Source: Escherichia coli
GTDB taxonomy: Bacteria; Pseudomonadota; Gammaproteobacteria; Enterobacterales; Enterobacteriaceae
Strand: one strand, 5' to 3'
Assembly (NCBI RefSeq): GCF_030013205.1
Contig: NZ_CP122648.1
Length of the DNA stretch: 64,000 bases
The position numbers and the translations under genes were made by a program. The notes under the pieces are model-generated. The model had not been told where the DNA came from, made no database searches, and worked only from the letters and a program-made list of their open reading frames with translations. Positions 1 to 64,000 of this stretch are shown here, piece by piece (positions within the stretch are counted from its first letter, which is position 1; each line of letters opens with the position of its first letter).

Positions 1-817
1 TTTTTGGGGTCATTACCCGGCGAGCGCCAACATAGTGGCGCTGCCAGTAGTCTTCACTGAGAGAAGTGATTTGAATTTCTTGGCCCGTGCGCGGTGACTG
101 AATAAATTTGCCGTTGCCGACATACACGCCGACATGATCGGCTGTACCGCGTCCCTGAGTACGGAAGAAGACCAGGTCGCCGTTTTTCAGTTCACTACGT
201 TCGATAGGTGCTGCATCACGCAGGTGATACATTTCATTCGCCGTACGCGGAATACGAATTTTCACCAAATCTTTATAAGCGTAATAAACCAGGCCGCTGC
301 AATCAAAACCGGTACGCGGTGAGCTGCCACCCCAACGATATGGCTTACCAATTTGCTGCATCAGTTTATTCATTGCCACTTTTGTGGCTTTTTGCACCTT
401 CGCTTTGTGTGCGTCGGCAAGGGTTCCTGACGCGGCATTTTTGACTTTCACACAATGCGATTTATAGCCCTTACGTTTGGTACACTTTTCGGTAAAGCTG
501 GCTGAGGCCGTTTTATTGACGACGTGTTTGCTGCGAGTTTTGGCGTTTTTAGAAGCGGTAATGGAAGATTTTTTAACGGAAGAAGCGGTTTTGCTTTTGG
601 TCGTACTTTTACTGGCGGCTTTTTTCGCTGTTTTCTGGCTGGCTTTCTGGGTCTTTTTGGTGGTTGCCGTGCTTTTCTTTTTATCTGCTTTTTTGGTGAT
701 ATGAGTGGTAGCAGAACTCTCCCTGGCTTGCTTTGAAGCATGGGCCATAGGCGTTAAAGGCAGGGTGGTAAAAAGTAAAGCACAGAGCGTGATCGAAATA
801 CGGTTTATCCGCGCCAC
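1..817 (-). CDS. mepH: NlpC/P60-family peptidoglycan endopeptidase MepH (YdhO); 3' end runs off window edge
   Basis: Hand translation of minus strand from GTG at 815-817 gives continuous frame MARINRISITLCALLFTTLPLTPMAHA (signal peptide), K/T-rich linker, then NlpC/P60 domain (FDCSGLV...HVGVYVG) to position 1 without stop. Start codon choice (GTG 817 vs ATG ~748) uncertain. Confidence 0.85.
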   Translation of the reverse strand, partial: MARINRISITLCALLFTTLPLTPMAHASKQARESSATTHITKKADKKKSTATTKKTQKASQKTAKKAASKSTTKSKTASSVKKSSITASKNAKTRSKHVVNKTASASFTEKCTKRKGYKSHCVKVKNAASGTLADAHKAKVQKATKVAMNKLMQQIGKPYRWGGSSPRTGFDCSGLVYYAYKDLVKIRIPRTANEMYHLRDAAPIERSELKNGDLVFFRTQGRGTADHVGVYVGNGKFIQSPRTGQEIQITSLSEDYWQRHYVGARRVMTPK

Positions 818-1151
818 TGAGCGTCCCTCTGTTAAGGCAGGTCTATCATGCCTGCGTCTGATTTACAAAACTTGATGATTCTAATGCATAGAAGAAGAGA
901 AAGTTAATAGCTTTTATTGTTAAAAAATACGTTTCGTCGGCGAGCGCAAAAAAATGCAGCAGTGAAAGCTAAAAATGGTCATAAATACGCCAGTTTGCCT
1001 TGCGTCAGGGAAGAAACGAATATTTGAAATGCAACAATTAGAGCAAAGGGATAAAATAGCAAAAGCGTGATGAAAATGTTATTTCCCGATGCCGCACTGA
1101 CCCGCTACAATGTCAGATTACTGCCGTAAAGAAGTTTGAGGAAGCAAGACA

Positions 1152-1499
1152 ATGAGCACCACTATCGAAAAAATCCAACGCCAGATTGCTGAAAACCCGA
1201 TCCTGCTGTACATGAAAGGTTCACCGAAACTGCCGAGCTGCGGTTTCTCTGCCCAGGCAGTCCAGGCGCTTGCCGCATGTGGCGAACGTTTTGCCTATGT
1301 TGATATCCTGCAGAATCCGGACATTCGTGCGGAACTGCCGAAATATGCTAACTGGCCGACCTTCCCGCAACTGTGGGTTGACGGCGAGCTGGTCGGCGGT
1401 TGTGATATCGTGATCGAAATGTATCAGCGTGGCGAACTGCAGCAGCTGATCAAAGAAACTGCCGCTAAATACAAGTCTGAAGAGCCGGACGCTGAATAA
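1152..1499 (+). CDS. grxD: monothiol glutaredoxin Grx4
   Basis: 115-aa ORF with CGFS active-site motif (KLPSCGFS); recognised as E. coli GrxD. Confidence 0.95.
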   Translation: MSTTIEKIQRQIAENPILLYMKGSPKLPSCGFSAQAVQALAACGERFAYVDILQNPDIRAELPKYANWPTFPQLWVDGELVGGCDIVIEMYQRGELQQLIKETAAKYKSEEPDAE

Positions 1500-1513
1500 T
1501 CCGTCCTGCAATA

Positions 1514-1541
1514 CTGACGGATGCGAACGGGCATCCGTCAG
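1514..1541. terminator. perfect 11-bp-stem hairpin between convergent grxD and lhr (candidate bidirectional terminator)
   Basis: ctgacggatgc-gaacgg-gcatccgtcag read directly, located between the two stop codons. Confidence 0.6.
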
Positions 1542-1549
1542 TCCTTTCT

Positions 1550-4500
1550 CTATCCCCAATCCAGTCCTTGTGGCGAACTTGAAAATCCCGCCTCACGCAG
1601 CAGCGTAAACATCGGCGTTTGCCGGACCGGTAGGTCATTCACTTCTGTTAGCGTAAAGCGCAGCCGTGGTTCGCGACGCAGTGCGGTAGTCAGCGCGTGG
1701 AAAATCTCTGGGGCGAGTAATTCCTCTTTTTCCTGCCAGACCAGCATTTTTTTGCCACCTTGCGCCAGATAGAGTAACAATTTGCCGCCAGAAACGACCA
1801 CCAGCGCACCCGCCCGACGCGTTGGTATCAGCGTTGCCGGATGTGCAGGCCAGGGCAGAAGATTTCCCCATGCATTAGCCGGATCGTTGGCGGAGAGCGC
1901 CACTGGTGTATAGTGGCGCGTTTGCGCGGTTTGTGTCGCCAGATCGCGCAATCGGTCAATAGTCAGACGTTCAGCGAATTGCGCGCCACCCAGACCTTCT
2001 ACAAAACGACCTCGCATAATTCGCCCGGAGTCTTCCATACTTCGACAAAGCGTTTGCATCGATGGAAACCCGCCAGGGATATTTTCGGCTATCACCGCCT
2101 GACGACTGATGATGCCGTAGCGGTCGAGCATATTTTCCGCCAGCGCCAGCATCCTTTCGGTATCGTTTAGTGGCTCCACCTGCAATAACGACCAGCGTCC
2201 AGCCAGATTTGGTGTGTTGTAAGACACCCGCGGCGAGACGGGTTGTGCATAGACAGGACGCCCACGACGAGCCCGGTGACTGCGGCGAGTTGAGGTGCGT
2301 GCGTTGGAACTGCTGCGGGTGAGGGCGCGTAACGGTGCCCAAATATCGCTGGTGATGACGACTTGCCAGACCAGCGCCCATAACGCCTCTTGCAGTGCCG
2401 AGGGATCAACCGATTCGCCGATTTTATCGCGTATCCGTTGGCTGATTTGTTGTGCAAACCAGGCTCCTCCGTCAGCCAGAACCGTGACTATCGCTTGCTG
2501 CAGTGCCGAACGATTCGCCTGATTCGCTTCGGCGGGAGTGAACGATTCTGCAGCATATTCCTGTAGATGCAGTGCCACCAGGCCGTCATCTTCACCCAGT
2601 TTTTTTGCCCCGACCAGATAACCGCACCGGTTGCCAGTAATTCATCGAGCATTTCTGGCGAATAGTCGCGTACGCGGGCAGGCAGGATCTGGCTTTCCCA
2701 GAGTGAGGCGGGTAAACCGACTCCGGCAAGCTGTTCGATCACCCGCATGACGCCATCCACGCCCTCATAAACGCCTGGCGATGTTGAGGCAAAGAGTGCC
2801 GGGCTACCATCGGTGGCGGGTAATACGCCCTGACGTTCCAGCAGCAATCGCGCATAGGTCGTGGCCGCAACGGGACGTGTCGCTTCTCTGGCGGCTTGCA
2901 GCGAGCGCAAACGCAGACGACGAAATACTTCATCGCTCACCCAGATGTCTTGTTGCAGATTCATCACCAGCCCCTGTTCGCGCAGTTGCTGAAGTTGCTC
3001 TTCGACAATGGCAATACCGAGACTAAACTCATGAGCCAGTTGTTCAGACGTGACCAGAGCATGAGCCCGGAGATAGCGCAGAAAGAGGTCGCGAAGCGGG
3101 TAACTGACTCGGTGCAAATAAATCTCTGGCAGTGACTCTGGTAGTCGTACGCCGAGAGCATCGCGCAGCCTGGCGGCATCATCCATACAGGCAAGACGCT
3201 CCTGCCCGCTAATCATGGTCGGGAAGATTCGTTTTACTGCAAGAAGATTTTCCAGATACGACGCAATCTCTTCACTGCTGCCTGTATGTCGTTGCGCCAG
3301 GTCTTCAACGGTCATTGGCCCCAGTTCGCGCAGCAGGTCGAACAATCCTTCTTCACCTTTCGCTCTTCTGCCAGGAGCCAGTCGTTGCAACTCTTCTTCC
3401 ACCTGGCGAATGACCTGTGGGTCGAGTAATTCCCCCGGATCGACCTGTCCGAGTAGATTGCGCAGTAACTCGCTGTCCAGCGACAGTACGGATGCCCGGC
3501 GCTCTGCCAGCGGGGCGTCGCTCTGGTACATAAATTCCGCGACATAGCCGAACAATAAACTGGCGGCGAAAGGCGAGGGCGTAGTGGTCGTTACATCGGA
3601 TATTTGAATTTCGCCACCGTTCAGGCGACGCATCAAACGTTCCAGCGCGGGAAGATCATAAACATCTTGCAGACATTCGCGTAGGGTTTCGAGAATGACC
3701 GGAAAATCCGGATATCCCTGAGCGATTTCCAGCAACTGACTGGCGCGCAGCCGTTGTTGCCAGAGCGGGGTGCGATGGCCCGGCGTGCGGCCCGGCATTA
3801 ATAATGCCCGCGCGGCGCATTCGCGAAAACGGGCGGCGAAAAGTGCCGAGCTGCCTACCGCCTCGCGGACAATTTGCAGCAACTTTTCTGGTTCAAACAA
3901 AAAAATCGCGGCATCAGGCAATTTACCATCGGTGTCAGGAATGCGCGCAACAATGCCGTCATCACTGGCTACCACAGACGCGTCAGCGCCCCATAGTGCA
4001 TGTATTCGCCCGGCAATCGCCAGCGCCCAGGGTTCATGCACCCGTCTTCCATAGGGAGAGTGCAAAATAATACGCCAGTCACCAATTTCATCACGGCACC
4101 GTTCGAGGACCAGATGACGACTACCTGGAACGATGCCCGTCGCGTTGCGCTGCTCGTCAATCAACCCCTGAATATTGGCGATCGTATTTTCTTCTGCCAA
4201 CCACGGGGGAATAGTCCCGGAAAAGAACGCGCCATCCGCCAGTAAATGGAGAAAATCGCCGATCATCTCGCCTAATTCTGCCGGACGTCCGTTACCTTCA
4301 CCACGCCAGAAGGGAAGGCGGGCAGAACGACCTGGAGCAGGAGTCACAATCACCTGATCGCGGGTGATTTGCTGGATCCGCCATGAGGTAGCGCCGAGAG
4401 TGATAATGTCGTTCACCCGCGACTCATATACCATCTCCTCATCCAGTTCACCCACCCGCCGCGAACCGGCCTGTTCTTCACCTTCGGGTAATAACACGCT

Positions 4501-6165
4501 ATACATGCCACGATCCGGAATGGTGCCACCGCTGGTAACCGCCAACAGCTGAGCGCCAGGTCGGGCGGTCAATATCCCGGTCTCCCTGTTCCAGACCAGT
4601 TTTGGTCGAAAAGCAGAAAAATCGCCAGAGGGATAGCGCCCGGAAAGCATATCCAGCGTGGCGTCAAAAACACGTCTTGGCAGATCTTTCCACGGTGCGG
4701 CACGGCGTACGCGGGAGTACCATTCGTCTGCCTGTAATGCATCCATCGCCGCGGCGGCAACGGTTTGCTGCGCAAGGACGTCGAGTGGATTATGCGGTGG
4801 TGTCAGGTTTTCCAGCCTGCCTGCGAACATACACTCAACAATGACTGCGGAATCGACTAAATCACGCCTGGTTCGGGGGAAAAAAAGCCCTTTGGAGATA
4901 CCACCTACCTGGTGTCCGGCACGTCCAATGCGTTGTAACCCACTGGCAACAGAAAGCGGCGTTGCCACCTGAATCACCAGATCCACCGCGCCCATATCAA
5001 TCCCCAGTTCGAGACTGGAGGTTGCGACCACACAGCGTAATTCACCCGATTTCAGCGCCTGTTCGGTGATTGCTCGTTGTTCTTTAGAGACGGAGCCGTG
5101 GTGTGAGCGGGCAATAAAAATGTCGCTACTTTGTATACGGTTAGAGGTTGCGCCGGAGGTCGACTCGAAATGGACCGCATCAACGGCGATAGACGGGGAA
5201 CGCTGTAAGCGTGCGGCGTAAAGTTCATTCAATCGTGCCGTCAGTTTTTCCGCCAGCCCGCGTGAATTAGTAAAGACAATGGTCGAGCGATGGCGCAAAA
5301 CTTCATCAAGGATACCCGTTTCAATATATGGCCAGATGGAGCCTTCTCGGCCGGCATGGCTGTCTTCGCCGGTGCCGCTGGCGACCGATGAGACATCATC
5401 CATATTGGCGACCGGTACGACAATCCGTATCTGCGGATGGCGCATTGCGGGCGGGTTTACTACCGTAACCGGGCGATCGCCACCAAGAAATGCTGCAACA
5501 TCGCTGGCTGAGCGTACAGTGGCAGAAAGGCCAATTCGCTGTGCTGAGGTGTGGAGCAGCGCATCGAGCCGCTCCAGACTTAACGCCAGATGCGCACCAC
5601 GTTTACTGCCCGCTACCGCGTGGACTTCATCAATAATTACCGTTTCGACGCCGCGTAGCGTTTCGCGCGCGCGGGAGGTCAGCATCAGATAGAGTGATTC
5701 GGGTGTGGTGATCAGAATATCCGGCGGATTACGGGTGAGTTTGCTGCGTTCCTGTGCAGGCGTATCGCCAGTACGGATCCCCACGCGAAGATTGACTTCC
5801 GTTTCGCCGCGCCGCCGCCGTTCATCGGCAATACCCTGTAACGGGATCTGCAAGTTGCGCTGAACGTCGGTGCCCAGAGCTTTGATCGGTGAAATATAGA
5901 GGATGCGTGAGGTTTTACGTTTATGCGCCTCGCGGGTATCTTCGCCGCCTTCGCGGAAGAGCTGATCGAGGGCGTAGAGAAATGCTGCCAGCGTTTTCCC
6001 GGAGCCAGTCGGTGCAATCACCAGCGCATGTTCGCCTCGCGCCGCCACATGCCAGGTTTGCGACTGGACAGCGGTCGGCTGTTTAAAGGCGCGAAGAAAC
6101 CAGTCGCGGGTTGCCGGTGAAAACACGTCCGGCAGGGGCGATGAAAGGTTTGGATTATCTGCCAT
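1550..6165 (-). pseudogene. lhr: Lhr large ATP-dependent SF2 helicase, interrupted by a -1 frameshift (ORFs 2488..6165 and 1550..2578)
   Basis: 1225-aa ORF has helicase motifs (APTGSGKT, DEVH) and a 342-aa ORF continues the Lhr C-terminal region in another frame; frames meet at the T7 run at ~2600..2606. Confidence 0.85.
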
Positions 6166-6257
6166 TAACGCTATTCCCCGTGAATATCATGCATGATGCG
6201 TGGAATAGCCTCACTATAGATGCCTGAATCATTGCATGTCATCAGGCATCGACTCGA

Positions 6258-6905
6258 TTACACCTCTTCGGCGGCAGGTAGCGGCCAGCCTCCCAGACGT
6301 TTCCAGCGGTTGACGATTTCACAAAACAGCACAGCAGTGCGTTCGGTGTCGTACAGCGCGGAGTGCGCCTGGGTGCTGTCGAAGTCCATGCCAGCGGTCT
6401 GGCAAGCCTTTGACAATACGGTTTGTCCGAGTGCCAGCCCGGCAAGTGCAGCAGTGTCAAAAGTGGCGAAAGGGTGGAACGGGTTACGTTTCAGTGAGGC
6501 GCGTTCTGCGGCGGCCATCATAAAGCTGTGATCGAAATTGGCGTTGTGCGCCACCATAATGGCGCGGTTACAGCCGCTCGCTTTAATGCCTTTACGTACA
6601 ACTTTAAAAATTTCGTGCAGCGCCTCGTATTCGCTGACCGCGCCGCGATCGGGATCGTTCGGGTCAATGCCGTTGAAGGCGAGGGCCTCTGGCTGCAAAT
6701 TTGCGCCGACAAATGGTTCGACGTGGAAATGTAATGTGGTGTCCGGCATCAGCCAGCCTTGTTCATCCATTTTCAGGGTGATGGCGGCAATCTCAAGCAG
6801 CGCATCGGTTTTGGCGTTAAATCCGGCTGTTTCAACATCGATCACAACAGGATAAAAACCACGAAAACGGTCGCACAGACCGGTAAGTTGAGCGTTATCG
6901 GACAT
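6258..6905 (-). CDS. rnt: ribonuclease T
   Basis: 215-aa ORF recognised as RNase T (DEDD exonuclease, VIDVETAGF). Confidence 0.95.
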
Positions 6906-7007
6906 CTGATTCTCTTAATACGGATAAATTGCAGCGCGCATTATGACAAATATTACTTGTCGATGCAGTAAAGATGCGGGCGCGATGAGTTCACGCCCGG
7001 CAGGAGA

Positions 7008-7415
7008 TTAGTTGCCCAGACCGCGACCGGCGTCTTTCTCTTCGATTAACTCAATTTTGTAACCGTCCGGATCTTCCACAAACGCGATAACCGTAGTACC
7101 GCCTTTTACCGGACCCGCTTCACGGGTGACGTTACCCCCGTTTTGACGGATTTTTTCGCACGCTTCAGCGGCGTTATCAACGCTAAGCGCGATGTGACCA
7201 TAAGCCGTGCCGAGTTCGTATTTATCCACGCCCCAGTTGTAGGTCAGTTCAATCACCGCTTCTTCGGTTTCCGGGCCGTAGCCAACAAACGCCAGTGAGT
7301 ATTTGTATTCCGGGTTTTCGCTGGTACGCAGCAGTTTCATGCCCAGTACTTTGGTATAAAAATCGATGGAGCGTTGCAGATCGCCAACGCGCAGCATGGT
7401 ATGAAGAAGACGCAT
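7008..7415 (-). CDS. gloA: glyoxalase I (lactoylglutathione lyase)
   Basis: 135-aa [23 protein letters not shown]... recognised as GloA. Confidence 0.95.
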
Positions 7416-7495
7416 CTTTATATCCTCAAAATGGCTAACAGATTCAAAATGTTGTTTTAGTATAGCGGCGGCTTTGCGCCGCTCGCAATGTTGGA

Positions 7496-8593
7496 TTATA
7501 GCGTCGGGTAATCAGTGTAGCCTTCCGCGCCGCCACCGTAAAAACTTTCGGCACGCTGTGGGTTAAGCTCAGCTTTGCGCTGCAAGCGGGCGACCAGATC
7601 CGGGTTCGCAATCCAGTCACGACCAAATGCCACCGCATCAATTAACCCTTTGCCAATCAGCGTTTCGGCTTTTTCTACCGTGTATGCACCTGCGCCGATA
7701 ATCGGACCGTGGAAACGGGCGCGTACTTTTTCGCGGAACGCATCAGTATACGGTTCACCTCCCGCCCAATCTGGTTCTGACATATGCAGATAAGCAATGC
7801 CGCGTTTACCCAGTTGTTCAATCAGATACAGTGCATCGGCTTCTTCATTCGGGCCGTTATCCGTGTTCTGGAAAGTACCGATTGGCGAAACGCGAATGCC
7901 AATGCGATCGGCCCCCCATTCTTCAATCCCTGCATCGACCACTTCCAGCACCAGACGTGCGCGATTTTCCACGCTGCCGCCGTACTGATCGGTACGATGG
8001 TTTGAAGAAGGAGAAAGGAACTGATGCAGCAAATAACCATGAGCAGAGTGGAGCTCTACCAGATCAAAACCGGCTTCACGCGCGTTAGCAATGGCCTGAC
8101 GGAAATCATTGACGATACCCGGAATCTCTTCCAGTTCAAGCGCACGCGGCATGGATGTTTCAACACGGATCGCCTGACCATTTTCATCGCGCAGAGAAGT
8201 ACGTGTTCCCGCGCTAAGTGCGGAAGGCGCTACCGGTGCCTGACCGCCAGGTTGCAGGCTGGCGTGAGAAATGCGTCCGGTGTGCCACAGCTGTACGGCC
8301 ATATGACCATTTTCAGCATGAACGCCAGCGGTAATTTTTTTCCATGCGGCAATTTGTTCCGGACTATGGATGCCAGGTGCACCAGCATACCCTTTTGCCT
8401 GGGCAGAAATTTGCGTGGCTTCGCTAATAATCAAACCGGCACTGGCACGTTGGCGATAGTATTCCGCCATCAACGGGGTAGGGATGTCACCCGGTTCAAT
8501 ACTGCGCAGACGCGTCAGCGGTGCCATAAAAATACGGTTTGCCGCCGTGATCGCGCCCACTTTCAGTGGGGAATACAGTTTTTCAGATGACAT
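7496..8593 (-). CDS. nemA: N-ethylmaleimide reductase (Old Yellow Enzyme family)
   Basis: 365-aa ORF, OYE-family flavin oxidoreductase; position between nemR and gloA. Confidence 0.95.
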
Positions 8594-8629
8594 AAAGGCT
8601 CCCGGTCGTCTGGTGATAAAAAATGCCTG

Positions 8630-9229
8630 CTAAACGGCAGGCGTCGCAATAATGGTTTTTACATGTGCCAGCGCGTTTTCCAGTGGCTCGGAATTGCGCG
8701 AAATTTTGGCCTGCAGATTCGCACCCAGCCATAGTGCGTAAAGCACTTGTGCCTGTTGCAGCGGTTCGCCACAAAAGGTTAAACAATGGCTATCACGGCC
8801 ATTTTCCAGCGCCTGCGAGAGCAGAACGATCACGCCGCGAGCGCCTTTATCCATCGCGCTACGCATATCTTCTGACAGATCGCACACTTCGGCAGAGAGT
8901 TTTACTGTCAGGCAACCACTGATGGTTCCATGTTGGCAAAACTGGTTCAGTGTTTGCTGGTAATAAGCCAGTATGCGGTCGCGGTAGTTACCTTCGCCGG
9001 ATTGCAGCAACTCAGTCAGTCGCTGGTGATATGCGGCGTAATGGCGCTCAAGCATGGCAACGCCAAACGCTTCTTTAGAGCGAAAGTAGTGATAGAAGGA
9101 CCCTTTCGGCACTTCAGCGGTTTTTAGTAATTCGCTTAGCCCCATCCCGGTGAATCCACGTTGCAGGCAAAGTTGCTCGCCCGTTGCCAGGAGATGTTCG
9201 CGAGTATCATGTTCGGTGTGTTTGTTCAT
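8630..9229 (-). CDS. nemR: TetR-family electrophile-sensing repressor NemR
   Basis: 199-aa ORF with N-terminal TetR HTH; first gene of nemR-nemA-gloA. Confidence 0.9.
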   Translation of the reverse strand: MNKHTEHDTREHLLATGEQLCLQRGFTGMGLSELLKTAEVPKGSFYHYFRSKEAFGVAMLERHYAAYHQRLTELLQSGEGNYRDRILAYYQQTLNQFCQHGTISGCLTVKLSAEVCDLSEDMRSAMDKGARGVIVLLSQALENGRDSHCLTFCGEPLQQAQVLYALWLGANLQAKISRNSEPLENALAHVKTIIATPAV

Positions 9230-9243
9230 GCGTTGGAGTGTAG

Positions 9244-9259
9244 TAGACCAGTCGGTCTA
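9244..9259. promoter_or_regulatory. inverted repeat TAGACC-n4-GGTCTA upstream of nemR (candidate NemR operator)
   Basis: tagaccagtcggtcta read directly in the nemR-ydhL divergent intergenic region; assignment to NemR is from memory of the NemR box. Confidence 0.5.
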
Positions 9260-9332
9260 GTGCAAGCAAAGTTGCTACTTTGGGCATTAACAGCTTCAAT
9301 AATGGTAATAATCTTATTTTGAGGAGGGCGAA

Positions 9333-9572
9333 GTGGCGGAGCAATTAGAGTTCTTTCCCGTCCAGAGCCCGTGCCGGGGAATTTGCCAGTCTGACGAACG
9401 CGGGTTTTGTCGCGGCTGTTTTCGTAGTCGGGATGAGCGTTTTAACTGGAATAAAATGAGCGATGGCGAAAAACAAGAGGTGCTGCGCCTTTGTCGGCAG
9501 CGATTAATGCGCAAATTACGCGCAAATAAGCCAGCGTCATCAGACGAACCGGAGCAACCATCACTCTTTTGA
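9333..9572 (+). CDS. ydhL: DUF1289 cysteine-rich small protein
   Basis: 79-aa ORF with CxxC...CxxC pattern; synteny. Confidence 0.85.
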   Translation: MAEQLEFFPVQSPCRGICQSDERGFCRGCFRSRDERFNWNKMSDGEKQEVLRLCRQRLMRKLRANKPASSDEPEQPSLF

Positions 9573-9620
9573 GCCTAATCTTGCGTATACTCCTCTCATA
9601 TCTGATAAGAGGAAGCGATT

Positions 9621-10517
9621 ATGGTTCAGCGTATTACTATTGCGCCGCAAGGCCCGGAGTTTTCCCGTTTTGTGATGGGCTACTGGCGATTGATGGACTG
9701 GAATATGTCCGCCCGCCAGCTGGTCAGTTTTATTGAAGAGCATCTGGATCTCGGCGTGACCACCGTGGACCATGCTGATATTTATGGTGGCTATCAGTGC
9801 GAAGCGGCGTTTGGCGAGGCGCTGAAACTTGCACCTCATCTGCGTGAACGGATGGAAATCGTCAGTAAATGCGGTATCGCGACGACCGCGCGTGAAGAAA
9901 ACGTCATTGGTCATTACATCACTGACCGCGATCACATCATTAAGAGCGCCGAACAGTCGCTAATTAATCTCGCGACCGATCATCTGGATCTGCTGTTAAT
10001 CCACCGACCAGACCCGTTAATGGATGCCGATGAAGTGGCGGACGCGTTTAAACATCTGCATCAGAGCGGCAAAGTGCGCCATTTTGGCGTATCGAACTTT
10101 ACGCCTGCGCAATTTGCCCTGTTGCAATCACGTCTGCCGTTTACCCTTGCCACTAATCAGGTGGAAATATCCCCGGTGCATCAGCCGTTACTGCTGGATG
10201 GCACGCTCGACCAACTGCAACAACTGCGTGTTCGTCCGATGGCGTGGTCCTGCCTTGGTGGTGGTCGTCTGTTTAATGATGATTATTTCCAGCCGCTGCG
10301 TGATGAACTGGCTGTGGTGGCGGAGGAGTTAAACGCGGGCTCGATTGAACAGGTGGTTTACGCCTGGGTATTACGTTTACCGTCGCAGCCGCTGCCAATT
10401 ATCGGCTCAGGTAAAATTGAGCGCGTACGGGCAGCTGTCGAAGCAGAAACACTGAAAATGACCCGTCAACAATGGTTCCGTATCCGTAAAGCGGCACTGG
10501 GTTACGACGTACCGTAA
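9621..10517 (+). CDS. ydhF: aldo-keto reductase family oxidoreductase
   Basis: 298-aa ORF; synteny with K-12 ydhF. Confidence 0.85.
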   Translation: MVQRITIAPQGPEFSRFVMGYWRLMDWNMSARQLVSFIEEHLDLGVTTVDHADIYGGYQCEAAFGEALKLAPHLRERMEIVSKCGIATTAREENVIGHYITDRDHIIKSAEQSLINLATDHLDLLLIHRPDPLMDADEVADAFKHLHQSGKVRHFGVSNFTPAQFALLQSRLPFTLATNQVEISPVHQPLLLDGTLDQLQQLRVRPMAWSCLGGGRLFNDDYFQPLRDELAVVAEELNAGSIEQVVYAWVLRLPSQPLPIIGSGKIERVRAAVEAETLKMTRQQWFRIRKAALGYDVP

Positions 10518-10597
10518 GCACTTTTAGGAATAGCCGCCGTTCAAAAATGTGTCACTGGTTTACACTTATTCAGGAATGCACAATGAACGGAGGTCCT

Positions 10598-11119
10598 ATG
10601 AAACGTTTTAGTCTGGCCATTCTGGCGCTGGTTGTTGCGACCGGCGCACAAGCTGCCAGTGAAAAAGTCGAGATGAACCTCGTCACGTCGCAAGGGGTTG
10701 GGCAGTCAATTGGTAGCGTCACCATTACTGAAACCGATAAAGGTCTGGAGTTTTCGCCCGATCTGAAAGCATTACCCCCCGGTGAACATGGCTTCCATAT
10801 TCATGCCAAAGGAAGCTGCCAGCCAGCCACCAAAGATGGCAAAGCCAGCGCCGCGGAATCCGCAGGCGGGCATCTTGATCCACAAAATACCGGTAAACAT
10901 GAAGGGCCAGAAGGTGCCGGGCATTTAGGCGATCTGCCTGCACTGGTCGTCAATAATGACGGCAAAGCTACCGATGCCGTCATCGCACCTCGTCTGAAAT
11001 CACTGGATGAAGTCAAAGACAAAGCACTGATGGTCCACGTTGGCGGCGATAATATGTCCGATCAACCTAAACCGCTGGGCGGTGGCGGTGAACGCTATGC
11101 CTGTGGTGTAATTAAGTAA
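10598..11119 (+). CDS. sodC: periplasmic Cu/Zn superoxide dismutase
   Basis: ORF trimmed to MKRFSLAILALVVATGAQA signal peptide start (173 aa); His-rich Cu/Zn SOD motifs. Confidence 0.9.
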   Translation: MKRFSLAILALVVATGAQAASEKVEMNLVTSQGVGQSIGSVTITETDKGLEFSPDLKALPPGEHGFHIHAKGSCQPATKDGKASAAESAGGHLDPQNTGKHEGPEGAGHLGDLPALVVNNDGKATDAVIAPRLKSLDEVKDKALMVHVGGDNMSDQPKPLGGGGERYACGVIK

Positions 11120-23093: not shown

Positions 23094-23729
23094 TCAGATG
23101 TCAACTTTCTCTTTGTATTCACAAAGATCTTCAATAATACAAGAGCCACAGCGAGGCTTGCGGGCAATACAGGTATAACGCCCGTGCAGGATCAACCAAT
23201 GGTGGCAGTCGATTTTAAACTCTGCCGGAACCACTTTCAGTAGCTTTTCTTCTACCTGTTCGACGTTTTTCCCCGGCGCAAATTGAGTACGATTACAAAC
23301 ACGGAAAATGTGCGTGTCGACAGCAATAGTCGGCCAGCCGAATGCAGTGTTTAATACGACGTTGGCTGTTTTACGACCTACACCAGGCAGGGCTTCAAGC
23401 GCAGCACGATCTTCCGGAACCTCGCCATTATGCTGTTCCAGTAAGATACGGCAGGTTTTGATGATATTTTCTGCTTTGCTGTTATAAAGCCCAATCGTTT
23501 TGATATAGGTTTTCACCCCTTCAACGCCCAGTTCAAGCATCGCTGTAGGCGTATTAGCCACCGGGTAGAGTTTCGCCGTCGCCTTATTAACACTGACATC
23601 GGTCGCCTGAGCGGAAAGCAGTACGGCAATCAGCAATTCAAAAGGCGAACTGAAATTAAGCTCGGTGGTGGGATGAGGATTGTTCTCACGCAGGCGAGTG
23701 AGGATCTCCAGGCGTTTTGCTTTGTTCAT
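23094..23729 (-). CDS. nth: endonuclease III
   Basis: 211-aa ORF with HhH and C-terminal 4Fe-4S cysteine cluster (CxxxxxxCxxCxxxxxC). Confidence 0.95.
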   Translation of the reverse strand: MNKAKRLEILTRLRENNPHPTTELNFSSPFELLIAVLLSAQATDVSVNKATAKLYPVANTPTAMLELGVEGVKTYIKTIGLYNSKAENIIKTCRILLEQHNGEVPEDRAALEALPGVGRKTANVVLNTAFGWPTIAVDTHIFRVCNRTQFAPGKNVEQVEEKLLKVVPAEFKIDCHHWLILHGRYTCIARKPRCGSCIIEDLCEYKEKVDI

Positions 23730-24424
23730 CAGACATTCCCTGTTTCACCGTTTGGCAATGCACGTTCGGCAGCTGCTTCAGTACGGCGCTTTTTCATTCT
23801 TTCATCAATCAGGTATTTTCCTGCCAGCATCAGTCCCAGGCCAATAAATGCACCTGGTGGCAGCATCGCCAGCAGGAAAGGGGAGTCGGTGTGGAAAATT
23901 TCCACGCGTAATACTTTTGCCCAGCTACCTAACAGCGCATCTGCACCGTCAAACAACGTGCCATTGCCGATTATTTCGCGTAGTGAACCCAGCACGAACA
24001 TGGCGCAGGTTGCGCCCATACCAATTGAAAAGCCGTCCAGTGCTGAAAGCGCCGGACCTTTTTTGGCGGCGAAGGCTTCAGCGCGGCCCACAACGATACA
24101 GTTAGTGACAATCAGCGGAATAAAAATCCCTAATGATTGATACAGGCCAAAGGCGTAGGCGTTGATCAGCATCTGTACAGCGCTGACCACCGAGGCGATG
24201 ATCATCACGTAAATGGGAATGCGGATCTCGGCTGGCGTCCAGTGACGCAGCGTCGAAATGGTCAGGTTGGTCAGCGTCAGTACCAGCGTAGTCGCAAGTC
24301 CTAAACCCAGGGCGTTGGTGGCAGTGGACGTGACCGCCAATAGCGGACAGAGGCCGAGCAACTGGACCAGCGCAGAGTTGTTTTTCCACAACCCCTGAAC
24401 AATAACGTCTTTAATTTCGCTCAC
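23729..24424 (-). CDS. rsxE: ion-translocating oxidoreductase complex subunit E
   Basis: 231-aa membrane ORF; rsxABCDGE-nth operon order. Confidence 0.9.
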
Positions 24425-24427
24425 GCT

Positions 24428-25048
24428 TTATTCTCCACAGGCAGGAAGTTGAGAAAGTTGTGCCGGTAACGTCTGAGCGTACAATCCGGCGCGTTTTACC
24501 GCATTGACCACCGCGCGCGGAGTAATCGTCGCGCCGGTGAACTGGTCGAAATTACCACCATCTTTCTTCACCGCCCAGTGCGCATCATCCGCACCACTGA
24601 TTTTTTTACCCGCAAAATGGGTGATCCAGTCAGAAAGGCGCAGTTCGATTTTATCGCCAAGCCCTGGCGTTTCGTGGTGCTCTGTCACGCGCGTGCCTAG
24701 TACCGTGCCGTTAAAATCGGCTCCCACCAGCAGCTGAATCGCACCAGAATAGCCATCTGGCGCGGTTGCTTCCAGAACGGCGGCTACCGGTTTGTCATCC
24801 TGTTTGGCGATGTAAACCCGATGCTCACCTTTACCTAACTCTGGCGCAGTGACCAGATAGCAACTCTGTGCCAGCGCATTGTTATAGCGTTCGGCTGGCA
24901 GCACCTGATCAAATAACGCCTTTTGTTGCAGACTGGCCTGTTCAGCAATTGTCGTTTTGGTCATCTGGTTGATGGCCGCAGTTAACCCTGTAGAACCCGC
25001 TGCAAATAGTGCCAGTGTAATGCCGTGTTTTCGGATAGTTTTCAGCAT
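24428..25048 (-). CDS. rsxG: ion-translocating oxidoreductase complex subunit G
   Basis: 206-aa ORF; operon position. Confidence 0.9.
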
Positions 25049-25051
25049 GGT

Positions 25052-26110
25052 TTACCCTTTGCGATGGCCGTAGACGCGCGGACGCGTGTAGTAATCGATC
25101 AGAGGAACCGTGATGTTCGCCAGCAGGACGGCAAAAGCCACGCCGTCAGGATAGCCGCCGAAACTGCGGATCAACCAGACTAATAAACCCGCCAGCGCGC
25201 CGAAAATAAGACGACCACGATTGGTCGTAGAAGCAGTAACCGGGTCAGTCAAAATAAAGAATGCGCCGAGCATAGTCGCACCAGACAGCAGATGAATTTG
25301 CGGTGCTGCCAGTGTTTCTGGTGAGAACAACCAGCCCAACGTTGCGCATAACGCCAGCGTTACTAAGAAGCTGAGGGGAATATGCCAGCGAATCGCTTTC
25401 TGCCATAGCAACCACACGCCGCCAGCCAGCCAGGCGAGATTTACCCATTGCCAACCAACGCCCGCCAGCATACCGCTGTAGATCGGATATTGCATAATCT
25501 GTTCAACCGAATGACCGGCGCGCACAGAGGTTTTAAATGTATCCAGCGGTGTCGCCTGACTAATGCCATCAATACCTAAGCGTAGTGTGTTCATATCACC
25601 ACCACTGGCGGTATGTCCGCTGAAAATAACCTGTATGGCGTCGATAAAACCAGGGATGTTGACCGCAATGTCATGCGGCGGTAACCAGCTGGTCATCTGC
25701 ACCGGGAAGGAGATCAGTAAGACCACATAACCAATCATTGCCGGATTAAACGGGTTTTGCCCCAGACCGCCATACAACTGTTTAGCGATGATCACCGCAA
25801 ACACCGTACCCAGTACGACCATCCACCATGGCGCGAGGGGGGGAATACTTACCGCCAGCAATAAGCCTGTCAGCAATGCTGAGTTATCTTTCAACGTTGC
25901 GGCTACCGACTGCTTGCGTAGTTTGAGTACGAGAGCTTCGGCTAACAGAGCACTGACCGACGCCAACAGGATCTGAACGAGAGTACCCCAACCAAAAAAC
26001 CACAGTTGCGCTGCGATTCCTGGCACAGCTGCGAGCAACACCAACAGCATAATGCGCGATGTCTGGCGCTGGTTATGGGTATAAGGGGAGCTAGCTATTC
26101 TGAATACCAT
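25052..26110 (-). CDS. rsxD: ion-translocating oxidoreductase complex subunit D
   Basis: 352-aa membrane ORF; operon position. Confidence 0.9.
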
Positions 26111-28807
<2,697 letters not shown>

Positions 28808-28808
<1 letters not shown>

Positions 28809-29389
28809 TACAACTTCACCAAACCACTAAAGCCCATAAAGGCCAGAGACATAAGACCTGCGGTAATTAACGCAATGGCATTACCGCGAAAAGGTGCCGG
28901 GACATCAGCCACAGCAAGGCGTTCGCGGATGGCGGCGAAGAGCACCATCACCAGCGAGAAACCGACAGCGGCGGAAAAACCGTACAGCGCCGACTGCAAG
29001 AAATTGTGCCCGAGATTGATATTCAGCAACGCCACGCCGAGCACTGCACAGTTGGTGGTGATAAGCGGCAAAAAAATCCCCAGCAGACGGTAAAGCACCG
29101 GGCTGGTTTTGCGCACCACCATCTCGGTGAACTGCACAACCACAGCAATCACCAGAATAAACGCCAGGGTGCGCAGGTAAATCAGATTAAGCGGGATCAA
29201 AATCCACGTATCGATAAGCCAGGCGCAAATAGACGCCAACGTCATCACAAACGTTGTAGCCAGCCCCATGCCCATCGCGGTTTCCAGCTTTTTGGAAACC
29301 CCCATAAACGGACAGAGACCGAGAAACTTGACCAGTACAAAGTTATTGACCAGTACAGTTCCGACAAACAGTAACAGGTAGTCAGTCAT
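28808..29389 (-). CDS. rsxA: ion-translocating oxidoreductase complex subunit A
   Basis: 193-aa membrane ORF; first gene of the operon. Confidence 0.9.
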
Positions 29390-29465
29390 TTTTCGGCCTG
29401 AAATAAAAAAGCCGCCTATTATCCGTTAATCCAGAGCAGGCGACAACAGGTTAACTGTAAGGTTA

Positions 29466-29906
29466 TTACGGATTCACAAACGTCGCTTTCACCCGCGACG
29501 AGCGTTTAAAATAGGGGACGATCAATGCGGTTGCCAACAAAGTAAACAGTAACTGGCGAACGGCTATGCCATCTTCCACGGGTGAAAAAGCGAACGCTTT
29601 TACTGCCAGCAATACGGAAATAAGCAGCCAGATAATATAGTGTTTAGGAACACAACGCCGACGTTTAAAGAAAGCGATGGTCAACCACAGTGTGTAATAC
29701 CACATGGCGATAGCGGTAATAAAAGAAACGCCCCATAAGATTTGTGTCGTCAGTGCTTGTTCGCCGAGCGTTTGAAATGTTTGCGGAGAAGATAACGCAG
29801 CGGTATACAGCAACAACGCCAGCGTCGTACTTAACAGAGCGACTAAAAGCCAGGCCAATGGGCCAAGCAACCAGCCTCCAATACGTTGTGGCGTTGTGGT
29901 GGTCAT
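29466..29906 (-). CDS. ydgK: DUF2569 inner-membrane protein
   Basis: ORF trimmed to MTTTTPQRIGG (146 aa); synteny. Confidence 0.8.
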   Translation of the reverse strand: MTTTTPQRIGGWLLGPLAWLLVALLSTTLALLLYTAALSSPQTFQTLGEQALTTQILWGVSFITAIAMWYYTLWLTIAFFKRRRCVPKHYIIWLLISVLLAVKAFAFSPVEDGIAVRQLLFTLLATALIVPYFKRSSRVKATFVNP

Positions 29907-29991
29907 AGGTTCTCCAGAATAGCGGCGCAAACAGGCAAATCTAATTTTAGGGGCGTTATTATAAGGCTTTTATAACCGATCGCTACTTTCT

Positions 29992-30207
29992 TTATTGGAC
30001 ATAGTGCCAGACGGACTTCGGTACCTGGCCGAGGTCAAACAAACGCCCGCCAGAAACCAGCTCTGCGCGACGGTGATCGGCAGCACGATACATATTGATC
30101 AGTTCCTGATCGTCCGTCAGGGTGTAATTAAGATGGTCGTAGAGTTTTTCCAAACTTTCGAGTGAACTGATTTTGCGAAATTTTAATAAGTAGTCCTGAA
30201 CAGTCAT
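29992..30207 (-). CDS. cnu: OriC-binding nucleoid-associated protein Cnu (YdgT), Hha paralog
   Basis: 71-aa [37 protein letters not shown]... recognised. Confidence 0.9.
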
Positions 30208-30479
30208 AAAAGGTCCATAAAATAATTAATACCAAAGGGGTAGGTATTATTAGTGATGATAAAACTTCACCAAAAGTGAACGCTTGTGTTATTACAATAA
30301 TAAGAATGCGCTGATGGCAAATATTCAGGGATGAAAAACTGCTCTGAAAAGAGTAACGCGCTTTACTATCTCTGACAATCACCAACAACATCGAACAAGA
30401 TAATAAATTCCTGGTTTAATATCCGACAAGTGAAAACATGCACCCGGACGGGCAGCATGTCGCTCTACAAGCGCAGAGC

Positions 30480-30605
30480 TTACTTGTGTTGTACCGTAGT
30501 ACTCTGTTCAGGTGGCTGATAGTTGTCAATGTGACTCGCCACGCCAAGAAGAATGACTGAAACGACAAGAACGATCCAACCTGTTAATTCAATAAGACGA
30601 TTCAT
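30480..30605 (-). CDS. blr: 41-aa membrane protein Blr (beta-lactam resistance/divisome-associated)
   Basis: MNRLIELTGWIVLVVSVILLGVASHIDNYQPPEQ...; ORF-track ORF 30480..30713 trimmed to internal Met. Confidence 0.75.
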   Translation of the reverse strand: MNRLIELTGWIVLVVSVILLGVASHIDNYQPPEQSTTVQHK

Positions 30606-30691
30606 TACAGCCCACATCTCTGTTGATTGATCCATTAACTTCAGGGGGTAAATGTTACTTAGCAATAATAGCTCCAGCAAGATTTTTACTG

Positions 30692-30699
30692 AGGTTTTT
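30692..30699. repeat. target-site duplication flanking IS1 (aggttttt), left copy
   Basis: Identical 8-mer on both sides of the element (possibly 9 bp, depending on whether the terminal G is counted as IS). Confidence 0.6.
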
Positions 30700-30714
30700 G
30701 GTAATGACTCCAAC

Positions 30715-31218
30715 TTACTGATAGTGTTTTATGTTCAGATAATGCCCGATGACCTTGTCATGCAGCTCCACCGATTTTGAGAACGACAGTGACTTCCGTC
30801 CCAGCCTTGCCAGATGTTGTCTCAGATTCAGGTTATGCCGCTCAATGCGCTGAGTATAACGCTTGCTGATAACGTGCAGCTTTCCCTTCAGGCGTGATTC
30901 ATACAGCGGCCAGCCATCCGTCATCCATACCACGACCTCAAAGGCCGACAGCAGGCTCAGAAGACGCTCCAGTGTGGCCAGAGTGCGTTCACCGAAGACG
31001 TGCGCCACAACCGTCCTCCGCATCCTGTCATACGCGTAAAACAGCCAGCGCTGACGTGATTTAGCACCGACGTAGCCCCACTGTTCGTCCATTTCAGCGC
31101 AGACAATCACATCACTGCCCGGTTGTATGCGCGAGGTTACCGACTGCGGCCTGAGTTTTTTAAGTGGCGGAAAATCGTGTTGAGGCCAACGCCAATAATG
31201 CGTGCACTGGCGCGACAT
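30715..31218 (-). CDS. insB: IS1 transposase InsB frame (expressed as InsAB' by -1 programmed frameshift)
   Basis: 167-aa ORF recognised as IS1 InsB. Confidence 0.9.
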
Positions 31219-31412
31219 CCGACGCCATTCATGGCCATATCAATGATTTTCTGGTGCGTACCGGGCTGAGAGGCGGCGTAAGTGAACTGTAGTTGCCATG
31301 TTTTACGGCAGTGAGAGCAGAGATAGCGCTGATGTCCGGCGGTGCTTTTGCCGTTACGCACCACCCCGTCAGTAGCTGAACAGGAGGGACAGCTGATAGA
31401 AACAGAAGCCAC
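31137..31412 (-). CDS. insA: IS1 InsA (transposition inhibitor / N-terminal part of transposase)
   Basis: 91-aa [26 protein letters not shown]... with GTG start; zinc-finger CxxC...CxxC. Confidence 0.9.
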
Positions 31413-31467
31413 TGGAGCACCTCAAAAACACCATCATACACTAAATCAGTAAGTTGGCAGCATCACC

Positions 31468-31475
31468 AGGTTTTT
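31468..31475. repeat. target-site duplication flanking IS1 (aggttttt), right copy
   Basis: Identical to 30692..30699. Confidence 0.6.
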
Positions 31476-31623
31476 GCGATATTTAGCTTTTGTCGTTGGA
31501 AAATTCGCTATTTTTTTGACTTAAGTTAAACAACATCCCTTATTGCTGGCAGGTTATTAAACTGTTGAGCGAGGGTAAAGGATAGTGTCAAATAGCCATC
31601 ATACTTCAATGAGAGGCAATGAC

Positions 31624-32664
31624 ATGAGCGACAACATCCGTGTTGGGTTGATTGGGTATGGTTATGCGAGCAAAACCTTCCATGCGCCCCTGATTGCGGG
31701 CACGCCCGGGCTGGAACTGGCGGTTATCTCCAGCAGCGATGAAACAAAAGTAAAAGCCGACTGGCCAACGGTTACGGTTGTCTCTGAGCCGAAGCATCTG
31801 TTTAACGATCCCAACATAGACCTGATTGTCATCCCTACACCCAACGATACCCATTTCCCGTTAGCCAAAGCGGCGCTTGAGGCGGGTAAACATGTGGTCG
31901 TTGATAAACCCTTTACCGTGACACTGTCACAAGCGCGAGAGCTGGAAGCGCTGGCAAAAAGCCTGGGGCGTGTGCTGTCTGTATTCCATAACCGTCGCTG
32001 GGATAGCGATTTCCTGACGCTAAAAGGTTTGCTCGCGGAAGGCGTACTGGGTGAAGTTGCTTACTTTGAGTCTCATTTTGACCGCTTCCGTCCGCAGGTG
32101 CGCGATCGTTGGCGTGAACAGGGCGGCCCTGGCAGCGGTATCTGGTACGATTTAGCACCGCATCTTCTTGATCAGGCCATTACGCTATTTGGTTTACCGG
32201 TTAGCATGACGGTAGATTTGGCACAGTTACGGCCCGGAGCGCAGTCGACTGATTATTTCCACGCCATCTTGTCCTATCCGCAGCGGCGAGTCATTTTACA
32301 CGGCACCATGCTGGCAGCCGCTGAGTCAGCACGTTATATCGTGCATGGATCCCGAGGCAGTTATGTGAAATATGGCCTCGATCCACAGGAAGAACGTCTG
32401 AAAAATGGCGAGCGTCTGCCGCAGGAAGACTGGGGCTACGATATGCGTGATGGCGTACTTACCCGCGTGGAAGGTGAGGAACGTGTCGAAGAAACGCTGT
32501 TGACAGTACCTGGGAATTATCCGGCTTACTATGCGGCTATACGTGATGCGTTAAATGGCGATGGTGAAAATCCGGTTCCGGCAAGCCAGGCAATCCAGGT
32601 CATGGAGTTGATTGAGCTGGGCATCGAATCCGCCAAACATCGCGCGACTTTGTGCCTTGCGTGA
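31624..32664 (+). CDS. ydgJ: Gfo/Idh/MocA-family NAD(P)-dependent oxidoreductase
   Basis: ORF trimmed to MSDNIRVGLIGYGYASKTF (346 aa); Rossmann GxGxxG. Confidence 0.85.
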   Translation: MSDNIRVGLIGYGYASKTFHAPLIAGTPGLELAVISSSDETKVKADWPTVTVVSEPKHLFNDPNIDLIVIPTPNDTHFPLAKAALEAGKHVVVDKPFTVTLSQARELEALAKSLGRVLSVFHNRRWDSDFLTLKGLLAEGVLGEVAYFESHFDRFRPQVRDRWREQGGPGSGIWYDLAPHLLDQAITLFGLPVSMTVDLAQLRPGAQSTDYFHAILSYPQRRVILHGTMLAAAESARYIVHGSRGSYVKYGLDPQEERLKNGERLPQEDWGYDMRDGVLTRVEGEERVEETLLTVPGNYPAYYAAIRDALNGDGENPVPASQAIQVMELIELGIESAKHRATLCLA

Positions 32665-32699
32665 AAAGGGGATGGTGCAATTTGCACCATCCATTTTTG

Positions 32700-33701
32700 T
32701 TACTTCGCTGCAACTTTTTCTCGCAGTGCGCGTTTTTCCTCAGCGTTGAGGAAAGCCATTTCCAGACCATTAATCTGTGCCTGGCGGATTTGCTCGCGGG
32801 ATAACCCAGCAGCCGGCGCGGCAACGGTATATTCGTGAATGATATCCACTCCCTGTACGCCGGGATCGTCAGTGTTAATGCTGGCACGAATGCCATGCTC
32901 AAGGAACGTTTTCAGCGGATGTGCAGCCAGCTCTGCTACGGTGCTGGTCTGAATATTGGAGGTCAGACAGGATTCAATACCAATTTGTTGCTCGGCGAGG
33001 AAATCCATCAGCGCCCGATCTTCAATGGCTTTTACGCCATGTCCAATACGCTCCGCACCCAGTTCACGAATCGCCTGCCAGATGCTTTCCGGCCCGGCAG
33101 CTTCGCCTGCATGGACGGTAATATGCCAGCCCGCATCACGCGCGCGGTTGAAGTGAGAAAGGAACAGACTTCCCGGGAAACCAAGTTCATCACCGGCTAA
33201 ATCAAGTGCGGTAATCTGGTCATGGTGGGCTAAAAAGGCCTCCAGTTCTTGCTGACAGGCGGCTTCGCCGAAGGTCCGGCTCATAATGCCGATAAGCTTC
33301 GCCTGCACACCAAAGGTGCGGCAACCCTCACGTACGCCATCGATCACCGCTTCGACAACACCCGCTACAGGCAGCTGATGTGCCATTGCCATGTAGCCCG
33401 GTGAAAAACGCAGCTCGACATAGTGCAGGTCGTTACGGGCTGCATCTTCAATGTTTTCAAATGCCACGCGGCGACAGGCATCAAGAGAGGCGAGAACTTT
33501 AACGCCCCAGTCAAGTTTGGTCAGAAAGCTCACAAGATCGGGTTCGTTGGCAATGACCTGAACGTGGGGAATAAGTGTTTCCAGGGATTGTGCAGGAAGC
33601 GAGATATTATACTGGCGGCCAAGTTCAAGAATGGTCTGGGGACGAATGTTACCATCAAGGTGGCGATGGATATCAGTTAATGGCAGGGTGGTATCAATCA
33701 T
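32700..33701 (-). CDS. add: adenosine deaminase
   Basis: 333-aa ORF recognised as Add. Confidence 0.95.
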
Positions 33702-33804
33702 GGTCGCACTCTTTTTCTGGATATAAAAGTGCGCACCATTATAAAAACAAAGCAGGGTAAAAATCCACGATTGCGCAACGATTTTTTACGTTGCGCAATT
33801 TGGG

Positions 33805-34977
33805 TTAACGAACAGCGCGGATGGCGTTAATTAATCCAGCCACACCTTTTTCCAGTTTCGAACGCGGGCACCCGGCATTGAGACGAACAAAACCATGACC
33901 TTCTTCACCGTAGGTATACCCCGGCATGATCGCGACCTTCTCTTGCTCGATAAGCACTTTTTGCAACGCGTTGTCGTCAATATTCAACGGACGTAGATCA
34001 ATCCAGGCCAGATAAGTGGATTGCGGGATCTGCCAGTTGAGTTCAGGGAACGCGGCGTTCATTTTATCTGCGATATACGTCAGGTTATCTTTCAGATAGA
34101 CGCGTAAGGCATCCAGCCACGGCGCGCCTTGCTGATAGGCGGCGATATGGGCAGTTAACGCCAGTACCGAAGGGGAAGAAAGGCCATCACGTCCTTTCAG
34201 TGCCGATAAATAGGCATCACGGCTGCTGCTATTTTCTATAATCCCGTAAGCACCGGTCAGGGCGGGAATATTGAAACTTTTCGATCCCGACGTTAGCAAT
34301 GCCCAGTCTCCGCGCGCCACATTACTCCAGGGAATATGCGGCTGCTCGCCCCAAACCATATCCATATGGATTTCATCGGAAATAACCCGCACACCATGAC
34401 GCTCGCACAGGTCAGCCATGATCTCCAGTTCATCGCACGTCCACACTTTCCTGGTAGGATTCTGTGGGCTACACAGGAGCATAATTTTACATTCTGGTTT
34501 CGCCAACACGGCTTCCAGCTTGCCCATATCGCAAAACCAGCCGTCAGCCCGCTTCTCTAAAGCGACGGGCATTACTGTGCGCTGGTTACCTTCAATGGCC
34601 TTGTAAAATGCGTCATAGGCGGGTGTGTGGATCACCACGCCTTCACCTTTTTCAGACCACTGACGAATCAGTTCCGAGACCATGTAGATAACAGAAGGGC
34701 CATACACCACCGACTGCGTATCAATGGCGGTGTAATGCTGGGTGGAAAACCAGTGGGCAATAGCCGCGAGAAACTCATCGTTTTTCCAGCGGCTGTAGCC
34801 AAACACGCCGTGCATCAGGCGCTGATTCAGCGCCTCGATAATGCAGGGGGCAGTGGCAAAATCCATGTCTGAAATCGTGAACGGTAACAGGTCAGCAGTG
34901 CCGAAACGGTCAGCGACATAATCCCACTGCGTACACCATGTGCCATGACGATCCACGACCTTTGAAAAATCGAACAT
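33805..34977 (-). CDS. malY: PLP-dependent cystathionine beta-lyase / MalT-antagonist MalY
   Basis: 390-aa ORF; aminotransferase class I/II fold; adjacent to malX. Confidence 0.9.
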   Translation of the reverse strand: MFDFSKVVDRHGTWCTQWDYVADRFGTADLLPFTISDMDFATAPCIIEALNQRLMHGVFGYSRWKNDEFLAAIAHWFSTQHYTAIDTQSVVYGPSVIYMVSELIRQWSEKGEGVVIHTPAYDAFYKAIEGNQRTVMPVALEKRADGWFCDMGKLEAVLAKPECKIMLLCSPQNPTRKVWTCDELEIMADLCERHGVRVISDEIHMDMVWGEQPHIPWSNVARGDWALLTSGSKSFNIPALTGAYGIIENSSSRDAYLSALKGRDGLSSPSVLALTAHIAAYQQGAPWLDALRVYLKDNLTYIADKMNAAFPELNWQIPQSTYLAWIDLRPLNIDDNALQKVLIEQEKVAIMPGYTYGEEGHGFVRLNAGCPRSKLEKGVAGLINAIRAVR

Positions 34978-34986
34978 ATCTTATCC

Positions 34987-37782
<2,796 letters not shown>

Positions 37783-37893
37783 CCCTCTCTTTATCTGCTA
37801 TACCTGGTAGTGTCCTTTCCTCAAGGTTAATGATAAAAAATGTGGCACACAGGCGGTGCCTTTTATTTTTACTGAAGTTCACAGGAGGTTTAT

Positions 37894-38661
37894 GTGTTTA
37901 ATTCTGACAACCTGAGACTCGACGGAAAATGTGCCATCATCACAGGTGCCGGTGCAGGTATTGGTAAAGAAATTGCCATTACATTCGCGACAGCTGGCGC
38001 ATCTGTGGTGGTCAGTGATATTAACGCCGATGCAGCTAATCATGTTGTAGATGAAATTCAACAACTGGGTGGTCAGGCATTTGCCTGGCGCTGCGATATT
38101 ACTTCCGAACAGGAACTCTCTGCACTGGCAGACTTTGCCGTCAGTAAGCTGGGTAAAGTTGATATCCTGGTTAACAACGCCGGTGGCGGTGGGCCTAAAC
38201 CGTTTGATATGCCAATGGCAGATTTTCGCCGCGCTTATGAACTGAATGTATTTTCTTTTTTCCATCTGTCACAACTTGTTGCGCCAGAAATGGAAAAAAA
38301 TGGCGGTGGCGTTATTCTGACCATTACTTCTATGGCGGCAGAAAATAAAAATATAAACATGACCTCCTATGCATCATCTAAAGCTGCGGCCAGTCATCTG
38401 GTCAGAAACATGGCGTTTGACCTGGGTGAAAAAAATATTCGGGTGAATGGCATTGCGCCGGGGGCAATATTAACCGATGCCCTGAAATCCGTTATTACAC
38501 CTGAAATTGAACAAAAAATGTTACAGCACACACCGATTAGACGTCTGGGCCAACCGCAAGATATTGCTAACGCGGCGCTGTTCCTTTGCTCGCCTGCAGC
38601 CAGCTGGGTAAGCGGACAAATTCTCACCGTCTCCGGTGGTGGGGTACAGGAGCTCAATTAA
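37894..38661 (+). CDS. hdhA: 7-alpha-hydroxysteroid dehydrogenase (SDR family)
   Basis: 255-aa ORF with TGAGAGIG Rossmann motif and YxxxK. Confidence 0.9.
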   Translation: MFNSDNLRLDGKCAIITGAGAGIGKEIAITFATAGASVVVSDINADAANHVVDEIQQLGGQAFAWRCDITSEQELSALADFAVSKLGKVDILVNNAGGGGPKPFDMPMADFRRAYELNVFSFFHLSQLVAPEMEKNGGGVILTITSMAAENKNINMTSYASSKAAASHLVRNMAFDLGEKNIRVNGIAPGAILTDALKSVITPEIEQKMLQHTPIRRLGQPQDIANAALFLCSPAASWVSGQILTVSGGGVQELN

Positions 38662-38881
38662 TACACTAACGGACCGGTAAACAACCGTGCGTGTTGTTTA
38701 CCGGGATAAACTCATCAACGTCTCAGCTAAATAACTGGCAGCCAAATCACGGCTATTGGTTAACCAATTTTCGAGTGAAAAGTATACGAATAGAGTGTGC
38801 CTTCGCACTATTCAACAGCAATGATAGGCGCTCACCTGACAACGCGGTAAACTAGTTATTCACGCTAACTATAATGGTTTA

Positions 38882-39472
38882 ATGATGGATAACATGCAGA
38901 CTGAAGCACAACCGACACGGACCCGGATCCTCAATGCTGCCAGAGAGATTTTTTCAGAAAATGGATTTCACAGTGCCTCGATGAAAGCCATCTGTAAATC
39001 TTGCGCCATTAGTCCCGGGACGCTCTATCACCATTTCATCTCCAAAGAAGCCCTGATTCAGGCGATTATCTTACAGGACCAGGAGAGGGCGCTGGCCCGT
39101 TTCCGGGAACCGATTGAAGGGATTCATTTCGTTGACTATATGGTCAAGTCTATTGTCTCTCTCACCCATGAAGCCTTTGGACAACGGGCGCTGGTGGTCG
39201 AAATTATGGCGGAAGGGATGCGTAACCCACAGGTCGCCGCCATGCTTAAAAATAAGCATATGACGATCACGGAATTTGTTGCCCAGCGGATGCGTGATGC
39301 CCAGCAAAAAGGCGAGATAAGCCCAGACATCAACACGGCAATGACTTCACGTTTACTGCTGGATCTGACCTACGGTGTACTGGCCGATATCGAAGCGGAA
39401 GATCTGGCGCGTGAAGCGTCGTTTGCTCAGGGATTACGCGCGATGATTGGCGGTATCTTAACCGCATCCTGA
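38882..39472 (+). CDS. uidR: TetR-family repressor of the gus operon
   Basis: 196-aa ORF with TetR HTH, immediately upstream of uidA. Confidence 0.9.
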   Translation: MMDNMQTEAQPTRTRILNAAREIFSENGFHSASMKAICKSCAISPGTLYHHFISKEALIQAIILQDQERALARFREPIEGIHFVDYMVKSIVSLTHEAFGQRALVVEIMAEGMRNPQVAAMLKNKHMTITEFVAQRMRDAQQKGEISPDINTAMTSRLLLDLTYGVLADIEAEDLAREASFAQGLRAMIGGILTAS

Positions 39473-39811
39473 TCCTCTCTCTCTTTCCGCGGGCTGGTGA
39501 CAACTGAGCCCGCGTTTCATATCGTAATTTCTCTGTGCAAAAATTATCCTTCCCGGGTTCGGAGAATTCCCCCCAAAATATTCACTGTAGCCATATGTCA
39601 TGAGAGTTTATCGTTCCCAATATGCTCGAACGAACGTTCGATTGCTTATTTTGTGTCTTATGTCAACGCTGTTTTAAAGATTAATGCGATCTATATCACG
39701 CTGTGGGTATTGCAGTTTTTGGTTTTTTGATCCCGGTGTCAGTTCTTTTTATTTCCATTTCTCTTCCATGGGTTTCTCACAGATAACTGTGTGCAACACA
39801 GAATTGGTTAA

Positions 39812-43044
<3,233 letters not shown>

Positions 43045-43082
43045 TATTCAATAAAAATAATCAGAACATCAAAGGTGCAACT

Positions 43083-44348
43083 ATGAGAAAAATAGTGGCC
43101 ATGGCCGTTATTTGCCTGACGGCTGCCTCTGGCCTTACCTCTGCTTACGCGGCGCAACTGGCTGACGATGAAGCGGGACTACGCATCAGACTGAAAAACG
43201 AATTGCGCAGGGCTGATAAGCCCAGTGCTGGCGCGGGAAGAGATATTTACGCATGGGTACAGGGAGGATTGCTCGATTTCAATAGTGGTTATTATTCCAA
43301 TATTATTGGCGTTGAAGGCGGAGCGTATTATGTTTATAAATTAGGTGCTCGTGCTGATATGAGTACCCGGTGGTATCTTGATGGTGATAAAAGTTTTGGC
43401 TTTGCCCTGGGGGCAGTAAAAATAAAACCCAGTGAAAATAGCCTGCTTAAATTAGGTCGCTTCGGGACGGATTATAGTTATGGTAGCTTACCTTATCGTA
43501 TTCCGTTAATGGCTGGCAGTTCGCAACGTACATTACCGACAGTTTCTGAAGGAGCATTAGGTTACTGGGCTTTAACGCCAAATATTGATCTGTGGGGAAT
43601 GTGGCGTTCACGAGTATTTTTATGGACCGATTCAACAACCGGTATTCGTGATGAAGGGGTTTATAACAGCCAGACGGGAAAATACGATAAACATCGCGCA
43701 CGTTCTTTTTTAGCCGCCAGTTGGCATGATGATACCAGTCGCTATTCTCTGGGAGCATCGGTACAGAAAGATGTTTCCAATCAGATACAAAGTATTCTCG
43801 AGAAAAGCATACCGCTCGACCCGAATTATACGTTGAAAGGGGAGTTGCTCGGCTTTTACGCGCAACTCGAAGGTTTAAGTCGTAATACCAGCCAGCCCAA
43901 TGAAACGGCGTTGGTTAGTGGACAATTGACCTGGAATGCGCCGTGGGGAAGCGTATTTGGCAGTGGTGGTTATTTGCGCCATGCAATGAATGGTGCCGTG
44001 GTGGACACCGACATTGGCTATCCCTTTTCATTAAGTCTTGATCGTAACCGTGAAGGAATGCAGTCCTGGCAATTGGGCGTTAACTATCGTTTAACTCCTC
44101 AATTTACGCTGATATTTGCACCGATTGTGACTCGCGGCTATGAATCCAGTAAACGAGATGTGCGGATTGAAGGCGCGGGTATCTTAGGTGGTATGAACTA
44201 TCGGGTCAGCGAAGGGCCGTTACAAGGGATGAATTTCTTTCTTGCTGCCGATAAAGGGCGGGAAAAGCGCGATGGCAGTACACTGGGCGATCGCCTGAAT
44301 TACTGGGATGTGAAAATGAGTATTCAGTATGACTTTATGCTGAAGTAA
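43083..44348 (+). CDS. uidC: outer-membrane glucuronide porin
   Basis: 421-aa ORF with signal peptide, C-terminal aromatic residue; operon position. Confidence 0.85.
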   Translation: MRKIVAMAVICLTAASGLTSAYAAQLADDEAGLRIRLKNELRRADKPSAGAGRDIYAWVQGGLLDFNSGYYSNIIGVEGGAYYVYKLGARADMSTRWYLDGDKSFGFALGAVKIKPSENSLLKLGRFGTDYSYGSLPYRIPLMAGSSQRTLPTVSEGALGYWALTPNIDLWGMWRSRVFLWTDSTTGIRDEGVYNSQTGKYDKHRARSFLAASWHDDTSRYSLGASVQKDVSNQIQSILEKSIPLDPNYTLKGELLGFYAQLEGLSRNTSQPNETALVSGQLTWNAPWGSVFGSGGYLRHAMNGAVVDTDIGYPFSLSLDRNREGMQSWQLGVNYRLTPQFTLIFAPIVTRGYESSKRDVRIEGAGILGGMNYRVSEGPLQGMNFFLAADKGREKRDGSTLGDRLNYWDVKMSIQYDFMLK

Positions 44349-44355
44349 GAAAAAA

Positions 44356-44385
44356 CGCCGGAGAGAAAAATCTCCGGCATTTTGG
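44356..44385. terminator. hairpin with flanking A/T tracts between convergent uidC and ydgA
   Basis: aaaaacgccggaga-gaaaaa-tctccggcatttt. Confidence 0.65.
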
Positions 44386-44392
44386 CTGTGAA

Positions 44393-45901
44393 TTACTGCT
44401 GCGGAATAGCGGGTACAGCCGGAACATTTAATGCCGGCATCGCAAACATCCCAACAAAATCTTCCAGTGGCATTTTCTGCCCGTTTAACGTGATCTGACC
44501 GTTAGCATATTGCAGGCTGGTGGTGATGGTATTGTCCTGCAAGGTGGTCAGACGGAACATCTGCCCCATTGCTGACGCACCTTCAACTTGCTGTTTCGCC
44601 AGTTTTTTCGCTTGATCTTCCTGATAACCTTCCAGCTTCGCTACCTGAGTCATCAACTCAGTTGCCATATCCACCGGAATGGTCAGTTTCGCATCCAGAG
44701 ATTTAACCGAGCGGTCTACTTCCTGCGCCAGCGTTTGCGGCGCTTCTTTAGTCGTTGCCGGATCTTTCAGGAACAGCGACAGATTCAGCGCACTTTCACC
44801 CTGACTGTTCTTCCAGCTTAGTGGCGCGATAGTAATCACCGGATCGCCTTTCAACATCAGTGGCAGGGCGCTAAAGAAGGCTTCCGTCACTTTCTCCTGA
44901 TAGAGTTCGGGATTGTTGGCAATTTCTGGCTGTGCCAGCAGCGCCTGAGTTTGCGCGTTATATTGCTGGCTAAACTGATGCCAGGCTTCACCATCAATCT
45001 GGCCGACTTTTAAAGTCAGCTTGCCGCTGCCCAGATCCTGATTCTGTACCTTCAGGCTGTTTAGCGAGTAATCCAGTTGGCTATTGATCGTTTTACCGTC
45101 ATTGACCAGATCCGATTTACCGCTGATCTCCATGCCTTCCAGCAGTGCCAGTTCTTTGCCTTCCACTGAAATGGTCATTTTTTCCAGTGACAGTTTTTGA
45201 TTTCCTACGCGCTCACCAAAACTTGCCAGCGTGCTGGAACCGTCGGTTTTCAGATTATTAAAGGTCAACTGTACTTTCTGGTTATATTCGTTAACCGCGT
45301 CTATCCGACCACTTTGCGCCTCCCCGGAAAGGGAGATAGCTTTGCCGTCTCTGTCTGCATTTAACTGGAACTCGCCGCCGCTAAAGGCGACTTTTTCATC
45401 CTTTTGCTCGTAATTCAGTGGCTTGAGCGAAATATCGGAACTGGAATCTCCGCTGTAACCAATGCGGGAGTTAATCTCAAAAGGCGTTTCACCTTTTGCC
45501 ATATCAAACAGTGGCTTGCTAACTTCGTTATTAACCAGCGTGGTTTGAATTGATGCCATCGACGGGATCAGGTTCAGTTTTTTTAGCTGGGCAAGGGGGA
45601 AGGGACCATGATCAACCGATTCGTTGAAGATGACGCTCTGACCACTTTTAATCCACGGATTTTCTTTCCCGGCAATGGGTTTCACCAACAGTTGCAGCTG
45701 ACTGCTGAATACGCCGCGATGATAGTTTTGATAACTCACTTCCAGGTTGGATTCAGGAGCGGTCAGTTTGAGTTGCGCGTTCGCCTGCGCGACCATGTCT
45801 TCGAGATGGGTTTCAATCTTCTTGCCTGTATACCATGCGCCGCCTGTCCAGACTACGCCTAGCGCAACAATGACGCCTACCGCTACCAGCGATTTATTCA
45901 T
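44393..45901 (-). CDS. ydgA: DUF945 periplasmic protein
   Basis: 502-aa ORF with N-terminal signal/anchor; synteny. Confidence 0.85.
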   Translation of the reverse strand: MNKSLVAVGVIVALGVVWTGGAWYTGKKIETHLEDMVAQANAQLKLTAPESNLEVSYQNYHRGVFSSQLQLLVKPIAGKENPWIKSGQSVIFNESVDHGPFPLAQLKKLNLIPSMASIQTTLVNNEVSKPLFDMAKGETPFEINSRIGYSGDSSSDISLKPLNYEQKDEKVAFSGGEFQLNADRDGKAISLSGEAQSGRIDAVNEYNQKVQLTFNNLKTDGSSTLASFGERVGNQKLSLEKMTISVEGKELALLEGMEISGKSDLVNDGKTINSQLDYSLNSLKVQNQDLGSGKLTLKVGQIDGEAWHQFSQQYNAQTQALLAQPEIANNPELYQEKVTEAFFSALPLMLKGDPVITIAPLSWKNSQGESALNLSLFLKDPATTKEAPQTLAQEVDRSVKSLDAKLTIPVDMATELMTQVAKLEGYQEDQAKKLAKQQVEGASAMGQMFRLTTLQDNTITTSLQYANGQITLNGQKMPLEDFVGMFAMPALNVPAVPAIPQQ

Positions 45902-46001
45902 AATGATTATCCATAAAATGAAATCAGGCGGACTGGCCGCCTGAAGGTGTTATAAGCCTTTAATAAGCTTAGCAAGAGATGTTAATTTTTTCAGTAAGCT
46001 C

Positions 46002-47177
46002 TTACAGCTTGTTGTAAACACGCGCTAAACGGCCGTGGCCTTTGACACTCACCGGTGATTCGTTGGCGGCAATAAACGCTGATTCACCCGGTTTAAGCTG
46101 TAACTGCTGAGAACCTTTCCACAGCGTTGCATCGCCTTCGACGCAGAACAAAATGGCGGCACTCTGCTGGCTGATGGTGGTTTCTTTATCACTAAGGTCA
46201 TGCAGCGAGAAGGCAAAATCATCCACAGGAATCGGGAAGTCCAGTTCTGCACCTTGTTTCACCGGCTGGGTCAACAACTGGTTAGCCGGTTTGGCTTCGA
46301 ACTTCACATTGGCAACCAGTTCCGGAATATCAATGTATTTAGGCGTCAGACCCGCACGCAGCACGTTATCGGAGTTCGCCATCACTTCCAGCGCCACGCC
46401 TTGCAGGTAAGCGTGCGGTGTTTCAGCGAACAGGAACATCGCTTCGCCAGGATTCAATTTCACCACATTCAGCAACAGCGGGGAGAACAGACCGCTGTCA
46501 TCCGGGTAAAATTCAGAAATTAAACGAATTGTTTGCCACGGTTCACCCTGCTGGCTGTCAAGGGCCGATTTTAAAATCGCCAGCGCGCGGGATTTTTCTT
46601 CACCCTGCATATTCAACAGGCTGGCGAACAGTTCGCTTAAACGTTCGGCATCAGGCTGTTGTAAAAAGTGAGCAATCGCCGGATGTGCACCTGCGACCGG
46701 CTGGAGCAGGGAGACAATCTCGGAAAACTCACGAAACGCGTTCATCGCAAGGAAAGGCGTCAGCGCAAAAACCAGCTCCGGCTTGTGGTTAGGATCTTTA
46801 TAGTTACGCTCGGCGGCATCCATCGGAATACCTGCGGCATTTTCTTTGGCAAAACCGATTTCAGAATTGCGTTTGTTTGGATGAACCTGAATGGAGAGCG
46901 GCTGTGCTGCGCATAATACTTTGAACAGGAAAGGCAGTTCGCCAAAGCGTTTGGCAACGGCCTCTCCGAGCAGAGTCGATTTATTACTCTCAATCACATC
47001 ACGCAGTGAAACGATATCTCCGGCGGCATTCTGCACCCGTGAACTGCTTCTCGGATGTGCGCCCATCCACAGCTCGGCCATCGGCTGGCTGGACGGATTT
47101 TCCATGCCATAAAGTTCAGTCAACGCCGTTTTGCTGCCCCAGGCATAGTTTTGCACTGAGTTAATGAGTTTTTGCAT
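46002..47177 (-). CDS. manA: mannose-6-phosphate isomerase
   Basis: ORF trimmed to MQKLINSVQNYAWGS (391 aa). Confidence 0.95.
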   Translation of the reverse strand: MQKLINSVQNYAWGSKTALTELYGMENPSSQPMAELWMGAHPRSSSRVQNAAGDIVSLRDVIESNKSTLLGEAVAKRFGELPFLFKVLCAAQPLSIQVHPNKRNSEIGFAKENAAGIPMDAAERNYKDPNHKPELVFALTPFLAMNAFREFSEIVSLLQPVAGAHPAIAHFLQQPDAERLSELFASLLNMQGEEKSRALAILKSALDSQQGEPWQTIRLISEFYPDDSGLFSPLLLNVVKLNPGEAMFLFAETPHAYLQGVALEVMANSDNVLRAGLTPKYIDIPELVANVKFEAKPANQLLTQPVKQGAELDFPIPVDDFAFSLHDLSDKETTISQQSAAILFCVEGDATLWKGSQQLQLKPGESAFIAANESPVSVKGHGRLARVYNKL

Positions 47178-47375
47178 GATCAATCCCTGTTTTAATGTGG
47201 AAATTAATCCCGCTATTAAAGCAAGAATCCTACGGGAAGTAACCTGGAGCCGCAAAAAGTCGTACTAGTCTCAGTTTTTGTTAAAAAAGTGTGTAGGATA
47301 TTGTTACTCGCTTTTAACAGGGCAACGGAACACCCGCCCAGAGCATAACCAAACCAGGCAGTAAGTGAGAGAACA

Positions 47376-49022
47376 ATGTCAAACAAACCCTTTCATTATC
47401 AGGCTCCTTTTCCACTCAAAAAAGATGATACTGAGTATTACCTGCTAACCAGCGAACACGTTAGCGTATCTGAATTTGAAGGGCAGGAGATTTTGAAAGT
47501 CGCACCCGAAGCGTTAACTTTGTTGGCGCGTCAGGCGTTTCATGATGCGTCATTTATGCTGCGTCCGGCTCACCAACAACAGGTGGCCGACATTCTGCGT
47601 GACCCGGAAGCCAGCGAAAATGATAAATATGTGGCGCTGCAATTCCTGCGCAACTCCGACATCGCGGCGAAAGGCGTTCTGCCAACCTGTCAGGATACCG
47701 GCACCGCGATTATTGTTGGCAAAAAAGGGCAGCGTGTATGGACCGGTGGCGGTGATGAAGCGGCGCTGGCACGCGGTGTCTATAACACTTATAGCGAAGA
47801 TAATCTGCGCTACTCGCAAAACGCGCCGCTGGATATGTATAAAGAGGTGAATACCGGTACCAACTTGCCGGCGCAGATCGATCTTTATGCCGTTGATGGC
47901 GACGAGTACAAATTCCTCTGTATCGCCAAAGGTGGCGGTTCGGCAAACAAGACGTATCTGTATCAGGAAACCAAAGCGTTACTGACGCCGGGAAAACTGA
48001 AAAATTACCTGGTTGAGAAAATGCGCACGCTGGGTACGGCAGCCTGTCCTCCCTATCATATTGCATTTGTGATTGGTGGAACTTCTGCGGAAACGAACCT
48101 TAAAACGGTGAAACTGGCTTCCGCTAAATACTATGATGAACTGCCAACGGAAGGGAATGAGCACGGACAGGCGTTCCGCGATGTGGAACTGGAAAAAGAA
48201 TTGCTGATCGAAGCGCAAAATCTTGGTCTGGGTGCGCAGTTTGGTGGTAAATACTTCGCTCACGACATCCGCGTGATTCGCCTGCCACGTCACGGCGCAT
48301 CCTGCCCGGTCGGAATGGGCGTCTCCTGTTCTGCTGACCGTAATATCAAAGCGAAGATCAATCGTCAGGGGATCTGGATCGAAAAACTGGAACATAATCC
48401 AGGCAAATATATTCCGGAAGAGCTGCGCAAAACGGGAGAAGGCGAAGCGGTGCGCGTTGACCTTAACCGTCCGATGAAAGAGATCCTCGCACAGTTGTCG
48501 CAGTACCCCGTTTCTACACGCTTATCGCTTAACGGCACGATTATCGTTGGTCGTGATATTGCTCACGCCAAACTGAAAGAGCGGATGGATAACGGTGAAG
48601 GGCTGCCGCAGTACATTAAAGATCATCCGATTTACTACGCGGGTCCGGCCAAAACGCCGGAAGGTTATGCCTCCGGTTCTCTTGGCCCAACGACCGCCGG
48701 ACGGATGGATTCTTATGTCGATCAACTGCAAGCGCAGGGCGGAAGTATGATCATGCTGGCGAAAGGCAACCGCAGCCAGCAGGTGACGGATGCCTGTAAA
48801 AAACACGGCGGCTTCTACCTTGGCAGTATCGGTGGTCCGGCCGCTGTATTGGCGCAGGGTAGTATTAAGAGCCTGGAATGTGTTGAATATCCGGAACTGG
48901 GAATGGAAGCCATCTGGAAAATTGAAGTGGAAGATTTCCCGGCGTTTATCCTTGTGGATGATAAAGGAAATGACTTCTTCCAGCAGATACAACTCACACA
49001 GTGCACCCGCTGTGTGAAATAA
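47376..49022 (+). CDS. fumA: fumarate hydratase class I (aerobic)
   Basis: 548-aa ORF recognised as FumA. Confidence 0.95.
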
Positions 49023-49026
49023 ACAG

Positions 49027-49051
49027 AGCCGCCCTTCGGGGCGGTTTTTTT
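49027..49051 (+). terminator. Rho-independent terminator after fumA
   Basis: gccgccc-ttcg-gggcggt followed by T7. Confidence 0.65.
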
Positions 49052-49164
49052 ACATGGCACGAAAGACCAAACATTTGTTATCAAATAGTAAATAATGAGT
49101 GAGCTAAAAGTTGCTTAACGAAAGCAAAACAGAAAGAAAAAATTAATCAGGTGAGGAGCAGGCC

Positions 49165-51527
<2,363 letters not shown>

Positions 51528-51569
51528 TTATAGCACAGTGGTGGTGACTTGACCACCGTGCGCGTAATG

Positions 51570-52871
51570 TCAAACAGAGGTAAATTGCGGGATGTTATGC
51601 CATAACGGCCAGCTAAACAAGAAGCGGGCACCACCCAGTTCGCTGGTGTCACAATTAACCGTACCGCCCATTGCCAGTGCTATAGAGTGGACAATTGCCA
51701 ACCCCAGCCCGCAGCCGCCGGTTGAGCGATCCCGGCTGGGATCGAGTCGAACAAAAGGTTCAAAGATATGTTCGCGGTTTTCAGGGGCAATCCCTGGGCC
51801 ATCATCCTCAACAATTAATGTCGCTCTATTCCCCGACAGTAGCAGGCTGGTTTCAACCGTTGAGTGACAGTAGCGCAGGGCGTTATTGAGCAAATTATCC
51901 AGCACGCGCTCCATTAAGCGCATATCCAACGCCGCATAATGGCCTTGCATGAGCGTTTTTATCCGTACCATTTTATCGGGCGTTACTGCCTGAATATCTG
52001 CCAGATGCGTTGACAGCCATAACGGCAGGTCTGGTTCGCTAAGATGAAGCTCATTTTGTGGGCGATCGAGTCGGGCATAAGTTAGCAACTCTTCAATTAA
52101 AGCTTCAAGTTGACTGATATCACGATTCAATGCCTGGGATTCGGCGGCGCTCAGGTTATCACTCATCTCCTGTCGATAACGCAAGCGCACTAACGGCGTT
52201 CGCAGTTCGTGAGCGATTCCGTCAATAAGCTGTTTTTTGCTGGCTATCAAGGCGTTGATATTGTCCGCCATCTGGTTAAATGCGACGCCAAGGCGTTCAA
52301 AGCTCGAACCCTCATCAAAGTGGATACGTTCATTGAGATGCCCATCGCCAAATCGTTGCGCCGCTGCTTCCAGTTTTAACATATCCTGCCAGTGCGGACG
52401 CATCCAGATAAACACCGGAAAGGCGAGGGAAATGGCAATAAAAGCGATCAGGGCGATATCCAGCAATCGCATCTGATGGAGGTAATAAAGATAAGGAACA
52501 GGACCAACTGCCAGCACGTAGTGGCTGCGCGGGATACGTTGCAAAAACGTGTACTGATCGTCCAGGGCGACAATTTCGCCGCCACGCAGCCGGTGCATGG
52601 AAATATCATCAAGATGGTATTTACTCAGTGGCTCGACTCGCAGATCGAAAGAGAGATTTAAATCCATCTCCTTCAGCGTCTTACCCCAATCGTGTGGGGG
52701 GATCTCACGCAATTCGCTGCGCATCAGATACAGCGAACTGTTCATCAAATCATCCAGCGACTGTTTGCCCGCGCGTTCGGCGGTAAATTTGTACACCAGC
52801 CCAACCAGCAGAGACATCACAAGGAAGCAGACAAACAATAACAGGTAAAACTGGATAAACAGTTTTTTCAT
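51570..52871 (-). CDS. rstB: sensor histidine kinase RstB
   Basis: 433-aa ORF with TM segments, H-box and ATPase motifs. Confidence 0.9.
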   Translation of the reverse strand: MKKLFIQFYLLLFVCFLVMSLLVGLVYKFTAERAGKQSLDDLMNSSLYLMRSELREIPPHDWGKTLKEMDLNLSFDLRVEPLSKYHLDDISMHRLRGGEIVALDDQYTFLQRIPRSHYVLAVGPVPYLYYLHQMRLLDIALIAFIAISLAFPVFIWMRPHWQDMLKLEAAAQRFGDGHLNERIHFDEGSSFERLGVAFNQMADNINALIASKKQLIDGIAHELRTPLVRLRYRQEMSDNLSAAESQALNRDISQLEALIEELLTYARLDRPQNELHLSEPDLPLWLSTHLADIQAVTPDKMVRIKTLMQGHYAALDMRLMERVLDNLLNNALRYCHSTVETSLLLSGNRATLIVEDDGPGIAPENREHIFEPFVRLDPSRDRSTGGCGLGLAIVHSIALAMGGTVNCDTSELGGARFLFSWPLWHNIPQFTSV

Positions 52872-52874
52872 CGC

Positions 52875-53594
52875 TTATTCCCATGCATGAGGCGCAAAAA
52901 GATAGCCTTTGTTACGCACAGTTTTAATGCGATAAGGTTCTGCGGCGTTATCGAGCAGTTTTTTTCTTAACCGCGAAATAGCCACGTCCACGCTACGATC
53001 CAGTCCGTCATAACTGACGCCGCGTAAATTTTTCAGCAATGCATCGCGGTCCATGATTTGCCCGGCATGGGTAGCTAATTCCCACAATAATTCGAAATCA
53101 GCTGTCGAGAGCGAGATTTCAGTGTTAGCCAGGGTGACTACGCGGTTGATAGGATCGATGGTCAACGTGCCGAAATGCAGGGCTTTGTAGGGAGTCAGTG
53201 ACGTTTCCTGAAGACCTTTGGTCAGCGTGGCTTGCTCATTCTGACGCAAATGCAAACGTAAACGCGCTAACAAAACAGCAGGGGGCGTCGTTTTGAGAAT
53301 ATAGTCGCAGGCACCCATTTCCAGTGCCAGGATGTGGTTCATATCGCTATCGAGAGAGGTTAGAAGAACAATCGGTCCGGACCACTTTGCGCGTAAATCA
53401 CGACAAATGGTCATGCCGTCCTTGCCTGGTAGCATGATGTCGAGTAACACCAAATCCGGATTTTCTCGCAGAATAGTTTCTTCGGCCTGGTCGCCGCGCG
53501 GCTCTACGGTAACCTGCATATCATGTTTTGCCAGGTACGCGGCAATCAGTGAACCGACTTCCGCATCATCTTCCACAAATACGATAGTGTTCAT
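52875..53594 (-). CDS. rstA: OmpR-family response regulator RstA
   Basis: ORF trimmed to MNTIVFVEDD (239 aa). Confidence 0.9.
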   Translation of the reverse strand: MNTIVFVEDDAEVGSLIAAYLAKHDMQVTVEPRGDQAEETILRENPDLVLLDIMLPGKDGMTICRDLRAKWSGPIVLLTSLDSDMNHILALEMGACDYILKTTPPAVLLARLRLHLRQNEQATLTKGLQETSLTPYKALHFGTLTIDPINRVVTLANTEISLSTADFELLWELATHAGQIMDRDALLKNLRGVSYDGLDRSVDVAISRLRKKLLDNAAEPYRIKTVRNKGYLFAPHAWE

Positions 53595-53722
53595 ATTATT
53601 CACGGTAGATATAAAAACGTCACAATACACCGCGCTGTTTTTACTTACTATCAATCGTTTCTAAACAAGTTTTCATCAGGTATTCTACTGATGACTTGTT
53701 ATGGAAGTGTTAAGGTAAAAAG

Positions 53723-54058
53723 ATGGGGCTGGTAATCAAAGCCGCGCTCGGTGCGCTGGTAGTGCTGTTGATTGGTGTTTTAGCAAAAACGAAAAATTAT
53801 TATATCGCCGGGCTGATTCCACTTTTCCCGACCTTTGCGCTCATCGCGCATTATATTGTTGCCAGCGAACGCGGCATTGAAGCCTTACGCGCAACCATCA
53901 TTTTTAGCATGTGGTCAATTATTCCCTATTTTGTTTACCTGGCGTCGCTGTGGTATTTCACCGGAATGATGCGCTTGCCCGCCGCTTTTGTTGGTTCTGT
54001 TGCGTGTTGGGGGATAAGCGCATGGGTGTTGATTATATGCTGGATAAAGCTGCATTAA
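53723..54058 (+). CDS. ydgC: GlpM-family inner-membrane protein
   Basis: 111-aa hydrophobic ORF; synteny. Confidence 0.8.
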   Translation: MGLVIKAALGALVVLLIGVLAKTKNYYIAGLIPLFPTFALIAHYIVASERGIEALRATIIFSMWSIIPYFVYLASLWYFTGMMRLPAAFVGSVACWGISAWVLIICWIKLH

Positions 54059-54777
54059 CGCAGATGACGACCGCCATCAAGAGGGAAACTGCGTCCGGTG
54101 ACAAAGCAGCTGGTAAGTAAGTAATCGACCAGGTCGATTACTTCTTTCTCGCCAGGCGCGGTTTTCATCAGTGATTTATTCAGCGCCTGTTGTCGATATT
54201 CGGCATCATCATGTTCATTAAACAGGATCAGCGATGGCGCAATAGAATTCACTTTCACTTCCGGTGCCAGCTTGCGGGCAAACGAGCGAGTCATATTATC
54301 CAGTGCCGCTTTGCTTGCAGCATAGGCAATATGTTTGTCGCTACCGCGCTCCACCACATAATCGGTAAAGTGAATGATATCGCTGGCGGCGTGTCCGTGC
54401 CCACGCAGTAATCTTTCCAGAGCATGGTTGAGCAGATATGGGGTATTAACGTGGATCTGCATCATGCAAGCCAGTACGTCGGTCAGTGGTGTACCTGGTT
54501 TTTCTGCCATCCACGCGCTGGCGTTATGCAAAATAGCACGCAGGCCATGGGTGCTTTTTAGTACTTCATCGGCAAACGCCATCACACCGTCGTTGGTCGA
54601 AAAATCAGCCTGAATACACTGCGCACCTGCCTTAATCAGTCCATCAATGGCTGGATAGTGCGTCCGATAGCTGATAATCACCGGTTGCTTTTGATTAATG
54701 AAATGCCAGGCGAGTGCGAGGCCGATGCGACGACCTCCGCCAGTAATTAATATTGGCAAGGGCTGGGCTTTACCCAT
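54055..54777 (-). CDS. folM: dihydromonapterin reductase (SDR family)
   Basis: 240-aa ORF with N-terminal ITGGGRRIG Rossmann motif. Confidence 0.9.
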   Translation of the reverse strand: MGKAQPLPILITGGGRRIGLALAWHFINQKQPVIISYRTHYPAIDGLIKAGAQCIQADFSTNDGVMAFADEVLKSTHGLRAILHNASAWMAEKPGTPLTDVLACMMQIHVNTPYLLNHALERLLRGHGHAASDIIHFTDYVVERGSDKHIAYAASKAALDNMTRSFARKLAPEVKVNSIAPSLILFNEHDDAEYRQQALNKSLMKTAPGEKEVIDLVDYLLTSCFVTGRSFPLDGGRHLR

Positions 54778-54813
54778 CGTTATCTCCTTTGCTATCCAAC
54801 GATGGGATGAACG

Positions 54814-56196
54814 TTATCCCACCAGCATCCAGGTCGCCGGAACTGAGGCAATTAACAGCATGCCAATTAGCACCATTTCCTGACGGTTCAGTACGTTATC
54901 ATGTGTATGCGTTTTACGCGCATACAGGAAAACCAGCAGCCCCGGCGCATACAGAACAACGGATAACAGCAAGTGCATTGGACCAGAGGCGTACAATAAC
55001 CATAAGCCATAAATGCAGGCACCGACACCTACCGCTTTATGCAGTGGACGGGTTGCGATTTTCAGCAAGAACGCGCCGACCAGGAAATAGGGCACCAGAA
55101 TCATTTCTGAGGCGATGGTCAGCAACGTGTTGTAATCGGAACCGGTCAGCCAGATGAGTACCAGACAAATTTGCACGCAGATGTTGGTCAACCACAGTGA
55201 GGCGGATGGCGCAGCTTGTGCGTTCTGGCGCGCAAAAATGCGCGGGAATGCTTTATGAGTGGCGGCCAGGAACGGAACTTCTGCCGCCATGATGGTCCAG
55301 CTTAAGTACGCGCCGCAAACGGAAACGATCAAACCGGCAGCGATGATGATTTCGCCCCATGGTCCCATCATTTCCACCATCAGACCGGCCATTGACGGGT
55401 TACGAATTTCAGCCAGTTCAGGACGTGCCACCACGCCCAGCGAAAGCAGCGTTACCAGCAAGTAAACGCCCAGAGCGGAGAGAACCGCCAGCAGTGTCGC
55501 TTTGCCAACATCACGTTTATTACGCGCACGCGCAGAAACAACCACGGCACCTTCCACACCAATGAAAACCCACAGGGTGATCAGCATGGTGTTTTTCACC
55601 TGTTCCCAAACGGGTACGCCAAGTGCAAGTCCGGTGAAGTCGAGCTTGAAGGTATCCAGTTTGAACATCATCATCGCCAACACAACAAACAGACCCAGCG
55701 GCAACAGTTTTGCCAGTGTTGCCACCAGGTTAATGCTGGCAGCGGTTTGCACCCCGCGCAGGATCAAAAAGTGAACAATCCACAATAAAGCCGATGCACC
55801 GACGATCGATTGCCAGGTATTACCATCGCCAAACAGGCGCAATTCCGGCGTGTCCGTAAAAAAGCTTAACGCGGAAAAAACGATCACCAGATAGGAGACG
55901 TTGGCGATGACCGCGCACAGCCAGTATCCCCATGCGGAACAAAAGCCGATTAGCTCGCCAAACCCTTCGCGGGCATAGGTAAAGATACCGCCGTCAAGTT
56001 CGGGACGAATGCGCGTGAGGATCAGCATGGCAAAGGCCAGCAATAAAATGCCTGCGCCAGTAATACCCCAGCCGATGAGCAGTGCTGCCGGGCTGGCAAC
56101 TGCCGCCATATTTTGCGGCAGACTGAAAACACCCGCGCCCAGCATTGAGCTTAATACCAGCGCGGTGAGTGCGCTCAGTCCCAGTTTCTTTTCCAT
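54814..56196 (-). CDS. ydgI: APC-family amino acid antiporter (putative arginine:ornithine antiporter)
   Basis: 460-aa polytopic ORF; synteny. Confidence 0.85.
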   Translation of the reverse strand: MEKKLGLSALTALVLSSMLGAGVFSLPQNMAAVASPAALLIGWGITGAGILLLAFAMLILTRIRPELDGGIFTYAREGFGELIGFCSAWGYWLCAVIANVSYLVIVFSALSFFTDTPELRLFGDGNTWQSIVGASALLWIVHFLILRGVQTAASINLVATLAKLLPLGLFVVLAMMMFKLDTFKLDFTGLALGVPVWEQVKNTMLITLWVFIGVEGAVVVSARARNKRDVGKATLLAVLSALGVYLLVTLLSLGVVARPELAEIRNPSMAGLMVEMMGPWGEIIIAAGLIVSVCGAYLSWTIMAAEVPFLAATHKAFPRIFARQNAQAAPSASLWLTNICVQICLVLIWLTGSDYNTLLTIASEMILVPYFLVGAFLLKIATRPLHKAVGVGACIYGLWLLYASGPMHLLLSVVLYAPGLLVFLYARKTHTHDNVLNRQEMVLIGMLLIASVPATWMLVG

Positions 56197-56333
56197 CGAT
56201 ATCCAGTGATTAAAACGTGATAAGAAGAATAAATATTAGGGCAAAACGCATAAAAATGGAGTTTGCCACTGAAGCGCGGGATTTTACGAAGAGATGTGTC
56301 TGCATGCAATGGTCGCGGGGAAATTTGTGACTA

Positions 56334-56363
56334 AAAATGCGAAAGGCGGCATCAAGCCGCCTT
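56334..56363 (-). terminator. Rho-independent terminator downstream of ydgH
   Basis: On minus strand: aaggcggc-ttgat-gccgcctt followed by tcgcattttt. Confidence 0.6.
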
Positions 56364-56381
56364 ATAGGAGTAACTGAATAG

Positions 56382-57326
56382 TTATTTATACAGATCTGCG
56401 CTGACGGTCAGGTTATTACCACGTTCCTGCCACTGGCGGGTGATGTGGTAATACTTAGCACCTTTCTTCGCGGCACGTTTCGCAACCTGATAGGAGACTT
56501 CGGTCATGTTGCCGTAGTTGCCAGAGAATTTGATGCTGTCGAACGGGACCATCATCGCTGCGGTCGCTTTGTTCAGTTCTTCGACTTTAGTGCCATCCGG
56601 GAGCGTGACGGTGTAACGCCCGCCTTTTGATGACTGGGTTTCAAAGAAGCGACCGACTTCAGAACTTGGTGATGCGGTAGTCGCAACACCCGGGATCTCA
56701 ACTTTCTTCGCGGCTTCGCCACCGGCAGCCAGAGCTGCACGTCCTGCTTCGGAATCTGCCGGGATCACATCCGGGCTCTGGACGATACGTTTCTTAGCAT
56801 CTTTTTTATAGATGAATGCAGTAATACGCTGGTTGCCGCCCTGGTTGGCATCGATTTGACGAACGATGTAGAAAGAGTAGGCACCTTTCGCTTTTGCCGC
56901 TTTGGTGATGGCATCATTGACTTCTGGCTGGCTACGATAAAAGCCCTGGACGGTGACCGTGTCAAACGGTTCAATCAGAACGGCCTGATCTTTCGGCAGT
57001 TCGACAACTCCGTTAATTACGCGATTACTTGTTTCTTCTGCTTTTTCAGCATCGGCTTTATAGAGGTCAGCGACCACACGCCAGTTACCGCTGTTACCAA
57101 AATCAGAAGTGTCGACAACATAAAAAGAGGCGGCACCTTCTTTATCTGCGCGACGAGAAACGGCTTTCACCGCTTCGCCAATAGCATTAAAACGACCGGT
57201 AACCACTACACGGTCAAAAGGTTTAACCGCTGCCGCTTGCTCCGGTGTCAGTTCTGTTGCTGCGTTAACGGAGAATGCCGTAGCAGAAAGCAGTGCCGAC
57301 GCCAGGAGGGTGTTCTTAAGCTTCAT
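56382..57326 (-). CDS. ydgH: DUF1471-repeat periplasmic protein
   Basis: 314-aa ORF with signal peptide and three internal repeat domains; synteny. Confidence 0.85.
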   Translation of the reverse strand: MKLKNTLLASALLSATAFSVNAATELTPEQAAAVKPFDRVVVTGRFNAIGEAVKAVSRRADKEGAASFYVVDTSDFGNSGNWRVVADLYKADAEKAEETSNRVINGVVELPKDQAVLIEPFDTVTVQGFYRSQPEVNDAITKAAKAKGAYSFYIVRQIDANQGGNQRITAFIYKKDAKKRIVQSPDVIPADSEAGRAALAAGGEAAKKVEIPGVATTASPSSEVGRFFETQSSKGGRYTVTLPDGTKVEELNKATAAMMVPFDSIKFSGNYGNMTEVSYQVAKRAAKKGAKYYHITRQWQERGNNLTVSADLYK

Positions 57327-57786
57327 AAAAATAATCCTTCGCCTTGCGCAAACCAGGTACTGGTATTGTTATTAACGAGAAACGTGGCTGATTATTGCAT
57401 TTAAACGGTGTAACTGTCTGCGTCATTTTTCATATCACATTCCTTAAGCCAATTTTAATCCTGCTCAAATGACCGTCTATGCTTAAAAAACAGCCGTATC
57501 AGCATCAATACTACTGAAGCAACTGAATTGTATAAGTTAATTTAATGTTAAGTAGTGATTCGTGCCGGGGCGATGTCTCGTTTTACCCGACCGTCGAAGA
57601 CAATTATCAGTCTTTATCCAGCGTTCTAAGGTGTTTATCCCACTATCACGGCTGAATCGTTAATATTTTGCGAGTTCACGCCGAAATACTGATTTTTGGC
57701 GCTAGATCACAGGCATAATTTTCAGTACGTTATAGGGCGTTTGTTACTAATTTATTTTAACGGAGTAACATTTAGCTCGTACATGA

Positions 57787-59382
<1,596 letters not shown>

Positions 59383-59389
59383 GGGGTAA

Positions 59390-60781
<1,392 letters not shown>

Positions 60782-60783
60782 AC

Positions 60784-60809
60784 GTGACGGCCTCTGCAGA
60801 GGCCGTCAC
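60784..60809. terminator. perfect-stem hairpin between convergent pntB and tqsA
   Basis: gtgacggcctc-tgca-gaggccgtcac then tctttatt; the tqsA stop codon lies inside the right arm. Confidence 0.65.
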
Positions 60810-61840
60810 TCTTTATTGAGATCGCTTAACAGAACGGCGATGCTTTGACCTCCCGCTGTTTGTTCAAGCGCAATTTTGACAATAATTGTCAACGGCACGG
60901 AAAGCAGCATACCCACCGGTCCTAACAACCATCCCCAAAAAATCAACGACAAAAATACCACCAATGTGGAAAGCCCCAGCCCACGCCCCATGATGCGTGG
61001 CTCCAGAATATTGCCGAAGACCAGATTAATCAGCAGATATCCCGCCAGCACCAGCAACGCTTCGTAGAAGCCATTAAACACCAGTACCTGAGCGATAGGG
61101 GGGATTGCCGCGAGAACTGAACCAATATTAGGGATGTAATTAAGCGCAAAGGCCAGCAATCCCCAGACAAAAGCGAAGCGAACATCGAGTGCGGCGAGCA
61201 TCGCCCAGGCGACCAGGCCGGTGATGATGCTGATGGCTGTTTTCAGCACCAGATAATGAGAAACACTGTCAATCGCACGCTGAATCGCCGCCATCCCTTC
61301 AACCGGACGCGCCATCATTTGCTGAAATTTTCCGGGCAATTGTGGCACTTCGAGCAGCATAAACAGCACCGTCAGCAGCAATAAAAATATTGATGACATG
61401 GCATTAGATAACTGCGTCAATAAGTTGGTGAGCAACGTCATCGCCGCGTTCGGATCAATGTAATGCGCCAGTTGGTCAACTGAGACATCAATCCCTACGC
61501 GTTGCAACAACGGTTCAATCGCTTGCAGCGGCGTCATAATAGAGTTGCGATATTGCGGTAACGTCCGCGTCAACTCGTTGAGCGCGGAACCCAGATAAGC
61601 TAACAGCAACACCATCGCCATCACGATGATGGTCATCAAAATCGACACCGCCAGTACACGCGGCACTCGCCAGCGGACCATGTGTTGCACCAGCGGGTTA
61701 AGAATAACAGCAATAAATAATGCGAGAATAAACGGCACGATGATCTCGGCGGCAAAACGGATACCGCAGAGAATAATGACCAGCATTCCCAACATAATGA
61801 CGATTTTTAGGCCATTGAGCGTGATGATCGGCTTTGCCAT
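60806..61840 (-). CDS. tqsA: AI-2 exporter TqsA (AI-2E family)
   Basis: 344-aa polytopic ORF; synteny. Confidence 0.9.
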
Positions 61841-62251
61841 GCTTGTCCCCGTTTTTTCTTCCTTTGCTAATAATAATGTCTTTTTCGCTCCGTCATCATA
61901 ACGAAAATCAAACCGCTCAGGTAAAGAAGTGAAAATATTTTGAGTTAATTCTTAAGCTATGATACAAATCAGGCGTGTTCAACTACCGAGGACAATTATC
62001 ATCCGCGATGACGAGAAGCAACACTGCGGATAATTGTAATATTATGGACAATTTGTTCAGGACGTTATTTTCTACATTTACCCATCTTCGTACCTCATCC
62101 ACTATCTTGCTCGTAGGTGAGCAGCACTGGCGCAACGCGCTTTAGTCCTTTCTTCTGCCAAAGCTTGCGCTAAGCGCGGGGCTTGACCACTTTACTTTGG
62201 TTTCGCTGAATTAAGCGAAAATTAAAATAATTCTCTTGCAGGAGAAGGACA

Positions 62252-62617
62252 ATGTATATTTATTGGATTTTATTAGGCCTGGCTATTGCTACAGAAATTA
62301 CCGGTACGCTGTCCATGAAATGGGCGAGCGTCAGTGAGGGAAATGGCGGCTTTATTTTAATGCTGGTGATGATTTCTCTGTCGTATATATTTCTCTCTTT
62401 CGCCGTTAAAAAAATCGCCTTAGGCGTGGCTTATGCGCTGTGGGAAGGTATCGGTATTTTATTTATTACCTTGTTTAGCGTTTTGTTATTCGACGAAAGT
62501 TTATCGCTGATGAAAATTGCCGGGTTAACCACCCTGGTGGCCGGGATTGTATTGATCAAATCAGGTACCCGTAAAGCGCGTAAACCTGAACTGGAGGTGA
62601 ACCATGGCGCAGTTTGA
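62252..62617 (+). CDS. mdtJ: SMR-family spermidine exporter subunit MdtJ
   Basis: 121-aa four-TM ORF. Confidence 0.9.
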
Positions 62618-62933
62618 ATGGGTTCACGCCGCCTGGCTGGCATTGGCAATCGTGCTGGAAATCGTTGCTAACGTCTTTTTGAAATTTTCTGACGGCTTTC
62701 GTCGCAAAATATTTGGCTTGCTCTCCCTGTCGGCGGTGCTGGCTGCCTTTAGTGCGCTTTCTCAGGCCGTTAAAGGGATCGACTTGTCTGTCGCTTATGC
62801 ATTGTGGGGCGGGTTTGGTATTGCCGCCACGTTAGCCGCAGGTTGGATCTTGTTTGGTCAACGGTTAAATCGTAAAGGCTGGATTGGCCTGGTCTTGCTG
62901 TTGGCTGGAATGATCATGGTGAAACTTGCCTGA
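62604..62933 (+). CDS. mdtI: SMR-family spermidine exporter subunit MdtI
   Basis: 109-aa four-TM ORF overlapping mdtJ by 14 nt. Confidence 0.9.
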
Positions 62934-62938
62934 TGAAC

Positions 62939-62964
62939 ACGCTGCCCGCGCTGTCGGGCAGCGT
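62939..62964. terminator. hairpin between convergent mdtI and ydgD
   Basis: acgctgcccg-cgctgt-cgggcagcgt then ttgaacattattttt. Confidence 0.6.
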
Positions 62965-62971
62965 TTGAACA

Positions 62972-63793
62972 TTATTTTTGCGACAGTTGATCCAGCCTGT
63001 CGCGAAAACCGGTAACAGAAATGGCCCGGTTATCGGCGCGCCAGCGATCTTTCGCGGCAGGAGCCGAACTTTGCACCCCAATTAATTGCCAGCCGTCATC
63101 GGTATGCAACATCAGAGGCGAACCGCTGTCACCCGGCAAGGTATCGCACTGATGCGACATCACCGACGTTTGCGCCCAGCCAGTCACTTCACAGTTTTGA
63201 TGACTGTACAACGTATCGAGATGATCTTCAGGGTATCCCGCCTGAGTCACTTTACGACCTGCCGCTTTTAATGCGGCGGTAAGCGCGGCTTTATCTCCCT
63301 CAAATAACGGCAATGGTGTAATGCCAGAAGGGGGATTACGTAGCACAATCAAACCGAAGTCCCACGGCGCAGCTGCGGGAGGAACAATCCAACCATCCCC
63401 ATCTGCTTTTAACCGCTTTCCCAGTGTCGGGTCAACGCGGCCTTCTATGTCGTGGATCTCATAGCGCCAAAGACCTTTATTTGACACAAAACGCAGCGCC
63501 ACCGCTTTATCGGCTTTACCCTTTGGCGGCGTCAATAAACAGTGTCCTGCCGTTAATGCCAGATTGGGTGCAATCAGCGTCGCTGTACATAAATTGCCGC
63601 TGGCCGTTTCCAGTTGCCCAACCGCATCCCACGGTGATTGGGTCGTGTCATTCACTGGCACACGATCATCATGACCAAAAAACAGGGTGCTGACCTCATC
63701 GTTTGCCGATTTGGCAACGTCTGGTTTATCTGCAAACACAAAAGCAGACGTCAAACTAATTGCACCCAACACTACAGCAATGGTTGTACGCAT
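62972..63793 (-). CDS. ydgD: trypsin-like serine protease (secreted)
   Basis: 273-aa ORF with signal peptide, TAGHC and GDSGSP catalytic motifs. Confidence 0.85.
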
Positions 63794-63892
63794 ATCACAC
63801 TCTGGTGGGTAATTATGATTATTAAAAGCAAACCCTCATAAATACTATAGACGGGACGGGATGAAAGTGGGAGTAAAATCAGATAACTACGA

Positions 63893-63976
63893 TCAGGAAA
63901 GATAAAAACGGGCGGCAATCAGTGCGCATAAAATAAGGATGATAAGAATGAACTCAAAGCGATAACGGCCCACCAT
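63893..63976 (-). CDS. ydgU: 27-aa hydrophobic small protein
   Basis: Hand translation of minus strand: MVGRYRFEFILIILILCALIAARFYLS; below the ORF-track size cutoff; synteny upstream of ydgD. Confidence 0.6.
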   Translation of the reverse strand: MVGRYRFEFILIILILCALIAARFYLS

Positions 63977-64000
63977 ACTACCCTCCGCTAAAGGCGGTGC

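Follow-up and report, generated by a model that had tools for sequence, protein, structure and literature searches.

The window considered here is the whole stretch of 64,000 nucleotides analysed from one Escherichia coli genome (GCF_030013205.1, NZ_CP122648.1), and it carries the gene lhr on the minus strand between grxD and rnt, an order of genes (rnt-lhr/grxD) that is the same in ETEC4079, K_EC180, P15-25, CFSAN061763 and others. E. coli Lhr (b1653; NF007284/PRK09751) is a helicase and uracil-DNA glycosylase formed by an Lhr-Core and an Lhr-CTD. In the window, the gene is divided between two overlapping open reading frames (ORFs), and the features of the locus are as follows.

1152..1499, plus strand: grxD
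1550..6165, minus strand: whole lhr locus, 4616 nt compared with 4617 nt in the intact gene
1550..2578, minus strand: ORF2, 342 aa, with a GTG start (V1197 of Lhr), comprising Lhr residues 1197-1538
2488..6165, minus strand: ORF1, 1225 aa, comprising Lhr residues 1-1188 and 37 out-of-frame residues, with its stop at 2488-2490
2600..2606, minus strand: A7 homopolymer and frameshift site, in frame CAA AAA AAC; A8 in intact lhr
6258..6905, minus strand: rnt

Read directly from the window, the plus strand at the break is CCCAG TTTTTTT GCCCC, with the T7 run at 2600..2606 and CACCCAG as its 5' context; on the coding (minus) strand this is GGG CAA AAA AAC TGG, i.e. a run of seven adenines. Translation shows that ORF1 follows Lhr to ...LLATGAVIWSGQK (K1188) and then passes through 37 out-of-frame codons before reaching a stop, while the second frame reads ...KKLGEDDGLVALHLQ... 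and is stop-free through the A tract down to the usual end of lhr, ...QGLDWG. The two ORFs overlap by 91 nt, and one base added to the tract yields a single Lhr ORF of 1538 aa. The original prediction, that the loss of one base in an A/T run splits lhr and that one extra base restores it, is borne out by both the ORFs and the alignment (1538 aa). Its description of the ORF1 tail as an out-of-frame run to a stop is also correct, although the length given, about 30 codons, has to be raised to the 37 counted here. That lhr is split by a single-base contraction of the tract is a fact of the reading frames and not a statistical signal.

The nearest intact gene is that of ETEC4079 (NZ_CP122643.1), with 4617 nt and 1538 aa (WP_063086027.1). 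Aligned with this gene over 4616 bases, the window lhr shows 0 mismatches and one 1-nt gap, which falls in the A8 tract; when the gap is filled, the product has 0 amino-acid differences from WP_063086027.1, the protein of ETEC4079 and its clone-mates. Against the NCBIfam equivalog NF007284 the restored Lhr scores 3389.7 bits across residues 1-1538, for a cut-off of 1496. In its restored product, in domain order and in the rnt-lhr-grxD context, the window gene resembles that of E. coli Lhr in general, and the difference is that its ORF is broken at codon 1189, where A8 has become A7. The Pfam domains of the restored protein are distributed as follows.

aa 31-218: DEAD
aa 350-417 (349-417 in ORF1): Helicase_C
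aa 446-616: WH_Lhr
aa 679-867: DEAD_assoc
aa 912-1016: WH2_Lhr
aa 1130-1206: WH3_Lhr
aa 1334-1416: WH4_Lhr

Structural studies divide the Lhr CTD into one sub-domain formed by WH2-WH3 and an AlkZ-like sub-domain formed by WH4-WH6 and a beta-barrel, and the CTD nucleates tetramers (PMC8053096). The uracil-DNA glycosylase activity of Lhr requires Asp-1536, and deletion of lhr makes cells sensitive to H2O2 and, to a mild degree, to AZT (PMC10953399). The break had been described as separating the helicase core from the C-terminal domain, and this has to be corrected, since codon 1189 belongs to the CTD itself and, by the Pfam boundaries, falls at the end of WH3. ORF1 contains the full set of Lhr-Core domains (DEAD, Helicase_C, WH_Lhr and DEAD_assoc in Pfam) and retains the Lhr-Core, which extends from aa 1 to about 877-897, together with WH2 and the greater part of WH3; ORF2 corresponds to the AlkZ-like WH4-WH6 and beta-barrel sub-domain and ends in the terminus ...GLD(1536)WG. 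In the sequence as written, the core and the full CTD are consequently not found on one polypeptide, WH2/WH3 being placed in ORF1 and WH4 with Asp-1536 in ORF2.

Judged from sequence comparison, the window is a sister of ETEC4079, within the O139:H1 clone of pig E. coli. Over the 64 kb the two differ only in the tract gap and in one SNP at 27762, in rsxC (minus strand), where the window has A and 18/18 clone-mates have T (RsxC Q159L). The window allele of this SNP is carried by no genome in the collection searched; it could reflect either true divergence or an error of the consensus. Neither this RsxC variant nor the 1225-aa ORF1 product was recovered when looked up as an exact protein. In the same gene, an in-frame tandem repeat is present at 26160..26582, with 96-nt units and about 88% identity between shifted copies (off-diagonal BLAST matches). 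The window and ETEC4079 also have in common a C at 7206, which the other clone-mates do not have, and an IS1 (about 30690..31480) between blr and ydgJ, a site that among 5426 complete genomes is occupied elsewhere only in ETEC4079. ETEC4079 has IS1 at 22 places; the inclusion of such a multi-copy element in a contiguous 64 kb implies that long reads were used to assemble the window.

Among the 18 clone-mates, none has an exact match to the 301 nt around the window tract. A8 was seen directly in ETEC4079, ETEC1748, K_EC180 and P15-25, and was deduced from match lengths for the remainder of the 18. On these alignments A7 is private to the window within the clone, and inheritance of A7 within the clone is excluded, since the clone-mates have A8. 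A total of 11/18 clone-mates, ETEC4079 included, originate from a Belgian project on pig ETEC/STEC. Another frameshift of the window, in pdxY (pyridoxal kinase; 19367..20226, plus strand), lies at about 19690 (T5 to T4 at nt 324) and is annotated also in clone-mates sequenced in Belgium, South Korea and France; being common to clone-mates from three countries, it is taken as a real, lineage-wide pseudogene. The pdxY of K_EC180 has an extra G5 to G4 gap at about 19630.

These relationships bear on the explanation by which a genuine and very recent replication slippage from A8 to A7 made lhr a pseudogene in one isolate. Mononucleotide runs are classical indel hotspots, and the pdxY lesion is evidence that a real frameshift has already become fixed in this clone. 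Against such an event, the shorter tract is restricted to one assembly, no second lesion has accumulated in the window lhr, and a distance of 1 SNP per 64 kb from ETEC4079 leaves little time for it to occur. If the event were real, the product would be Lhr(1-1188) with a nonsense tail of 37 aa, in which the helicase core is kept along with WH2 and the larger part of WH3. Missing from it would be the AlkZ-like sub-domain that bears Asp-1536 and the glycosylase function, and a large share of the CTD through which tetramers form; ORF2 would be translated poorly, if at all. From the published work on Lhr (PMC10953399, PMC8053096), the expected phenotype would be loss of uracil-DNA glycosylase activity, a weaker helicase and some sensitivity to H2O2 or AZT. 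On the whole, a true slippage is considered unlikely, though it retains an appreciable share of the probability.

Tract length was then compared across complete RefSeq E. coli genomes, using as query the tract with 35 nt on each side and requiring identical flanks. The comparison with other E. coli lhr tracts, which had been proposed together with the original prediction, identifies A8 as the norm: this length is found in 2980 genomes, A7 in 18 and A9 in 9 (3007 in total), so that about 0.9% of the complete genomes sharing the flanks have a frameshift call at the tract. Every A7 lhr inspected is already flagged as a 'frameshifted' pseudogene by PGAP, for example in ETEC1738 (NZ_CP122768.1), ETEC1734, ETEC1749, ETEC1706, NCTC9040, OkiPb01695, OkiPb01713 and STEC388. 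These records match the window in the A7 tract and in the way lhr is split but have distinct lhr backgrounds, as the lhr genes of A7 genomes have 50-126 nucleotide differences from the window and also differ from one another. The A7 class is polyphyletic; one shared origin of all A7 alleles is excluded by these background differences, and the A7 events or miscalls are therefore independent.

The genomic surroundings of the A7 alleles are heterogeneous. OkiPb01695 and OkiPb01713, two unrelated genomes from Okinawa, each have A7 and another frameshifted gene less than 16 kb away. No further frameshifted gene was found in the 16 kb around lhr in STEC388, NCTC9040, EC21Z-137 and LR-31. These clean neighbourhoods reject the idea that A7 is confined to error-rich assemblies, and because this link is not universal, any verdict of artefact for the window stays probabilistic. 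The lhr of STEC388 (4477..9092 of the examined locus) has, besides A7, a premature stop at codon 921, which suggests a truly decaying pseudogene. The occurrence of tract variants in both directions, the additional nonsense codon of STEC388 and the A7 genomes with otherwise clean neighbourhoods all count in favour of a genuine slippage.

A tract of variable length might also be regarded as a regulatory device, in which case A7 would be real and would be decoded by a -1 ribosomal slip or by RNA-polymerase slippage (+1 A), or would be phase-variable. Production of the glycosylase half of Lhr would then depend on the tract, which would work as a switch or leaky valve set on or off between strains by A7, A8 and A9, and exact wild-type Lhr (…QKKLGEDD…) would be restored at a low level. 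The polymorphism of tract length among genomes is consistent with this proposal, as is the presence in the ORF1 phase of the heptamer CA[A AAA AAC] (X_XXY_YYZ), at which a -1 shift reads CAA AAA AAA CTG GGT, exactly the wild-type. Such an in-phase slippery heptamer is a likeness to dnaX-type -1 sites, but the window differs from these in having no stimulatory RNA structure and in an arrangement that is not conserved in relatives. The downstream RNA has a minimum free energy (MFE) of -31 kcal/mol, compared with a shuffle mean of -29.0 (z = -0.53), with 54/200 shuffles folding as well, and no SD-like element is present at a suitable spacing. Ribosomes of E. coli shift poorly on A_AAA_AAC by comparison with A_AAA_AAG, and transcriptional slippage is rare on runs of 7. 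Furthermore, 99% of genomes encode an uninterrupted A8, the split into two frames is not conserved (2980 vs 18), and the variants track error-prone assemblies. Considered as a phase-variable homopolymer locus, the tract provides 18 A7 and 9 A9 among 3007 genomes, with many of these variants in assemblies that have other frameshifts. Programmed -1 frameshifting was rejected as the main reading on the lack of downstream structure and of conservation of the split, and recoding or phase variation in any form is regarded as very improbable.

The loss of lhr in nature is documented by lesions of other types. A 4.39-kb internal deletion of lhr is present in about 1046/5425 complete genomes (19%), where remnants of 126 nt from the 3' end and 111 nt from the 5' end are left between grxD and rnt (e.g. 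strain A20, 1550..1778 of the examined locus). In ETEC1748, an IS1-family element (1706..2471 of the examined locus) is inserted 156 nt from the lhr 3' end with an 8-bp target duplication (window-equivalent 1698..1705). This element has no similarity to the window IS1 in blastn, and the two are therefore different IS1-family elements; the ETEC1748 disruption of lhr is unambiguous, independent and within the same clone. These natural lhr-null lineages are comparable to the window in that full-length Lhr is lost in wild isolates, but they carry clear structural lesions, whereas the lesion of the window is of 1 nt and can be mimicked by a sequencing error. The gene being non-essential in nature, a true contraction from A8 to A7 would be tolerated, and this dispensability counts in favour of a real mutation.

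The origin of the assembly is relevant to the choice between a mutation and an error. The Belgian project sequenced 94 pig ETEC/STEC isolates with ONT R9.4.1 only (rapid kit) and assembled them with Trycycler or Flye and medaka 1.5.0, without short-read (Illumina) polishing; in its supplement, ETEC_4077 (complete) and ETEC_4078F (Flye, 99 contigs) share the virulence/AMR identity profile of ETEC_4079 (PMC10151945). The window was probably assembled by this pipeline, with ETEC4077 or a sibling as its source. Accessions CP122648-CP122651 are not part of the RefSeq-based collection and fall between those of ETEC4079 (CP122643-47, with a plasmid as CP122647) and ETEC4075 (CP122652), which points the same way. 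Consensus sequences from R9.4.1 data keep homopolymer indels that produce frameshifts (PMC9262707).

Within the project, A7 is found in 4 of at most 94 genomes, compared with 14 of about 4257 others (odds ratio 13.5, p = 5e-4). This corresponds to a call rate per genome of about 4% in the project and of at most 0.33% elsewhere, a figure that mixes errors and real events, and the higher rate in the likely source pipeline is a further argument against a genuine slippage in the window. The four project genomes, ETEC1706, ETEC1734, ETEC1738 and ETEC1749, belong to at least three lineages. Other lesions accompany A7 in them: the lhr of ETEC1706 has a second gap (C5 to C4), and in ETEC1738 ydhV is also frameshifted near lhr. 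In RefSeq, the essential gene tyrS is 'frameshifted' in ETEC1706 (3392..4667 of the examined locus), and the essential gene ribE is 'frameshifted' in ETEC1734 (30063..30703 of the examined locus; T6 to T5). Since a viable isolate cannot have a frameshifted tyrS, such frameshifts of the project are assembly errors.

The position of the lesion can be viewed in the same context, as the wild-type A8 would be the sole coding homopolymer of at least 8 nt in the window. The longest homopolymer of the window, and its one other run of at least 8 nt, is an intergenic A9/T9 at 20926..20934, between gstA and dtpA; this run is T8 in ETEC1734 and T9 in ETEC1749 and ETEC1738, and is a length-unstable or miscalled tract. 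The lhr lesion resembles the errors known from assemblies based on ONT R9.4.1 only, in that it removes 1 base from the longest homopolymer run within the region's coding sequence and recurs in unrelated genomes of one unpolished R9.4.1/medaka project, beside frameshifts of essential genes. It differs in that the sequencing technology of the window is deduced from its kinship with ETEC4079 rather than documented, and in that no private indel other than this one occurs in the 64 kb of the window.

Taken together, these data favour the explanation that the A7 of the window is a homopolymer under-call of A8 and that lhr would be intact in the organism, to which a probability of roughly 0.75 is assigned on comparative grounds. 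In this sequence of events, the organism would carry lhr with A8, a consensus built from nanopore R9.4.1 reads only would drop one A of the run and give A7, and the window would have come from the unpolished Belgian pipeline, with underlying reads that would be expected to support A8. An under-call is favoured because the tract lacks one base that the clone-mates have, in an otherwise identical lhr with no decay, because the same miscall appears in independent lineages of the pipeline together with implausible frameshifts, and because A8 would be the only coding run of at least 8, where residual errors concentrate. Provided that the window stems from the ONT-only pipeline, the rates of about 4% in the project and at most 0.33% elsewhere would translate into odds of at least 13:1 for an artefact; the uncertainty about the source is the reason for the lower figure of about 0.75. 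Some observations point in the opposite direction: no other private indel is present in the 64 kb, which makes the window a cleaner assembly than those of ETEC1706 and ETEC1734; the tract probably does undergo real changes in length; and the 9 genomes with A9 differ from A8 in the direction less typical of R9.4.1 error. An assembly or base-calling error was the outcome named at the start as the one that would overturn a real deletion, and the comparative evidence leans towards it.

The finding is ordinary on any reading, an identical lesion being already flagged by PGAP elsewhere in the public records. Its practical lesson is that singleton homopolymer frameshifts in long-read-only genomes should be treated as unverified. 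If the mutation were real, it would be a further tolerated case of loss in a repair gene that is dispensable and absent from 19% of E. coli genomes. If, as seems probable, A7 is an artefact, lhr would be intact in this organism, and the case would show that unpolished R9.4.1 assemblies seed public databases with false 'frameshifted' pseudogenes, among them essential genes such as tyrS and ribE.

Follow-up and report, generated by a model that had tools for sequence, protein, structure and literature searches.

The element between blr and ydgJ was confirmed to be an ordinary intact IS1, of a known kind and annotated in RefSeq beforehand. It is concluded with high confidence that this complete and apparently competent copy arose by a recent, ordinary InsAB'-mediated transposition into the blr-ydgJ spacer in the porcine ETEC4079 lineage. 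The window, meaning the whole 64,000-nucleotide stretch of Escherichia coli DNA that was analyzed, carries the element at 30700-31467 (768 bp, transposase genes on the minus strand), with boundaries deduced from reading of the sequence, a search for the terminal inverted repeats, and reconstruction of InsAB'. The slightly longer interval 30692-31475, given in the preliminary description, corresponds to the IS1 plus both copies of its flanking repeat.

The major data supporting the identity of the element were its ends and its coding capacity. The pattern used for IS1 ends consisted of imperfect terminal inverted repeats starting GGT(G/A)ATG…CCAACTTA, and it matched the 64-kb window exactly twice, in inverted orientation and 768 bp apart, where 0 matches were expected. 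The blr-proximal end, IRR (23 bp, 30700-30722, plus strand, GGTAATGACTCCAACTTACTGAT), had 0 mismatches to the pattern, with 0 matches expected by chance, while the ydgJ-proximal end, IRL (23 bp, 31445-31467, minus strand, GGTGATGCTGCCAACTTACTGAT), was found by the same search; the two are identical at 19 of 23 positions. Between them, on the minus strand, lie insA (31137-31412), encoding a 91-residue protein with the zinc ribbon and helix-turn-helix of the repressor and N-terminal part of the transposase (Pfam PF03811 and PF12759), and the insB' frame (30715-31218), a 167-residue ORF holding the DDE_Tnp_IS1 catalytic part of InsAB' (PF03400). The A6C site (AAAAAAC) for programmed −1 ribosomal frameshifting was placed at 31155-31161 on the minus strand, IS1 coordinates 307 to 313, by frameshift reconstruction, and a −1 shift at this site gave an uninterrupted InsAB' of 232 residues. 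The role of A6C in IS1 frameshifting is established (PMC12903888): rare −1 frameshifting there yields InsAB', while InsA represses the IS1 promoter, P_IS1, and competes at the ends of the element.

The reconstructed InsAB' scored 242.8 bits against the NCBIfam equivalog NF033558, "IS1 family transposase" (cut-off, 100), and contained Zn_ribbon_InsA, HTH_Tnp_IS1, and DDE_Tnp_IS1, each at full length, PF03400 giving an E value of 3.6e-74 on the fusion protein. The identical copy in ETEC4079 is labeled "IS1 family transposase, programmed frameshift" in RefSeq (WP_236281370.1). Thus, the features by which the IS1 family is recognized, namely, a length of about 768 bp with imperfect inverted repeats, an insA/insB' frameshift pair, matches to the family profiles, and an 8- to 9-bp duplication, were all found. 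From its sequence, the copy is apparently transposition competent. The full 768-bp IS1 with two 23-bp inverted repeats, insA, insB, and A6C that had been described beforehand was therefore located in every part by sequence reading, end search, and ORFs. A consensus scan also picked out a promoter-like CTGCCA-16-TATGAT (31433-31460, minus strand) that overlaps IRL, coincides in position with P_IS1, and is directed through insA and insB' toward blr; P_IS1 is known to overlap IRL in part (PMC12903888).

The simple nature of the insertion was deduced from its target site. An identical 8-bp direct repeat, AGGTTTTT, stands at 30692-30699 and at 31468-31475, as had been claimed, each copy directly adjoining one end of the IS1, whereas the same sequence is present as a single copy where K_EC180 and MG1655 have the empty site. 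The probability of an 8-bp match flanking IS1 by chance is about 1.5e-5. Removal of the IS1 and one repeat copy from the window reproduced the 242-bp spacer of K_EC180 exactly, and this reconstructed empty spacer differed from that of K-12 MG1655 by 2 SNPs. The alignment to reference genomes that had been proposed as a check thus gave the predicted result, with the empty-site string GATTTTTACTGAGGTTTTTGCGATATTT found verbatim in both K_EC180 and MG1655, while the string across the insertion junction in the window reads AAGTTGGCAGCATCACCAGGTTTTTGCGATATT. By this sequence comparison, the earlier statement that MG1655 has no IS at the locus also proved correct. The intact duplication, the exact empty site, and the collinear flanks all bear out the proposal of a simple transposition with no later rearrangement. 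A composite transposon or a cointegrate end was rejected on the basis of the single pair of IS1 ends in 64 kb, the matching duplication, and flanks collinear with K-12; since there is no second IS1 end and the flanks follow K-12, the site is deduced to be a simple insertion rather than a rearrangement junction.

Both 8 and 9 bp are normal duplication lengths for IS1 (PMC12903888), and 8 bp is the rarer of the two. A 9-bp duplication (AGGTTTTTG) was rejected because it would need a 767-bp IS1 missing its terminal G. The GC content was 37% in the blr-ydgJ spacer and 30% in the 40 bp around the site, compared to 51% for the window. IS1 prefers AT-rich targets, and the AT-rich spacer agrees with this preference. 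A search of the window for Rfam families found none; accordingly, the insertion disrupts no known RNA gene.

The insertion splits a divergent spacer. On one side, beside IRR, is blr (30480-30605, minus strand), encoding a 41-residue division-septum and beta-lactam resistance protein, and on the other, facing IRL, is ydgJ (31624-32664, plus strand), encoding an oxidoreductase of the Gfo/Idh/MocA type; both were identified as ORFs and from the RefSeq annotation of ETEC4079. The 242 bp are divided into 94 bp that remain with blr and 148 native bp that remain with ydgJ, and insAB' and blr are co-directional. The distance from the blr ATG (30605) to the IS1 was measured as 94 bp, the same as had been given, while that from the ydgJ ATG (31624) to the IRL end was 156 bp rather than the earlier 157 bp, an off-by-one difference or one of counting convention. 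Published Term-seq data (eLife 2021 supplements) show a 3' end for blr at MG1655 position 1,704,702, equivalent to window position 30454, which supports a short, monocistronic blr transcript.

The window matched the chromosome of ETEC4079 (NZ_CP122643.1; pig feces, Belgium), which is closed and circular in RefSeq, with 2 differences in 64 kb; a literature search for a paper on this strain found none. One difference is in lhr (1549-6165, minus strand), where a run of seven T's at 2600-2606 corresponds to eight in RefSeq ETEC4079 and in ETEC4067, so that the gene is read in the window as two ORFs, 1550-2578 and 2488-6165; this is probably a homopolymer difference of sequencing or polishing rather than biology. 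The other is a private substitution in rsxC (26111-28237, minus strand) at 27762, with A in the window and T in both RefSeq ETEC4079 and ETEC4067, so that residue 159 of RsxC is Q in RefSeq but L in the window. With these two differences, the window and the RefSeq record of ETEC4079 are not the same byte for byte. Within rsxC, a BLAST self-comparison also revealed an internal direct repeat at 26160-26582 (327 bp with 88% self-identity at a 96-bp offset), which looks like a tandem coding repeat. The pyridoxal kinase gene pdxY (19364-20226, plus strand) is divided into two ORFs, 19364-19705 and 19705-20226, and is a frameshifted pseudogene in ETEC4079 by RefSeq annotation.

The distribution of the insertion proved narrow. 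A full junction-to-junction query was matched at 100% only by ETEC4079, 1 of 5,426 complete E. coli genomes. Over the 25 kb of the left flank, 16 more porcine genomes were about 100% identical to the window (ETEC4067, 4069, 4070, 4071, 4068, 4075, 6333, 6334, 1748, and 1701; the O139:H1 strains P15-25 and W13-16; K_EC180; and EC556, EC571, and EC581), and the site was empty in 16 of 16. The closest by bit score, ETEC4067, ETEC4069, and ETEC4070, were only about 1 to 2 SNPs from the window over this flank. As these near-identical clade-mates all retain the empty site, the insertion is deduced to be very recent, younger than the shallow divergence of the clade. The earlier proposal of a strain-specific insertion was accordingly upheld, with a distribution even narrower than had been guessed. 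When a 501-bp blr-ydgJ empty-site sequence was used as the query, 32 of 5,424 genomes had no intact stretch, 17 of them having it split into two places, and only 3 of the 32 were accounted for by the IS1 copies identified in this analysis. The others may reflect other IS elements or deletions, as in one K-12 laboratory strain that covered only 39% of the 501-bp stretch.

The copy belongs to a distinct isoform. Compared to IS1A/IS1E of K-12, it has 51 substitutions and no indels (93.4% identity), and InsAB' differs at 13 residues. At least 99% identity to the isoform was shared by only 150 of 9,595 IS1-matching records, and the best 30 of the 9,595 matches were all 100% identical and all from pig strains; among these 30, IS1 occupied 5 to 21 places on chromosomes and 1 to 5 on plasmids of 48 to 221 kb. 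On the chromosomes of the clade, the query region matched 13 to 23 places (22 in ETEC4079), a range that points indirectly to ongoing IS1 activity within the pig clade, and the blr-ydgJ site is itself polymorphic for IS1 among near-identical genomes.

IS1 copies in the same orientation were found in the blr-ydgJ stretch of 3 of the 5,426 genomes. Besides ETEC4079, these were EC22, where IS1 lies 72 bp upstream of blr with the repeat TAGCTCCAG, and 10035776-3, where it lies within ydgJ codons 2 to 4 with the repeat AGCGACAAC; both are unrelated human isolates. The two share the orientation of the ETEC4079 copy, with the transposase co-directional with blr, but they are of the IS1A/IS1B type, 93.4% identical to the ETEC4079 copy, and have 9-bp duplications at other positions. 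In 10035776-3 (L002, 2061-2828), the IS1 follows ydgJ codon 4 and probably inactivates the gene; PGAP calls a 1044-bp ydgJ starting inside the IS1 end, which is probably an annotation artifact on a disrupted gene. A synthetic query with the IS1 inverted was run for orientation bias and recovered 7 more genomes (six strains), every insertion being outside the blr-ydgJ spacer: in the cnu-blr gap (S9 and AR_451), in cnu (EC17 and Ec394-330266), and in ydgK (AW1.7 twice and ET729). These insertions map to the equivalent of window positions ~29466-30480, cnu being ydgT. An IS1 hot spot was rejected because 3 genomes were seen where about 3 would be expected per 260 bp, an expectation calculated from the ~59,000 IS1 places on the chromosomes of the 5,426 genomes, and an orientation preference was not supported either, as the shared orientation of 3 of 3 insertions in the spacer or ydgJ start gives p=0.25. 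The AT-rich ydgK-cnu-blr-ydgJ stretch gathers IS1 at about the genome-average rate.

Consequences for the neighboring genes were considered from consensus scans. A putative hybrid promoter directed toward ydgJ, TTGGCA-18-GATATT (31454-31483, plus strand), was found, in which the −35 hexamer is part of IRL and the TG-extended −10 hexamer, 18 nt away, is host DNA. It matches the consensus at 9 of 12 positions, and its −10 alone at 4 of 6. The scan did not find this site at the empty locus. Matches of this quality occurred at 4.6% of random window positions and 8.7% of spacer positions, while the TG-bearing version occurred at 0.2% of random positions and at 3 of 484 in the spacer; the site is suggestive of a promoter and is not evidence of activity. 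At IRR, the scan found no hybrid promoter toward blr, even at a relaxed threshold. The inverted repeat of IS1 is known to carry an outward −35 from which hybrid promoters form with a suitably spaced −10, and the reported effects on the downstream gene vary, afaA being raised by 7 log2, ugd unchanged, and osmB lowered (PMC8764528). Native candidates were found for both genes: for blr, ATGTCA-16-TATGAT, which overlaps the start of ydgJ, and for ydgJ, TTCAGG-18-AATAAT, which is close to blr. Each lies across the insertion from the gene it would serve, and both are weak (8 to 9 of 12). IS1 is strongly polar, and transcription from beyond the element should therefore not reach blr. No mapped transcription starts for blr or ydgJ were found in a full-text search or in the eLife 2021, Cappable-seq, and ROSE supplements. 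The altered expression of blr or ydgJ that had been suggested beforehand is a possibility, predicted from the sequence.

Three other explanations were weighed against a recent, ordinary transposition. It would be very unlikely for the insertion to be an assembly artifact in which a multicopy IS1 was misplaced at blr-ydgJ. The genome does hold about 20 IS1 copies (22 places), a repeat of the type that confuses assemblers, and the homopolymer difference between the window and RefSeq indicates some sequence-level uncertainty. However, both junctions are precise to the nucleotide, and the 8 bp that are perfectly duplicated around the element occur once at the empty site; a target duplication is not something that a misjoin would produce. 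Moreover, the RefSeq chromosome is closed and circular, and the window and the RefSeq record contain the identical insertion even though they differ at two positions. That the insertion is old and was lost from the relatives by precise excision can be given almost no weight. IS elements flanked by direct repeats do undergo precise excision, at very low frequency, but scarless loss would be needed in all 16 clade-mates, together with absence from more than 5,400 other genomes, and this distribution effectively excludes it. In addition, the IS1 shows 100% identity to the remaining copies of the isoform in the clade, which is what a recent arrival should show.

The remaining explanation, an adaptive regulatory mutation, was judged improbable, although less so than the other two. 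Under it, selection would have kept the IS1 as a switch, the −35 in IRL and the host TG-GATATT turning on a poorly expressed ydgJ as a hybrid promoter, or blr being lowered or uncoupled as it is cut off from its upstream sequence. The extended −10 with its TG, a version present at only 0.2% of random positions, is consistent with such a promoter, and IS1 hybrid promoters can lift a downstream gene by about 7 log2 (PMC8764528); three independent IS1 insertions in the spacer or ydgJ start in one shared orientation could also be read in its favor. Against this, the −10 is weak (4/6) with an 18-nt spacer, only one genome has the insertion, which shows no sign of having spread, and no known phenotype would make activation of ydgJ an advantage. 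The three insertions are dissimilar in their consequences, the one in ydgJ codons 2 to 4 being probably inactivating, and neither their orientation (3/3, p=0.25) nor their number (3 observed versus ~3 expected from IS1 density) departs from expectation. Should the switch nevertheless be real, the separation of blr by the polar IS1 body would be expected to alter divisome or beta-lactam tolerance properties.

The recent, ordinary transposition is therefore retained, with a standard IS1 mechanism deduced from family membership. The isoform has proliferated within a pig-associated clade of the ETEC/O139:H1-like type, both on the chromosomes and on plasmids of the virulence type, and InsAB' would have catalyzed its insertion with an 8-bp staggered cut in the AT-rich divergent blr-ydgJ spacer in the ETEC4079 lineage. 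Afterwards, a possible IS1/host hybrid promoter would stand upstream of ydgJ, and blr would be left downstream of, and co-directional with, a presumably weak, self-repressed IS1 promoter. We infer that the insertion is, in all likelihood, a passenger mutation, either neutral or mildly deleterious. Its importance outside strain typing is small. It provides a clean, recent marker by which ETEC4079 can be told apart from its nearly identical clade-mates, and it adds one data point on continuing IS1 activity in a pig clade with a distinct isoform on plasmids and the chromosome. If the hybrid promoter is active, it would be one more case of the known IS1-driven change in a neighboring gene, here at the poorly characterized ydgJ and blr, and would raise no new question.

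Compared to known elements, the copy is closest in organization to IS1A/IS1E of K-12 (MG1655 19796-20563 and 3583428-3584195), with the same 768 bp, an identical IRL, the same insA/A6C/insB' layout, a 232-residue InsAB', and an 8- to 9-bp duplication. It differs from them by one IRR base, …TTACTGAT here versus …TTATTGAT in K-12, so that 19 of 23 positions of its two ends are alike compared to 18 of 23. The isoform itself was found at 100% identity over 768 bp in the porcine strains UMNF18, K_EC180, O139:H1 W13-16 and P15-25, O141:H4 P13-6, and the ETEC17xx/40xx series, on both chromosomes and plasmids but at other insertion sites, none between blr and ydgJ, and these chromosomes and plasmids are the likely donor pool. 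The candidate promoter resembles known IS1 hybrid promoters, such as that of the IS1 upstream of afaA in ST131 and those of the Prentki type, which likewise combine an outward −35 in the inverted repeat with a −10-like hexamer in host DNA 16 to 18 nt away. Unlike these, the present one is predicted only; its −10 matches at 4 of 6 positions, and some 130 nt separate the site from the ydgJ ATG downstream.
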